DNA from: an uncultured Gemella sp.
GTDB taxonomy: Bacteria > Bacillota > Bacilli > Staphylococcales > Gemellaceae
Assembly: GCA_963525505.1 (NCBI GenBank)
Contig: CAURKK010000003.1
Location: 350 to 64,349 of the forward strand
Length of the DNA: 64,000 nucleotides
Direction of reading: 5' to 3'
Positions 1-64,000 of this stretch are shown here, in pieces. Each line of letters begins with the position of its first letter. Within the stretch, counting starts at the first letter, position 1. Position numbers and translations under genes: made by a program. Under the pieces are notes generated by a model. It was not told the DNA's origin. It worked only from the letters and a program-made list of their open reading frames with translations, and made no database searches.

Positions 1-969
1 TACTTTCTTAACTTTCTTCGCTGCAAATAAACTTATTGTTCCAATACCACAGTATGCATCGATTATAGTATCAGTTTCTTTTAATTCTGCAAGTTCTAAT
101 GCTTTACTGTATAATACTTCTGTTTGAACTGGATTCACTTGATAAAATGAACGAAGTGAAATCTTAAATTCTATTCCGTCTAACGTGTCAGTTATATAAT
201 CCTTTCCAAAAAGATTTTCAGTTTTATCTCCAAAGATTACATTTGTCTTCTTATCATTAATATTTAACATAATACTAACGATTCTGTCATCTAATTTAGA
301 TATTTTCTCAATAAATTCACCTAGTTTATTAAACTTCTCCTTTGCTACAATACCTACCATAATTTCATTTTTTAGGGTATTTGTTCTGAACATAATATGT
401 CTAATTGCACCTGAGTGATTGTTTTCATCATAAACAGATAAGTTAAGCTCTGTGATTATACTACGTAACTTGTTCATTAATACATTGTGTTCATCATATT
501 GAATAAAACATTTCTCTATATTAACAACATCATGGCTTCGTGGTTTATAATATCCCATCTTAACTTCACCATTAACTTTTTGCACTGGAATAACAGACTT
601 ATTACGATAATGATATCCATCTTCCATACCTAGTGTATCTAATACTTCGATAGAATCTTTACCAAGGGTTTTATCCATAACATTTTGAACTTTTTTCTTC
701 TTAAATTTCAACTGTTCTTCATAGTTCATATGAACTAAATTTGCTCCAGAAGTCTTCGGAATACCATCTACTCTATTTTTAGAATTCTCTATAATATTAA
801 GAACTTTCCCATAACCAAGATTTTTCTTTAATTTAATTATCTTAAACTTAATTACTTCACCTTCTATAACATCTTCAATAAAAATCGGAAAATTATCAAT
901 TTTAACTACACCAAGACCATCATGTGTGTAATCTATAACCTTCCCTTCGAATATATCATTTTTTTGCAT
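1..969 (-). CDS. rlmD: 23S rRNA (uracil-5)-methyltransferase RlmD (5' part; truncated by window edge)
   Basis: Manual translation of minus strand from ATG at 969: MQKNDIFEGKVIDYTHDGLGVVK (TRAM domain), later YRNKS, SFYQVN, DAYCGIGTISL motifs; not in ORF track because open at the edge. Confidence 0.9.
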   Translation of the reverse strand, partial: MQKNDIFEGKVIDYTHDGLGVVKIDNFPIFIEDVIEGEVIKFKIIKLKKNLGYGKVLNIIENSKNRVDGIPKTSGANLVHMNYEEQLKFKKKKVQNVMDKTLGKDSIEVLDTLGMEDGYHYRNKSVIPVQKVNGEVKMGYYKPRSHDVVNIEKCFIQYDEHNVLMNKLRSIITELNLSVYDENNHSGAIRHIMFRTNTLKNEIMVGIVAKEKFNKLGEFIEKISKLDDRIVSIMLNINDKKTNVIFGDKTENLFGKDYITDTLDGIEFKISLRSFYQVNPVQTEVLYSKALELAELKETDTIIDAYCGIGTISLFAAKKVKKV

Positions 970-1060
970 AATTCACCTTTCTAAAATAAAAAGAAGAACA
1001 GATATAGGAAACTGACTTCCCTACTCTGTTCTCCTACATTTAATATTTATTAAACTATCT

Positions 1061-1507
1061 TTACATGCTTAAACCAATTACTTTAATTGAATTAACAAAT
1101 TCAAGATTTTTAATTCGTTTATTTAATTTTTCAATATTTATATCACCTGAGCTAAGCTCTAAAGAAATAATTATTGTAGCTTTTGCATTTATCGGTACTG
1201 TTTGGTGAATTGTAAGTACACTACACTTCTCTTCATTAACAACCGATAAAATTCTACCTAATATTCCTGGAATATCATCAACATCAATAGACAACGATAG
1301 AATTGATTGTCTTTTCACATCTTGAATAGGATAAATTGTATCTTTATATTTATAAAATGCACTTCTACTTAAATCAAATCTCTTCGAAGCTTCTAAAATT
1401 GATAACTTTGAATCATCTTCTAAAGCTTTTTTCATAGCTAATGTCTTTTTTACAGCTTCAGGTAATACATCTTCTCTAATTATATAATAAACTTTTTCTT
1501 TATCCAT
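1061..1507 (-). CDS. ACT-domain protein, PheB/ThrR (UPF0735) family
   Basis: YIIREDVLPEAVKKT...SRSAFYKYKD N-terminus plus ACT domain; usual position downstream of obg. Confidence 0.85.
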   Translation of the reverse strand: MDKEKVYYIIREDVLPEAVKKTLAMKKALEDDSKLSILEASKRFDLSRSAFYKYKDTIYPIQDVKRQSILSLSIDVDDIPGILGRILSVVNEEKCSVLTIHQTVPINAKATIIISLELSSGDINIEKLNKRIKNLEFVNSIKVIGLSM

Positions 1508-1519
1508 AGTGGCTATCTC

Positions 1520-2824
1520 CTACTCTACGAATTCAAACTCACCTTTAAGGATTTTAACAGTATCACCGTTTTTACATCCTCTTTCACGTAAAGCATCATC
1601 TACACCCATAGAACGCATTTGCTGAGCAAAACGTCTAACAGAAGCATCACGGTTAAAGTCAGTCATTAAGAATGCACGTTCAATACCAGGCCCACTTACA
1701 ACATAAGCACCAGTATCATCACGAGTAATCTTGAATGTTTCATCCTTAGGCTTATGTTTATAAAGAACTCTGTTTTCCATACTTTCTTCTTCAGTATCAA
1801 GTTCATATAACGTATTTGGATCTGTGTTGTCTAATATATCACTTATTTTATAAAGTAAGTTATCAATATTACTACGAGTGAAGGCAGAAATTTCAACGAT
1901 ATCCACTTCTTCACCATCATTTTCTAATTGTTTTTTAAACTCTTTAAGATTATCACTTGCAACTGGAATATCCATCTTATTAGCTACAACTACTTGAGGT
2001 CTTTCTAAAAGTCTCATATTGTATTCCGCTAACTCTTGGTTAATAATTTTATAATCTTCATATGGATCACGTCCATCAGTTGCCGACATATCTATTACGT
2101 GTACAATAACCTTTGTTCTTTCAATGTGTCGTAAGAATTGATGTCCAAGCCCTACACCTTGACTAGCTCCTTCAATTAATCCTGGAAGGTCAGCCATAAC
2201 AAAACTTCTGTGATCTTTTGTTTCTACTACTCCAAGATTTGGTGCTAATGTTGTAAAGTGATAATCAGCAATTTTTGGTTTTGCTTTTGATGTTATTGAT
2301 AATAATGTTGATTTACCAACAGAAGGGAATCCAACAAGACCTACATCAGCCATAAGTTTTAATTCTAATGTAAGATTTCTTTCTTCTCCTGGTTCACCAT
2401 TTTCAGCGATTTCTGGCGCTGGGTTTGAAGGTGTTGCGAAACGACAGTTTCCACGTCCTCCGCGTCCTCCACGAGCTACTACTACTTCTTGCTCATGTTC
2501 TACTAAATCTGCTAATACCTCTCCAGTATCAGTATCACGAATTACTGTTCCTGGTGGCACTTTTAAGTACAGATCTTTAGACTTTCTACCATGCATCCCC
2601 TTACTCATTCCATTTTCACCATTAGGTGCAACGAATTTCTTTTGGTAACGGTAATCCATGAATGTTCTTAACCCTTCATCAACAATGAATACAACATTGG
2701 CACCACGTCCACCGTCTCCACCAGCTGGTCCACCTTTCGGGACATACTTTTCTCTTCTAAATGCTACTAATCCATTCCCACCATCACCTGATCGGACGAA
2801 TATTTTTACCTCATCTAAAAACAT
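1520..2824 (-). CDS. obgE: GTPase ObgE/CgtA
   Basis: Gly-rich Obg domain, [22 protein letters not shown]-terminal OCT domain. Confidence 0.98.
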
Positions 2825-3003
2825 AAAAATCTCCTATAAAATTCTCTTTATTTTCTTAAACTTCAACTTTTAAACTATATAAAATTCAACTCGATAAAAG
2901 TTCATATACCATGAACTATTATAACATAATTTTCCTTATGATAATAATATTTAGCGAGATTTTAAACAAAAAAATATACGGCTGCATACACAACCGTACT
3001 TTA

Positions 3004-3077
3004 CTCCACAGGTAGGACTCGAACCTACGACCCTCTGATTAACAGTCAGATGCTACTACCAACTGAGCTACTGTGGA
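3004..3077 (-). tRNA. tRNA-Asn(GTT)
   Basis: Reverse complement TCCACAGTAGCTCAG...CTGACTGTTAATCAG...GTTCGAGTCCTACCTGTGGAG; CCA not encoded. Confidence 0.95.
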
Positions 3078-3098
3078 AAAATATCTAAAATAAAAAAA

Positions 3099-3172
3099 TG
3101 GAGCGGGTGATGAGAATCGAACTCACAACATCAGTTTGGAAGACTGAGGTTTTACCACTAAACTACACCCGC
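3099..3172 (-). tRNA. tRNA-Gly(TCC)
   Basis: Reverse complement GCGGGTGTAGTTTAGTGGTAAAACCTCAGTCTTCCAAACTGA...GTTCGATTCTCATCACCCGCTCCA. Confidence 0.95.
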
Positions 3173-3201
3173 ATAAATATTTGTTATTAACTTATGTATT
3201 A

Positions 3202-3230
3202 ATTATATAATAGATATTATAGTTTGTCAA
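3202..3230 (-). promoter_or_regulatory. sigma-A promoter of tRNA-Gly/tRNA-Asn operon
   Basis: TTGACA-N17-TATAAT on minus strand. Confidence 0.8.
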
Positions 3231-3551
3231 CAACTTTTTTATTTTTTTATTATTTTTTTTGAAACTTCCAATTTTGTTAGCTTTGCTAAAGAATTCTATA
3301 TTAAAAACAAGAAACATCTGTAGAAAAATTAACAATATTTTCATTGGATAGTAAATAGTATAATATTTTTCCTTGAATTTGTAAAGTATTTTTATAAGAA
3401 TCCCTGAAATTTATTCCTACTTTGAGATTTTTAAGAAACCTAATCAAAGTATATTGACTGAGCTATTCTGGTATTATATAATTTTTTTTATAGAAAGATA
3501 ATTCAAAATATTTTATAAGAATTAAACATTATAGATTAGGAGAAGGAAAAT

Positions 3552-4097
3552 ATGAAATCTAAATTACTTTTTACAGTTTTGTTATCAACTTCTGTAATTC
3601 TAAGTGGGTGTTCATTATTTAAAAGTGATCTAATTAAACAAAGTAAATCTACAGTAGAAAATAAAGCGACAACAAAAAATGAAAATTCATCAGATAAAGT
3701 TTACGGCCTTAATGAAGAATGGATTGTAGATGGTCAATGGAGATTAAAAATAACAGAGGTTAAAACTACTCAAGATAGAAATAAACATATCAAAGATAAA
3801 ATAGCACAAGTAGTTATCATTAAATATACTTATGAGAACTTAGGTTTTAAAAATGAATATCAAGACCTATTTTTAGCTCCTAAAACAGTTGTTGATGGAG
3901 CAGAAAATGAGGCTAGAATTTATCCAGTTAATTCTTCAAAATATCCCGAACCTACTCCAGTTGGTGCAATTTCAGAATCTGCTATAGGATATGGTTTAAG
4001 CGTAGAAAGTGACAAAATTAAAATTTCTTTTACACAATTCGATAAAGATGGTAAAAAAATGGAAAATGCTACTTTCGAAGTGCCAGTAACTAAATAA
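3552..4097 (+). CDS. Lipoprotein of unknown function, probable Ig-like fold (DUF4352/DUF5067-like)
   Basis: Signal peptide with lipobox LSGC; beta-rich body (VVIIKYTYEN). Confidence 0.65.
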   Translation: MKSKLLFTVLLSTSVILSGCSLFKSDLIKQSKSTVENKATTKNENSSDKVYGLNEEWIVDGQWRLKITEVKTTQDRNKHIKDKIAQVVIIKYTYENLGFKNEYQDLFLAPKTVVDGAENEARIYPVNSSKYPEPTPVGAISESAIGYGLSVESDKIKISFTQFDKDGKKMENATFEVPVTK

Positions 4098-4171
4098 TAC
4101 ATACAATATAATTACTAACATAGATACTTAATTGTATCTATCGTAAACCATAACTAGAGCTCAGTGCTCTC

Positions 4172-4210
4172 ATCCGTCAGTGATTAAGTTACTGACGGAT
4201 TTTTTATTTT
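4172..4210 (+). terminator. Rho-independent terminator after lipoprotein gene
   Basis: ATCCGTCAGTGA..TTACTGACGGAT followed by T tract. Confidence 0.8.
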
Positions 4211-4298
4211 ATGTAATATAGCATTCAAATGGCATTCAATTACTCTTCTATACCATAAAAAAGAAAATCAAAACACAGTCAAAACATTGTCAAAAAGC

Positions 4299-4363
4299 AA
4301 AACAAAAAGCCTTAAACGATGATACTTTAAGGCTTCTCTAACTTTATTATTTAGTTTCTCTGT
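4299..4363. repeat. att direct repeat, left copy (duplicated rpmG 3' end + terminator)
   Basis: AAAACAAAAAGCCTTAAACG(A)TGATACTTTAAGGCTTCTCTAACTTTATTATTTAGTTTCTCTGT, 64/65 identical to 14958-15022. Confidence 0.93.
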
Positions 4364-4466
4364 TTGATTTGATAATTTCTATAAATTCCCAGTACTTTCC
4401 AACCATTGATATATCAACATTTTTATATTTAGTAATTTTTCAATAATGTTGGTAAATATTTCAATT

Positions 4467-4487
4467 TGTGGGTCAAGTGTGGGTCAA
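4467..4487. repeat. Putative integrase arm-type binding sites (left)
   Basis: TGTGGGTCAAG tandem 11-mer, same motif as 14929-14956 at the other end of the element. Confidence 0.75.
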
Positions 4488-4585
4488 CTCAAGATTATTT
4501 TTATTATTTATCTAGCACATATCAAAGGAATTAAGTAGACTTAAAATTTATAGTATAGGTATGTGCATTTTTTGCACTAACCACT

Positions 4586-4616
4586 TTAAAGGACGGTTTT
4601 CTAACCGTCTTTTTAA
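4586..4616. terminator. Terminator-like hairpin downstream of PBECR4-like gene
   Basis: AAAGGACGGTT-ttct-AACCGTCTTT inverted repeat. Confidence 0.6.
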
Positions 4617-4643
4617 GATGAAAAAAAGACTAAGAATAACAAC

Positions 4644-5165
4644 TTAGTCTAACCATTTTATATTTTTAATTGTCGTTCTACGAGTTTTATTATATTTTCT
4701 AGAATCATCTTCGTGTAAAGTAACTAGTTTATAAGAATCATTAATCTTTCTTAACCCCAATACTATCGAGGTTCTTCCAGTCGTTTCATATACTACTAGA
4801 TTTAACTTCATACCATTTCTAGGTATATCTTTATCTACGACACATATATTTATTTCTTTACCGTAAAATACTTTCTCAATAAAATTATAATTTCTGAATC
4901 TAGAAAACATATCGGAAAAATCTTGATGATTAGATAAATCAGAAATTAATAATTCATTATTTTTTATCATTTCTATACTTTTATTAGCGTAAATATTCTT
5001 AGGTAAAACATAGTGAAGTCCTAATAGATGATGTAAATCAGTTTCACTAAATATAACCACTACATCCTTCATCTTTTTATAATTCAACTCTAATAAACAT
5101 TTTTTATTACAGAATTTTTCTTGATAATCTTCTAATGTGCTTTGTAATGTTGCATCACTATCCAT
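4644..5165 (-). CDS. PBECR4-like (phage Barnase/EndoU/ColicinE5-D/RelE fold) putative ribonuclease
   Basis: Probable start MDSDATLQ at 5165 behind AGGAGG SD (ORF-track extension to 5255 runs into the RNA); FSETDLHHLLGLHY resembles the F-x3-[ND]-x2-HLxGL motif of PBECR4 proteins. Confidence 0.6.
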   Translation of the reverse strand: MDSDATLQSTLEDYQEKFCNKKCLLELNYKKMKDVVVIFSETDLHHLLGLHYVLPKNIYANKSIEMIKNNELLISDLSNHQDFSDMFSRFRNYNFIEKVFYGKEINICVVDKDIPRNGMKLNLVVYETTGRTSIVLGLRKINDSYKLVTLHEDDSRKYNKTRRTTIKNIKWLD

Positions 5166-5184
5166 ACAACCTCCTTTATAAAGA

Positions 5185-5440
5185 TAAAAAAAATAAGCAC
5201 GGAACGGAAGTAGTCTCCGTACGGGACAATCGATTAGTTGTTGATAGTGGAACAACTAACTCCCTACTGTTGTGCTTCTTAGGCTTGTCGCAAGGGAACA
5301 GTTCTTAAGCTCTGCCAAGCGGTGTAACGTGCTTCTATTACACCTCTATATCACTATAGATTAATTCGTTTAAACGGCTTGAGACGATTTCTTAAAATTG
5401 CTAATTTAATGGAATACCCATCAATAACCTCCTGTCTCTA
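5185..5440 (-). ncRNA. Candidate structured leader/antitoxin RNA upstream of PBECR4-like gene
   Basis: Locally GC-richer; at least 6 hairpins; loop AAGCACG (5328-5334) complementary to 3' CGTGCTT (5195-5201); ends in a U tract. Confidence 0.6.
5401..5421 (-). CDS. 6-codon upstream mini-ORF (MGIPLN) inside the leader RNA
   Basis: AGGAGG (5428-5433) + 6 nt + ATG GGT ATT CCA TTA AAT TAG. Confidence 0.4.
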   Translation of the reverse strand: MGIPLN

Positions 5441-5445
5441 TATTT

Positions 5446-5474
5446 ATTTTATATCAACATTATACTTTTGTCAA
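5446..5474 (-). promoter_or_regulatory. sigma-A promoter of leader RNA / PBECR4-like gene
   Basis: TTGACA-N17-TAAAAT on minus strand. Confidence 0.75.
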
Positions 5475-5716
5475 CTTTTCTTATTACGTCTTAATATTTT
5501 TGTGCCCTTTTGTACTGTACTCTCTCAGCATTTTACGTTCTAAGCGTTCTGATTTTACTTTCCCTTATAGTTATATCCCTTGACCTCTTATAAGGTAAAT
5601 AAATGCTTGTATTTCCCATTATTTTACATCACAAACGATATACTAGTAAATATTACTGCATTGTTGTGGTATATGATTTCTTATAAATAATGTAATAACT
5701 TCGACTAGAAGTAACA

Positions 5717-5829
5717 TTGATTATTTTAAAATATTATATTATAATATAAGTAACAAAAGAGATATCGGACGTCTTCCCCCCAGTTTTTTTGGAGGATGGA
5801 TCAATATCTCTTTTTATTTTTTTGTTACT
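5717..5829 (+). ncRNA. Orphan sRNA cassette 1 (promoter + hairpin + U tract)
   Basis: TTGATT-N17-TATAAT (5717-5745), stem AAAAGAGATAT/ATATCTCTTTT enclosing CGTCTTCC/GGAGGATG, then T tract; no ORF follows. Confidence 0.5.
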
Positions 5830-5862
5830 ATGTCTTCTATAGTGTTATTTTATTTAAAAGTA

Positions 5863-5930
5863 TGATATAATAGTATCAAATAGAAATAGTAACCGCATTC
5901 CCACTGGAGAGCGGGTACTATTCTTTTTTT
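5863..5930 (+). ncRNA. Orphan sRNA cassette 2 (extended -10 + hairpin + U tract)
   Basis: TGATATAAT (5863-5871), stem AATAGTA-A-CCGC/GCGG-G-TACTATT with inner TTCC/GGAG, then T7. Confidence 0.5.
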
Positions 5931-5960
5931 ATGCTATATATCTTTAAATACCACTAATTT

Positions 5961-6734
5961 CTATATAGGTTTTCAATGTAGTATTTTGTAGTAATTTTAT
6001 ATATAGGTTTCCGCACTTTCATTTTTCAACATTTTCACTTATACAGAATTTTATTCCAACATTTTCCAACAATTTAACTTTCACGCGAAAAAATATGTAC
6101 AGTGACGGCGTGAAGTCCAAACAATATAGTGGAGAGGTACTCTCCCCCTTTAAAAATTCTTTTTGATCTATATAGGATTTTATATAAGGTTTTTGAAAAC
6201 TCCTTTAAGACTGCCGAAACTGCCGATTTTAAAGATATATAGATTTTATGCCTACATTTGCCAACATATAGGTTTTATTTGACAAGTTTTGACAAGTTTT
6301 TTTATCTATATATGCTTTTATACCAACATTTACCAACATTTTATACAACATGAATTACACTCATATTTCTTAAATTTTATTTATATATAGGTTATTTTTC
6401 CGATATTTTATGTAAAAAAACGTTATTTTTACCTCTAAAAATGGTAGTTTTTGTTAGTAAAAAGTAGTTTTTTCATACTGCTGTTTAAAAGCTGTTTAAC
6501 GTGTTTCAACTCAATTTAGTGTAATTATATCTATTTCCACACAGAAGCGGTCTAATAACTGCATATTACCGCTCATAAGGGAAAAGAAATAGTCACTGTT
6601 CATTATTATTGTTTTTTCTCTATATACATTTCAAACCTTAGCATTTCTTAGCATTCTACCTTAGTAATTTATACCTTTTACCGCTTCTAAAAATAGTGTA
6701 TTTTATGAATTTTTTCACGCTTCGTTCACGCTTC
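5961..6734. repeat. Array of heterogeneous 9-11-bp tandem dimers interspersed with TATATAGGTTTT-like motifs; possible packaging (cos-like) region
   Basis: Dimers such as TGTAGTA, TTCCAACA, ACTGCCGA, TTTGACAAGT, TACCAACATT, GCTGTTTAA, CTTAGCATT, TTCACGCTTC; about 8-9 copies or variants of TATATAGGTTTT. Confidence 0.7.
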
Positions 6735-6750
6735 AATATAATTTCATCTA

Positions 6751-6780
6751 AAAAAAGACACCTAATAAATAGATGTCTTA
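6751..6780 (-). terminator. Terminator downstream of RinA-like gene
   Basis: AAGACATCTATTTATTAGGTGTCTTTTTT on minus strand. Confidence 0.7.
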
Positions 6781-6915
6781 ATTGTGTATACCATACATTT
6801 TTTCTTTTTTTTGGTCGCTTGCTTTTATTTAGTTCTTTTCAAATTTATTGCAGTAAACTGAAAAGATATATTGTTTATACCATACATTTTTACTTTTTTT
6901 ATCGGTGTTTTAGAT

Positions 6916-7620
6916 TTAAATATCTAGTTCTTCTAAGTACTCATTATGTAACTTCATACAGTAACGTTCACTTTTTAAACCTACCATTCTTGCTACCTTT
7001 TTCCATTCTTCAACCATTAAATACCGCCACCAGTATATATGTCTAACTCTTAAATCAGATATATTTCTAATAACACTTGATAGATACTCTTTTTCTTTCA
7101 GTGTTATTATTTTTAATTCTTCAATATATTTTTCTGTATCTTCTATTTCAGATAATAAACTGACTGCTTTAAAATCATATTCCTGTTTACTGTATTTGAT
7201 TTTTTCTTTTGAATAGTCAGTAGCTTGTATATTTGATAGATATTTTTGTTTTTCGTTCAGTTCGTCTAATGTATTATATAATTGGTATAATTGTTCTCTT
7301 AAATCTCTATACCTATTTAATTTTTGCTTTTTATCATTGTTCAATCTTTGTTCAACTCTTGGCGGGGTCTTAACTTTTATATATCCTTTATTAGATAGTA
7401 AACTGAACAACTTCACTTTATGTTCATCAATAATCTTGTTTTCTTCATCAGTTGCCTTACGTGAAAAATTAAAGTATACAGCTATCAATAATTCACGTTC
7501 TAAGCTGTCTATTTTGTTTAGGTAGGTTTCTATAGCTACCGCTTCTTTAGAGGTCGTATCGTCCATAGAACGCTCTATTATAAGGTCTAGTTTAGATAGT
7601 TCTTCTCTTGATAACTGCAT
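6916..7620 (-). CDS. RinA/ArpU (DUF1492-like) phage-type transcriptional regulator with N-terminal extension
   Basis: C-terminus ISDLRVRHIYWWRYLMVEEWKKVARMVGLKSERYCMKLH resembles the sigma4-like HTH of RinA/DUF1492 proteins. Confidence 0.65.
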   Translation of the reverse strand: MQLSREELSKLDLIIERSMDDTTSKEAVAIETYLNKIDSLERELLIAVYFNFSRKATDEENKIIDEHKVKLFSLLSNKGYIKVKTPPRVEQRLNNDKKQKLNRYRDLREQLYQLYNTLDELNEKQKYLSNIQATDYSKEKIKYSKQEYDFKAVSLLSEIEDTEKYIEELKIITLKEKEYLSSVIRNISDLRVRHIYWWRYLMVEEWKKVARMVGLKSERYCMKLHNEYLEELDI

Positions 7621-7649
7621 TATTTAAATTCCTTTCTTTCGTTTTATAT

Positions 7650-8120
7650 TTACCATAAATCACCTACAATGTATCCATTATCTTTTTTTAGATATCCACA
7701 ATATAAAGCTTGTAACACTAAATACTCTAGTATCTTGTATTTCTCTAGTAAATACCATGAAATTTCATTATCTTCCATTCTATATTCTTCAGTATCTTTT
7801 TTCTTCTTAAGTGGCTTCATAATATCTATTTCTTCATCAAAACAGATATTCAATAATTCAATAGTTATATTATGTTTATTGTTTCTTGGTACTAGTCTTA
7901 TATCGCTACCATAATTTAAGCCTTTGTAAATTTTATCTTCTTTGCTGTATACAAGAAGTCCAACTTTTATTAGTCTACCTTGAATATATTCTAAAGGTTG
8001 CATATTCTGTTTTAACCAATTTCTAACCTCTAATATATCTTTACATGGGTACATAACTCTAAATTTTTGAAAATCTTTATCTGTTATCTTCTTGAATTTT
8101 CTTCTTGATCTCTTTTTCAT
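7650..8120 (-). CDS. Hypothetical satellite protein
   Basis: Probable start MKKRSRR at 8120 behind AGGAGG; in operon with neighbours. Confidence 0.6.
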   Translation of the reverse strand: MKKRSRRKFKKITDKDFQKFRVMYPCKDILEVRNWLKQNMQPLEYIQGRLIKVGLLVYSKEDKIYKGLNYGSDIRLVPRNNKHNITIELLNICFDEEIDIMKPLKKKKDTEEYRMEDNEISWYLLEKYKILEYLVLQALYCGYLKKDNGYIVGDLW

Positions 8121-8189
8121 TACCACACCTCCTACTTTTAGAAAATCAATTCTTAAATTTAAAAAATAGAAATACCATAAATTTAAAAA

Positions 8190-8735
8190 GCGACAAGTTT
8201 TTATTTTTTTCTTTTTTTCGCTTTCCCTATCCGTGGGGTAAGGACGGTACAAGGGGGCTAGCTTTAAAGCCCCTTGTCCGTATTACCCACATAGGGGGTT
8301 ATTGCCACCTACTAGACTATATACATCGTAGATAGTATATAGTGGGGTGTCTGACAAAAATACTTGTCGTTTCATGTCGTTTAGCAATTCTTAAATGCTA
8401 TTAATCGTTGATTTAATAACTTTTATATACGACAAGTATTTTAATTTGTCGTATTTGTCGTAAAAAAACGACAAGTATATATTAAAAAACACTTTTTGTC
8501 GGGTTGTCGGGTGCCGTCATTTGTCGTTTTTGTCGTTTTTGTCATGAATAAAATAAATATATTTATTTTTTTAAACATGATTTTCACCAGTAAAAATCAA
8601 ATATAAATATTTTATTTTTTATATTTTATGGTTATATGTCGTTTATTTTATCTTAGTATGTATTTTAAAACTAATAAATAAACTTTTTCATTAATACGAC
8701 AACCATTTATAATTTTAAAATGTCGGTGTCGTTTT
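8190..8735. other. Putative replication origin (iterons)
   Basis: About 15 copies of TGTCG/CGACA in both orientations, AT-rich core, GC-rich hairpin ACAAGGGGGCT..AGCCCCTTGT (8249-8278), directly downstream of the AAA Rep gene. Confidence 0.7.
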
Positions 8736-8754
8736 GTTAAATATTATTTTATTT

Positions 8755-9969
8755 TCAATACAAATCATCAATTAAAATGTAAGTATTATCTGCTTTTATA
8801 ACTTCTCCGTCACAGTCTCTAATTTTTCGTTGCAATGTCCTTTCACTTATATCTAAATATTCCTGTAAATCTTTTGAGGTTGGATATTCTCCTTTTAGTT
8901 GTCTAAACTTCTGAATACTTTCAATAATCTGTTTTTTATTAGAAGCTTTATTAATATCTCTTGTTTTACGCTTATCTTTTTTAGGTAGAGTATCAACAGC
9001 CTTTTTCCCTACTTCTAGATTTTCAATATATTCTGATGTTACATTGTATAAATATGGAAAATTAAAATAATAGAAATAATCTTCTGATCCATTTTCTTTT
9101 GATACTATCTTCAGTTTATAAAATTTCCTATGATTAACCATTTTTATCTGTTCATCAATCTCTGCAATAATCTTTTCTTTTTCATAGTCTTCTAAGAAAT
9201 CAAGGGTATTTATTCTCTCTTTTAGTTCAATTATCTCATTTTCTAAACCTTTGCTAATATCAAATTTAAAAGTAGTCAAAATTTCCGGAATGGTACTTTT
9301 CAAATATCCTATTACTTCATCACACTTAATAGTGTCTAAATAATAATCAGAAGGATATAATTCTAAAAATTCAATATATACATCACAAAATAAATGTAAT
9401 TTAGTATATTTAATTTGATTATCTGTTTCTATATTCCCAATTCGCGGTGTAAAATTATCATGTGTAAACACAATAGCAGTATTTAAATTGAAAGCTAATC
9501 TAGATAATGTGGTTTTAACTGGAATACTATTATAATTTTGATTTTCTAATTGTGTACATGTATCAATGGTATCAATTATAATTAGATCATATTTTTCAAA
9601 ACTAGCGTTATTTATAAAATTACATAATTCATCAATTTTATTGAAACTTTCATTTCTAACATCTAAAATTTCTAAATTTTCGTTAACCGCTTCATTTCTT
9701 CCTATTTTTTCTATTGTTTCCACAACATAACTAAATTTACTACTTGTATTAACAAACAGAACTTTCTTACCACTTACTTTAAATCTATCTAACCAATAAC
9801 CATTGTTTATTATACTAATAGCTAAACTTATTACAACACTTGTTTTACAACTGTTAGCGCTCCCGACTAAAGCCATTACTTCCTGTTTATTTAATAAACT
9901 AGTTATTATTTCATCATTATTATTAATTTGAATTACTTCTTTTAATTTTAATGGTTTTATATCTTCCAT
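8755..9969 (-). CDS. AAA/RecA-like ATPase (RepA/AAA_25-like) replication protein with C-terminal HTH
   Basis: Walker A-like GSANSCKT, KVLFVN, Walker B LIIIDT, C-terminal SKDLQEYLDISERTLQRKI HTH. Confidence 0.65.
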   Translation of the reverse strand: MEDIKPLKLKEVIQINNNDEIITSLLNKQEVMALVGSANSCKTSVVISLAISIINNGYWLDRFKVSGKKVLFVNTSSKFSYVVETIEKIGRNEAVNENLEILDVRNESFNKIDELCNFINNASFEKYDLIIIDTIDTCTQLENQNYNSIPVKTTLSRLAFNLNTAIVFTHDNFTPRIGNIETDNQIKYTKLHLFCDVYIEFLELYPSDYYLDTIKCDEVIGYLKSTIPEILTTFKFDISKGLENEIIELKERINTLDFLEDYEKEKIIAEIDEQIKMVNHRKFYKLKIVSKENGSEDYFYYFNFPYLYNVTSEYIENLEVGKKAVDTLPKKDKRKTRDINKASNKKQIIESIQKFRQLKGEYPTSKDLQEYLDISERTLQRKIRDCDGEVIKADNTYILIDDLY

Positions 9970-10017
9970 ATTTTCACCCTTTCTGTGTATATAGTATTCA
10001 TAATCACATCACCTCTT

Positions 10018-10509
10018 TTACATTTCAATACGTAAAGTATTTTCATCTTTGCTGTATGTATCTTTTAGCTTTTCTAGTACTTTAACCGTTATTTCTAAAG
10101 TACTTTTAATTTGCATTTTTAAAATTTGTAAGTCAGTAGGTTTTCCAGTAATTTTCCCAACGTCCAACATTTCAATATATCCTGTTAAGCCTTTTATTTC
10201 TCTGTCAATGATTCTATTTCTAAAAGTTTCACTTTCTTTTATTTTTTGATACTCTGTAACCATGTCTTTGAAAGTAGGTGCTATTGTTAAATATGTTCCA
10301 ACAAACGTTAGCAATAATTCATTATCTCGCTGTAAGGTTTCTAAGCTATCTGTATTGTTATTACCTTGATGTGGTTTTAAAGATACAACACTATTACTCT
10401 TATCAACTATCTTACTTGCTATCTTCTCTAATAACTCTAAACCGTTATAAACCATTTCTTCTGTTGTTCCGTCCTTAATTACTTTTATTTCCATTCTTAT
10501 TATCTCCAT
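10018..10509 (-). CDS. Hypothetical satellite protein
   Basis: 163-aa ORF in the leftward operon; start uncertain. Confidence 0.55.
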   Translation of the reverse strand: MEIIRMEIKVIKDGTTEEMVYNGLELLEKIASKIVDKSNSVVSLKPHQGNNNTDSLETLQRDNELLLTFVGTYLTIAPTFKDMVTEYQKIKESETFRNRIIDREIKGLTGYIEMLDVGKITGKPTDLQILKMQIKSTLEITVKVLEKLKDTYSKDENTLRIEM

Positions 10510-10584
10510 TCTATTTTTATTTTAAGAAGCGGTAATAATACCGTCTTTATTAATTTCTTTGATATGTGCTAGATATCCATTTTT

Positions 10585-10830
10585 TTAAATAGTGTTTTCT
10601 CTTAAAAACTTGTTTACTTCACTTTCAAGATAAATGTACTGCCTACCTACTTTAGTAGGTCTTAAACCACGTTTATTCAAGTCTGATAAGGTATCAACTC
10701 CAATTCCTAAGGTTTCACATAGTTCTTTTTGGTTGTATCGTTTATCTTGCTTTATTTCATCTTGTAAGATGTCTTTCACTATCTCACGTACTGCCTTAAT
10801 CACTTCTTGTTCAAATTCTACACTGAACAT
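10585..10830 (-). CDS. Excisionase-like MerR/HTH_17 DNA-binding protein
   Basis: YNQKELCETLGIGVDTL...GRQYIYLESEVNKFL winged-helix pattern; typical position after cro. Confidence 0.7.
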   Translation of the reverse strand: MFSVEFEQEVIKAVREIVKDILQDEIKQDKRYNQKELCETLGIGVDTLSDLNKRGLRPTKVGRQYIYLESEVNKFLRENTI

Positions 10831-10845
10831 ATAATCACTCTCCTT

Positions 10846-10956
10846 TTAATAAATGCTATCCATTAGCATAGCTAGTATATATATAAATGCTGTTATGAAT
10901 GGTATGAATACCACTACACAACAAAAAGTATTGATGTATAGATCTTTGTTTTCCAT
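10846..10956 (-). CDS. 36-aa small hydrophobic membrane peptide
   Basis: AGGAG SD; MENKDLYINTFCCVVVFIPFITAFIYILAMLMDSIY*; below ORF-track cutoff. Confidence 0.55.
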   Translation of the reverse strand: MENKDLYINTFCCVVVFIPFITAFIYILAMLMDSIY

Positions 10957-11088
10957 ACTTAAAACTCCTTTCTTGTGTTATAATGAAAGAAAGTATTTTT
11001 GTTAAATACTTCTTTTGAAACCTTTTAAGTAGTCTGATTTGGTCGTTGGATACTTGAAAGGTTTTTTGTACTTTTCTGTACTATTGTT

Positions 11089-11301
11089 TTAAAAAAATAA
11101 ACTATCAATTGTTTCATTGGGAAAGTATTCCTTGAAAAAGTTCAATAGTATTACTTTTTCTTTGTCAGTAAATGCCACTAACATTCTTTCTTTACGTCCA
11201 TATACAACATGGTGGATATTAAGTAATTCACTCATTTCTTTTTGTGTTTTACCTAATGCATATCTATAAGAACGTACTTTACTTATTTTGATAGGTTGCA
11301 T
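11089..11301 (-). CDS. Cro-like XRE HTH regulator
   Basis: 70 aa, RYALGKTQKEMSELLNI HTH, divergent from repressor. Confidence 0.8.
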   Translation of the reverse strand: MQPIKISKVRSYRYALGKTQKEMSELLNIHHVVYGRKERMLVAFTDKEKVILLNFFKEYFPNETIDSLFF

Positions 11302-11326
11302 TTTAAAAACTCCTTTCTAATATTTA

Positions 11327-11400
11327 AGTATTTTTCTGTACTTACAATATTAGTTTAGCATTACACTTCTTACTAGTCAAGTACTTTTTTGTACTTTTCT
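11327..11400. promoter_or_regulatory. Putative operators of the repressor/Cro switch
   Basis: AGTAYTTTTYTGTACT-like motif at ~11327 and ~11380, with a related copy at ~11068. Confidence 0.45.
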
Positions 11401-11462
11401 ATTTATTTTTATACTTAATTAGTGTATAATGAGGATATAACTTAATTAAAGAGGAATTATAT

Positions 11463-12080
11463 ATGAAAATAACTGTAAATAAGAAAGCTGTTGGTTCGAG
11501 GATAAAACAAATTAGAATGAATAAAGGTTACACTTTAGAGGCTTTTGGAAAATTGTTTAATGCTAGTAAAGGTAATGTTCAACAATGGGAAAATGGTGTT
11601 TCTTTACCTAATAAAGAAAGATTAGCCAGTATTTCAAAAATAGCTGATATGACTATAAATGAATTATTATATGGTTCTATTGATGAATTTTTAGATAATA
11701 ATTTAGTTTCTATACTAGAATATCAAACTGGAAACAAAGTATCATCTAACGAAGAGTATTCAATCGCTAGACTTCAGTTTAAAAAATGGTTAGAAGATAG
11801 AAATATAACATTAGACAATATCCATTATATTTATGATTATATTGACCAAAATAACGCTACATGGAACCCTTGGAATATTGATATTGAGTATTTAAAAACT
11901 ATGGAAAATATAAGGGTTAATATGCAAAAAGAAACGTATAAACTTGTTGAATTAATCGAAATGTTAACAGAAAAAGATAGAAAACAACTTGCCAAAAAAA
12001 TTATATCAAAACTTAAGACTTATCAATTATCAGATAGTGATAAGAAATATATTCAAAGTTTAGAAAATAACAACAATTAA
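11463..12080 (+). CDS. XRE-family repressor (Stl/CI-like)
   Basis: VGSRIKQIRMNKGYTLEAFG...VQQWENGVSLP N-terminal HTH; no S24 peptidase domain evident. Confidence 0.85.
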   Translation: MKITVNKKAVGSRIKQIRMNKGYTLEAFGKLFNASKGNVQQWENGVSLPNKERLASISKIADMTINELLYGSIDEFLDNNLVSILEYQTGNKVSSNEEYSIARLQFKKWLEDRNITLDNIHYIYDYIDQNNATWNPWNIDIEYLKTMENIRVNMQKETYKLVELIEMLTEKDRKQLAKKIISKLKTYQLSDSDKKYIQSLENNNN

Positions 12081-12316
12081 TATTTTCAACCATCAGTTAA
12101 CAGTTCAAAATGGAAAATCACGCTATTTTTTCCATTTAACTTACTGGTTATCAACTAATAGTTACCTACCACTCAAGAAGCGGTATAATTGTTTAATAAG
12201 GATATTTAACAACTTAATAAAATATAAAAAATCGTAAATAAACCAAAAAATGGGGAAAAACAATCAAAAACAATCAAAAACAAGGCAAAAAGTTAAAAAA
12301 ATTTGATAGTAATCAA

Positions 12317-12450
12317 TTGACAATTATTTTAAAAAATACTAAAATATACATAAGAGATAAGCATATAGGTAGCCTACTTTTAATATGAAAAGGGGTTCTA
12401 TGTGTGCAATACACCGTGTATATTTTAGATATATGCGGTGTTTTTGTTTT
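12317..12450 (+). ncRNA. Promoter + abiF-like hairpin RNA + terminator upstream of Abi gene
   Basis: TTGACA-N17-TAAAAT (12317-12345); hairpin GCATATAG..AGCCT..CTTTT/AAAAG..GGGTT..CTATGTGT; terminator ACACCGTGTATAT/ATATATGCGGTGT+T tract. Confidence 0.65.
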
Positions 12451-12468
12451 AATTAAAGGAGGATAGAT

Positions 12469-13440
12469 GTGAAACCTTTTAAAACTTTAGATCAACAGCT
12501 TAAAATTTTAGAGGATAGAAACCTAAAATTTAAAGATAAAGAAGCAGCTAAACAGTATTTACTGGAATATAATTACTACAATGTTGTAAATGCTTATAGT
12601 AAATTTTTTATAAATTCTGATACCAGTAAATATTATGATGATGTGTATTTTGAAGATATTCTTGAAATACACCACTTTGATAAAGTAATAAAAACTGTTA
12701 TCTTTGAAGGAATAATTGAAGCTGAAAGACACTTTAAGTCGATTTTAGCTTATTGTTACTGTAAACATTTTAAAAATGATTTATATTCATATTTAGATAT
12801 AAAAACATACGGTAGTACGGATATTATAAAAGTAAGTAGACAAATTTCTAACTTTGCCAATACTTTAAATTATTACAAAGAGAAGAAAAAAAATAATAAT
12901 TCAATTAAACATTATTATAAGGTTCATTCAGTTGTACCGTTTTGGGTTTTGGTTGATTATCTTACACTAGGTGAAGTAACATACTTTTATAATTTATTGC
13001 CTGATAAAATAAAAAATGATGTTGCAAAAGAACTGGCGAAGTTTGTTAAAGATAATTTAAGTACCACTTCAATTAAAGATATACACTTTAACGTTATACA
13101 AAAAGGATTAGAAAATCTTACTGAATTAAGGAATATAACAGCACATAATAATAAAATGTTAGAAACTACTCTAAAGAATGATTTACCTTTTTATGCTGAT
13201 ATACATACACCGTTAAATATCCTTAATAGCGATAATAGACAAAGTATTTATAATTCTATACTTTATCTTAAATTTTTTATCAATTATAACCAATATGCAA
13301 AAATTAATAACACTATAAGAAAAAGAATGAATAACCTTAGAGGTAAAATTAAAAATCAAAGTTATACCGATAAATTATTTTCATCTATAGGATTACCTAA
13401 TGAACTTCAGATTATGCAATTAAAAACTAAAAATAATTAA
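12469..13440 (+). CDS. Abi family protein (AbiD/AbiF, Abi_2; HEPN RNase)
   Basis: MKPFKTLDQQLKILEDRNL N-terminus, NYYNVVNAY, VPFWVLVDYLTLG, HEPN RNITAH (Rx4H). Confidence 0.9.
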   Translation: MKPFKTLDQQLKILEDRNLKFKDKEAAKQYLLEYNYYNVVNAYSKFFINSDTSKYYDDVYFEDILEIHHFDKVIKTVIFEGIIEAERHFKSILAYCYCKHFKNDLYSYLDIKTYGSTDIIKVSRQISNFANTLNYYKEKKKNNNSIKHYYKVHSVVPFWVLVDYLTLGEVTYFYNLLPDKIKNDVAKELAKFVKDNLSTTSIKDIHFNVIQKGLENLTELRNITAHNNKMLETTLKNDLPFYADIHTPLNILNSDNRQSIYNSILYLKFFINYNQYAKINNTIRKRMNNLRGKIKNQSYTDKLFSSIGLPNELQIMQLKTKNN

Positions 13441-13783
13441 TTTAGTTTATTTAAAAAATAGAAAAAAGCACCAGTAAAATAAATTACCAGTGCTTTATGG
13501 ATCTAATAAAAATGAAAAAAATATATAAAATGATTTAATACATAGTTTCTATATTAAAGAATATAATAGTATTATACCATACAAATACTGTTATATCAAG
13601 GTTTGCGCTTCTTACTTAAAATTACAAGCCATTTAAACCGCTTCTAAGCGTTCTAATTATTAAAAGGTGTAATTACATTACCTAACCTTTAAAAGTCTTA
13701 CCACGTCCATTATATGAGGTGTTTTTTACCTAATCATTTATTGATTTCTTTGATATGTGCTAGATAGAAAGGAAACGGAAAAA

Positions 13784-14929
13784 ATGATTAAAGAATATAT
13801 AAATAAACGTGATAATAAAAAATATTACATGATTAAAGTTTATCTAGGTAAAGATGAAAACGGAAAAAGAAAAGAAACTACTAGACGTGGTTTTAAAACT
13901 AAAAAAGAAGCGGTACTATGTGAAGCTAAGATTAAAACTGAAATAGCTACTAACGGCTTATTAAATACAGAAGTTACAACATTTAAAGAAATATATGAAT
14001 TATGGTACGAGGGTTACCAACATACTATTAAAGAAAGTACTTTACTAGTCAATCAACATATATTTGATTTATTACTTGCTAAATTAGAGAATATGCAATT
14101 AAAAAAACTTACTCTTCCTTACTGCCAAAAAATTATTAATAATTACAGTAAAAAGTTTTCACTTGCTGTTCTAAAAAAAATAAAGATCTATGGCAGCATG
14201 ATTTTAGATTATGCTGTTAAGATGAAAGTTATATACAGTAACCCAATGAAAGATGTACTATTACCTAAGCAAAAAGATGATATTACTTCAGATGATAAGG
14301 ATAAATATTACTCTAAAGAAGAATTAAAACAATTCCTTACTTTAGTTGATAATGAGGATGATATAAAACTAACTACAATGTTTAGGTTATTAGCTTTTAC
14401 AGGTATTCGTAAGGGTGAATTACAGGCTCTTGAATGGTCTGATATTGACTTTACCAACAATACAATTAATATAAACAAAACGTTAGCATTGAATACAGAA
14501 AAAAAGGTAGTTGTTCAAACTCCAAAAAGTAAAAGTGGTGTAAGAAATATTAGCATTGATGAACAAACCGCAAATATTTTAAAACGTTGGAAAATTAATC
14601 AAAGGGAAAGATTTTTAATGATAGGTACAAGAGTAAAGAAACATCAACCTTGTTTTACTGATGATATCACAAACTCTTATTTATACCTAAATTTCATGAA
14701 TGCTAATTTAAAACGTATTTGTAAAAAGTATGATTTTAAAGAAATTAAAGTACATGGTTTCAGACACACACATTGTAGTTTATTATTTGAAAGTGGTATT
14801 ACTATTCAAGAGGTACAAGAAAGATTAGGTCACTCTGACTTAAAAACAACAATGAGTATTTATGCTCACGTAACAGAAAAACAAAAAGAAGAGGTCGGAA
14901 AAAAGTTCGCAAAATACGTAAATTTTTAA
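13784..14929 (+). CDS. int: Tyrosine integrase
   Basis: Arm-binding N-terminus (TRRGFKTKKEA), TGIRKGE, HGFRHTH, LGH, IYAHV catalytic motifs; start likely ATG 13784. Confidence 0.95.
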   Translation: MIKEYINKRDNKKYYMIKVYLGKDENGKRKETTRRGFKTKKEAVLCEAKIKTEIATNGLLNTEVTTFKEIYELWYEGYQHTIKESTLLVNQHIFDLLLAKLENMQLKKLTLPYCQKIINNYSKKFSLAVLKKIKIYGSMILDYAVKMKVIYSNPMKDVLLPKQKDDITSDDKDKYYSKEELKQFLTLVDNEDDIKLTTMFRLLAFTGIRKGELQALEWSDIDFTNNTININKTLALNTEKKVVVQTPKSKSGVRNISIDEQTANILKRWKINQRERFLMIGTRVKKHQPCFTDDITNSYLYLNFMNANLKRICKKYDFKEIKVHGFRHTHCSLLFESGITIQEVQERLGHSDLKTTMSIYAHVTEKQKEEVGKKFAKYVNF

Positions 14930-14956
14930 AGTGTGGGTCAAGTGTGGGTCAAGTGG
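14929..14956. repeat. Putative integrase arm-type binding sites (right)
   Basis: AAGTGTGGGTC x2 + AAGTGG. Confidence 0.75.
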
Positions 14957-14957
14957 A

Positions 14958-15022
14958 AAAACAAAAAGCCTTAAACGTTGATACTTTAAGGCTTCTCTAA
15001 CTTTATTATTTAGTTTCTCTGT
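14958..15022. repeat. att direct repeat, right copy (rpmG 3' end + terminator)
   Basis: Matches 4299-4363; includes rpmG stop codon and AAGCCTTAAA/TTTAAGGCTT terminator. Confidence 0.93.
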
Positions 15023-15155
15023 GTAAAGTCACTTTTTTTAATCTTGGACAGTATTTTTTAAGTTCAATACGGTCTGGATTATTTCTTTTGTTCTTTTTAG
15101 TAATGTAGTTTCTATCACCACATTCAGTACAAGCTAATGTTACATTTACGCGCAT
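15006..15155 (-). CDS. rpmG: 50S ribosomal protein L33
   Basis: Manual translation [49 protein letters not shown]. Confidence 0.97.
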
Positions 15156-15310
15156 TAATATAACCTCCTATAAAATTTAATCTTAACAACTTTTTCATAC
15201 AACAAAATATATTATAACATTACTTTATAATTTTTTCTAGTATAAAATGAAATTTTTTTAATTTTTTTTCGAAGAAATATATTTTTCTAACTACAAAACT
15301 ATTTTTCTAA

Positions 15311-15964
15311 TTATTCACCGAATACTTTATAGTAATCTTGCTTGAATTTTTCTATTCCTATATCTGTTAAAGGGTGTTTAACCATTTGTTTAATTACATT
15401 ATATGGAACAGTAGCTATATCACATCCAAGCTTAGCACATTCAGTTACATGAATTGGGTTCCTTACACTTGCTGCAATAATTTGTGTATCAATATCATTA
15501 TTTGCGAATATTTCCACTATTTCTTCAATTAATAATAAGCCATTCTGTGAAATATCATCTAGTCTTCCTAAAAATGGTGATACATATGTTGCACCTGCTC
15601 TTGCTGCAAGAAGTGCTTGAGTAGGACTAAAAATCAACGTAACATTTGTTTTTATACCTTCATTGTTTAGAACTTTTACTGCTTTTAGTCCATCTTCTGT
15701 CATAGGTATTTTTACAACCATATTAGGGTGAATCTTCGCTATTTCTCTTGCTTCATCCACCATATCTTTCCAATCAGTAGTAGTTGCTTTTACTTCTCCA
15801 CTAATAGGACCATCTACAATTGCTGCAATTTCTTTGATTACTTCAGTAAAGTCTCTCCCTTCTTTTGCAATCAAAGATGGATTAGTGGTAACCCCACAGA
15901 TTACCCCCAATTCATTAGCACTTCTAATATCTTCTACATTGGCTGTATCAATAAAAAATTTCAT
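15311..15964 (-). CDS. fsa: Transaldolase / fructose-6-phosphate aldolase family
   Basis: [33 protein letters not shown]. Confidence 0.9.
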
Positions 15965-16107
15965 TATTTTATTCCCCTCTCGTTTATTGATATATTAATA
16001 ATAACATATTTTAAAAACGGTTTCAAATATGTGGAGAAAGCCACTCATATTTGTTTATTGTTTTTTAACTCAATATATGATAGAATAACACTATAATTAG
16101 GAGGCAG

Positions 16108-16470
16108 ATGATGAAGAAATTTTTAGAAAAAGTACCATATTTAATTTTTTCTTTCTTTTTATTTATAATACTCCCTCTGTGTTCTTATTTTATATCAAAT
16201 AGATCAGGTATGATAATATTACTTTTAATTATTGTATATCCTGTTATTAGTTTTCTAATATCATTTCTATATGCATATAATAAAGAAGACTTTAGCTATA
16301 TTTTCTCATTTATTATAGGAATTTTTTATAGTATATCTTGTTTAATAATTTTAAACTTCGATATTCTTATATATGGTTTAGGTTATATATTCTTCAGCCT
16401 TTGTGGTCAAGGGACTGGTTTTTTAATTGGGAAGTTTCGAAAACATAAAAAAAGAGCTAAGCAGAGTTAG
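16108..16470 (+). CDS. Small integral membrane protein
   Basis: About 4 hydrophobic segments, AGGAGG SD. Confidence 0.7.
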   Translation: MMKKFLEKVPYLIFSFFLFIILPLCSYFISNRSGMIILLLIIVYPVISFLISFLYAYNKEDFSYIFSFIIGIFYSISCLIILNFDILIYGLGYIFFSLCGQGTGFLIGKFRKHKKRAKQS

Positions 16471-16539
16471 TTAAATTTAATAAAAGAGAAGAAGTATTTA
16501 CGGATTGTAAATAACTTCTTCTCTTTTGTTATCTATACT

Positions 16540-17385
16540 CTATATTTCATACCCTAATAGCATGCCACCTTCTTCACCATAGAAACTACAGATTCCAGAA
16601 GTAGGAACAACGATAAATTCTACATTTGAAAATTTCTCTTTTAATTTATCTTCAATCTTTTTACAAATACTCTCATTATTTCTGTGAGTAATTACTGCAC
16701 GTCCACCTTTATATCCAGCTTTTATCATTTCATCAACTACAGTTGAAACAGCCTTTTTCTCTCCACGAACTTTATGAAGTAAATGTAGCGTTCCTTCATC
16801 ACTTGCTTCACCTACCATACGCATATTTAATAATCCTACTACAGCAGCTGTAAGTTTATTTAAACGACCATTTTTAACTAAATTATCAACTTTTTCTAAC
16901 ACAAAAATAAGTTTAGAATTTTCTTGATATTTCTTCATTTCAGAGACTACTTCGTCAAAAGACAACCCCTCTTTTATTAGCTCATTTATCTTAAGAAGGT
17001 ATAAATCATTTTCTCCACCTGCAGAAAGAGTATCAATGATATGAATATTAACATCTTCATTTTCTTCTTTTAGCATCTTTTCACCAATAATAGCACTATT
17101 ATAACTTCCAGACATTGCTCCAGTTAAAGTAAGTACTATTACATTTTTCGCCCCTCTATAAGCAGCTAAATACGCTTCTGGACTAGGACATGCTGATCTT
17201 GCTGGTTCTGAACTAGCATACATTTCTTCCATCATTTTATCAATATCTAAATCTAATGTATCAACAAAAACTTTATCTTCTATTTGTAACGAAAATGGTA
17301 CTCTTTCATAAGTAACATTTTCTGCTTTATTAGGAATTTCTCTAAAATCACAAGCAGTATCAACTACAATTTTCCACTCCATCAT
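16540..17385 (-). CDS. DegV/FakB fatty-acid-binding protein
   Basis: SACPSP, SGSYNSA, IIDTLSAG, LVKNGRL motifs. Confidence 0.9.
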   Translation of the reverse strand: MMEWKIVVDTACDFREIPNKAENVTYERVPFSLQIEDKVFVDTLDLDIDKMMEEMYASSEPARSACPSPEAYLAAYRGAKNVIVLTLTGAMSGSYNSAIIGEKMLKEENEDVNIHIIDTLSAGGENDLYLLKINELIKEGLSFDEVVSEMKKYQENSKLIFVLEKVDNLVKNGRLNKLTAAVVGLLNMRMVGEASDEGTLHLLHKVRGEKKAVSTVVDEMIKAGYKGGRAVITHRNNESICKKIEDKLKEKFSNVEFIVVPTSGICSFYGEEGGMLLGYEI

Positions 17386-17400
17386 ATACCTCCAAGTATT

Positions 17401-17829
17401 TTAATTTAATTTTTCTAATAAGTCATGTGTTTTTTTATACGATCTTACAGTATCACATGCAGCAACTATTACTTCTGACAAGCCTTCCCTCATTTCTCCA
17501 TTCATACACATAACAAAGTTATTGTACATTGTTTCAGAGCTTTCTTCGACAGTTAAACTATTAATCGTTTTACTTATCTCTTGTATAGAAAATACATTTT
17601 TTAAACATGTAATAACTATCAACCTTGCCAATTGTCTTCGATTATATTTTTTCTTAATCGGTTTATCTAAATGACCATTTTTAACATAATTGTTAATCAT
17701 CGCTGCAGTTAATCCCTTATCATCATCTACAATTGAGGAACTATCCAATTGATTAACATATAGTAAAACTTGGTCTAAATATAAATCAATATTAGGTAAT
17801 TCTGACCATTTCGGATATACTTTGTTCAA
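17401..17829 (-). CDS. DUF1836 family protein
   Basis: WSELPNIDLYLDQV...LTAAMINNYVK. Confidence 0.85.
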   Translation of the reverse strand: MNKVYPKWSELPNIDLYLDQVLLYVNQLDSSSIVDDDKGLTAAMINNYVKNGHLDKPIKKKYNRRQLARLIVITCLKNVFSIQEISKTINSLTVEESSETMYNNFVMCMNGEMREGLSEVIVAACDTVRSYKKTHDLLEKLN

Positions 17830-17960
17830 ATATTTACCTCCTTATAATCTAGTTATGATAATCACATTATATAGTTTTTTAAAACAATAGTCAAGTGATT
17901 ATACAAGTTCAAAAGAAGATTTCACAATAACTACTATTATTGCGAAATCTTCTATATTAT

Positions 17961-19313
17961 TTAGCTAATTTTTTTCTTAATTCCTTTTCTCATGACTAGA
18001 TAATAAATTAATACTCCTAATGCATATGCTCCTAACCCTATTATCCAACCAATCCATAAACCATCTATTCCAATACCTTTTTTAAATACTAAAAAGTAAG
18101 CTGTTGGAATACCTATCATGTAATAGCCAATAAACATCGCTACACAAATAGGAACTACTTTTTTATAACCACGTAAAACTCCTGCCAAAGCAGAAGCAAA
18201 CGAATCACAAATTGCAAAACCAATAGCAAACAACAATAAATGCGCCGTTAAACTTATAACTCCACCATCATTGCTATATAAATATGGAATTCTATTATCA
18301 AAAAGTAAGACTATTAATCCTGCAACTGATGAAGAACACATGCCTAATATTACACTAAGTGCTGTATAATGTTTCGCCATCTTATAATCTTTAGCTCCTA
18401 CATGAAAAGCGATTATTATAGTAGCCGTATTAGCAACGCTTACTGGTAAAGTATATAGAAAACCAGAAAAATTTAATGCTGCTTGGTGCGATGCTATAAC
18501 CGTAGTATCAAAACGAGACACCATAAGAGATAACGTTGAAAATACCACAGTTTCTAAAGCAGTGGCTAGAGCGATAGGTATCCCCAATTTAAATATTTCT
18601 TTCCAATAATCAAACTTTACTCTTTCTTTTTCAAAAATTTTATATTTATTAATTTTCGGGTGCTTCAAAGTTATAAATAATGCTATAAAAAATAGCACTG
18701 TATATGTTACTGCTACTGCAATAGCATTACCTGCTCCTCCTAACTCAGGCATTCCAAACTTACCAAATATAAAACTATATGAGAAAAACACATTTATTGG
18801 CACTGAAATTATCATCATTATCATAGATAATCTTGTTAATCCCAAACTATCCATAAACGCTCTTAAAACTACATATAAAAATATGGATAATATACCAAAA
18901 CTTTCATAATACAAATAATTTTTAGTTATTGTTGCTATACCTTCTTCCATACCCAAACTATCAACAACTGGAACTGCTAGAGTATTTAGAGCTACTACTA
19001 AAATGATACTTATAAGAATTGCAATATATAAAAACTGTCTAACAGTTGTAGGGATGTCTTCTTCTTTATTTTTTCCGATTAGCTGTGAAACTATTGGAAT
19101 TAATGCTAGGACAATTGCATTTAAAGTATACATAATTGGATTCCAAATATTAACTCCCATACTTACTCCCGCAAGATCTGTTGGACTATAGTGGCCAGCC
19201 ATAAACGTTCCAATCATTCCTGATGAATAGGATACAACTTGATATATAAGTACTGGAATTAATAATTTAATAAATATTAAACCACGTTCTTTTATATTAT
19301 TTCCTTGATACAT
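17961..19313 (-). CDS. MATE family efflux transporter
   Basis: About 12 TM segments, FGKFGMPELGGAG motif. Confidence 0.9.
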   Translation of the reverse strand: MYQGNNIKERGLIFIKLLIPVLIYQVVSYSSGMIGTFMAGHYSPTDLAGVSMGVNIWNPIMYTLNAIVLALIPIVSQLIGKNKEEDIPTTVRQFLYIAILISIILVVALNTLAVPVVDSLGMEEGIATITKNYLYYESFGILSIFLYVVLRAFMDSLGLTRLSMIMMIISVPINVFFSYSFIFGKFGMPELGGAGNAIAVAVTYTVLFFIALFITLKHPKINKYKIFEKERVKFDYWKEIFKLGIPIALATALETVVFSTLSLMVSRFDTTVIASHQAALNFSGFLYTLPVSVANTATIIIAFHVGAKDYKMAKHYTALSVILGMCSSSVAGLIVLLFDNRIPYLYSNDGGVISLTAHLLLFAIGFAICDSFASALAGVLRGYKKVVPICVAMFIGYYMIGIPTAYFLVFKKGIGIDGLWIGWIIGLGAYALGVLIYYLVMRKGIKKKIS

Positions 19314-19409
19314 AAAACCTCCTATATTCTATCTATTTACTTCTAAAAATTTTTAAACACAAAAAAAATCCAAAAGCTAATTTACTTTTAGATATCATCG
19401 ATTTATACT

Positions 19410-19674
19410 ATATGCAACCGAGACTTGAATAGATTAAAAAACCGTTAGTCTAATCGCCAACTCAACCTCAACAAAAACTCACACCCACAATAGACTTACT
19501 TAATGCTGCTTCCTTCCGGACCTGACATGGTTCATAAGTATTGCGTCGTAAGGTGCCTCAGTCTCAACATTACGTGTTAAACTCGACATTCCCTATTCTA
19601 CCCGCATCTCGGTATTCGGTCTTGCTAAAGCGGATTGCAAGTACAGGGCACCGCTAACTCCCCACCTAGCATTT
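19410..19674 (-). ncRNA. ffs: Signal recognition particle RNA, large (Bacillus-type, with Alu domain)
   Basis: Reverse complement has GCTAGGTGGGGAGTTAGCGGTGCCCTGTACTTGCAATCCGC (Alu) and CATGTCAGGTCCGGAAGGAAGCAGCAT (domain IV); ends approximate. Confidence 0.92.
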
Positions 19675-19809
19675 TTTAATTATATCAAATTTAAATATAA
19701 AAAGCAAGGGATTAAATAAGTTTCAGAACAAAATAAACTCTACATCAGAAAATTCACTATTAATTTTACAATTAATTGAAATATCCTAATTTTGGAGTTT
19801 ATTAGTAAT

Positions 19810-20070
19810 TTATTTTTTTAATCTAGCTAATTCACTAATATCTAATATACATTCATCTTTACTCACAACTAAACAAGGAATACCAATTTTCATATTACCT
19901 CTTATACCTTCAAATTGTGAATATGTATCTCTAACGAATAAAAACTCTTTAAAATTCTTTAATGAAGTCATAACTTCTACTTCTTTGTAAGTTATCCCTA
20001 ATTCTGATAATTTTTCTTTAAATGGTGCAGTATCTGGACAAGTTTCTGCAAAATATAAAATATATTCCAT
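19810..20070 (-). CDS. Glutaredoxin-like protein
   Basis: CPDT motif and IGIPCLV. Confidence 0.75.
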   Translation of the reverse strand: MEYILYFAETCPDTAPFKEKLSELGITYKEVEVMTSLKNFKEFLFVRDTYSQFEGIRGNMKIGIPCLVVSKDECILDISELARLKK

Positions 20071-20112
20071 AATAATCTCCTTTTATAAATTCATAATATT
20101 ATTATAACACTT

Positions 20113-20562
20113 TTATCGTTTTCTTTGTATTTTTACCCTCTGGATTGAAGCTGAAAATACCGATGCTAATAAGATTCCCATAGCAATTGCCCCTGCCTGA
20201 AGAATAGTTTCAATTCCTACTTGAGATGCTACACTATAATTTTTAGTCACAATATTTTGCATTGTATTATACATACCATATCCAGGAACTAACGGTACCA
20301 TCCCTGTATAAATAAATATGGTAGCTGGAAGTTTTAAAAACCTAGATGCATTTGTTGATAATATTCCTACACATACCGCACCTAGAAAACTACTTACTAC
20401 AACATCCGTTAATAACAAATTAGCCACTACTTGAACTAACCAACCGATAGCACCAATAAGTCCACAAGTAAATAATGATCGTTTAGGAGCATTAAAGAAA
20501 ATTGCAAAAGCTATACTGACTACAAAACCTGCTATAAACTGTATAAAAACACTATTTTCCAT
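20113..20562 (-). CDS. Threonine/serine exporter family (ThrE_2) subunit
   Basis: FAIFFNAP, PLVPG motifs. Confidence 0.85.
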   Translation of the reverse strand: MENSVFIQFIAGFVVSIAFAIFFNAPKRSLFTCGLIGAIGWLVQVVANLLLTDVVVSSFLGAVCVGILSTNASRFLKLPATIFIYTGMVPLVPGYGMYNTMQNIVTKNYSVASQVGIETILQAGAIAMGILLASVFSASIQRVKIQRKR

Positions 20563-20572
20563 AATTTTCTCC

Positions 20573-21343
20573 TTATACTAATTTTAATCCCATTACTACT
20601 CCAAGTGCGATGGCAGTGGACACGAAAATTGCAGCTTGTATTCCTATCATCCCAGATAGATAATCACCAGCCATGAAATCACGAACAGCATTTGTAACCT
20701 GTACGCCTGGTACAAGTGGCATCAAACTCACAATAATTATACTAAAAGGATTATGAATAAAGAAAAACTTATTTAATACCATAACCAATATAGTAGATAT
20801 AAATGCACCTAAAAAATTGCTCACAAAGGACGTTAGTTTATATTTTGCGGTTAAAATTAAGAACATAGCTTCAATGGCCATGATAAAGAAGGCGAATAAA
20901 CTATCCTTAAATGTACCACCAAACATTATTGCGAAAAATGGAGCTGACATCATTAAAGCAGGAATCACAATATATGAAGAATATCTACTTTTAGCTTTAA
21001 TTTCCTTCATTTTTTTAAATGCATAATCTAAAGTACATCCACCCATTACCATTTTTCTAGATATGTCGTTCAAAAGTGCTATTTTTTCTAAATCACGATC
21101 ACCTAAAATTACCCTACGCATTGCCGTATATGTATTATCATTATATGTAAAAGATACAATAACAAAATTATACGTAACCAAACTGTTAGCTGCTTTAATA
21201 TTGTCAAAAGATTTATAAATTCTATTTACTGTATCTTCAACTCTATATACCTCTGCTCCATAAGATAACATACTCTTAGCTATTTTTACACTAAAATTTA
21301 ATAACTTTTTAGCTTCTTTTTCATCATGTAAAGACTGCAACAT
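20573..21343 (-). CDS. Threonine/serine exporter family (ThrE) subunit
   Basis: GAEVYRVEDT, PLVPG, NAVRD motifs. Confidence 0.85.
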   Translation of the reverse strand: MLQSLHDEKEAKKLLNFSVKIAKSMLSYGAEVYRVEDTVNRIYKSFDNIKAANSLVTYNFVIVSFTYNDNTYTAMRRVILGDRDLEKIALLNDISRKMVMGGCTLDYAFKKMKEIKAKSRYSSYIVIPALMMSAPFFAIMFGGTFKDSLFAFFIMAIEAMFLILTAKYKLTSFVSNFLGAFISTILVMVLNKFFFIHNPFSIIIVSLMPLVPGVQVTNAVRDFMAGDYLSGMIGIQAAIFVSTAIALGVVMGLKLV

Positions 21344-21366
21344 ATCATTCCCTCCTTTAAAAAATG

Positions 21367-22047
21367 TTAAGAAATAATTTCTAGTATCTTAGTATATTTA
21401 TTTTTAAACTCTATTACCTTATTTTCTTGAACTTCATTTGCTTTTTCTAATTGACTTAAAATATATTCGATTTTCGAAAGTTCTTGTTTTTGTTTTTTTA
21501 CAAACAATTCATTTTTTTCTAGTGATAAAAACTTTCCAAAATTAATTTCGTCTTCAGATAACTTCATTTTACCAGGTTTTGCAACGATAATTTCATAAAT
21601 ATGTCCATCTTCTTCAATAATATTTTCTGCTGTAATTTTATACTCTAACTCTTGTAACTTTTCTCTAACAAAATTTTCTCCAACATTTGGTTGTAAAATT
21701 AAATTAGGTTTATTAGCTAATTTCTCTTTTCCTTTTTCTAATATATCTGCTATTAGTTTTCCACCCATACCACAAATTGTTATTACTTCAATATTATCAC
21801 TTAATTCAATAGCATCTAATCCAGCAGCTTTGCGACAATCAATTGTACCAACAAGATTCTCTTCTATAACATTTTTTATAGAAACCTTATGCGGACCTTC
21901 TACTATTTCTCCAGCTACAGCATAATCTATTTTATTGTTTTTAGCTAAATAAATCGGTAAATATGCATGGTCACTACCGATATCTGCTAATCTTTTATTT
22001 TCTACATATGTAGCTACTAATTGTAACCTCTTATTAATTGCTAACAT
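21367..22047 (-). CDS. trmK: tRNA (adenine22-N1)-methyltransferase
   Basis: ADIGSDHAYLP, ICGMGG, LILQPN; start probably 22047. Confidence 0.92.
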   Translation of the reverse strand: MLAINKRLQLVATYVENKRLADIGSDHAYLPIYLAKNNKIDYAVAGEIVEGPHKVSIKNVIEENLVGTIDCRKAAGLDAIELSDNIEVITICGMGGKLIADILEKGKEKLANKPNLILQPNVGENFVREKLQELEYKITAENIIEEDGHIYEIIVAKPGKMKLSEDEINFGKFLSLEKNELFVKKQKQELSKIEYILSQLEKANEVQENKVIEFKNKYTKILEIIS

Positions 22048-22063
22048 CTTATCTCCTTTATTA

Positions 22064-23272
22064 CTAATCAAGAAAATCTTTGCTAAAACTTGTTGTAATT
22101 ATAGATTTTCCTTTTTTATCAAAATTTTCGAAATCAGTTATTATTGTATCACCGAACTCCGCTTTTAATTTCTTAGAAAGCTTTCTAAGTTTTTCTTCTT
22201 CTTTATAATCTTTTTTGTCAAAAATATCAAGTTGAACCTTTAATTCTTTTGATTTTTTTATATCATTTAACGATACTCCAAGTAATCTTAGCCCTTGGCT
22301 AAAATCATAATGTTCTAGTACCAGCTCCCACGCATAATTAAAAATATCATTTGTACTAGATATAAACTCTGGAATCTTTTTTGATCTAGTAATTGTTTTA
22401 AAATCACTAAATCTTATCATAATTGAAATATTGTTTCCAACGTAGTCCCGCGACTGTACTCTTGCACTGACTTTTCCACTTAATTTTTTAATTTCTTTTA
22501 GTATATCATCTTCATCTATTAAATCTTTTGTAAATGTTTTTGAATTACCTATAGACTTTCTATCAATCGTATATTTCAGTTCAGAACTCCCTTCACCATT
22601 AGCCTTGTTCTTTAATCTCAAACCTTGAACTCCTAATAAGCTATGAAGGATTACCTCATTTGCCACAGCTACGTCACCAATTGTATTTATCCCAATATTT
22701 TTTAATTTCTTAGTAGAAGCTTTACCACAACCGTGCATTTCTCCTATATCCATATTCCATAAAATTTCTTTATAATTTTTTTTATTAATAATTGAAAAAC
22801 CTAAAGGTTTTTTCAAATTAGAGCCCATTTTCGCAAAAAATTTATTAAATGAAACTCCTACTGACGAAGGCATACCTAATTGTTTATAAATTCTTCTTTG
22901 AATTGTTGCTATAACTTTTATTGGTTCTGTAAAATCACTTAAATCTATATATGCTTCATCAACAGAAACTATCTCAATCTTATCTGTATACTCACGTACT
23001 AAATCAAAAATTAATTTAGATTCTTGTTGATACTTTGGCATATCAGGACGAAGAATTTTTATATTAGGGCATATTTTCCTAGCGTCGCCTACTCGCATAG
23101 TTGTTTTAATCCCTAGATTTCTCGCTTCATAATTTGAGGTTACTATTATTCCATGTCTAGTTTTCACTTCTCCCGCTATTGCCAAAGGCTTACCTTTTAA
23201 TTCAGGATTATACTTTTCTTCTACACTGGCATAAAAACAATTCATATCGATGTGAGCAATAACTTTAGACAT
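22064..23272 (-). CDS. dinB: DNA polymerase IV
   Basis: HIDMNCFYASVE, SNYEAR, SVDEAY; start probably MSKV at 23272. Confidence 0.93.
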   Translation of the reverse strand: MSKVIAHIDMNCFYASVEEKYNPELKGKPLAIAGEVKTRHGIIVTSNYEARNLGIKTTMRVGDARKICPNIKILRPDMPKYQQESKLIFDLVREYTDKIEIVSVDEAYIDLSDFTEPIKVIATIQRRIYKQLGMPSSVGVSFNKFFAKMGSNLKKPLGFSIINKKNYKEILWNMDIGEMHGCGKASTKKLKNIGINTIGDVAVANEVILHSLLGVQGLRLKNKANGEGSSELKYTIDRKSIGNSKTFTKDLIDEDDILKEIKKLSGKVSARVQSRDYVGNNISIMIRFSDFKTITRSKKIPEFISSTNDIFNYAWELVLEHYDFSQGLRLLGVSLNDIKKSKELKVQLDIFDKKDYKEEEKLRKLSKKLKAEFGDTIITDFENFDKKGKSIITTSFSKDFLD

Positions 23273-23300
23273 TTTTTCACCCCTTTTAAATAGACTAAAA

Positions 23301-23377
23301 ACGGGAACAATAAGGAGCAATTCAAACTTGACTTTATAGCAAAATCATTTGAGTTGTTCCTTATTCCGATTTCCCGT
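23301..23377. repeat. Long intergenic imperfect palindrome (SPRITE/STAR-like family member)
   Basis: AATAAGGAGCAATTCAAA / TTTGAGTTGTTCCTTATT plus outer ACGGGAA/TTCCCGT. Confidence 0.5.
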
Positions 23378-23389
23378 TATATTTTATTA

Positions 23390-25252
23390 CTAAATTAATG
23401 AAAAGTTAATAATTATTATTGGTTTTCTCTTAGTATTATCATACAGTAAGCTAGAAAGCATACTTCTAATTTCTGCTTTAATCGCCGCACATTCTCTAAT
23501 ATTTTTAATAGGATTATTTTCCAAATACTCTATTACTTTTTCTTCAGCTTCTTTTATTAGTTCCATACTTTTCTTAACATAGACAAAACCTTTTGTTTGA
23601 ATAACAGGTCTTCCTACCAAAGTCTTCTCTTTTCTACTAATAGCATATGAAGCTACAAAAATACCATCGTTTGATAGTAATTTTCTATCTTTTAATACAC
23701 TATCTTCAACATCACCTATACCACGACCATCTACTAGAATATTTCCTACTGGAATATTATTTTGTAATGTTTTAGATTTGTTACCACTTAATTCTAAAGT
23801 CGTTCCTTTTGCTAAAATGTGAATATTCTCAGCAACTACTCCAGTCTCCGCTGCAATCTCAGCATGTTTACGAAGGTTTCTAAATTCTCCTTGAACCGGA
23901 ATAAAGTGCTTAGGCATAAGCATGTTTAACATCATTTTTAATTCTTCTTTTGTTGCATGACTAGCTGCATGTAGACGTTTAGAAGCTGTCACTACATTTG
24001 CTCCTAGTTTAACTAGTAAATTCAATGTTTGGAATAGCATAACTTCCATATTAGGAGAGGGTGTAGCAGCTATCATAATTGTATCACCCGATTCAATTTG
24101 AATTCCATCAATTTTCTTCTCAGCAATATTCTTCATAGCTTCTATTGGTTCCCCTTGATCACCTGAAGAAAGAATACATACTTCATTTTGCGGATAATTT
24201 TTTAATTCTTCAATAGAGATTAAATTACTATCTTCAATTTGTAAATAATTCATATTTCTAGCTGTATTGATAGATGCTTCTATAGCTTGACCTAAAAGTA
24301 AAATCTTTCTATTTTGTGCTAATGCTGCTCTTACAATATGAGAAATTGTTAAGAAGTTAGATGCATAACACGTTACTATAATACGCTTATTAGCTTGATA
24401 AAAAGCATTATCAATTTGTTCAGCAGCTTCATTTTCAGGAACATTATATCCTTTAACATTAGCGTTACTTGAATCACTTAATAAAGCAAGAACTCCTTTT
24501 TGACCCAACGTACTTATTTTTACTATATCAGATCTATATTCTTTGCTAACAGATTGATCGAATTTAAATTCCCCAGTATAAACAATATTTCCTTGATTAG
24601 TCTCAATACAAATACCTAAAGAATCAGGCATTGAGTATGTAGTTTTGAAAAATGTTACACTTGCATTATTAAAATCATATTTATTATTATCTTTTACATA
24701 ATAGAATTTAATTCTCTTTTTAATACCTAACTGTTTAAGATGATTTTTTAATAAATCTATTGTCAGTTTTGATCCGTACACTGGGCATTTTAATTTATCA
24801 ATAATATATGGTACAGCACCCATAGAACTAACGTGTCCATTAGATAAAAATAATCCTTTTATCTTTTGTTTATTACGCACTAAATAACTTATATCAGGTA
24901 TAACGGCATCTATACCAATCATCTCTGTTTCAGGGAACATTAAACCAGCATCAAGAACATAAATCTCATCCCCAATTTCAACCATATACATGTTTTTAGC
25001 TACCTCTTCTACACCTCCTAATGGTGTAATACGAATTTTAGCTAATTTTTTTGTCTTATTTTGTTGAATTTTATCTTTATTTGAATTATTAATTTTTTTA
25101 ATTACTTGTTTAGTATTATTCTTTTGCTCTTTTGTTACAACTTTATTCTGATTTACAGATTTTTTATTATTTTTTTTATTCACTTGTGTATTATTTTTTT
25201 TACTGTTGTTGCTTTGTAAATTTTTAGCAATACTTATTCCGTTATTATTCAT
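23390..25252 (-). CDS. rnj: Ribonuclease J family (J2-like, degenerate active site)
   Basis: ITPLGGVEEVAKNM, beta-CASP organisation; HxHxDH replaced by NGHVSS. Confidence 0.88.
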   Translation of the reverse strand: MNNNGISIAKNLQSNNSKKNNTQVNKKNNKKSVNQNKVVTKEQKNNTKQVIKKINNSNKDKIQQNKTKKLAKIRITPLGGVEEVAKNMYMVEIGDEIYVLDAGLMFPETEMIGIDAVIPDISYLVRNKQKIKGLFLSNGHVSSMGAVPYIIDKLKCPVYGSKLTIDLLKNHLKQLGIKKRIKFYYVKDNNKYDFNNASVTFFKTTYSMPDSLGICIETNQGNIVYTGEFKFDQSVSKEYRSDIVKISTLGQKGVLALLSDSSNANVKGYNVPENEAAEQIDNAFYQANKRIIVTCYASNFLTISHIVRAALAQNRKILLLGQAIEASINTARNMNYLQIEDSNLISIEELKNYPQNEVCILSSGDQGEPIEAMKNIAEKKIDGIQIESGDTIMIAATPSPNMEVMLFQTLNLLVKLGANVVTASKRLHAASHATKEELKMMLNMLMPKHFIPVQGEFRNLRKHAEIAAETGVVAENIHILAKGTTLELSGNKSKTLQNNIPVGNILVDGRGIGDVEDSVLKDRKLLSNDGIFVASYAISRKEKTLVGRPVIQTKGFVYVKKSMELIKEAEEKVIEYLENNPIKNIRECAAIKAEIRSMLSSLLYDNTKRKPIIIINFSLI

Positions 25253-26021
25253 GTTTTCCTCCTTGTATCATTGATTTTATTGGTTCGAAGTCTCTTCTAT
25301 GAATTGGAGTTATACCATATTCTTTTAGACCCTCTAAATGTTTCTTTGTTCCGTATCCAGCATTATTCTCAAAATCATAATATGGATATTTTTTTGCATA
25401 TTCTTTCATTAAATTGTCACGGTGAACCTTGGCAATAACTGAAGCTGCGGCTATTGAAACACTCTTCTCATCGCCTTTAACCATGCTGAAATTAGAAATT
25501 GGATAATTTTCAAATGGCATAGCATCAATAAGTAGAAAATCTGGTTTAACTTCTAATTTTTCTACCGCCCTTTGCATTGCTATACGTGCTGCATTATAAA
25601 TATTAAATTTTTCAATTTCAATATTATCTACTTCACAAGTAGCATATGCTACTGCTTCTTGTTTTATTTGTTCGTACAATTCTTCTCGTTTTTTTTCTGA
25701 TAATTTCTTCGAATCATTTAATCCTTCGAAATAGCTATCTTTTTTTAAAATTACCGCTGCAGCAACTACTGGTCCTGCGAGTGGTCCTCTACCAACTTCA
25801 TCTATTCCGCAAATATACTTACACCCATTATTATAACATTTATTCTCGTAAAATGATTTTTTTTCATACTCTTTTTTATAAAAAAGTTTTTTCTCTTGTT
25901 TTTTAGCATAACTTTGTAGTAATTTTTGAACCCCGGTTCTTTCGTCTTTTTTTAGTTCATTTAACATTTCCTCGGAAATGACTTCTTGATTTAAGAGTTC
26001 TTTTACCTCACTAATTTTCAT
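25245..26021 (-). CDS. rnhB: Ribonuclease HII
   Basis: GIDEVGRGPLAGPVV, DSKKL, SIAAASVIAK. Confidence 0.96.
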   Translation of the reverse strand: MKISEVKELLNQEVISEEMLNELKKDERTGVQKLLQSYAKKQEKKLFYKKEYEKKSFYENKCYNNGCKYICGIDEVGRGPLAGPVVAAAVILKKDSYFEGLNDSKKLSEKKREELYEQIKQEAVAYATCEVDNIEIEKFNIYNAARIAMQRAVEKLEVKPDFLLIDAMPFENYPISNFSMVKGDEKSVSIAAASVIAKVHRDNLMKEYAKKYPYYDFENNAGYGTKKHLEGLKEYGITPIHRRDFEPIKSMIQGGKHE

Positions 26022-26889
26022 TTTGTTCCTCGTTTTCTAATAAATCATTATAATTATCTAAAGTAATAAGTCCAAATTTTTGTGTTCTAAAATCTTGAAT
26101 TAACAGCTTAATTGTTGATTCATAGTCATAGTCTCCACCAATTTTTTTGAATCTTCTCTCTGCTACTTTTTCCATGATAGATACATTCTCATCTTCGCTA
26201 GTAACATTTATCTTATAAAGATTATTTAGATTCTCTAAATAACTTTGTTTTAAAAGTTCTATTAAGTATAAACTCACATCATCAAGAGGTGTTATATCAT
26301 CTTTTATAGATCCTATTAAACTCAATTTCTTACCAATCTCTTGATTATCAAACTTAGGCATAAGAATTCCTGGGGTATCTAGTAATTCTATATCTTTATT
26401 TAGTTTTAACCATTGTTGTTTTTTTGTAACACCTGGTTTATTAGCTGTATTAGCGATATTTTTCTTAATAAGTTTATTAATAAATGTAGATTTCCCAACG
26501 TTCGGGACTCCGATTACCATTGATCTAATTGCTCTTGGTTTTATACCCTTCGCTACTTGACGAGCGATTTTTTCAGCAAGTTCCTCTTTAGCTTTATCAA
26601 TTACTTTGTTCAAGTTATTACTATTTTTCGCATCGGTATACACTACAGTATAACCCTTATTCTCAAAGTAGCTTTTCCACTTTGCTGTCTCAGCTCTATC
26701 ACATAAATCGATTTTATTAAATATAATTATTTTTTTCTTATCTTTAACAACTTCATCTAGGTACATATTATGTGATGAAAGAGGACAACGTGCATCAACT
26801 AATTCAAATACTATGTCCACTAATTTTAGCTTTTCTTTAACTTCTCTTGTTGCCTTGGCCATATGACCTGGAAACCATTGAATAACCAT
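26011..26889 (-). CDS. rbgA: Ribosome biogenesis GTPase RbgA/YlqF
   Basis: IQWFPGHMAKA, GVPNVGKS, LLDTPG. Confidence 0.96.
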   Translation of the reverse strand: MVIQWFPGHMAKATREVKEKLKLVDIVFELVDARCPLSSHNMYLDEVVKDKKKIIIFNKIDLCDRAETAKWKSYFENKGYTVVYTDAKNSNNLNKVIDKAKEELAEKIARQVAKGIKPRAIRSMVIGVPNVGKSTFINKLIKKNIANTANKPGVTKKQQWLKLNKDIELLDTPGILMPKFDNQEIGKKLSLIGSIKDDITPLDDVSLYLIELLKQSYLENLNNLYKINVTSEDENVSIMEKVAERRFKKIGGDYDYESTIKLLIQDFRTQKFGLITLDNYNDLLENEEQNEN

Positions 26890-27127
26890 AAATTTAACTC
26901 CTTATATTTTTATTTTATAAATTCTACTATTTTATACAGTCTTTTCTATTTTACCACATTTTTGAGTTTTTTTAACCTATTTTAGTGTTAATTATTCGTA
27001 AAACATTAATATTTTATAATTTTTATAACTAACAATTTAGAAGATCGTTCATAATTTATCAATATACATTAGTTCATTTATGTAAAAACAAAAAAACAAG
27101 ATAGCTATGCTACCTTGTTCTTCGTAA

Positions 27128-27790
27128 TTATCTTTTATCTACTTTCTTAACAATTGTATCACCCAGAATTTGAACAGCAAATACAATAATTAATATTAAA
27201 ACTGTTGCAACAAATGTTAAAGTACTGTTATTTCGTTGGAATCCGTCTAAGTAAGCTAAGTTACCTAGTCCTCCGGCTCCAATTACCCCTGCCATTGCAG
27301 TTGATCCAACTAAAGCAATTGCTGTAACAGTCAACCCTGAAATTATCGCTGGTAAACTCTCTGGAATTAGAACTTTCAAGATAATAGTTGAGTTTTTAGC
27401 TCCCATTGCACGTGCTGCTTCTATTACACCTTTATCTACTTCACGTAGACCAATCTCTACTAAACGAGCATAGAATGGCGCTGCAGAAATAATAAGTGCT
27501 GGAATCGCCGCTTGCACACCGATAATTGTACCAATTAACACCTTAGTAAATGGAATTAATAATACAATCAAGATAATAAATGGAATAGCTCTGAAAATAT
27601 TAACAATCGCTGTAACAACTGCATAAAAACCACGTCCAAATGTACTCTTACTATTAGATGTTAAATATAATAACAACCCTAAAAATAATCCAACAACAAA
27701 CACTGCAATAAGTGACTCAAAAGTCATAATAAGTGTTTCAATTGTTTTATCTTGTACTTTATCCCAATTAACTCTTGCAAAATCAAACAT
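27128..27790 (-). CDS. metI: Methionine ABC transporter permease
   Basis: RAIPFIIL, EAARAMGA, GAGGLG. Confidence 0.9.
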   Translation of the reverse strand: MFDFARVNWDKVQDKTIETLIMTFESLIAVFVVGLFLGLLLYLTSNSKSTFGRGFYAVVTAIVNIFRAIPFIILIVLLIPFTKVLIGTIIGVQAAIPALIISAAPFYARLVEIGLREVDKGVIEAARAMGAKNSTIILKVLIPESLPAIISGLTVTAIALVGSTAMAGVIGAGGLGNLAYLDGFQRNNSTLTFVATVLILIIVFAVQILGDTIVKKVDKR

Positions 27791-28803
27791 TATAACACCT
27801 CCGTTAATATACCTAGTTCATTCAATCTAGATATTACTTTATCTGTATTCTCTTTAGAGCCAATTAACTGAACAAATAGTGTTCCAATATTAGCATTTGC
27901 TGTTTTATCTATATGTCCATTAATAATATTAAAATCAAAATCAATTTCTTTTAATAACATACTAAGAATAGGTTTCTTCGATGTATTGTTATCAAAAGTA
28001 AACTTAATAATAACACCATCTGTAAACACTTTTTTCCATTCCTCAATATTTTCTCTCTCTTCAAATTCTGAAGCAAATGATGTTTGAGATAGGAATTTTT
28101 TCGTAACTTCTTGTGTTGGGTGATAGAACACTTCTGAAACTAATCCATTCTCTGCAATTGTTCCACCATCTATAACTGCCACTTTTGTACAAATCGTTTT
28201 AATAACATTCATTTCGTGAGTAATCAAAACAACAGTTATATTAGTTTTATTATGAATTTCTTTAATAAGATTTAACACCTCTGCAGTTGTTTCTGGATCA
28301 AGTGCACTTGTTGCTTCATCACAAAGCAAAATAGAAGGATTCCCTGCTAATGCACGAGCAATACCTACTCTTTGTTTTTGGCCACCAGAAAGTTGAGAGG
28401 GATAAGCATGCAGTCTGTCTTCTAAACCTACTAATTTAGCAAGTTCTTCTACTCTTTCTTTAATTTCAGTCTTTGATTTCCCTAATATTTCTAATGGAAA
28501 TGCAATATTTTCCGCAACTGTTCTACTCCAAAGTAAATTGAAGTGTTGGAAAATCATTCCAATTCTTTGGCGTTTTAATCTACGTTGTTCTTCAGTAATT
28601 TTGTTAAAATCATCTCCATCAATAATTACCTCACCATCTGTTGCTACCTCAAGTCCGTTTAACAATCTTACTAACGTACTTTTCCCAGCTCCAGAATAAC
28701 CAATTATTCCGTAAATATCACCTTTTTCAACTTTTAAATTAATATCTTTTAGCGCATGAACTTTATTATTATATATCTTATTAACTTTTTTTAATTCAAT
28801 CAT
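27790..28803 (-). CDS. metN: Methionine ABC transporter ATP-binding protein
   Basis: GYSGAGKS, LSGGQKQRV, CDEATSALDP, C-terminal NIL domain. Confidence 0.93.
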   Translation of the reverse strand: MIELKKVNKIYNNKVHALKDINLKVEKGDIYGIIGYSGAGKSTLVRLLNGLEVATDGEVIIDGDDFNKITEEQRRLKRQRIGMIFQHFNLLWSRTVAENIAFPLEILGKSKTEIKERVEELAKLVGLEDRLHAYPSQLSGGQKQRVGIARALAGNPSILLCDEATSALDPETTAEVLNLIKEIHNKTNITVVLITHEMNVIKTICTKVAVIDGGTIAENGLVSEVFYHPTQEVTKKFLSQTSFASEFEERENIEEWKKVFTDGVIIKFTFDNNTSKKPILSMLLKEIDFDFNIINGHIDKTANANIGTLFVQLIGSKENTDKVISRLNELGILTEVL

Positions 28804-28829
28804 GTCTATCTCCTTTCTTATTTTAAAAT

Positions 28830-29070
28830 AAAAAACACCCTTACTCTGAAATTCAGAATAAGGGCGTTATACGCGGTACCACCTTATATTTTACTTATTA
28901 CAACTACTAACATAGTCTATCCTATAACGTGGATTAGCGAACAAAGTTTACAATTTATGTTTACCTTATTAACCACTCGAACCATTTTCCTAGACTTTAT
29001 AATATACCTTTTCAGCTAACGGTACTCTCTTTAAAAATTCCATCTATTACTTATACGAGTATTGGTTTCT
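28830..29070 (-). promoter_or_regulatory. Met-specific T-box riboswitch
   Basis: Minus strand AGAGA..GCTGA stem I, specifier context GGAAAATGG (AUG), T-box AAGGTGGTACCGCG, terminator CCCTTA../TAAGGGTGTTTTT. Confidence 0.88.
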
Positions 29071-29160
29071 ATTAATTTCTAATTAGTATAACACTATATT
29101 TTTCTGGTGTCAAGGGAAGATTTTTGAAAACATTCAAGAAAAAAATCTGAAAATAATATT

Positions 29161-30153
29161 TTAATTTTCTATTTTAATGTCATTCTCTTTTAGATAATCA
29201 GCTACAACTCTAGCCATATCATCTAATAAATCATCTAATTCTTCCCAGTTTTTTACCGTTGCTCCACTTGCTAATGGGTGACCTCCACCTGAATATTTTT
29301 CAGCTAAAGTATTTATAACAGGGCCCTTAGATCTAATACGAACACGTACTTTATTCCCCTCATCAATGGCAAAGCACCACGCATAAAGACCTTGTAAGCT
29401 TCTTAGTAAGTTTACCCCTGTAGATACTTCTCCAGGATCCACGCCATATTTATCCATGTCTTCTTTCGTAATTTTTAGATATGCGACACCATCTTGATAA
29501 ACATCATAATTTTCAAATATAAAAGCTCTAAATCTCATAATATTATCACTAATTATTTCCATTTTATCTAATAGTGCACTCATATTGAAATTATATTGAA
29601 TTAACTCCGAAGCAACTTTTAATGTGTCATTCGATGTATTAGGAAATAGAAATCTTCCTGTATCACCTACAATACCTAAGTATAATAATTTTGCCGCTTC
29701 ATCATTTAATTTGATTCCATAATTTTTATTTAAATACTTATAAAAATTATATATTAATTCACTACAAGATGAAACTTCAGTATCTACTAAATTTATATTC
29801 CCATAATTATCCAAAGGTGGATGATGATCAATTTTTATAAGAACATTATTCTTAGTGAACAATTTTCCATCTATTCGTGGAAAGTTAGCTGTGTCAGTAA
29901 CGATAACTAGAGTATCTTGGTAATCATCTTCAGTAACTTCTGAATTTTTAAACAAGAAATCTAATGATGGAGAATCTTTTCCTACAGTAAGTACTTTTTT
30001 CTCTGGGAAATTTTCCTTTATAAGTTGATACATAGCTCCTTGTGATCCGTATGCATCAGGATCCGGTCTTTCATGTCTATGTATAATAATTCTATCATTT
30101 TCTTTTATCTTTTGAAAAATTTCCTCATATAAGTTTTCGTAGTTTATATTCAT
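29161..30153 (-). CDS. nrnA: DHH-family nano-RNase/pAp phosphatase
   Basis: HERPDPDAYGSQ, IDHH, GDTGRF, GGGHPLASG. Confidence 0.92.
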   Translation of the reverse strand: MNINYENLYEEIFQKIKENDRIIIHRHERPDPDAYGSQGAMYQLIKENFPEKKVLTVGKDSPSLDFLFKNSEVTEDDYQDTLVIVTDTANFPRIDGKLFTKNNVLIKIDHHPPLDNYGNINLVDTEVSSCSELIYNFYKYLNKNYGIKLNDEAAKLLYLGIVGDTGRFLFPNTSNDTLKVASELIQYNFNMSALLDKMEIISDNIMRFRAFIFENYDVYQDGVAYLKITKEDMDKYGVDPGEVSTGVNLLRSLQGLYAWCFAIDEGNKVRVRIRSKGPVINTLAEKYSGGGHPLASGATVKNWEELDDLLDDMARVVADYLKENDIKIEN

Positions 30154-30169
30154 TTAATTTCTTCTTTCT

Positions 30170-31477
30170 TTAGTTTCTTTGGAATACTTGACAAGTTACC
30201 ATAGCTTTCGCCACTAACTCTGTCTTATCATATACTTCAACATCAAATTTAGCTGTTTTACGACCAATATCTAAAATATTTACTTTCGTTGTAATAGTTC
30301 TATCTAATGGAACTGATTTTAAGAAATATAATGAAGTATTTTGCATAAGAACTTCACTTCTGTTGTAATTATAACTTGTAATATGAATAGATTCATCAAT
30401 TATACTTAATAGCGCTGAACTAGAAAATGTACCAAATTGATCTAACATTTGAGGAATAACTTTCACTTGCAGTCCATCAGCTCTTGGCACTATTCCTTTA
30501 CGCATAATTTCATCGAAAGTATCATTATTATGACCTTCTTGGAATCTATTATTCGTTAATAATGAATTTATAACAAGTTTTCTAGTAACTACCCCTAGTA
30601 AAGTGTTTTTAGCATCAATTACCGGCATTAATTCATAACCTTCAGATAACATTGTATTAGCTACAGATGATATCGGCGTATCTAATGTTGTAGTAGCAAC
30701 TTTTCTTTCCATTACTTCTTTAATTAATGCATCTTTATCTTGTAAAAATACATCACGAGCAGTAACAATACCTACTAGTTTACCATATTCATTGATTACA
30801 GGATATCTAGTATGTCCTACTTCCAATTGTAAATCATACCAATCTTTCACAGTATTATTTAAATTAATCGTAAATAGATTTTCTACTTTCATATAAATAC
30901 TTTCAACTGTAATTATATCTCTTTTAATAATTTGGTCATTTGTAACACGATTTATCAAGTGAGTAACTGAGAAAGTATCATGCGGCGTAATAATTAAAGG
31001 TAAATTCTTACTATCAGCCAATGCTTTTATCGCATCATTAGGAACATAACCACCAGTAACTAAAATAGCGCATTCTTTCTCCAATGACATTTCTATAATT
31101 TTAGGACGATTACCTATAATTAAAAGCGTCCCTTTTCTAATATGCTGATTAACTTGTTCTGAATCCATTGCCCCAATAGCAAAATCCTGAACAATCTCAT
31201 GAACTCCACCGCGACCTGCGATTAATTGACCACTAACAATATTTACAATTTCAGAATACGATAATTTTTCTACATTATCTCTTTCTTTTTTCTGAATTCT
31301 TACCGTTCCAACACGTTCAATAGATGAAACAAAACCACGATTTTCTGATTCTTTTATCGCACGATATGCAGTTCCTTCACTGACTTTTAATTCTTTTGCA
31401 ACTTGACGTACTGAAATTTTACTTCCAATTGGTAAGCTCTTAATATATTCTAATATTTTTTGGTGCTTTGATTTCAT
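30170..31477 (-). CDS. HTH-DRTGG-CBS-HotDog protein (YtoI/SpxR family)
   Basis: ISVRQVAKELKVSEGTAYRAIK, CBS pair, thioesterase-like C-terminus. Confidence 0.88.
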   Translation of the reverse strand: MKSKHQKILEYIKSLPIGSKISVRQVAKELKVSEGTAYRAIKESENRGFVSSIERVGTVRIQKKERDNVEKLSYSEIVNIVSGQLIAGRGGVHEIVQDFAIGAMDSEQVNQHIRKGTLLIIGNRPKIIEMSLEKECAILVTGGYVPNDAIKALADSKNLPLIITPHDTFSVTHLINRVTNDQIIKRDIITVESIYMKVENLFTINLNNTVKDWYDLQLEVGHTRYPVINEYGKLVGIVTARDVFLQDKDALIKEVMERKVATTTLDTPISSVANTMLSEGYELMPVIDAKNTLLGVVTRKLVINSLLTNNRFQEGHNNDTFDEIMRKGIVPRADGLQVKVIPQMLDQFGTFSSSALLSIIDESIHITSYNYNRSEVLMQNTSLYFLKSVPLDRTITTKVNILDIGRKTAKFDVEVYDKTELVAKAMVTCQVFQRN

Positions 31478-31748
31478 TATTTTTCCTCCTTAAATTTTTA
31501 TTATAATACAAACATCTTATTTGTAACACATTCTCTACATATGTAATTATATACTTTTTATAGAACTATTTCAAGATAAAAAAGATGAAAGATAAGTTAA
31601 TTTACTTATCTTTCATCGATTTTTTGTATTATTTTTAAAACAGCATTCTTTGATATAGGAAACTTAAAATCTTTCAACAAATTCACTGATACAGTTAGTT
31701 TATGATTTTTTTACTATAACAATTATTAATAATTTTTACTGTAATATT

Positions 31749-33131
31749 TTACAATTTTCTCCCTGCTGGCATTTTCTTAGCATAACCCTCTTTGTTTTCT
31801 TGTTTCACTCGAGCGATAACTAAAGTATCATCAGGAGCATCTTCTGTTACAGTAGTTCCTGCAGCAACAACAGCTCCGTCTCCAATTTCAAGTGGTGCTA
31901 TTAGGTTTGAATTACATCCTATAAATGCATCACTACCGATTTTTGTCTTATATTTATTTTTCCCATCGTAGTTAACTGTGATTGTTCCACACCCTATATT
32001 AGTGTTACTACCTACTTCTGTATCTCCTAAATAACTTAGATGAGCAGTTTTTGAACCATCTCCGTATGTAGTATTTTTCAATTCAACAAAGTTACCAACC
32101 CTTACATTTTTTCCTAAATCACAATTATTTCTAATATGTGAGTAAGGCCCTACACTTGTGTTATCACCAATTTTAGAGTCTCTTATTGTTGAAGAAAGTA
32201 CTTTTACCCCATTTCCTATTTGTACATTTTCTAAATATGAATTAGGTTTAATTTGACAATCTTCTCCAATTACTGTATTTGATTTAATTGTAACATTCGG
32301 ATAAATTGTTGTATCACGACCGATAATTGCATTAGGGGCAATATAGGTATTTGTAGGATCAACTAAAGTTACTCCTGCTAACATGTGTTTCGTATTTATT
32401 CTATTTCTCATTACATTTTCAGCATAAGCTAACGCTACCCTGTCATTAACACCGAAAGTTTCATCAAAATCATCACAAAGATACGTTTCAATTATTTCTT
32501 TTTGCTCACGAATTAAACCAAGAACATCTGGAAGATAATATTCACCTTGATTATTATCATTTTTTACTTTTTCTAGCATTTCAAATAACAGTTTATTGTC
32601 AAAACAGTAAATACCTGAATTGATTTCTTTGATTTTTCTCTCTTGTTCTGTAGCATCTTTTTCTTCTACTATCTTCACTAATTTTCCATTTACATCACGT
32701 ATAATACGCCCATATGCAAACGGATCATCTGCAATTGCAGTTAACACAGTCGCCTTAGCATTGCTATTTTCATGGTGGTCTAACATACTATTGATTGTTT
32801 CAGGTCTAATTAAAGGAGTATCACCATACATAACTATAGTAGTTCCCTCTTTATCTTTAAGTTCATCTTTTGCTACTTTAACAGCATGGGCAGTACCTAG
32901 TTGTTCTGCTTGAAGAACAAACTTAGTTCTATCTCCTAGCACCTCTTTTACCCTCTCTGCTCCATGTCCAACTACAGTGATTACTTCTTGCATTTCTAAA
33001 TCACTAAGACTATCCAATACAAGCTCAACCATAGTTCTGTCACACACTTTATGCAAAACTTTATATAATTTAGATTGCATTCTAGTTCCTTTTCCAGCTG
33101 CTAATATTACTGCATATCTATTGTTACTCAT
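31749..33131 (-). CDS. glmU: Bifunctional UDP-GlcNAc pyrophosphorylase / acetyltransferase
   Basis: LAAGKGTRM, hexapeptide repeats, HLSYLGD. Confidence 0.97.
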   Translation of the reverse strand: MSNNRYAVILAAGKGTRMQSKLYKVLHKVCDRTMVELVLDSLSDLEMQEVITVVGHGAERVKEVLGDRTKFVLQAEQLGTAHAVKVAKDELKDKEGTTIVMYGDTPLIRPETINSMLDHHENSNAKATVLTAIADDPFAYGRIIRDVNGKLVKIVEEKDATEQERKIKEINSGIYCFDNKLLFEMLEKVKNDNNQGEYYLPDVLGLIREQKEIIETYLCDDFDETFGVNDRVALAYAENVMRNRINTKHMLAGVTLVDPTNTYIAPNAIIGRDTTIYPNVTIKSNTVIGEDCQIKPNSYLENVQIGNGVKVLSSTIRDSKIGDNTSVGPYSHIRNNCDLGKNVRVGNFVELKNTTYGDGSKTAHLSYLGDTEVGSNTNIGCGTITVNYDGKNKYKTKIGSDAFIGCNSNLIAPLEIGDGAVVAAGTTVTEDAPDDTLVIARVKQENKEGYAKKMPAGRKL

Positions 33132-33978
33132 TTTCAACATCCTCTTTTTCTACTTGACGTAATTTTTCTATAACATTCCCTAATTTAACATCGAAAGTTC
33201 CATTAAATTCATCAATATTTTCTATTTTCGATAAATACAGATAATCATCTTCGTGTTCTCTTGAAGAATCGAAACATTGTGTAATTATTACTTTACCTAC
33301 TACATCAACATCAAATTCATTCATTAGACTTTCCATACCTGTTAAAACTCCTCCACCACGCATGAAGTCATCTACTAATAATACTTTTGAACCAGTGTTT
33401 AAGCTTCTTTTTGATAGAATCATTGTTTCAATTTTCTTTGTAGATCCTGAAACATAGTTTATTGCAACTGTAGTCCCCTCTGTAACCTTATTATCTCTTC
33501 TAATGATAATTACTGGTTTATTTAAAATCGATGCTATCGCATAAGCAACCGGAATTCCTTTTGTCGCGACTGTTACCACAGCATCTACTTCTTTGTTTTT
33601 ATAGACTGTCGCTACTACTCGCGCTAACTTATTCATCAGACTAGGATCTCCTATAATATCTGACATAAAAATATATCCACCTGCCAATAAACGATTACCG
33701 CCGCTAATTTTTTCTAAAAAACCATCAAGAATCTCTTTTGCATCTTCTTCTACTAAAGTTGGTGTAAAAATCACTCCCCCACTCACTCCAGCTAAAGTTC
33801 TAACTTCTCCAATATTTTCTTCTTTAAAACCATTTTTTATTATGTGTATATCCTCACTAATTGAAGATTTAGCTTGATTAAATTTTGAAACGAAATATGT
33901 TAATGGAATCAATTTATTCGGATTCTTTAATAAATATTCCGTCATAACTACTATTCTTTCACTTCTCTTTAATTTCAT
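33124..33978 (-). CDS. purR: Pur operon repressor
   Basis: MKLKRSER, AKSSISED, PRPP motif VDDFMRGGG. Confidence 0.95.
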   Translation of the reverse strand: MKLKRSERIVVMTEYLLKNPNKLIPLTYFVSKFNQAKSSISEDIHIIKNGFKEENIGEVRTLAGVSGGVIFTPTLVEEDAKEILDGFLEKISGGNRLLAGGYIFMSDIIGDPSLMNKLARVVATVYKNKEVDAVVTVATKGIPVAYAIASILNKPVIIIRRDNKVTEGTTVAINYVSGSTKKIETMILSKRSLNTGSKVLLVDDFMRGGGVLTGMESLMNEFDVDVVGKVIITQCFDSSREHEDDYLYLSKIENIDEFNGTFDVKLGNVIEKLRQVEKEDVENE

Positions 33979-34036
33979 CTTATACTCCTTGCATAGTATA
34001 TTGGGTATCTTAAGATACTATATACATTTTATTATA

Positions 34037-34083
34037 TTTATTCGTATATTATATGTATATAATACCACTATTGTTCGGAATAG
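34037..34083 (-). promoter_or_regulatory. Putative PurBox site(s) upstream of purR
   Basis: Minus strand ATTCCGAACAAT (34070-34081) and weaker ATACGAATAA resemble PurBox AWWWCCGAACWWT. Confidence 0.45.
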
Positions 34084-34191
34084 TAAAGATATACTAAGAA
34101 TTTTTAAGTAGATTTTAACTATTGTTAGATTTAATCACAACAGATAAAAAAAGAAGAGACAGCATTTCCAACTATCTCTTCTTTATTTTTC

Positions 34192-35493
34192 TTATTTTTC
34201 TTTCCAAACTTCTAAAGTTCGTATTTGATTTTCTTCTACTTTTCTAACCACGAACGTTAATTTATCTATTGAATATACTGCTCCAACTTTAGCTTCATAT
34301 TTTACTAAATAAACATAAGCACCAATTGTATCTACTTCTTCGTGCGGAAGTTGGACATGGAATAATGCATTAACATCTTGAATAGGAACCCATCCGTCAA
34401 TTAAATAATGTCCATTTTTAAGTTTTTTAACTAAACTTTGCTCATCTTCATCAAACTCATCACGAATTTCACCGGTGATTTCTTCAACAATATCTTCTAA
34501 TGTAACTACTCCACTAGTTCCTCCATACTCATCAGTAATAACTATCATATGTTCTCTATTTTGTTTTATAGTCGCTAATACTTGTGAAATAGGTGTGTGT
34601 TCAAATATTTTGATTGCCGGTGTAATATATTCTTCTAAATCTTTTGTAGTTTCAAGAGGTTTATCTGCAAATAACAGTTTTTTCACATTTAATATACCTA
34701 GAATTTGATCCTTATCACCATCTTCGATTACCGGATACCTCGTATATTCCTCTTGTTTTAATTGTCTCATGATAATTGCTAAGGAGTCACTCATATCTAT
34801 AGCTTCTACCTCTGTTCTAGGAGTCATGATTTCTTTAGCAATTTTATTATCAAATTCAAATACTCTTTCTACATAACGATACTCTACATCGTTAATTTGA
34901 CCGTGCGCTCTTGAAGATTTCATAATTGTTCTTAGTTCTTGTTCGCTATGAATATCATCATATTCAGAAGCTGGTTCAAATCCAAACATTTTCGCTATAA
35001 CGTTTGCTAGTGAATTAAGCAACCAAACTAATGGTCGCATTACTTTATCAAACATATACATTGGCCAAGCAACTCGTAAACATGTTTTCTCTGCCGATTG
35101 AATAGCTATTGTTTTAGGGACTAATTCTCCTAATACAACGTGTAAAAGTGTCATAAATCCAAATGCCACTACTAAAGATACGGTATGTGTTATAGCATCA
35201 TTTAAATTTAATAATTTAAATATTGGATTAAACATTGAATGGAACGTTGATTCCCCAATCCAACCTAACCCTAAAGAAACAATCGTTATACCTAACTGTG
35301 TTGCAGATAGATAATGATCTAGTTGTTCTACCATTACAACCAAAATTTTTGCTGTCTTATTTCCTGATTCTACTAATTCATTTACCCTTGTAGGTCTAAG
35401 CTTAACAAGAGCAAATTCAAACATTACAAATATTGCCGAGGCAATAAGTAGTAATACTATTATTAATATTTTAATTAAGATACTGAGATCCAT
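34192..35493 (-). CDS. HlyC/CorC (CNNM-CBS) family protein
   Basis: EFALV, QLGIT, GELVPK, CBS, GEIRDEFD. Confidence 0.9.
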   Translation of the reverse strand: MDLSILIKILIIVLLLIASAIFVMFEFALVKLRPTRVNELVESGNKTAKILVVMVEQLDHYLSATQLGITIVSLGLGWIGESTFHSMFNPIFKLLNLNDAITHTVSLVVAFGFMTLLHVVLGELVPKTIAIQSAEKTCLRVAWPMYMFDKVMRPLVWLLNSLANVIAKMFGFEPASEYDDIHSEQELRTIMKSSRAHGQINDVEYRYVERVFEFDNKIAKEIMTPRTEVEAIDMSDSLAIIMRQLKQEEYTRYPVIEDGDKDQILGILNVKKLLFADKPLETTKDLEEYITPAIKIFEHTPISQVLATIKQNREHMIVITDEYGGTSGVVTLEDIVEEITGEIRDEFDEDEQSLVKKLKNGHYLIDGWVPIQDVNALFHVQLPHEEVDTIGAYVYLVKYEAKVGAVYSIDKLTFVVRKVEENQIRTLEVWKEK

Positions 35494-35693
35494 ATGGTTT
35501 TAATTTAACCTCTTTCCTTATTTTTTAGTCGTTAATAAATAATTTTACTACATATAAACTTTTTTTTCAATTATTATACTACCTACAAGTTTTATAGTTT
35601 CTTCCAATCTATTAGTAATTCATATTGATGGATATTTTTTCTTTCGAGTGATACTATATTAAGTAATTGAAAACGCTAAAATAGGAGATTTTA

Positions 35694-36620
35694 ATGAATA
35701 GCGCAAATAAGTTCCAAAATTTTTGGTCGAAAAAAATAAACTATATAAATAACCTTCAAATTAACTACAATTTGAAAAAAACTCCATTTTCAAAATTTGA
35801 AAATATAGAATTTTATAATTTAACTTTTACTAGCTTTGATAACTCAACAATATACGCTAAATATATAAAAAATATAAAGTATAGAACACTATATCCAAAC
35901 AAACCTATTCCTATACTTTTCTATTTCCACGGCTATCCCGCTTCTAGTAGAAACTGGTTAGAAAAGTCTACCTTCGCTTCTCTTGGATACGATGTAGTTG
36001 CTATAGATTTTAGAAATCAAGGAGGATTAAGTAAAGACAAAAGTAATTCTTCTCCTTCAGTTTTTGGGCATCTTACAATAGGTCTAGACGAAAATATAGA
36101 AGATATGATATTTTACAAAAATATTTTAGATACTCTTATTCTTGCTAGAATAGTTACCTCATTTGATGACATCGATTCTCAAAATATCGCTAGCTATGGT
36201 GCTTCTCAAGGTGGAGCTTTTTCTATAATGTTTGCTGCATTAAACAAAAATGTTACAAAATGCATAAGTTTATATCCTTTTCTTTCCGATTTCCAAACAT
36301 TCTATGAAAATGATAATAGAAACAATGCATACGCAGAATTTGCTCATCATGGAAGATGGTTTAATACTAAAGGAGAAAACACCAAATCTTTCTTAAATAA
36401 TCTTTATTATCTCGATACTTTGAATTTCGCTAAACTACTTAAATGTAATATCTTATTTGGGATTGCTAATCTCGATGAAGACTGTCCAAAAGAAACTCAA
36501 GAAAAAGTGTTTAACAATATTGAAAGTAAAAAGAAAGCTTGCATTTATAAAAAATACTATCATGAGAACATCCCACATTTTAATGATGAAGTATTCAACT
36601 TTTTACTTGAAGAAAAATAG
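35694..36620 (+). CDS. Acetylxylan esterase / cephalosporin deacetylase family (CE7)
   Basis: FHGY, RNQGG, GASQGG nucleophile elbow, PFLSD. Confidence 0.85.
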   Translation: MNSANKFQNFWSKKINYINNLQINYNLKKTPFSKFENIEFYNLTFTSFDNSTIYAKYIKNIKYRTLYPNKPIPILFYFHGYPASSRNWLEKSTFASLGYDVVAIDFRNQGGLSKDKSNSSPSVFGHLTIGLDENIEDMIFYKNILDTLILARIVTSFDDIDSQNIASYGASQGGAFSIMFAALNKNVTKCISLYPFLSDFQTFYENDNRNNAYAEFAHHGRWFNTKGENTKSFLNNLYYLDTLNFAKLLKCNILFGIANLDEDCPKETQEKVFNNIESKKKACIYKKYYHENIPHFNDEVFNFLLEEK

Positions 36621-36629
36621 GAGCTTTAA

Positions 36630-37457
36630 ATGAAATTAGAAAAATATAGAAAATTTGATTTTGCAGAAACTACACTAAATACACCTCATCCTTTTGCTAA
36701 ATATAAAAAAATAACTTTTCTAGGTACAGATAATTCAAAAATCGAGTTGGATCTTGTTATTCCTAATTCAAAAATTAAAGGAGTTATCGTCGATTTTCCT
36801 GAATATAAAGTTAAAAATAAAGACTATTTAAACTTGGCGAAATATTGTATGCTAGATTACGCGCTAATTTCTATGCATATTAGAGGTCAAGCTGGTAATA
36901 GTGAAAATAACACTCCTTGTTCTCATTTTCCATTTCTAGATTGTAACAACGAGATTCCCTACTATAATCTAGTATTTCAAGATGCATTAGATACTATCCA
37001 TATTACTGAGTTGATGTTTCCAAACAAGGATATAGTTACAACAGGCCTTGGACAAGGTGCTGCTATTAGTATAGTTTGCGCAAAGTTTTATGATACTATT
37101 AAAGAACTTTTCATTTCGGATTGTTCACTTTGCGATATTAAAAACACATATATTCAAAACAAAAAAAATCCAATATTTAAAAAGTTACATAATTTTGAAA
37201 TTGATCTACCAGAAAAAACTGACTATTTGTATACTGTCCTTGATTCAATCGATATACTTAATATAAGTGGCTCCATTACTCAAAAAGTTCACTATGCACT
37301 TTCATATCTAAGTCCTAAAACACCTCATTCTGCACAACTAAAATTAATTGATTCCCTTAATGATATAGAGGTTCAACACTACAAATTTTTAGATTACAAG
37401 AAAATATTTCAACATCAATTCGATGATTATATACTAGAAACACTCTCAAATAAATAA
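36630..37457 (+). CDS. Degenerate CE7-like alpha/beta hydrolase paralog
   Basis: IRGQAG conserved, but GLGQG in place of GxSQG. Confidence 0.65.
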   Translation: MKLEKYRKFDFAETTLNTPHPFAKYKKITFLGTDNSKIELDLVIPNSKIKGVIVDFPEYKVKNKDYLNLAKYCMLDYALISMHIRGQAGNSENNTPCSHFPFLDCNNEIPYYNLVFQDALDTIHITELMFPNKDIVTTGLGQGAAISIVCAKFYDTIKELFISDCSLCDIKNTYIQNKKNPIFKKLHNFEIDLPEKTDYLYTVLDSIDILNISGSITQKVHYALSYLSPKTPHSAQLKLIDSLNDIEVQHYKFLDYKKIFQHQFDDYILETLSNK

Positions 37458-37509
37458 AATGAATCGACAGTAGTCTTATCCACTGTCGATTCATTACTAT
37501 GTAATGCAA

Positions 37510-38769
37510 TTAGCTTAATTTACCTTTTAGCTTCATATTTTTAACAATTTTTTCTATAGAGTTTACATACGCAGCTTTTCTCATTGGGACATCGAATCTT
37601 TCTTTCACTTCCCAAATGTCATTAAATGCTTTCGTCATTACTCTTGCTTGTTTCTCAACTACTTCTTCTTCAGTCCAGTAGTATCCTTGTAAGTTTTGTA
37701 CCCATTCGAAGTAAGATACAGTTACACCACCACTATTTGCAAGAATGTCAGGTATTACAACAACACCTTTTTCTCGTAATGCTTTATCACCTTCTAATGT
37801 AGCAGGTCCATTAGCTCCTTCTGAAATTACAGGAGCTTTAATTAAACTTGCTTCCTTAGCATCGATAGCATTTTCTAAAGCACATGGACAAAGTACATCT
37901 ACATCTAATGCCCAGAATTCATCTAATGTTAAACGTTTTGTATTTGGTAATGTATGGAACCTAACTTTCTTATCTTTACATTCTTGAAGTTCAGCGTATG
38001 ATAATCCTTCTTCACGATAAACCGCATATTGAACACCATCATCATCACGTTCAGTTACTGCAACAACTGTTGCCCCAAATTTAACAGCAGTATCCACAGT
38101 GTAGCTTCCTACATTACCGAATCCTTGAACAGCGAATTTAGCACCTTGTGTAGATTTTCCTAATTTTTCTAATGCTAGTTTGGCAGCAAGTGCTACACCA
38201 TATCCTGTAGCTTGTGTTCTTCCTAATGAACCACCTAATTCTAATGGTTTACCTGTTAAAGTCCCAACACCTTGTTCTCCAGTAAGCACATTATATTCAT
38301 CAATCATCCAAGACATGATTTGACCATTTGTATTTACGTCTGGTGCAGGAACATCTTGTTTTTCACCTAGGTATTTGTATAATCCTCGAATATATCCTCT
38401 AGAAAGTCTTTCTAATTCACCTTTAGATAAATCTTTTGGATCTACAATAATACCACCTTTACCTCCACCATACGGAAGGTTAGCAACTGCACATTTAAAT
38501 GTCATCCAAATTGATAATGCTTTAACTTCATCTGCTGTTACAAGTGGATGGAATCTTAATCCACCTTTTGTAGGACCAATCGCATCGTTATGTTGCGAAC
38601 GGAATCCTTTAAAGTATTTTACCTCACCATTATCCATTCGAACCGGAATAGAAATCTCAATAAATCTTTGTGGATCTTTTAATGATTCATATACCTCTTC
38701 TTTATAACCTAATACTTCACAAGCACCTTTAATTTGTTCTCTTGCGTTAACCAATGGATTGTTATTCAT
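37510..38769 (-). CDS. gdhA: Glutamate dehydrogenase (Glu/Leu/Phe/Val family)
   Basis: GPTKGGLRF, GGGKGG, DVPAPD, QGFGNVG. Confidence 0.93.
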   Translation of the reverse strand: MNNNPLVNAREQIKGACEVLGYKEEVYESLKDPQRFIEISIPVRMDNGEVKYFKGFRSQHNDAIGPTKGGLRFHPLVTADEVKALSIWMTFKCAVANLPYGGGKGGIIVDPKDLSKGELERLSRGYIRGLYKYLGEKQDVPAPDVNTNGQIMSWMIDEYNVLTGEQGVGTLTGKPLELGGSLGRTQATGYGVALAAKLALEKLGKSTQGAKFAVQGFGNVGSYTVDTAVKFGATVVAVTERDDDGVQYAVYREEGLSYAELQECKDKKVRFHTLPNTKRLTLDEFWALDVDVLCPCALENAIDAKEASLIKAPVISEGANGPATLEGDKALREKGVVVIPDILANSGGVTVSYFEWVQNLQGYYWTEEEVVEKQARVMTKAFNDIWEVKERFDVPMRKAAYVNSIEKIVKNMKLKGKLS

Positions 38770-39123
38770 AACTACATCTCCTTAGAATGTTATTTTACAT
38801 TAATAATGTAATATTGTTTTAATTAATTATATCAAATACCACACCACTTTGTAAACTTTTATTTTTAAGAACCTTTTTAGATTTTTATATTTTTTTACGT
38901 AAACTATTTTCATTATTATTTTCAAAACAAAAAGTTAGTTTATCAACTATAATAATAGTTTTAAACTAACTTTTTTGAAAATGATGTTAATTTTTATTTA
39001 TTATTTCATAATATTTTTATAAGTTATTTAAGTTGTAATATATTTGAAATTAAAAGAAAAGTGATTAATTTTAACTTTTATTTATTATTAATTTTCTGAT
39101 TTCTACTTGAGTTTTCTGAAAAT

Positions 39124-41763
39124 TTATTTCGCATCATACCATGACGCTCCACTACTTGCTTCAGCTTTAAGTTGAACATCTAAATTAGCCGCTTCTTCCA
39201 TAATTTTAATCATTTCTTTTGTAAAATCTTCTTCTATATCTTTATTAACATCAAAGATTAATTCATCATGTACTTGTAATAATAATTTTGCATCTACTTT
39301 TGTTTTTTCTAAATATTCAAATACATTAACCATAGCTATTTTTATAATATCCGCAGCAGTTCCTTGAATTGGTGAATTCATCGCAATACGTGCATTCAGA
39401 TTAGCTACAATCTTGTTTTTAGCATTAATATCTGGTAATGCTCTTCTTCTATTGAATAGAGTTTCTACATAACCGTGTTCTTTTGCAAACTCTACGATAT
39501 CAGTCATATACTTATCAACACCTTTGAATGTTTCTAAATATTTATCAATAAATTCTTTCGCACGTTTTCTAGTAATGCCTAAATTATTAGATAAACCAAA
39601 ATCAGAAATCCCATAAACAATACCAAAGTTAACAGCTTTAGCTTCTCGACGCATTGAAGATGTTACTTCATCAAGACTCACTCCATTAACGTCACTAGCT
39701 GTTTTAGTATGAATATCTACATCATGCTTAAATGCATCTATCATTCCTTTATCTTGCGCTATATGAGCTAATACTCGAAGCTCTATCTGAGAATAGTCAA
39801 TAGATAATATTACTCTATCTTCTGATGCTGGAACAAATGCTTTTCTAATTTTTTTACCTTCTTCAATTCTCGTTGGGATATTTTGAAGATTAGGATTTAC
39901 TGAAGATAATCGACCTGTTTGAGCTAGAGTCTGCTCATAACGTGTATGAATTTTTCCTTCACGAGTAATATCTTTCACTAACCCTTTTGCATAAGTTGAG
40001 TTCAATTTTGTAATAGTTCTGTACTCCATAATTAATGGAATAATTTCATGACTATGTTGTAGTTGTTCTAGTACCTCTACAGCTGTAGAATATCCAGTTT
40101 TTGTTTTCTTAATTGGTGGTAAGCCTAAATCTTCAAATAGTACCACTCCTAACTGTTTAGGTGAGGCAATATTAAATTCAGAACCAGCTAAAGTATATAT
40201 GCTAGATTCTAAAGATTTAATTCTTTCATCAAACTCAGCACTCATTTCTTCAAGTGCTTTTTTACTAACATGTATACCTTCAAATTCCATATTAGCTAAT
40301 ACTTTAGCAACTTTAATCTCTATATCTTTATATAAATCCGTCATATTCTCTTCAGCAAGTTTTTCTTCCATCAACGGTTTCATAAGTGAAATACTCTCTG
40401 CAACTTCCGCTATATAAGGATTAATAACATCTTGTGATGGTAAAGTTCGTTTTGCCCCCTTACCATATATTTCTTCATCACTGTTTATTATTTTTCCAAG
40501 ATAGTTAAAAACGATTTTATCAATCTCAGTTTTTGCATTCACATCAACTAAGTAAGACACTATCTTAACATCGAAAACTTCTCCATTAATATCAACACCA
40601 TTTCTCTTAGCTATAAATAAAATCTTTTTGAAGTCATATACAGTTTTAACCAATTCACTTTGAAGATATTCTACTACAAATTCATTAGTAAAAAATTGTT
40701 CTTCACTAAAAATATAAGCAGCGCCTTCTTTAAAGACTACTATTCCAACAACATCTGAGTTATGGTAATCCTCTGTGTAACACTCAACGTGTAAAGCACT
40801 ATCGGTAAAATCTATTTTCGTATTTTTGTCCGCTAAAATAATATTAATTTCTTTTTTAGGAGTAACTGTTTCTTCATTAGCTACATCTACATCTTCAGTA
40901 GAAGTTTCTTGTGATAATTTTCTTAAAAATGAAACAAATTCAAGTTTTTCAAACAACTCTCTTTTAAGTTCAATATTCTCACTATAGGTTAAATCTTCTA
41001 ACTTGTTGTCAACTGGAACTTCTGTATAAATAGTTGCTAATTTTTTGCTTAACAGGGCATCTTCTCGACCTTCTGTTAGACGTTCTTTAAGTTTTTTACC
41101 ACTAATATTATCAATATTTTCTAATACATTCTCTACAGTTTTATATTCAGTTAATAATTTTATGGCAGTTTTTTCACCTACTCCAGCAATCCCTGGGATA
41201 TTATCGCTCTTATCTCCCATAAGGCCTTTCATGTCAACGATCTGTTCTGGAGTTAATCCGTATTTTTCAGCAATAAATTCTGGTGTATAATAATCTATAT
41301 CAGTAACACCACGTTTAGTATAATAAATAGTTATATTTTCACTAGCAAGTTGAGTTAAATCCTTATCTCCAGTTACTATTATTACTTCCAAACCTTCTTT
41401 TTCGGCAATTTTAGCGTAACTACCGATAATATCATCTGCTTCATAATCAAAATGTTCTTCATACTTTATTCCATATGAATCCAGAAGTTCTCTAACATAA
41501 CCGAATTGCTCTACTAATTCACTAGGAGTTTTATCCCTAGTACCTTTGTACGCTTCATAACTTTGGTGTCTAAAAGTTTGTTTCCCTTTATCAAAAGCAA
41601 CTAATGCATACTTTGGTCTAGTATCTACTAATATTTTTTCTAACATTAGTGTAAATCCATAAACACTATTAGTATATAGACCTTTTTTATTTTTTAAAGC
41701 TGGCATAGCATAAAAAGCACGATAACTTAAGCTATTCCCATCTATTAATATTATCTTATCCAT
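39124..41763 (-). CDS. polA: DNA polymerase I
   Basis: 5'-3' exonuclease N-terminus, DYSQIELR, KAVNFGIVYG, QVHDEL. Confidence 0.98.
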   Translation of the reverse strand: MDKIILIDGNSLSYRAFYAMPALKNKKGLYTNSVYGFTLMLEKILVDTRPKYALVAFDKGKQTFRHQSYEAYKGTRDKTPSELVEQFGYVRELLDSYGIKYEEHFDYEADDIIGSYAKIAEKEGLEVIIVTGDKDLTQLASENITIYYTKRGVTDIDYYTPEFIAEKYGLTPEQIVDMKGLMGDKSDNIPGIAGVGEKTAIKLLTEYKTVENVLENIDNISGKKLKERLTEGREDALLSKKLATIYTEVPVDNKLEDLTYSENIELKRELFEKLEFVSFLRKLSQETSTEDVDVANEETVTPKKEINIILADKNTKIDFTDSALHVECYTEDYHNSDVVGIVVFKEGAAYIFSEEQFFTNEFVVEYLQSELVKTVYDFKKILFIAKRNGVDINGEVFDVKIVSYLVDVNAKTEIDKIVFNYLGKIINSDEEIYGKGAKRTLPSQDVINPYIAEVAESISLMKPLMEEKLAEENMTDLYKDIEIKVAKVLANMEFEGIHVSKKALEEMSAEFDERIKSLESSIYTLAGSEFNIASPKQLGVVLFEDLGLPPIKKTKTGYSTAVEVLEQLQHSHEIIPLIMEYRTITKLNSTYAKGLVKDITREGKIHTRYEQTLAQTGRLSSVNPNLQNIPTRIEEGKKIRKAFVPASEDRVILSIDYSQIELRVLAHIAQDKGMIDAFKHDVDIHTKTASDVNGVSLDEVTSSMRREAKAVNFGIVYGISDFGLSNNLGITRKRAKEFIDKYLETFKGVDKYMTDIVEFAKEHGYVETLFNRRRALPDINAKNKIVANLNARIAMNSPIQGTAADIIKIAMVNVFEYLEKTKVDAKLLLQVHDELIFDVNKDIEEDFTKEMIKIMEEAANLDVQLKAEASSGASWYDAK

Positions 41764-41803
41764 TTAATTCTCCTAATTCTCATTCTAAAACTATAAAATA
41801 GTA

Positions 41804-41844
41804 CGACTCGAAAATCACTATTCAAAACAGCGATTTTTGAGTCG
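41804..41844. repeat. Intergenic palindrome (SPRITE/STAR-like family member)
   Basis: CGACTCGAAAATCACT / AGCGATTTTTGAGTCG. Confidence 0.5.
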
Positions 41845-41904
41845 CTAAAAATATTATATTTTTCATAGAAAAAATCTTGATAATAAATTTTCTTATTACT
41901 ATTT

Positions 41905-43107
41905 TTATAATAATTTATATATTGTTTCTATCTTTTTCTTCCAAGAATGTTGTTCGATTTCTTCTAATAAATAAGTTGGAATCGCTCGCTCTTTTCTTGT
42001 TCTTTCTATCATAACTTCTAAAGTTTCTACTAGTCTTTCTATAAAAGCTGGCTTTTCTTCTTCTACTGCTTTATCAGTATCATAAATAGTCGGCATTTTT
42101 ACATACTCAATTATCTCAGAATTATTTATTTTTTCTCCAAGAAATTCTATAAGTCCCTCTATCTCAGTAGCAACTACTCTAAGACCACTTCCTAATGCCT
42201 CTACTGCAATTAATCCCAGTCCCTCGAAATAAGAAGGTAATATAAATATATCTTTATGACGCATAATCTCACCTAGATGCACTTGATCAACAGCATTATA
42301 AATTCTTATTCGCTTAGAATCACCTACTAGAGATTCAACTCTAGGTCTATCTTCCTCTTTTAAATTCCCTATTAATTCTAATTCTACTTTAGTGTCTTTT
42401 TTCTCTAATAATCTAAAAGCTTTAATTAATTCATAGAAACCTTTTGACTCATCAAATTTTCCTGCATATAAAATTTTTACATTATCATATTTTTCATACC
42501 TTTCTGCAGGGTAAAAGATTTTCTCATTATATCCTGCACCAATATTCACAATTTTTTCTACAGGATAATTATAAATATTAGCTATTCCATCTATAACACC
42601 ACTACTTAATGCCAATATTTTATCTAATTTTCCAAGACTTTTTACGTATTTATCTTTCATTGCAGGATTTTTTTCAGCTTGTCTTATATCGGTATTATGA
42701 CATACACCTAGAACTTTTACATTTTCAAAAATATCACAAACCATAGAACTCAAGATCCATAAATGATGTGTAATTACTACATCTGGTTTAAATATTTCTC
42801 TAGCTTGAATCAATTTTTCACGAAAAGCCTTTTGCCAAGATTCAATCATTTCATCTGTCATATTTTTATACAGTGTATTATCATACGGCATAATATCACT
42901 CATTCCAACAATCGGAAAACTGATATCTTTCCCTTGAAATTCGACTTCAAATTTTTCGTCTACAAAGTTAAAATTATACTCTGGTGTCGTAGCATAGATA
43001 GCAGCTTGCTCTACGTTAAATTCTTTTAACCCATCTATAACATTAGTAAAATATACCCCACTTCCTGTTTTTATCGGAAGTTGAGCTAACACATGTAAAA
43101 TCCTCAT
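41905..43107 (-). CDS. Glycosyltransferase family 4
   Basis: YAGK..KG, PSYFEGLGLIAVEA. Confidence 0.88.
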   Translation of the reverse strand: MRILHVLAQLPIKTGSGVYFTNVIDGLKEFNVEQAAIYATTPEYNFNFVDEKFEVEFQGKDISFPIVGMSDIMPYDNTLYKNMTDEMIESWQKAFREKLIQAREIFKPDVVITHHLWILSSMVCDIFENVKVLGVCHNTDIRQAEKNPAMKDKYVKSLGKLDKILALSSGVIDGIANIYNYPVEKIVNIGAGYNEKIFYPAERYEKYDNVKILYAGKFDESKGFYELIKAFRLLEKKDTKVELELIGNLKEEDRPRVESLVGDSKRIRIYNAVDQVHLGEIMRHKDIFILPSYFEGLGLIAVEALGSGLRVVATEIEGLIEFLGEKINNSEIIEYVKMPTIYDTDKAVEEEKPAFIERLVETLEVMIERTRKERAIPTYLLEEIEQHSWKKKIETIYKLL

Positions 43108-43320
43108 TTTTTTATCCTCTGTTTCATATTTTCCATCATCTCTATTATAACCTAATTTATATATTTTTTATAGTAAACGCATTAAATTAATATAATAGAA
43201 TGCAAAAATAAAGAGTAACTTATAAAATAAGATTATTTAAAAATCTATTTTATCTAGTTACTCTCAAATTTGATTAAAAATCATTATAAACGATAACCTA
43301 TCGTTTTTTAAATTCTATCC

Positions 43321-44049
43321 TCAAGCACTGCAAGTCGCAGCTTCTTTTTCATCTTGACTTTCGATATAGTCGTTTCTGTTATAAAATGCATTTCTATAAC
43401 TAGCAGTATTAAATGGTTCAATTAAATTGATAATTGTATATCCATCTAAACCAAGTTTCTTACATACCGCTTTACTTACCTCAGGTTTATCGCTATAAAC
43501 AAAAATTTCTGAAGACTTATCTAATTTTTCGATTACACTGTCGACTTCTTCAGGTGAAACTTTAATTTCTTCATCACTTAAAACTTCAGATCCAAGATTT
43601 AAGAATTGTTTATTTTTGCTTGCTGAGATTCGATATTTGAATTCTGATAATAAAGCATTACTATAGATAGCTTTTCCATAGTCATATTGTTTTATACCAT
43701 CACCAATATGAAGTTTTGTGAATCCACGTTCTCTAAGCAACTTCTCAGTAGCACGTGATGTTACATCGACTACACAATATAAAATTATATCTTTATCCTT
43801 GTAGTCATCAAGCACATCGCTACCGTTTTTAAAAAGCTTAATCGGAAGATTCACGGCATTTATAGCGTGTCCTCGTGCATATTCTTTTCTCCAACGAACA
43901 TCAACAACCAAAGCTTCTTCAAATGTTTTCTTCTCAACATCAGCTCCAGCAATTCTTCCTGGTTTTCCTTTTAGTAATTTAAGCCAAAATCCATATAAGA
44001 GAAATAATATTACTAATACGATTATTACTATAATCAAAAATATACTCAT
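43321..44049 (-). CDS. Membrane-anchored rhodanese-like protein
   Basis: N-terminal TM, VVDVR..EY..GHAINAVNLP, ILYC. Confidence 0.75.
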   Translation of the reverse strand: MSIFLIIVIIVLVILFLLYGFWLKLLKGKPGRIAGADVEKKTFEEALVVDVRWRKEYARGHAINAVNLPIKLFKNGSDVLDDYKDKDIILYCVVDVTSRATEKLLRERGFTKLHIGDGIKQYDYGKAIYSNALLSEFKYRISASKNKQFLNLGSEVLSDEEIKVSPEEVDSVIEKLDKSSEIFVYSDKPEVSKAVCKKLGLDGYTIINLIEPFNTASYRNAFYNRNDYIESQDEKEAATCSA

Positions 44050-44196
44050 TTAGTCTACCCCTTTCTTGATATTAAATATATTTTATCATACATTTTGTAT
44101 TTTTAATAATAAATTGCATTTTGGAAATATTTTTGATTTTTTTTAAAAATAGGAGTAAAATGTTATTATAAACCATTTTTAAGAAAGGAGATTCGG

Positions 44197-45720
44197 ATGA
44201 AAATTTCAAAAATTAGTAAGATTGAAAATAAAAATTTAAAAATTGAATCATCTTTATTAATCGATGGAATTTTAGTAGGTTTAGCTGCTGGAATCGTTGG
44301 TGCTAGTTATAGACTTCTTATCGGTTATAGTGAAAAACTTGTTCACTATACAGCCGATTTTATTAAAACTGGATTTATTTATAAAATAGGTCTTTTACTA
44401 ATTCTAATCTTACTAGCCTTGTTTTCTGGTTTTCTATTAAAACGTGAACCGATGGCTAGTGGAAGTGGAATTCCTCAAGTTTCTGCAGAAATTACCGGTA
44501 GACTAAATTCAAATCCATTACGAGTTCTAATTTATAAGATAACTGGTGGATTAACGGCAAGTCTAGGTGGTTTATCCCTTGGACGTGAAGGTCCCTCAAT
44601 TCAACTAGGTGCAATGAGCGGAAAACTCGTCTCTAGAATATTAAAAAAAGATAGTGTGAAAGAAAAGTATCTTATTACATGCGGAGCCAGCGCCGGGCTT
44701 TCTATTGCTTTCGGTGCTCCTCTTGCTGGAGTTCTTTTCTCAATTGAAGAGGTACATAAACAAATAACTAAAAAAATCGTTATCTGTTGTTTCAGTGCTG
44801 CTGTAGTAGCAAATATTGTTGGACAATATATATTTGGACTTACTGCCATCTTTAAGTTTCCTGATATACCTTATGTCGAGGTTAGTATTTATCCCTGGGT
44901 TGCTTTTTTAGGAATAATTCTGGGACTATTTGGAACATTTTATAATGTTACTATAAAAATACTTTTCAAAATTTATGAATATCTAAAACTTAATATAGTA
45001 TTCAGACCACAGGTAGCTTTTCTTATTTCATTTATTCTATTTATTTTTTATCCTATAGTTCTTGGTAGCGGACATAGTTTAGTAGAATTTTTAATTGAGA
45101 ATAAATTTAGTTTTATGTTTTTATTAACTCTATATTTTATAAAAACTTTATTCTCACTTATATCATTTACTTCTGGAGTTGCAGGTGGAATATTCTTACC
45201 TATTTTAATTCAAGGAGCAATACTCGGTACTTTATTCAGTAACTTCTTTGATCCAAAGTACACTGCATTATTTGTAATATTATCTATGTCAGGTTACTTA
45301 ACTGCAATTGTGCGTAGTCCTATTACTTCAATAATTTTATTATTTGAAATGACACAAAAACTAAATTATTTCTTGCCGATCGCACTATGTTGCTTATTTG
45401 CATATATCACTGCAAATATACTTGGGACAAAGCCGGTTTACGAATATTTACTTGATCGTATCTTAACCAGTAATAAACTAGAAGATGATGAAAATGAAAT
45501 GGAAGTAGAAATTCTAACTACAATATCGAATGATAGTTCATTAATAGGAAAAGAAATACGTGAAATTGATTGGACAAAAGGTGTTCTTGTTTCTCATATC
45601 GAGCGCTCTGGTCGTGAAATCGTACCAAAAGGAAGTACAATTCTAGAAGCAAATGATAAACTTACCGTCATTATGCCAAAAGAATGTGTCAATCTATTTT
45701 TAAAACAATTTAGTGAATAA
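44197..45720 (+). CDS. ClC H+/Cl- exchanger with TrkA-C domain
   Basis: GSGIP, GREGP, GGIFLP signature motifs. Confidence 0.92.
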   Translation: MKISKISKIENKNLKIESSLLIDGILVGLAAGIVGASYRLLIGYSEKLVHYTADFIKTGFIYKIGLLLILILLALFSGFLLKREPMASGSGIPQVSAEITGRLNSNPLRVLIYKITGGLTASLGGLSLGREGPSIQLGAMSGKLVSRILKKDSVKEKYLITCGASAGLSIAFGAPLAGVLFSIEEVHKQITKKIVICCFSAAVVANIVGQYIFGLTAIFKFPDIPYVEVSIYPWVAFLGIILGLFGTFYNVTIKILFKIYEYLKLNIVFRPQVAFLISFILFIFYPIVLGSGHSLVEFLIENKFSFMFLLTLYFIKTLFSLISFTSGVAGGIFLPILIQGAILGTLFSNFFDPKYTALFVILSMSGYLTAIVRSPITSIILLFEMTQKLNYFLPIALCCLFAYITANILGTKPVYEYLLDRILTSNKLEDDENEMEVEILTTISNDSSLIGKEIREIDWTKGVLVSHIERSGREIVPKGSTILEANDKLTVIMPKECVNLFLKQFSE

Positions 45721-45724
45721 AAAA

Positions 45725-45868
45725 CAGGCTCACTAAAAAGCCCAAAATTCAAAATAATTTTTATGATAATTCATAAATCCAGTGGTTTATTGATATCTAA
45801 TAAACCTTGTAGGAGTGACTCAATAAAATCGATTTCTCTGAAAATTCACGATTTTTAAGTCACTCCCA
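45725..45868. repeat. SPRITE/STAR-like intergenic element
   Basis: GGTTTATT/AATAAACC hairpin followed by GGAGTGACT..AAAATCG..CGATTTT..AGTCACTCC, between convergent genes. Confidence 0.55.
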
Positions 45869-45876
45869 TTTTTTAT

Positions 45877-46674
45877 TTATAATACATTGAAATGTTTTAA
45901 AGCATGCGTAATTCCATCGTCATCTACACCTGTTGTAATGTAATCAGCAATCTCTTTTACATTCTCTCCTGCATTTCCCATAGCTATACCAATCCCAGCA
46001 TGTTTTAGCATATCTATATCATTTCCACCATCACCAAAAGCCATCGTTTCTTCTAATTTTATACCAAAGTGAGAAATAATTGCATCAATTCCAGTATTTT
46101 TTCCACCATCTTTTGGAATAACATCTGTAAAATGAGTAGTCCAACGAGCTGCTTTTGAATTAGGCATATACGCTAAAAAGTCTTCTTCTTCCTCTTCTGA
46201 TACAAAAACATTTAGTTGATATACTTTTTCACTAACAGCCTTATCGTATGCTAATGGATCTTCTTTAAATCTTTCTGGATCTCCTAACTCATCTTCTAAC
46301 CATTTAACCCTCGAGTTTTTCAGATTCATAAAAGCTCCATCTAATAATGCAAAATCACAAGCTATATTATTCTCTTTAAAATAAGGAAGAACATTTTTTA
46401 TATCCTCTTTTGATAAAGTCTTATCATTCAGAACTTCACCTGTTTCTAAATAGCAATACTGCCCATTTATTGTAATATATCCATCAAACTTAAAATCTAA
46501 CAAATCATTTAAAAATGTCGTATGAAATGGTGCTCTTCCTGTAGCTATAAAAATTTTAATTCCTTTTTCTTTTAGCTCTCTTAAAGTATTTGCAGTGTTT
46601 TCCGGAATAGTTTTAGTTTTAAAACTTCTTATCGTTCCATCAATATCAAAAAAAATCGCTTTTATATTCGTCAT
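45877..46674 (-). CDS. Cof-type HAD-IIB hydrolase
   Basis: FFDIDGT, ATGR, AFGDGGNDIDML. Confidence 0.92.
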   Translation of the reverse strand: MTNIKAIFFDIDGTIRSFKTKTIPENTANTLRELKEKGIKIFIATGRAPFHTTFLNDLLDFKFDGYITINGQYCYLETGEVLNDKTLSKEDIKNVLPYFKENNIACDFALLDGAFMNLKNSRVKWLEDELGDPERFKEDPLAYDKAVSEKVYQLNVFVSEEEEEDFLAYMPNSKAARWTTHFTDVIPKDGGKNTGIDAIISHFGIKLEETMAFGDGGNDIDMLKHAGIGIAMGNAGENVKEIADYITTGVDDDGITHALKHFNVL

Positions 46675-46676
46675 TC

Positions 46677-47681
46677 TTATTCTCCATATTTATTTAAATC
46701 AACTACACTATTTCTTGTTTTTAAATGATAACCTATTAATAGTTTCATAGCTGTCTCTTCTTTTTTTATAACATTAAGTAACATACTGACTGTTTGCTTC
46801 GCTGCATCTTTTAAATCGAATTTTATTGTTGTTAACGGTGATTTTAAAAGTGCTGAAGATGTATAATCTCCGAATGCAGCAACAGAGTAGTTTTCACCTA
46901 CATTTAACCCTTCTTCTTCAAGTGCTTTTATAGCACCATAAGCTAAATTATCAGTTGCACAGATTAAGCAACTCTCATCTTTTAACTTTTGTATATTTTC
47001 TCTTACAACATCGTACGCTTCTTCCATAGAAAAATTCGTAATTAGGATATTTTCTGGTTTTAAACCATATTTCTCTAAAGCCATTATGACTCCTAATTTT
47101 CTGTAGTATCCTACCGCTATATCGTCTTCGCTTACTCCTAGATAAGCTATTTTTTTATGCCCACTGGCTAGTACATAATTAGTTAAATCCCTAGCAGCAT
47201 TAAGATCATTGTATTCGACACTATATGTATATTCTCCCTCTTGTCCCAACATCACAACCGGAACATCAATAGACTTTATAGTACTCTCGTATGCTTTACT
47301 CATAGTTGTTGGTAAAAGAATGATTCCATCTACGTTCATTCTTGCTAATTTCTTAATATATTCTAATTGTTTGTTTTCATCGAAATTAGCATTCATTATT
47401 AATGTTTCATAATTATTATCTTTTAACTCTTTATCAAGATATTTTAACGTATTACCACTAACATAAGAATGTAAACAAGGAACTATAACACCGATTATTT
47501 TACTATCTGTACTTTTTAATGCTTTAGCAAAAGTATTAGGCGTATAATTGTATTTATCAACTATTTCTTTAATTCTTTCATGAGTTTCTTTTTTTAAATT
47601 TCCACCATTAAAATATCTAGAGACAGTAGTAGTACCTACTCCAGCCATTTTTGCTATATCTACTATTGTCAATTTCTTCAT
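46677..47681 (-). CDS. LacI-family transcriptional regulator
   Basis: TIVDIAKMAGVGTTTVSRYFN. Confidence 0.92.
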   Translation of the reverse strand: MKKLTIVDIAKMAGVGTTTVSRYFNGGNLKKETHERIKEIVDKYNYTPNTFAKALKSTDSKIIGVIVPCLHSYVSGNTLKYLDKELKDNNYETLIMNANFDENKQLEYIKKLARMNVDGIILLPTTMSKAYESTIKSIDVPVVMLGQEGEYTYSVEYNDLNAARDLTNYVLASGHKKIAYLGVSEDDIAVGYYRKLGVIMALEKYGLKPENILITNFSMEEAYDVVRENIQKLKDESCLICATDNLAYGAIKALEEEGLNVGENYSVAAFGDYTSSALLKSPLTTIKFDLKDAAKQTVSMLLNVIKKEETAMKLLIGYHLKTRNSVVDLNKYGE

Positions 47682-48111
47682 AGATTACCTCCTTAAGTCA
47701 CAGTCTTAATTATAAACGATTAAACAGAATAAATAAAGAATTATATAAGAACAATTTTAGAAAATATTTTTTACTATTTTTTTATTATTTTATTAAATAG
47801 TTCAACATAAAAATAGAACTCCAAAATACATTGATCAAATTATTCTAATACAATTTAACTAAGAGAAAATTCTATAATCCTTATACATATTACTATGATA
47901 AAGGTTATCTTCTCTATAAAAAATATCATATTTTCCATCATTATATCTACAACCTTAAACTGTATCACTACAAACTTCGTAAAATAACACAACAGATTTA
48001 CAAATACTATCAAACAAGCATAGAACAATGTGAACAAATATTTCAAAAAAACTAAACAAACTTCTTGAAATCCTTTCCTAAAAGTGATATAGTTTTCCAT
48101 GGAGGTATATT

Positions 48112-48846
48112 ATGATAGTTCAATTAAAAAACGTATCAAAACAATATAAAGATGCTAACTTCAAACTTGAAAATATATCATTTGATATCAATAAGAAAGA
48201 AGTTATTGGAATAATCGGTAGAAATGGTACAGGAAAAAGTACTATTTTAAAAATGATTAACGGTATCGTATCATATGATAGTGGAGATATTTTATATAAA
48301 AACTCTTCTATAAAAAATATGGATGCAAGTACCCTTAGAAATACTAGAAAAAATCTAGCATATATATTCCAACACTCAAATCTAATCGATAACAAAACTG
48401 TATATTATCATTTAAGTTTAGTATACAAACTAAATAAGGTTTCTGTTGATAAAAAGAAAATAGATGATATTCTTGAATTTATGAATATTACAAGACTAAA
48501 AAATAGTCTTTGTGGTAGCTTAAGTGGTGGTGAACAACAAAAAGTTGCTATCGCTATGGCACTGCTACAAGAACCAGAAGTTCTACTATGTGATGAAATT
48601 AGTTCTGCTTTAGACACTAACAGTGAAAAAGAAATTTTCGCTTTATTAAATAAGTTACGAACAACAACTGACATTTCAATTGTTATGATTTCACACAGCT
48701 TATCTTTACTTAAGAACTTTTGTGATCGAGTAGTAGTTATCGATGATTCTACAATAAAAGATATTGTCGTACCTAACAAAAATGCAAAAGATGATTACGA
48801 CAGTAATTACTATAACTACGTAAAGGAGTTTTTATTAAATGATTGA
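48112..48846 (+). CDS. MetN-like ABC ATP-binding protein (short, no NIL domain)
   Basis: GRNGTGKS, LSGGEQQ, LLCDEISSALD. Confidence 0.85.
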   Translation: MIVQLKNVSKQYKDANFKLENISFDINKKEVIGIIGRNGTGKSTILKMINGIVSYDSGDILYKNSSIKNMDASTLRNTRKNLAYIFQHSNLIDNKTVYYHLSLVYKLNKVSVDKKKIDDILEFMNITRLKNSLCGSLSGGEQQKVAIAMALLQEPEVLLCDEISSALDTNSEKEIFALLNKLRTTTDISIVMISHSLSLLKNFCDRVVVIDDSTIKDIVVPNKNAKDDYDSNYYNYVKEFLLND

Positions 48847-49510
48847 TTTATTTAAAGCCAATTACGATGGTATTATGAAAGCATTTTGGGAAACAAACTA
48901 TATGATGATTTACTCAATGTTAACAGTATTCTTCATTTCCCTACCACTAGGTATCATGCTTTTTGCTTTCAGTCGTGATTATTTATTAAAAAATAGAGCA
49001 GTTTATGAAGGACTTAGCATTTCTCTTAATGCCCTACGTAGTGTTCCATTTCTAATTTTTGTATTCATATTAATCCCTGTAAATAGATTTCTATTTAAAA
49101 CATCTTTTGGGAATATTGCAGCAATCTTGCCTCTTACACTGGTTGGTGTAAGTATCTATGCTCGTTTCGTTGAACAAGCATTAATTAATGTTCCTAAAAA
49201 AATTGTTGACAGAGCTATAAGCATGGGGGCTACAAAAGTTCAAATTATCAGGTATTTCTTATTACCAGCAACAATGGATAACTTAATCTTATCGTTCACC
49301 TATACTACTATAAGCTTACTAGCTTATACAACAGTAATGGGAGTTATTGGGGCTGGTGGCCTTGGTGAATTTGCATTCAGATATGGATATCAAGAATACA
49401 ATTACGATCTAATGTACTTAATAGTAATAATATTTATTATTTATGTATTTATTATTCAATCTATAGGATATGGATTAGCTAAACGTTTTACAAACAAAAA
49501 GGAGAAATAG
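48839..49510 (+). CDS. MetI-like ABC permease
   Basis: LRSVPFLI, GAGGLG. Confidence 0.85.
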   Translation: MIDLFKANYDGIMKAFWETNYMMIYSMLTVFFISLPLGIMLFAFSRDYLLKNRAVYEGLSISLNALRSVPFLIFVFILIPVNRFLFKTSFGNIAAILPLTLVGVSIYARFVEQALINVPKKIVDRAISMGATKVQIIRYFLLPATMDNLILSFTYTTISLLAYTTVMGVIGAGGLGEFAFRYGYQEYNYDLMYLIVIIFIIYVFIIQSIGYGLAKRFTNKKEK

Positions 49511-49514
49511 ATTA

Positions 49515-50339
49515 ATGAAAAAAGTATTATCTATCATTGCTAGCCTACTAGCTCTTGTGCTTGTTTTAACAGCATGTTCTAGTAAAACTAGTGATAAAAA
49601 AGAAGAAAAAAAAGAAAACAAAACAATTAAAGTTGCTGCACATGTCCCTCCTATGACTGATATGTTAGAATTAATTAAAGAAGATTTACAAAAAGAAGGG
49701 TATACTCTTGAAATTGTAAAAGTATCTGATAACGTTCAAGCTAACGTTGCTTTATCAAATAAAGAAATCGATGCTAACTTCTTCCAACATGAACCATTCA
49801 TGAAACAGTACAACGAAAAAAATAAAACTAACTTAGTAGCTGTACAAAAAGTTTATAATTCTATCCCAGCCTTCTACTCAAAAGACATCAAAAACATTAA
49901 AGATCTTAAAGACGGTGCTGATGTAGCTATCCCATCTGATGCATCTAATATGGCTCGTGCATTAAGATTATTAGCACACGGTGGATTAATCACATTAAAC
50001 GATCCTAACAGTTATAACGTTACTGTAAAAGATATTAAAGATAACCCTAAACATCTTAAATTCACAGAAGTTGGTCTTTTAAACTTAAGCGATGCATATG
50101 CAGAGAAAGATTTAATCTTTAACTACCCATCATATATCGCTAAATTAAACCTAACACCTATGAAAGATGGTCTTTTATTAGAAGATAAAGGTGATTTCAC
50201 ATATGCAGGTGTACTTGTTGCTCGTGAAGATAACAAAGACGATGCTAAAGTTCAAGCCGTTAAAAAAGCTTTAACTAGTGAAAAAATTAAAAACTTCCTA
50301 GAAAAAGATTACAACGGAAAAGCCATCGTAGCTTTCTAA
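49515..50339 (+). CDS. MetQ/NlpA family lipoprotein
   Basis: Lipobox LTAC, DANFFQH, AIPSD.SN..RAL. Confidence 0.9.
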   Translation: MKKVLSIIASLLALVLVLTACSSKTSDKKEEKKENKTIKVAAHVPPMTDMLELIKEDLQKEGYTLEIVKVSDNVQANVALSNKEIDANFFQHEPFMKQYNEKNKTNLVAVQKVYNSIPAFYSKDIKNIKDLKDGADVAIPSDASNMARALRLLAHGGLITLNDPNSYNVTVKDIKDNPKHLKFTEVGLLNLSDAYAEKDLIFNYPSYIAKLNLTPMKDGLLLEDKGDFTYAGVLVAREDNKDDAKVQAVKKALTSEKIKNFLEKDYNGKAIVAF

Positions 50340-50434
50340 TTATAAATTTTAACTAATCCAAAATCTATATATAATATCAACAACCTTACCTCTAAATAAA
50401 AAAATAAATAATATAAAACAGGAGACATATAATA

Positions 50435-51265
50435 ATGAAGAAAATAATTTCATTTATCGCTAGTTTAACAGCATTATTATTAGTTTTAACAGCTTGTTCA
50501 AGCAAAACTGAAACTAAAAAAGAAGAGAAGAAAGAACCCGTTACAGTAAAAGTAGCATCTCACACTTCTCCAATGACAGACATGTTAGAAATGATTAAAG
50601 AAGATCTTAAAAAAGAAGGTTACAACTTAGAAATTGTTAAAGTTTCTGATAACGTTCAAGCTAACGTTGCATTAAACAATAAAGAAGTTGATGCTAACTT
50701 CTTCCAACACAGACCATTCATGGAACAATTTAACCAAAAAAATAATGCTCACCTTGTAGCTATTCAACCAATTTACAACGCTACTGTAGCATTCTACTCA
50801 AAAACTCTTAAAGATATCAAAGATCTTAAAGATGGTGCTGATGTAGCTATCCCTTCAGATCCAACTAACTTAGCTCGTGCTTTACGTTTATTAGATTACG
50901 CTAAAGTTATTACTCTTAAAGATCCAAATAGCTTTACAGTAACAGAAGCGGATATCAAAGACAATCCAAAACACCTTAAATTCACTAAGGTAAGCTTACT
51001 TAACCTAAACGAAGCTTATAACGAAAAAGATTTAGTATTCAACTACCCAACTTACATCTCTAAATTAGGATTAACTCCTGATAAAAATGGTCTAGCTCTT
51101 GAAAAAGAAGGAGACTTAACATTCGCAATCTCACTTGTAGCTCGTGAAGATAACAAAGACGATGCTAAAGTACAAGCAGTTAAAAAAGCATTAGCTAGTG
51201 AAAAAATCAAAGAATACATCAATAAAGAACTTAAACCAAAAGGACACGCTACTCCAGCGTTCTAA
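50435..51265 (+). CDS. MetQ/NlpA family lipoprotein (tandem paralog)
   Basis: Same motifs; highly similar to the preceding gene. Confidence 0.9.
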   Translation: MKKIISFIASLTALLLVLTACSSKTETKKEEKKEPVTVKVASHTSPMTDMLEMIKEDLKKEGYNLEIVKVSDNVQANVALNNKEVDANFFQHRPFMEQFNQKNNAHLVAIQPIYNATVAFYSKTLKDIKDLKDGADVAIPSDPTNLARALRLLDYAKVITLKDPNSFTVTEADIKDNPKHLKFTKVSLLNLNEAYNEKDLVFNYPTYISKLGLTPDKNGLALEKEGDLTFAISLVAREDNKDDAKVQAVKKALASEKIKEYINKELKPKGHATPAF

Positions 51266-51556
51266 TATATAATGAAAATACTTGGTAGGCATTGTTTACC
51301 AAGTATTTTTTTATCTCAATTATTATTACTAGCTTCTCTTAAATAATATAAACAACACATACATCACTTTTAAGCTAATTACTACTTATACATAAAAATA
51401 CTAAGAATTATTAATTATAATAATCAAAAGTGCTTAGCAAATTTAGATTTTAAAATCTTTGTAAAATAATATTAAATTTATAGTTTTCTAAAATTTAAAT
51501 ACAAATATACAAAAAAAGAAACTGACTATTAAATCAGTTTCTTTTAATTAACTATC

Positions 51557-53143
51557 TTATTTGTGTAGTTCTTTTTCGAAAGCTTCTCTTACTTGTCCTA
51601 CAGAGAATCCGATGATTACTTGAATAGCTTTACCGTTACGAGCAACTCCAAGAGCTCCAGAACGTTTTAAGAATTCATCATCTTTAACTAGGCTTTCATC
51701 TTTAACGTTAACACGTAGTCTTGTTACACAGTTAGTAACGTCTACGATGTTATCTTTACCACCTAAACCTTCTAAAATGATAACTGCTTGATCATCGTGA
51801 GTAGCTGCATCATCTCTAACTTCTGGTTTAGCTGCTTCTTTACCTTTTTCACGGTACTCTTGTTTAGAGTAAAGTTTAGTTTCAGCATCATCTGCTTCAC
51901 GTCCAGGTGTGTTTAATTGGAATTTAAGGATTAAGAATCTAAATACTAAGAAGTAGATTACAGAGAATACTAATCCAATTGCGATTTGAACGAACATTTG
52001 TGAAGAGTGGTTTTTGAACATTGGTAACCAGTTAAGAGCTAAGAAGTCGATTAATCCACTTCCGAAGTTACCTACAACTCCAAACCCATACATAGTTGCT
52101 GACATTGCTGCTCCTAATACTGCGTGAGTAGCGAATAACATTGGAGCTGCGAATAAGAATGTAAACTCGATTGGTTCAGTAATTCCTGTTAAGAAACCAG
52201 TAAGAGCTGCTGGGATTAATAACCCTGCTACAACCTTTTTCTTTTTATCTTTAGCTGTAACATACATAGCTAAAGCTGCTGCTGGTAAACCAAATACTTT
52301 TGAGTTACCGTGTAATGAGAATCCACCTTGTGGGAATAACTCTTTTAATGGAGTTGTACTTTGAGAGAACTCTTTAATATGTTGCACCCAGTACGCTGTA
52401 ATTCCATTTTCTACTGCTGCTGGTCCAAACATAAATGGTCCATAGATGAAGTGGTGTAATCCTGTTGGGATTAAAATTCTTTCTAAGAAAGTATAAGTAA
52501 ATACTCCAGCAATTCCAGATACTTTTAAGAATCCTTGTAAAGCAGCAATTCCTAATTGAACTTTTGGCCATAAAAGAGCTGTTAAAAATGCAGCTGGAAT
52601 CATTAAAATAAATCCTATTAAAATAACAAATGTTGAACCTTGGAAAATTCCTAATAACTCAGGAAGTTTTTTATCAAAGTATTTGTTGTGAATCCAAACT
52701 GAAATTGATGCAATAATGATAGAACCAATAATTGAAGTATCTAGTGTGATTGCTCCAGCAATTCTAGTTAATCCTGTTGGTAATTTAAGAGCTGGCGTTA
52801 CATCCACTCCGAAGAATGGGAATACTGTTAAGAACCCATTGATGAAGTAGTTAAAAATCATATAAATTAAGAACGCTTCTAATGCTGCACGCCCATTTGC
52901 TTTTTTAGCAAGACCAATCGGAATACCAAGAGCAAAAACTACTGGCATTTGGTTAAAGATTGTCCATCCACCTTGTTCTATTACGAACCAGAAGTTGTAC
53001 CAAAGTGTCCCTTCTGTCGCAATGCTCCCTACTAAGTTAGGGTTTTTAAAGATTGAAGTTAATCCTACTACTAATCCGAAGAATGCGAATATAATAGATG
53101 GCATTAACATAGCGCCTCCAAAACGCTGAATTTTTTGTAACAT
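51557..53143 (-). CDS. Alpha-glucoside/maltose PTS EIICB (GlvC-like)
   Basis: IQRFGGAM, LIPTGLHHF, GITEPIEF, NCVTRLR. Confidence 0.9.
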   Translation of the reverse strand: MLQKIQRFGGAMLMPSIIFAFFGLVVGLTSIFKNPNLVGSIATEGTLWYNFWFVIEQGGWTIFNQMPVVFALGIPIGLAKKANGRAALEAFLIYMIFNYFINGFLTVFPFFGVDVTPALKLPTGLTRIAGAITLDTSIIGSIIIASISVWIHNKYFDKKLPELLGIFQGSTFVILIGFILMIPAAFLTALLWPKVQLGIAALQGFLKVSGIAGVFTYTFLERILIPTGLHHFIYGPFMFGPAAVENGITAYWVQHIKEFSQSTTPLKELFPQGGFSLHGNSKVFGLPAAALAMYVTAKDKKKKVVAGLLIPAALTGFLTGITEPIEFTFLFAAPMLFATHAVLGAAMSATMYGFGVVGNFGSGLIDFLALNWLPMFKNHSSQMFVQIAIGLVFSVIYFLVFRFLILKFQLNTPGREADDAETKLYSKQEYREKGKEAAKPEVRDDAATHDDQAVIILEGLGGKDNIVDVTNCVTRLRVNVKDESLVKDDEFLKRSGALGVARNGKAIQVIIGFSVGQVREAFEKELHK

Positions 53144-53162
53144 AACATTTTCCTCCTTTTAT

Positions 53163-53957
53163 TTATTTTTCTGCTAATGTTACTTCTAAGCCATTATGGT
53201 CAGAAATTATTGGATAATTTTCATTATTAAAGATAACATAACTTTCTTCAACATTTAATTTTTTGTTAGAAAATATATAATCCAATTTCTTCTGACACAT
53301 AGAATCTTCCCAACCACTGATATTTTTATACACGGTAACTCCTTTATCTTTTTTTAGAGCCATTTCATAAGTATCAAATAAACCTTGTTCAAGTATAGCT
53401 TTATATTCATCTACTTGATTAAAGTAATCTGTATTGAAATCTCCCATAAAAATTTTAAGATTTGTATTATCTGTATAATTTACTAAGTTGTAAAGATTTT
53501 GTTCTATGTCTTCTCCTTTACATGTTGGCAAGTTCATATGACAACTGTAAAATTCTACAATTTCATCATTTATTTTTAAATCTACTTTTAAAATTTTTCT
53601 TGATTCTATAGAGGTCACGGTTTGTTGTGCCGTACAGTAAAAATCCTCTACGGCAACAACTTCACCTTTAGCTAATATTGCTAATCCTTCTTCGAATTTA
53701 TCAAATCCTATGTGAGAATAAGTCCAATAATAACTGTAGCCTTCTTCTCCATATTCATTAATTTTATCTAACAATAATTTCCCGAAATTATCTTCTTTTA
53801 TACCATCATGAACATCTGCACTATTAATCAACTGATTTACTTCTTGCATTGCTACTACGTCGTATTTTTTTTCTACGATAGTTTTCGCCAAAATATTCAG
53901 TTTTTCAAGTTGATTTTCTTCTAACCAACTGTGAACATTAATTGTTAATAGTTTCAT
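53163..53957 (-). CDS. mapP: Maltose-6'-phosphate phosphatase-like (EEP family)
   Basis: LLTINVHSW, QEVNQ, MGDFN, SDH; mal operon context. Confidence 0.75.
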   Translation of the reverse strand: MKLLTINVHSWLEENQLEKLNILAKTIVEKKYDVVAMQEVNQLINSADVHDGIKEDNFGKLLLDKINEYGEEGYSYYWTYSHIGFDKFEEGLAILAKGEVVAVEDFYCTAQQTVTSIESRKILKVDLKINDEIVEFYSCHMNLPTCKGEDIEQNLYNLVNYTDNTNLKIFMGDFNTDYFNQVDEYKAILEQGLFDTYEMALKKDKGVTVYKNISGWEDSMCQKKLDYIFSNKKLNVEESYVIFNNENYPIISDHNGLEVTLAEK

Positions 53958-53982
53958 GCTATGTTCTCCACTTCTTTATTTA

Positions 53983-56241
53983 TTATTTTTTGTTCCAAAT
54001 ATCTTCATTATATTGAGCAATTGTACGGTCTGATGAGAAGAATCCTGCTTTCGCAATGTTCGCAATAACTTTCTTCATCCATAATTCACGGTTTTCGTAG
54101 TCTGCTAGCATTTCTTCTTTCTTAGCGTAATATTCCTCAAAGTCAATAAGTGTCATGAACCAGTCTTTGTTAAGTAGTTCATTGTACAATCTTTCTAATC
54201 TTTCTTTATTTCCTAGTTTAACTAGATCTTCAGAAATGATGAAGTCTACAACTTCTTTAACACCATCTTTTTCATAGTATTCTTTAGAAACATATCCAGC
54301 AGTTTCGTAAAGTTTGATGATTTCATCACTTTCTTTACCAAAGATGTAGATATTTTCACGTCCAACTAGTTCATCAATTTCCACGTTAGCTCCATCTAAA
54401 GTTCCTAGAGTTAAAGCTCCGTTTAACATGAATTTCATGTTACCAGTTCCACTTGCTTCTTTAGAAGCTAATGAAATTTGTTCAGAAATATCAGTTGCTG
54501 GAATTAGTTTTTCTGCAACACTTACATTATAGTTTTCAACAAGGAATACATTTAAGTATTTGTTTACTTCTGGATCATTATTAATTAATTCTGATAAACA
54601 TAGAATTAAGTGGATAATATCTTGAGCTATAATATAAGCTGGGGCAGCTTTACCACCGAAGAATACTGTGATTTTTCTTTCTGGTAATTTTCCATTTTTA
54701 ATATCTAAGTATTTTTTGATTACATATAAAGCGTTCATTTGTTGACGTTTATATTCGTGGAATCTCTTGATTTGAGTATCGATAATACTATTCTCATCAA
54801 GTTCAATTCCTTGAGTTTCTTTTAGGTATTCTTTAAGAACAAGTTTGTTCTCGTGTTTGATTTCTTCTAATTTAGCAGCTACTTCTTTGCTATCAACAAA
54901 TGCTAGTAATTTTTCTAATTTAGTTGCATCTGTTAAGTATTCATCACCAATAAGGTCTTTTAAGTATGCAGCTAAAGGTCTGTTAGAGAATTCTAACCAA
55001 CGTCTGAATGTAATACCATTTGTTTTGTTATTAAATTTCTCTGGGTACAATTCATAGAAGTGTTTTAACTCAGAGTTTTTAAGAATTTCAGTGTGTAGGT
55101 AAGCAACCCCGTTTACACTGTTTGAGAAGTGAATATCCATGTTTGCCATGTGTACTCTATCATCTTTATCGATGATTTGAATATCTTCACCTTCATATTT
55201 TTCTCTAATAACAGCATCTAATTTTTTAATAATTTTCACTAAATGTGGCACTACTTCTTCTAAGAACTCTAATGGCCATTTTTCTAATGCTTCAGCTAAA
55301 ATAGTGTGGTTTGTGTAACCAGTCATTTTTTGAACGATTGTGTATGCTTCTTCAAATTCAATTCCGTGTTTTTCTGTTAATAAACGAATTAATTCTGGAA
55401 TTACCATACTTGGGTGAGTATCGTTGATTTGAACATATGCATATTCGTATAAATCGTGAACATTACTTCCTTTAGCAATTGCTTCATCTAAAATTAATTG
55501 AGCAGCGTTTGATACCATGAAGTACTGTTGGTAAATACGTAATAATTCACCATTTTTGTCACTATCATCTGGATATAAGAATAATGTTAAGTTTTTCTCA
55601 ATTTCAGTTTTATCAAAAGAAATCCCTTTTTCAATAATACTACTGTCGATTGAATCGATATCAAATAGGTTTAGATAGTTTTTAGTAGCTTTTTTATATC
55701 CTAGAACGTCAATTCTTTTTAGTGTTGAAGTTAGGTTAAAGTTTTTAAATGGCACTGTGTATTTAATATCAGTATCTCTTAACCATGAAGAATCTTCAAT
55801 CCAGAAGTTTGGTTCTGCATGTTGTTCATTTTTAACAAATACTTGTCTGAATAATCCGCAGTGGTAGTTTAATCCAACACCGTCACCATTAATTCCTAAT
55901 GATGAGATTGAATCGATGAAACAAGATGCTAAACGTCCAAGACCACCGTTACCAAGTGATGGTTCTAATTCTGCTTCTTCAACATCGCTAAGACGTTTAT
56001 TAGCTGCTTTTAATTCTTTTTCAATTTCTTCATAAATTCCTAAGTTAATTAGGTTGTTTGATAATAGTTTACCAATTAAAAATTCTGCTGAAATGTAGTA
56101 AACTTTTTTCTTATCATTATTGTGCGCTTTTTTATCAGCTTCTTCTTTTGCATAGTTTAATAATTGTTTATAAATTTCTTTGTTATCTAAAGTACTTAGT
56201 TCTCTATTTGTATTATCTAATACATATTTACTAAATGACAT
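53983..56241 (-). CDS. malP: Maltodextrin/glycogen phosphorylase
   Basis: [26 protein letters not shown]. Confidence 0.93.
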
Positions 56242-56242
56242 T

Positions 56243-57733
56243 TTATACCCTCTCTCTTGAATATCTTACTGTAATATTTTTTAAAAATTCTTTTCTTTCT
56301 TCTGTTAAATCTTCTGCAAGCATTCTCCATTCCCAGTTTCCTCCAACTGTTGATGGAACGTTCATTCTACTTGTTGCATCTTTATCTAACAAGTCTTGCA
56401 TTGTTACAATTGCATAATCACTTACTGATGAATAAATTCCTCTAATCATTGCTTCAGTAATTTTTTCTTCATTACGGCGATTTAAGTATTCTGAAACTAG
56501 TCCTTTTTCTGATTCACTTAGTTTTTCATACCATCCGTTAACTACATCATTGTCGTGTGTACCAGTGTATGCCACACTATTTTGTGTGTAATGGTGTGGG
56601 CGATCTAAATTATCTTCTCCTGGGAAAGCAAATTGAAGAATCTTCATACCTGGATATCCAGAATCATCTAATAATTTTTCTGCTTTTTCATCAATAAACC
56701 CAAGATTTTCTGCGATAATTGGTAAATCACCTAATTGTTCTTTAATTTTTTGGAACAATTCAATACCAGGCCCAGCTTCCCAAGTACCATTTACTGCATT
56801 TTCAGCATCTCTATCGATTTGCCAAAAATCTGAGAAACCTTTGAAGTGATCTATACGAAGTACATCATAGATTTTGAAACTTTCTTGTACTCGATAAATC
56901 CACCATGAGAATCCTTGTTCTTTGTGTTTTGCCCAATCGTAGATTGGATTACCCCAAAGTTGTCCAGTAGGACTGAAGTCATCTGCAGGACACCCAGCTA
57001 CATAAAGTGGTTCATTATTTTCATCAACTTTAAATAATTCTGGCATAGTCCACATTTCAACACTATCAGCACTTACATAAATTGGCATATCTCCAATGAT
57101 TTTAATTCCTTTTTTATTAGCATATTCTTTTAATGCTAACCATTGTTTAAAGAAGAAATATTGTGTTACTGTATAGTATCTAATGCTATCTTGAAGTTCT
57201 GTACGATATTTTTCACGCGCAGTTTCTTCACCATTCTTAATATCCTCATCCCAGTGAATGAAACTCTGATATCCAAAGCTTTCTTTGATAGCCATATATT
57301 CAGCATAATCTGGTAACCAACTTGAATTTTTCGATTCAAATTCTTCAATTTCATCTAATATTTCATTACTTTTAATTGTATTGGCTACTGCTTTTTCTAA
57401 TATAGGTCTTCTTGCTTCGAATAATAAGGCGTAATCAATTTTCTCAGGATTACTTCCAAAATCAACTGTTGAATAATCAGTCTCATCAAGTAATCCAGCT
57501 TCTTTAAGTAGAGAAAAATCGATTAAATTTAAATTCCCTGCTACAGCTGAGAAACTTTGATAAGGTGAATCTCCATAACTTGTAGTTGTTAATGGTAAAA
57601 TTTGCCAATATGTTTGCTTTGTTTCTTCTAAGAAATCAACGAAATTATATGCACTTTTACCAAAAGTTCCAATACCAAATTCTCCTGGTAATGATGTAAT
57701 ATGCATCAAAACACCACTTGAACGTCTTGTCAT
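56243..57733 (-). CDS. malQ: 4-alpha-glucanotransferase
   Basis: DSPYQS, GQLWGNP, RIDHF, YTGTHDN. Confidence 0.96.
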
Positions 57734-57760
57734 TCTTTTTTCCTCCGTTATATTTTTAAC

Positions 57761-57829
57761 TTGTATTTACAAAATAAGTTTTTATTACCTAACAATAATT
57801 ATTATAATAAAACACTTTCACTTTGTCAA
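57761..57829 (-). promoter_or_regulatory. malQ promoter with TreR-like operator and possible cre
   Basis: TTGACA-N17-TATAAT (57829-57801) with TGAAAGTGTTTT in the spacer; TTGTATTTACAA near-palindrome at 57761-57772. Confidence 0.6.
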
Positions 57830-57971
57830 TAACATTTATGTAATTCTTTTATTTTTTTTCGTCAACATATACGTAAATGTTAAACGAATACTGTAACATG
57901 TCCTTAACTCTTGCTTTTTTAGACGACTCCATTTATAATTAAGTAGATAAATTTTGCGAGGAAAACAATAT

Positions 57972-58679
57972 ATGAGTAAATACAAACAAGTCTACAATGA
58001 CTTAAAGGAAAAAATAGATACTCGTTTTTATAAGCGTAATACTGAATTACCTAGTGAAAACGAACTAGTAAAAGAGTATGGTTACTCTAAAGATACAATT
58101 AGAAAAGCATTGTCTTTATTAGAACTTAATGGCTATATTCAAAAAATAAAAGGAAAAAACTCTTTAATTCTAGGTCACGGAAGAATTAAAAATAATTACT
58201 TAGGAAATATTAAAACATCTTCTGAGTTAAATATTGATGGAAAATACGAAATAAAAACTACACTTGAATCTCTATATATTATTCAAGGTGATAAGAAAAT
58301 AATGGAAATTTTTGGTGCCGATGAAAATAACGATTTTTACAGAGTTAGCCGTAGTCGAATGATAAACGGTGAGCGACTGGAGTATGAAGTATCATATTTC
58401 GATCGTAACCTTGTTCCATTTATCAACAAGGAAATAACCGAATCTTCTATTTATAAATACTTAGAAAAAGAATTAGGATTAAATATTACACACTCACGAC
58501 GTCAAATATCATTTAGATATGCTACAGATGAAGAAAAACAACATATGGACCTTGGTGAATACAATATGGTAGCTGTTGTTGAAAGTATCACTTATTTATC
58601 CAATGGAAACATACTACAATATGGAATACTTTCATATAGACCAGATAAGTTCACATTTGTAACAATGGCAAAAAGATAA
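57972..58679 (+). CDS. treR: GntR/UTRA repressor, TreR-like
   Basis: LPSENEL, SKDTIRKAL, SIYKYLE..LGL, RPDKFTF. Confidence 0.8.
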   Translation: MSKYKQVYNDLKEKIDTRFYKRNTELPSENELVKEYGYSKDTIRKALSLLELNGYIQKIKGKNSLILGHGRIKNNYLGNIKTSSELNIDGKYEIKTTLESLYIIQGDKKIMEIFGADENNDFYRVSRSRMINGERLEYEVSYFDRNLVPFINKEITESSIYKYLEKELGLNITHSRRQISFRYATDEEKQHMDLGEYNMVAVVESITYLSNGNILQYGILSYRPDKFTFVTMAKR

Positions 58680-58756
58680 AGAAGACTCATAAATTACGAT
58701 TTTATTAGAATCTAATTTATAGAGTCGTTCTCTTTTTTGTTTTTAATTTTACTTTT

Positions 58757-58910
58757 CAAATATTTTAATTATGGTGACGAACGGTTCCATCTAACTTTAA
58801 TTGTCATTTAGACAATCAAAGTGGATATTCCACGGTGAAATTAAGCTTAAAATCTTAATTTCACCGTGGAACTTTTCAAGTTCCTTTATCACCATTACAA
58901 AATATTTGTA
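58757..58910. repeat. Multi-hairpin intergenic element A
   Basis: 18-bp perfect inverted repeat TTCCACGGTGAAATTAAG; closing ATGGTGA/TCACCAT and CAAATATTTT/AAAATATTTG. Confidence 0.6.
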
Positions 58911-58960
58911 AAAAATTAATAATACTAGTTAAAAATTAGTCAATTAATTTATTAATCAAG

Positions 58961-59129
58961 TTTATATTTTTCTTACTGTTTTGTAGTAGCTGAAGTGAAA
59001 CACTTTTGTGTTTCACTGCGAGAAAATAAGACTACAGGCTTATTTTCTAACCGGAATATCCTTTTGAGATAACAAAAGATATGGAGGTGTCGCAAGCTAC
59101 ACTTAAAACAGGAAAAAGAAAAATATAAA
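58961..59129. repeat. Multi-hairpin intergenic element B (cloverleaf-like)
   Basis: Three internal hairpins closed by GTAGCT/AGCTAC, CTGTTTT/AAAACAG and TTTATATTTTTCTT/AAGAAAAATATAAA. Confidence 0.6.
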
Positions 59130-59217
59130 AATTTATGAGGTATAGTATCCAATCATATATTCAAAAAAACTGATAAAGGAACATTATTCCTCTATCAGTT
59201 TTTAATTATAATTTAGA

Positions 59218-60567
59218 TTATTTTAATCTTTCTTCTAATTCTGCTTTTAAGTCTTCAAATCCTGGTTTTCCTAGAAGAGCAAACATATTTTTCTTATATG
59301 CTTCTACTCCAGGTTGGTCAAATGGATTTAATCCTTGCATATATCCAGAAATACCTACAGCTTTTTCGAAGAAGTATACTAAGTATCCGAATGTAAATTC
59401 ACTCATATCAGGAAGTTCTACTACAAAGTTAGGTACTCCTCCATCTGTGTGAGCAAGTAAAGTTCCTTCAAATGCTTTAGTATTTACAAAATCCATAGTT
59501 TTTCCAGCTAGGTAGTTAAGACCATCTAAGTTATTCCCAGCTTCTTTAAGCTCGATATCTTTATTTGGAGACTTAACTTTTAGGATAGTTTCAATTAGAA
59601 TACGACGCCCTTCTTGAACATATTGTCCCATAGAGTGAAGATCAGTTGAGAAGCAAACGCTTGATGGGTATAGAGCTTTTCCATCTTTACCTTCAGACTC
59701 ACCATAAAGTTGTTTCCACCATTCATTAAAGTAAACCATTGATGGTTCATAAGAAACAAGAATCTCAATTAATTTACCTTTTTGTTGTAGTACGTTACGC
59801 ATTACAGCATATTGATAAGCGATATTTGTGCTTAAATCTGGTGTTGAAAGCTCATCTTGAGCCAATTTAGCACCAGCCATCATTTTATCAATATCAACAC
59901 CACTTACAGCAATTGGAAGTAATCCTACTGCAGTAAGAACTGTAAAACGTCCACCGATATCATCAGGTACTACAAATGTTTCATATCCTTCATCATCAGC
60001 TAATGATTTTAATGCTCCACGGGCTTTATCAGTAGTAGCGAAAATTCTTTCTTTCGCTCCTTCTTTTCCATATTTTTCTTCAAGTAATTCTTTGAAGATA
60101 CGGAATGCAATCGCAGGCTCAGTAGTTGTACCAGATTTAGAAATTACATTTACAGAGAAATCTTTTCCTGTAGTTTTTAAGTAGTTCACTAATTCTTGAG
60201 TATAACTAGATGAAATTGTGTGTCCAACGAAGAAGATTTGAGGTGCTTTTCTATCTTTTTCATAGAAGTTATAGAAACTATCATTTAGCATTTCAATAGC
60301 TGCACGAGCTCCTAAGTATGATCCACCAATTCCAATAACAACAAGTACATCAGAATTACTTTGAATTTTTTTACTAGCTTCTTTAATTCTTGCAAATTCT
60401 TCTTTATCATAGTTTGTTGGTAAATCTACCCATCCTAAAAAGTCGCTTCCTACGCCTGTTTTATTGTGTAGTTGATCATGAGCTACTTTTACATAACCTT
60501 CCATATTTTTTACTTCTTGTTCGTTAAAGAAGTTCAGTGCTTTCGAATAATCAAAATTTAAGTGCAT
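59218..60567 (-). CDS. pgi: Glucose-6-phosphate isomerase
   Basis: [28 protein letters not shown]; start probably 60567. Confidence 0.97.
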
Positions 60568-60590
60568 TTTTGTTCTCCTTATTTGTTTTT

Positions 60591-61574
60591 TCATCTTTTA
60601 TTATAAATCATTGTTGGCTTATCGTCTATAATATAATCATAAATTAATTCAGAAACTTTATCTGCATTGTGCCTAATCGTATTATTATCAACGATTCCAA
60701 CATCATTATTTTTTATTAATTTTATTCCCAACTCTTTTATTTTTTCTTGATCGATTTTGACCGGTTCTTGTTTTTCTTTGTGATATTTCGATAAAATACT
60801 ATCATCAAACTCACGTGAATTTGCTATTACCAAATCAAATATGTTCTCTTCTACATGTTTGTTTATTGCAACAATATGATCAGATACTGAATAATTATCT
60901 GTTTCACCATGCTGTGTCATTACATTACACACGTATATTTTCTTGGCATTGCTTTCTCTAATTTTTTCTGAAACTTTTGATATTACCAGATTAGGAATTA
61001 TAGAAGTATATAAACTACCAGGTCCCATAATAATATAATCTGCCTGTTCAATCGCCTTAAGTACATCTTCATTAGGTTTAACCCTAGATGGTGTTATATA
61101 TACGTGGTCTATTACTCCACCAGCTTCTGTTATCGAAGACTCACCTCTAATAATCTCACCAGTTGATAACACTGCATTTAAAGTCGCTATGTCATTAGTC
61201 GTAGGCAACACTGTCCCACGCACGTTTAATATTCTACTCATTACTTTTACTGCTGTTGAGAAATCACCATGAATATCAGTCATGGCAGCTATCATTAAGT
61301 TACCTACTGGGTGTCCCTTAACCTCACCACTATCAAATCGATACTGGAACATTTTTTCTAAATATGGTTCTACATCTGATAATGCTGCAATAACATTACG
61401 TATATCACCGGGTGAAGGAATATTCATGTCACTTCTTATTTTTCCTGAACTTCCTCCATCATCTGCTACCGTTACTATGGCCGTTATTTCAAGAGGATAC
61501 TTTTTCAAACCTCTCAAAAGAACAGATAATCCTGTTCCACCACCAATAGTAACTACTTTTACTTTTGATCTCAT
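60591..61574 (-). CDS. yvcK: YvcK/GlmR family protein
   Basis: [22 protein letters not shown]. Confidence 0.93.
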
Positions 61575-61578
61575 TTCC

Positions 61579-62439
61579 TTACCTACCCTTATTAATATCT
61601 CTATGCTCTATATATACTCTGTAGCCCAATTTTGAAATATCTTCATGTAATCGTCTTGCAATACTTACAGAACGGTGTTTCCCTCCTGTACAACCAATAG
61701 CGATTGCTACTTTATCTCTTCCTTCATATTGATATTTATCTACCATATATGTAATAAGATTTAAGTACTTATCATAAAATTCTTGAGTAACTTCATCCTC
61801 AAAAACATAGTCATAAACTTCACTATCTTCGCCAGTTTTCTCTCTAAGCTCATTAATATAAAATGGATTCTTTAAGAAACGAACATCGACAATATTATCC
61901 GCATCTATTGGAACTCCATATTTATATCCAAAACTAGAAATTGTAATATGATAACTGTCTTTCTTCTCAATTCCAAAATCTTCCAGTATTTTCTGTTTCA
62001 AGTCTTTTACCGTTGTGCTAGTAGTATCATAAATATAATTTGCAATACCTTTAACATCATCCATATCCTTTCTTTCCTGAGCAATACCTTCAAGTAAACT
62101 AAACTCAGTTGACAATGGGTGATTTTTTCTAGTTTCTTTATACCGATTAACCAACACTTGATCATCACTGTCTAAAAATATTATTCTAACATCAAAATAT
62201 TCACTATGTTGTATTTTTTTCAGTAATTCTTTTAAATTAACAAAGAGATGTTTGCTTCGAATATCAATACTTATCGCTGTTTTATCAATCTCTTTTTCTT
62301 CAATTATTCTTAAAAAATCTTCTACTACTAATCCAGGTAAATTATCTGTACAAAAGTACCCTTGATTTTCAAAAACTTCTAATGCTGTATTTTTCCCTGC
62401 TCCACTTATTCCTGTAATTATAACTAATTTTTTCTTCAT
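61579..62439 (-). CDS. rapZ: RNase adapter / P-loop protein RapZ (YvcJ)
   Basis: TGISGAGK, DNLP, SFGYKYG, GCTGGKHRSV. Confidence 0.95.
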   Translation of the reverse strand: MKKKLVIITGISGAGKNTALEVFENQGYFCTDNLPGLVVEDFLRIIEEKEIDKTAISIDIRSKHLFVNLKELLKKIQHSEYFDVRIIFLDSDDQVLVNRYKETRKNHPLSTEFSLLEGIAQERKDMDDVKGIANYIYDTTSTTVKDLKQKILEDFGIEKKDSYHITISSFGYKYGVPIDADNIVDVRFLKNPFYINELREKTGEDSEVYDYVFEDEVTQEFYDKYLNLITYMVDKYQYEGRDKVAIAIGCTGGKHRSVSIARRLHEDISKLGYRVYIEHRDINKGR

Positions 62440-62623
62440 AGCTTCACATCCATTTTTATAATATTATATAAGTTTTATGGAATATTAAATTCAGTTTAAC
62501 AAAGAAATAATAAACTGCTCCATTCCTCTATTGTACAACATTTCTATATATTTGTGTAGTCTTTTAAGATATTAAAAAAGAAAACTACTGTAAGAACACG
62601 CTCTTACAGTAGTTTTACATTAA

Positions 62624-64000
62624 TTACCGATTATTTCTTGTACCATTATTATTCGTGGTTCCGTTTGTATTCCTTCCAGGTACAGCTACGTTACCATTAT
62701 TTCTAGTTGTAGTATTTGAATTGGAATTACCATTCTGATTTCTAGTAGTGTTATTATTTTCATCTGAATTATTATCATTTCTACTATTATCACTATTGTC
62801 ATTATTATCGTTATTATTTCTTCTTTCTTGTTCTTCTTTATTACGTCTATTTTCTTCTTCTATTTGACGACGTTCACTATCAGAAATAACTTTAACCCCA
62901 CCATTTATAGATCCAACATTTCCTGGAACAGAGAATCCTTTTGGCGGATGTATTCTAACAATATTCTGCATATTTATTCGATACAATGCTTGTGTCTTCT
63001 GAGTATCATCTTGAGTCATATACTTCGTAGGACCATCTATTGCATCAAATCCTTGCCACACAGCCATTGTATAGTTACTTGTATAACCTATCGTCCATGA
63101 ATCTTTCGAATAGTTATTTATATCGAAACCGAATTTCTGAGCTTCACCTTCACCAAAAGTAGTAGTACCTGTTTTAACTGCCATATCCGCTCCACTAATT
63201 CGTGCATTTGCAGCAGTCCCATTAACTACATTTCTTAACATAGATGTCATGATATATGCTGTAGAATCTTTAATAACTCGTTTTCTATCATCAGTACTGA
63301 AGCTTTTCACTTCAGTTCCTTCACTATCATATACTTTCTTAATTGCTTTAGGTGTTGCATAATATCCACCGTTACTAAATGGAACATATGCTCCTGCCAT
63401 TTGTAATGGTGAGAATCCGTCACTACTTCCTCCAATTGGAGTTGTAATTGAATCATCTGTAATATTCATTCCAACATTAGCTGCGTATTGTTTTACTCTA
63501 TTGAATCCTACTTCTTGATAAGTCTTAATAGCAGCTATATTATTCGACCATACCAATGCATTATTAATAGTTATATTTCCATGGTATTGTCTATCCCAGT
63601 TTTGGATTTCTGAACCTTGTATCTTAGTATCATTAACAGTATGGTCAGATCCCCAGTTTAAGTACTCAATTGCAGGTCCATATGGAAGTATTGGTTTGAT
63701 AGACGAACCAGGTTGAAGTTTTGCTTGTGTTGCAATATTAAATCCATGGAATGTTTGTTTTTTACCACCGTATAATGCCGCAATACCACTATTTTCATTA
63801 TTTAATACAACCATCGCAACATTGCTAGCCTGTTTAATTCCAGCATAGTTCGCATTTACACTCTCTGTTAAAGTATCTTGAATTTTAGTATCTAAATTTG
63901 TATAAATTTTTAATCCAAGATTAAGCACATCACCTTCATAATCTTTATACTCTTTACTATTTCTTAGTTCGTTAACTATTTGATTCATATAAGAAGTATA
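62624..64000 (-). CDS. Class A penicillin-binding protein (PBP1A-like), 3' part; truncated by window edge
   Basis: SxxK (SSIK), SxN (SNN), KTG motifs; Asn-rich C-terminal tail. Confidence 0.88.
   Translation of the reverse strand, partial: YTSYMNQIVNELRNSKEYKDYEGDVLNLGLKIYTNLDTKIQDTLTESVNANYAGIKQASNVAMVVLNNENSGIAALYGGKKQTFHGFNIATQAKLQPGSSIKPILPYGPAIEYLNWGSDHTVNDTKIQGSEIQNWDRQYHGNITINNALVWSNNIAAIKTYQEVGFNRVKQYAANVGMNITDDSITTPIGGSSDGFSPLQMAGAYVPFSNGGYYATPKAIKKVYDSEGTEVKSFSTDDRKRVIKDSTAYIMTSMLRNVVNGTAANARISGADMAVKTGTTTFGEGEAQKFGFDINNYSKDSWTIGYTSNYTMAVWQGFDAIDGPTKYMTQDDTQKTQALYRINMQNIVRIHPPKGFSVPGNVGSINGGVKVISDSERRQIEEENRRNKEEQERRNNNDNNDNSDNSRNDNNSDENNNTTRNQNGNSNSNTTTRNNGNVAVPGRNTNGTTNNNGTRNNR

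Follow-up and report, generated by a model that had tools for sequence, protein, structure and literature searches.

A PBECR4-family gene behind an extended Bacilli-1 RNA in a Gemella satellite: a candidate type-III-like toxin-antitoxin module

A small gene carried by a satellite behind some 250 nt of structured, non-coding sequence raises the question of what the RNA does for the gene. Such a locus lies in a 64,000-nt stretch of DNA from an uncultured Gemella sp., hereafter the window, where a promoter, a structured RNA, a U tract, a Shine-Dalgarno sequence and an open reading frame (ORF) follow one another on one strand within 830 nt. The explanation that we favor, with a probability of roughly 0.5, is a type-III-like toxin-antitoxin or abortive-infection module that combines a BECR-type nuclease with a single-copy pseudoknotted RNA and is carried as satellite cargo. 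Several other roles of the RNA are weighed against it below.

Layout of the locus and its PBECR4 protein

An earlier note on this DNA had described a consensus promoter, a GC-richer RNA ending in a U tract just before a 173-aa ORF, and a satellite setting, and each of these was recovered on inspection (Table 1). The promoter ranks best among 14 promoter-like sites returned by a promoter scan of 4300-6300; the number of such sites does not itself stand above the shuffle mean of 12.3. Transcription likely starts near 5439 on the minus strand. In the alignment of homologous loci, read by eye, the -35 and -10 boxes keep their position relative to the RNA. GC content reaches 0.43-0.475 across 5200-5379 and is about 0.25 in the flanks. 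Apart from a TTG-extended frame of the nuclease gene, the minus strand of the RNA contains no ORF of 25 aa or more.

The 10.7-kb satellite carries the module at its left end, where 280 nt separate it from the left att repeat. Between the repeats, the satellite encodes an integrase, AbiD, an HTH repressor, an HTH_17 protein and a primase-like AAA_25 protein. Its AbiD gene (12469-13440) belongs to Abi_2 and is separate from the PBECR4 gene. No reverse transcriptase or Cas family was matched among the 18 window ORFs scanned against Pfam.

Table 1. Coordinates of the module, its RNA parts and the satellite ends in the window
Feature	Position	Strand	Details
Sigma-70-type promoter TTGACA-17-TAAAAT	5446..5474	minus	11/12 consensus matches
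Whole non-coding RNA, ~250 nt (254 nt)	5186..5439	minus	inferred start to end of U tract
Variable 5' hairpin GAGAC...GTCTC	5381..5438	minus	5438-5434 / 5385-5381; by sequence inspection
Helix P1 TCTATA / TATAGA, loop GTGA	5345..5360	minus	5/6 pairs with compensatory change
Helix P2 GGTGTAA / TTACACC	5321..5344	minus	7/7 pairs with compensatory change
Helix P3 GCTTGGC / GC..CAAGC	5283..5320	minus	GCTTG 5320-5316 / CAAGC 5287-5283; encloses invariant single-stranded stretch
Pseudoknot helix TTCCCT / AGGGAG	5260..5298	minus	5298-5293 with 5265-5260, crossing P3
Second, internal AAGCAC motif	5272..5277	minus	alternative partner of 3' GUGCUU
Helix P5 TTAGTTGTT / AACAACTAA	5234..5259	minus	4/5 counted pairs with compensatory change (larger alignment)
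Helix P6 GTACGGA / TCCGTTC	5202..5222	minus	last hairpin before tail; 4/5 pairs with compensatory change
3' tail CGTGCTT, then A and a run of eight T	5186..5201	minus	CGTGCTT at 5201-5195
173-aa PBECR4-family gene	4644..5165	minus	Shine-Dalgarno AAAGGAGG at 5177-5170
Terminator-like hairpin overlapping the stop codon of the nuclease gene	4627..4650	minus	terminator scan
44-bp exact direct repeat, left copy	4320..4363		end of 10.7-kb satellite
44-bp exact direct repeat, right copy	14979-15022		end of 10.7-kb satellite

The 173-aa protein is a member of Pfam PBECR4 (PF18813), as had been proposed, with 45.9 bits against a cut-off of 27 (E 1.1e-11) and residues 7-165 aligned to profile positions 2-165 of 188; the whole-genome PBECR4 scan returned 45.4 bits. 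Residues invariant in the subfamily include H46, G49, H51, K112, D113, N117, T149 and Y158. At E up to 1, Pfam gave only PBECR4 and a weak match to poxvirus F15, with neither Abi_2 nor another toxin family, and no PADLOC or NCBIfam model was matched. The protein also falls into PHROG 3446, whose function is given there as unknown.

The earlier note had further assigned the protein a BECR fold. Structural comparison lends this assignment weak support. The AlphaFold2 model (pLDDT 93.8) found nothing in the PDB at E<=0.001 by Foldseek, and searches of all PDB sequences with two profiles (A2 and A4) gave no toxin match. VIA-align, which compares only with families on the VIA list and whose top rows are BECR toxins, placed the tRNase domain of colicin D first at a weak Z of 3.7, with 79 aligned and an rmsd of 3.1. 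Likewise weak were the next rows, a CDI toxin at Z 3.3 and then RelE, BrnT and YafQ at Z 2.8.

A pseudoknotted RNA that extends Bacilli-1

Part of the RNA is already on record. Its first 65 core nucleotides (5361-5297, minus strand) match Rfam Bacilli-1 (RF02931) over the full model, 1-65, scoring 76.9 bits where 55.6 is the gathering score (E 7.6e-17), and the relative upstream of a Listeria homologue of the protein is rli62. Helices P1 and P2 fall within the Bacilli-1 match, as does the invariant stretch GCUUGGCAGAGCUUAAGAACUG. The Rfam model ends after these 65 nt and marks everything past P2 as unpaired, whereas conservation of the RNA reaches some 105 nt further, across a pseudoknot, P5, P6 and a tail that pairs back to the P2 loop. 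Judged from sequence, the RNA is only partly new: Bacilli-1 is extended here to a core of about 170 nt.

Bacilli-1 reportedly originated in the 2017 Weinberg survey. Rfam types it as 'Gene; sRNA' and lists it as a motif without assigned function, and a literature search found no published function for it. The word 'Bacilli' is absent from the available main text of PMC5737381. RF02931 occurred in none of 150 other Bacilli species genomes; RNA of the Bacilli-1 type is rare and travels on mobile elements. Within 4400-5800, no Rfam family besides Bacilli-1 matched above chance level; given this, and no reverse transcriptase or Cas match among the scanned ORFs, a tRNA-like element, a T-box, a retron ncRNA and a CRISPR-type RNA were dropped as candidates.

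All stems proposed in the earlier note were located on the minus strand, those at GCTTG/CAAGC and ACGGA/TCCGT as parts of P3 and P6. The 5' hairpin is longer in the window than in two Gemella relatives, and other members carry, by eye, a 5' hairpin of different sequence. The P2 loop carries AAGCACG (5334-5328), and of 29 distinct RNAs 27 have its hexamer AAGCAC unchanged; the internal AAGCAC is invariant in all 28 rows with letters there. The motif AGAAGCAC, said to be present twice, indeed lies at 5336-5329 and 5279-5272. The core displays the invariant single-stranded stretch GGCAGAGCUUAAGAACUG and about 20 invariant unpaired nucleotides overall. Two crossing helices together with such long invariant unpaired stretches amount to riboswitch-grade complexity. 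Tandem Repeats Finder (minimum score 30) detected no tandem repeats in 5100-5600, where only the hexamer AAGCAC occurs twice.

The earlier proposal had been made to turn, in advance, on a conserved and covarying RNA upstream of homologous genes, and such an RNA is present. In an alignment of 29 distinct homologous RNAs, with 42 modelled pairs over the core of about 170 nt, compensatory changes appear in 25 of the 42 pairs, and pairing is possible in 98.9% of cells. Of 500 shuffles, not one equalled the alignment in percentage paired, in pairs and cells changed on both sides, or in covariation score, whereas 484 did so in the number of further pair types. The pseudoknot helix, put forward as a TCCCT/AGGGA cross-pairing, is 100% paired with compensatory change in four of six pairs. 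P3 is 99.5% paired, with four of its seven pairs never varying and three varying on one side only, and the comparison lends it no support because no pair varies on both sides. The 254-nt window RNA folds with a z of -2.58, and two of 200 shuffles fold equally well. As far as comparison of homologues can tell, the RNA is a real, constrained structure.

The P2 loop is complementary to the 3' tail, which had suggested a long-range pseudoknot. In the window alone, with G-U pairs allowed, this complementarity is not significant, as 357 of 1000 shuffled loops do as well. The part of the claim that stands comes from relatives, since loop-tail pairing with changed letters is kept in L185, in L028 and in the staphylococcal and Listeria relatives. 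Locus L185 displays the compensating change AAGCGC / GCGCUU, and its internal AAGCAC partner is mismatched. The 3' GUGCUU has two possible partners, the P2 loop and the internal AAGCAC, and the latter closes a helix that abuts the U tract. When the 3' domain is folded alone, it is the internal AAGCAC that pairs with GUGCUU directly before the U tract (-25.5 kcal/mol, z -2.9).

Linkage to PBECR4 genes, other upstream RNAs and expression

The link between RNA and gene was assessed in 59 loci found through the RNA alone. A metagenome pattern scan proved too loose: by covariance model, 13 of the 80 fetched loci were real, and the 67 chance matches were dropped. Directly downstream of the RNA, 45 loci carry a full PBECR4 gene, five a broken one and seven none, and in two the contig ends too early. 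In the full homologues the gene begins 110-155 nt past the GCTTGG motif and shares its strand. PBECR4 is kept, whole or broken, in 50 of the 57 assessable loci with fixed orientation and spacing, a tight and directional linkage.

Exceptions are of two kinds. In L004, L013, L089, L090 and L110, the nuclease gene has decayed beside an intact RNA. In L035 and L036, the RNA precedes a Panacea-domain gene and a 140-aa ORF instead of PBECR4, and no PBECR4 follows the RNA in L025, L040 and L073. To judge from these five loci, the RNA can be retained next to different cargo, which is how a general leader would behave. In Streptococcus, prophages carry the module at the cargo end, between endolysin and paratox, and satellites carry it at the far end.

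A related RNA outside this group is rli62 (RF01486), which Rfam files as cis-regulatory and which lies upstream of gp26 of Listeria phage A500, a PBECR4 homologue annotated as 'Lmo2277 protein'. The rli62 model scores 142.5 bits in A500 and 33.7 bits in the staphylococcal phage phiRS7 against a threshold of 83 bits, and in the window (4400-5800) it finds no match even at E up to 10. Like the Streptococcus prophage module, rli62 sits between an endolysin gene and a PBECR4 homologue, here about 32% identical to the window protein. A covariance model of the Gemella/Streptococcus RNA matches it weakly (29.8 bits, E 1.8e-6), and a loop-to-tail complement is kept as AGGG/CCCU. However, its sequence is unlike that of the window RNA: neither the invariant GCUUGGCAGAGC nor the AAGCAC motif is present, and downstream of it stands a canonical terminator of its own.

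The layout of promoter, RNA, U tract and nuclease, which the earlier note had singled out, is seen repeatedly in the PBECR4 family, and several of these cases include direct repeats. Upstream of other stand-alone PBECR4 genes lie non-coding stretches of their own in which promoter, RNA and terminator can be made out by eye. All five upstream regions tested from other PBECR4 subfamilies contain direct repeats, 51-65 nt long. In a phylum sample, drum RNA (RF02958) lies directly upstream on the same strand in four of seven loci (L191, L192, L194, L196). Among 151 genomes of that sample, drum was found in one, adjoining that genome's PBECR4 gene, which is too few for an independent association. 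Skipping-rope RNA (RF02924) lies 5 nt after the PBECR4 ORF in L176. At least three unrelated RNA classes occupy the position before PBECR4 genes.

The available main text of the 2017 survey PMC5737381 notes that drum and skipping-rope associate with a nearby protein. Both resemble Bacilli-1 as orphan structured RNAs with terminators, but their sequence and structure are unrelated to it, and the PBECR4 proteins linked to them come from other subfamilies that share 14-24% identity with the window protein. For the PBECR4 protein of L170 alone, no relative was found in viral contigs. A literature search returned no description of PBECR4 paired with an upstream RNA.

Most transcripts likely end at CGUGCUU and the run of eight T, about 20 nt before the Shine-Dalgarno/ORF region of the nuclease. 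A simple terminator scan did not call this U tract as a terminator. For the Streptococcus copy, one RNA-seq run gave a depth of about 11,100-11,900 for the unitigs over the RNA core, 705 for the ORF contig and 185 for the upstream contig. As contig depths of a single run, these values are a coarse measure, and the drop between RNA and ORF is only suggestive of termination; three raw-read runs without reads from the locus constitute no test. In Listeria, a deep-sequencing study of sRNAs reports rli62 as one of the candidates from the A118 prophage region (PMC3105390, available part), and rli62 is also among the sRNAs tested or measured in the accessible portion of PMC6786865.

What the RNA may do for the nuclease

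The nearest models are the type III systems ToxIN, CptIN and TenpIN. As in these mobile-element-borne systems, one promoter serves an RNA gene, a putative transcription stop and a small gene of the presumed endoribonuclease type. The window shows the type III arrangement of an RNA gene immediately upstream on the same strand under one promoter, and so do those 50 of the 59 loci with the RNA in which PBECR4 is kept (45 full-length). Pseudoknotted RNA is central to type III antitoxins, and their toxins share the ToxN fold (PMC13682666, in the part available). In contrast to the RNAs of these systems, which are toxin-cut arrays of 2 to 5.5 repeats, the window RNA is single-copy and lacks the tandem repeats that characterize type III antitoxins. 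Unlike ToxN, CptN and TenpN, the window protein is PBECR4 by Pfam and shows no sequence match to those families.

A closer precedent is AbiF with RCd22 in the phi027 prophage of Clostridioides difficile, where a toxic RNase lies behind a structured ncRNA that is not ToxI-like. According to the available text of PMC12373285, RCd22 and AbiF share a SigA promoter, and a Rho-independent terminator stops most transcripts. The same text reports that RCd22 contains two copies of a short motif and works in cis as well as in trans, and notes abi_2/abiF genes downstream of prophage lysis modules. The components differ, as the AbiF toxin is Abi_2/HEPN with RNA motif abiF (RF03085), whereas the Gemella pair is PBECR4 with Bacilli-1. 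The abiF motif was absent from the window at gathering score, and from 4400-5800 at E up to 10.

On the module reading, a constitutive sigma-70 promoter would produce the pseudoknotted RNA of about 250 nt. Most transcripts would end at the CGUGCUU-U tract, so that the RNA accumulates, and a minority would read through and yield the 173-aa PBECR4 nuclease. The RNA would restrain the nuclease in cis by limiting read-through and in trans by binding the protein, probably via the invariant unpaired stretch and the two AAGCAC motifs. A phage that shuts off host transcription or destroys the RNA would free the nuclease, which could then cut cellular and phage RNA, abort the infection, or punish loss of the element. 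RNA-protein binding, inhibition, toxicity, trigger and defence phenotype are inferences, as are the sensor activity and the cleavage at AGAAGCAC raised in the earlier note.

The module reading draws on the layout, the covarying RNA, its linkage to the gene, decayed proteins beside intact RNAs, the cargo position, the family-wide presence of RNAs upstream of PBECR4 genes and, coarsely, the expression data. The cargo position is argued from modules at the ends of prophages and satellites, and from the AbiD gene that the window satellite also carries. The RCd22 precedent follows the same logic, its structured RNA being of a kind other than ToxI and active in cis as well as in trans (PMC12373285, as far as available). 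Against the module reading stand the missing tandem repeats, hallmark of ToxI, CptI and TenpI; the loci in which the RNA occurs with other cargo in place of PBECR4; the filing of rli62 as cis-regulatory; a U tract not called as a canonical terminator; the lack of a PADLOC or NCBIfam model; and a fold Z of only 3.7.

It is unlikely, though this is the chief rival reading, that the RNA acts only as a cis-acting leader, either riboswitch-like or as an attenuator that responds to a protein or another factor, and sets read-through into any cargo gene without neutralizing the nuclease. Its location in the 5' untranslated region, with the U tract about 20 nt before the Shine-Dalgarno sequence, is that of a leader, and its complexity is of riboswitch grade. 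Two invariant candidate partners for GUGCUU, one in a helix abutting the U tract, have the anatomy of a switch. Retention of the RNA before the Panacea-domain pair in L035 and L036 and the Rfam typing of rli62 point the same way. However, PBECR4 subfamilies carry unrelated RNAs, several of them built from repeats, which suits cognate partners better than sensors of one ligand. The far greater depth of the RNA core than of the ORF in one RNA-seq run also speaks against a pure leader, if weakly, since terminated leaders accumulate too. Leader function is in any case compatible with action in trans, as RCd22 does both in the available account of PMC12373285.

A role as working partner of the enzyme appears improbable. 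The RNA would then be a scaffold, guide or decoy that gives target specificity, or a phage sensor that activates the nuclease. Strict co-inheritance of RNA and protein would fit such a role, as would some 20 nt of invariant unpaired sequence with two identical hexamers. There is also the proposal, cited in the part of PMC12373285 at hand, that AbiF-type RNA-bound nucleases gave rise to RNA-guided Cas13. Yet broken nuclease genes beside intact RNAs, and loci with the RNA only, suggest that the RNA, like an antidote, is of use even where the enzyme is absent, and the invariant stretches stay constant between hosts, unlike usual guide sequences. Least probable is an independent trans-acting sRNA that pairs with host or phage mRNAs beside a merely neighboring nuclease: the 'Gene; sRNA' typing, the RNA's own promoter and U tract and the RNA-only loci would suit it, but not the fixed orientation and spacing of PBECR4 in 50 of 57 loci, and an unrelated regulator leaves at least three unrelated RNA classes before PBECR4 genes unexplained.

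Beyond this locus, we tentatively propose a wider idea, one that is perhaps more apt to fail than to hold. PBECR4 nucleases that stand alone behind a structured RNA of their own may form a large unrecognized class of RNA-protein toxin-antitoxin or anti-phage systems with a BECR-type toxin. The partner RNAs would include Bacilli-1 for Gemella and Streptococcus, RNAs of the rli62 type for phages of Listeria and Staphylococcus, drum for other Bacillota and, elsewhere, RNAs built from repeats. In the Bacilli-1 branch, one pseudoknotted RNA would have replaced the repeat array. Its tail, by pairing either with the P2 loop or with the internal hexamer, could make the RNA both an antidote and a termination switch, one that responds to the amount of free nuclease or to a phage cue. 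The RNA is also an attractive structural target for its pair of crossing helices, its roughly 20 invariant unpaired nucleotides and its possible switch.

If the RNA neutralizes or gates the nuclease, the orphan Rfam RNAs Bacilli-1, rli62 and drum, and perhaps skipping-rope, would gain a function. The toxins of RNA-antitoxin systems would no longer be confined to ToxN, still the one fold listed for type III in 2026, and a repeat array would not be required for an RNA antitoxin. An explanation would also be at hand for a cargo module found again and again in Streptococcus, Staphylococcus, Listeria and Gemella, in prophages and in satellites, with a bearing on prophage competition and on the host range of phage therapy.

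Layout of the module, its protein and its satellite

The module reads along the minus strand from promoter through RNA and U-rich tail to the ORF, and this layout, on which the earlier note had built its proposal of an RNA-controlled nuclease, is confirmed as a whole (see table). GC content over 5200-5379 is 0.43-0.475, compared with about 0.25 in the surroundings, and the 254-nt RNA folds with a z-score of -2.58. No tandem repeats were found in the window RNA. All stems proposed earlier are present at the locus, together with the complementary segments of both proposed cross-pairings and both copies of a duplicated AGAAGCAC. In the window copy, the 5' hairpin carries an insertion (5431-5403, minus strand) that is absent from two Gemella relatives and holds AGGAGG and, after a spacer of 6 nt, a mini-ORF of six codons that reads MGIPLN and then stops.

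Features of the module and other annotated genes in the window
Feature	Position	Strand	Evidence or remark
Promoter TTGACA-17-TAAAAT	5474-5446	-	11/12 matches; top of 14 promoter-like sites in 4300-6300
RNA region, ~250 nt, without credible ORF	between promoter and 173-aa ORF	-	ORF scan
Tail CGTGCTT, then A and eight T	5201-5195 (CGTGCTT)	-	sequence
AAAGGAGG	5177-5170	-	ahead of 173-aa ORF
173-aa ORF	5165-4644	-	followed by terminator-like hairpin
AbiD / Abi_2 gene	12469-13440	+	PADLOC AbiD, E 2.8e-43; between repressor and integrase
Bacterial large SRP RNA	19410-19674	-	145.9 bits; ordinary chromosomal gene outside element
tRNA-Asn and tRNA-Gly genes	3003-3172	-	ordinary chromosomal genes outside element

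The 173-aa product, described earlier as PBECR4-like, scores 45.9 bits with the Pfam family PBECR4 (PF18813), for which the cut-off is 27. It is also assigned to PHROG 3446, whose function is not known, and neither PADLOC nor NCBIfam holds a model that matches it. An AlphaFold2 model built with 18 homologues as input is confident (pLDDT 93.8, pTM 0.88), and Foldseek returned no match to it at E<=0.001. In an exhaustive structural scan, the top ranks go to BECR toxins, all with low scores: Z 3.7 for colicin D tRNase, 3.3 for a CDI toxin and 2.8 each for RelE, BrnT and YafQ. Because these structural matches are weak, it is by sequence that the protein is a member of the PBECR4 family, and its BECR fold is putative. 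At E<=0.001, its subfamily of ~170-aa proteins accounts for 202 clusters in a set of 1.84 billion representatives.

An exact 44-bp direct repeat (4320-4363 and 14979-15022) brackets the module, which is 280 nt from the left copy; about 20 more near-identical bases accompany the repeat on its left. The repeats most likely represent the att sites of the satellite. The 10.7-kb element between them encodes an integrase, AbiD, an HTH repressor, an HTH_17 protein and a primase-like gene; with the AbiD / Abi_2 gene, the satellite has a second candidate defence gene at the end opposite the module. A search of the window at gathering score returned no abiF RNA motif. A 1.4-kb stretch (5480-6915), situated downstream of the primase-like gene and of two ORFs with unassigned products (7650-8252 and 6916-7620), contains no ORF above 40 aa. 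Among its several short direct repeats are TTCCAACATTTTC-like units and copies of 45 nt at a distance of 267 nt, and the stretch is a possible replication origin of the satellite. Two Gemella assemblies hold copies 91-94% identical to that of the window. Prophages of Streptococcus (agalactiae, dysgalactiae, parauberis, suis) carry the module after their lysis genes, with paratox immediately beyond it at the prophage end in the phiGBSVK-D record. Satellites of Streptococcus have it as their final gene.

The RNA core and its tail

The window RNA is partly known already; compared with the Rfam model, it extends further and has more structure. Rfam Bacilli-1 (RF02931) matches positions 5361-5297 over its full length (76.9 bits against 55.6). 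A literature search for Bacilli-1 found neither the name in the searchable literature nor a function. The motif reportedly comes from a 2017 survey of structured RNAs. The main text of the 2017 survey PMC5737381 makes no mention of 'Bacilli'.

A pattern derived from an invariant stretch of the RNA retrieved 44 viral contigs. A covariance model (alignment A1, model R1) made from 20 distinct sequences identified 13 of 80 metagenome loci as true members and two further members in species genomes. The conserved core spans about 170 nt. It is made up of helices P1 and P2, an invariant GCUUGGCAGAGCUUAAGAACUG, a UUCCCU/AGGGAG helix that crosses P3, an internal AAGCAC, helices P5 and P6, and finally the GUGCUU tail with the U tract. 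Across 29 distinct sequences, 98.9% of cells are paired, compared with 33-43% in slid controls, and 25 of 42 pairs show compensatory changes. Column shuffles never reached the observed values on four of five measures (0/500); the fifth, the count of further pair types, was matched by 484/500. Covariation, suggested earlier as a check on the upstream RNA, backs P1, P2, the crossing helix, P5 and P6. P3 and the AAGCAC/GUGCUU pairing are nearly invariant and are therefore neither supported nor refuted by the comparison.

The tail has two candidate partners, the P2-loop AAGCAC put forward in the earlier note and the internal AAGCAC. Locus L185 decides in favour of the loop: its loop reads AAGCGC and its tail GCGCUU, so that both changed together, and its internal motif is still AAGCAC. 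The proposed long-range pseudoknot gains compensating letters in this way. Distant relatives show this arrangement in other letters: the segment that best pairs with their P2 loop by Watson-Crick rules again adjoins the last hairpin (AGCGUG/CACGCU in locus L028, GAGUGA/UCACUC in two staphylococcal phages, AGGG/CCCU in Listeria phage A500). When the 3' domain is folded in isolation (-25.5 kcal/mol, z -2.9), the internal AAGCAC is preferred as tail partner, and this pairing closes a three-way junction abutting the U tract. With two mutually exclusive partners, and a terminator-like helix completed by one of them, the tail has the anatomy of a switch and may act as one.

Expression data hint that the RNA of the Streptococcus copy is abundant. 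For this copy, 87-97% of sampled words were found in 14 RNA-seq runs. In one run, unitigs over the RNA core reach a depth of ~11,100-11,900, compared with 705 for the contig over the ORF and RNA 3' domain and 185 for the upstream contig; these are coarse contig depths from a single run, and three raw-read runs held no reads of the locus.

Linkage of PBECR4 genes and upstream RNAs

The RNA alone identified 59 loci, counted without deduplication and representing 28 distinct cores. At 45 of these the same strand encodes a full-length PBECR4 homologue, and at five a truncated or split one; seven have none, and two reach a contig end. In L017 and L018, the PBECR4 gene is lost within a few codons. 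Two viral contigs (L035, 1378-2270, and L036) carry in its place a SocA/Panacea-domain gene (E 1.7e-20) that overlaps a 140-aa ORF, with the RNA located 3' of a GH25/LysM endolysin; this cargo looks like a swapped toxin-antitoxin. The converse linkage fails across the family: in 401 Bacilli genomes, window-type RNA occurs at only 3 of 29 PF18813 loci, and these three are of the small ~170-aa subfamily.

Other stand-alone PBECR4 genes were inspected at 18 short-frame Bacilli loci and seven phylum-sample loci, leaving out L167 (near-identical to L166), L184 (internal stop) and the window's own locus. They are preceded by 150-500 nt of ORF-free DNA in which a promoter, a GC-richer stretch and a hairpin with U run can be discerned by eye. 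Direct repeats of 51-65 nt occur in all five upstream regions tested (L166, L170, L172, L173 and L177, all Bacilli), just upstream of the called PBECR4 start or running into it. In L166 and L170 they are tandem (53-54 nt spacing), and in L173 and L177 their spacing is 120-132 nt; none of the five matches an Rfam family at gathering score.

Four of the seven phylum-sample loci (L191, L192, L194 and L196, from Bacillota species genomes) have the drum motif (RF02958, 52-97 bits) immediately ahead of the PBECR4 gene and in its orientation. An independent scan of 151 genomes returned the L194 copy as its sole drum match. At L176, skipping-rope (RF02924, 46.3 bits; 2039-2120, plus strand) begins 5 nt past the PBECR4 stop. 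Both motifs associate with a nearby protein according to the main text of the 2017 survey (PMC5737381). Listeria phage homologues follow the endolysin and have rli62 ahead of them, and the RNA ahead of a staphylococcal phage homologue is a weak rli62-like match. A deep-sequencing study of Listeria sRNAs names rli62 as one of the candidates from the A118 prophage region (PMC3105390), and a second study includes it in the sRNAs tested or measured (PMC6786865). Listeria phage A500 (L199) also carries rli34, a second Listeria sRNA family (75.7 bits; 2334-2417, minus strand); it occupies the gap that directly follows the PBECR4 homologue gp26 and is encoded on the other strand.

Nearest known systems and interpretation

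The main rival explanation is that the RNA is a purely cis-acting leader, as its persistence in front of other cargo and the switch-like tail would suggest. This reading and a toxin-antitoxin function are not exclusive and can both hold. AbiF/RCd22 is the closest worked example for the window locus: RCd22 is a structured ncRNA with two short motifs; it halts most transcripts ahead of the toxin gene and, in trans, binds the AbiF toxin (PMC12373285). The window locus does not belong to ToxIN, CptIN or TenpIN, the only type III families named in a 2026 paper, which assigns them one common fold (PMC13682666): it has no repeat array, and its protein is unrelated in sequence to their toxins.

The interpretation in the earlier note is supported in part, with an RNA that is partly known and a function that is predicted. 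PBECR4 genes and their upstream RNAs are putative cognate partners, in RNA-protein pairs akin to type III toxin-antitoxin or abortive-infection systems. The main indication is that different PBECR4 subfamilies go with different RNAs, some of them built of repeats; the layout, the cargo position and the finding of intact RNAs next to decayed protein genes point the same way.
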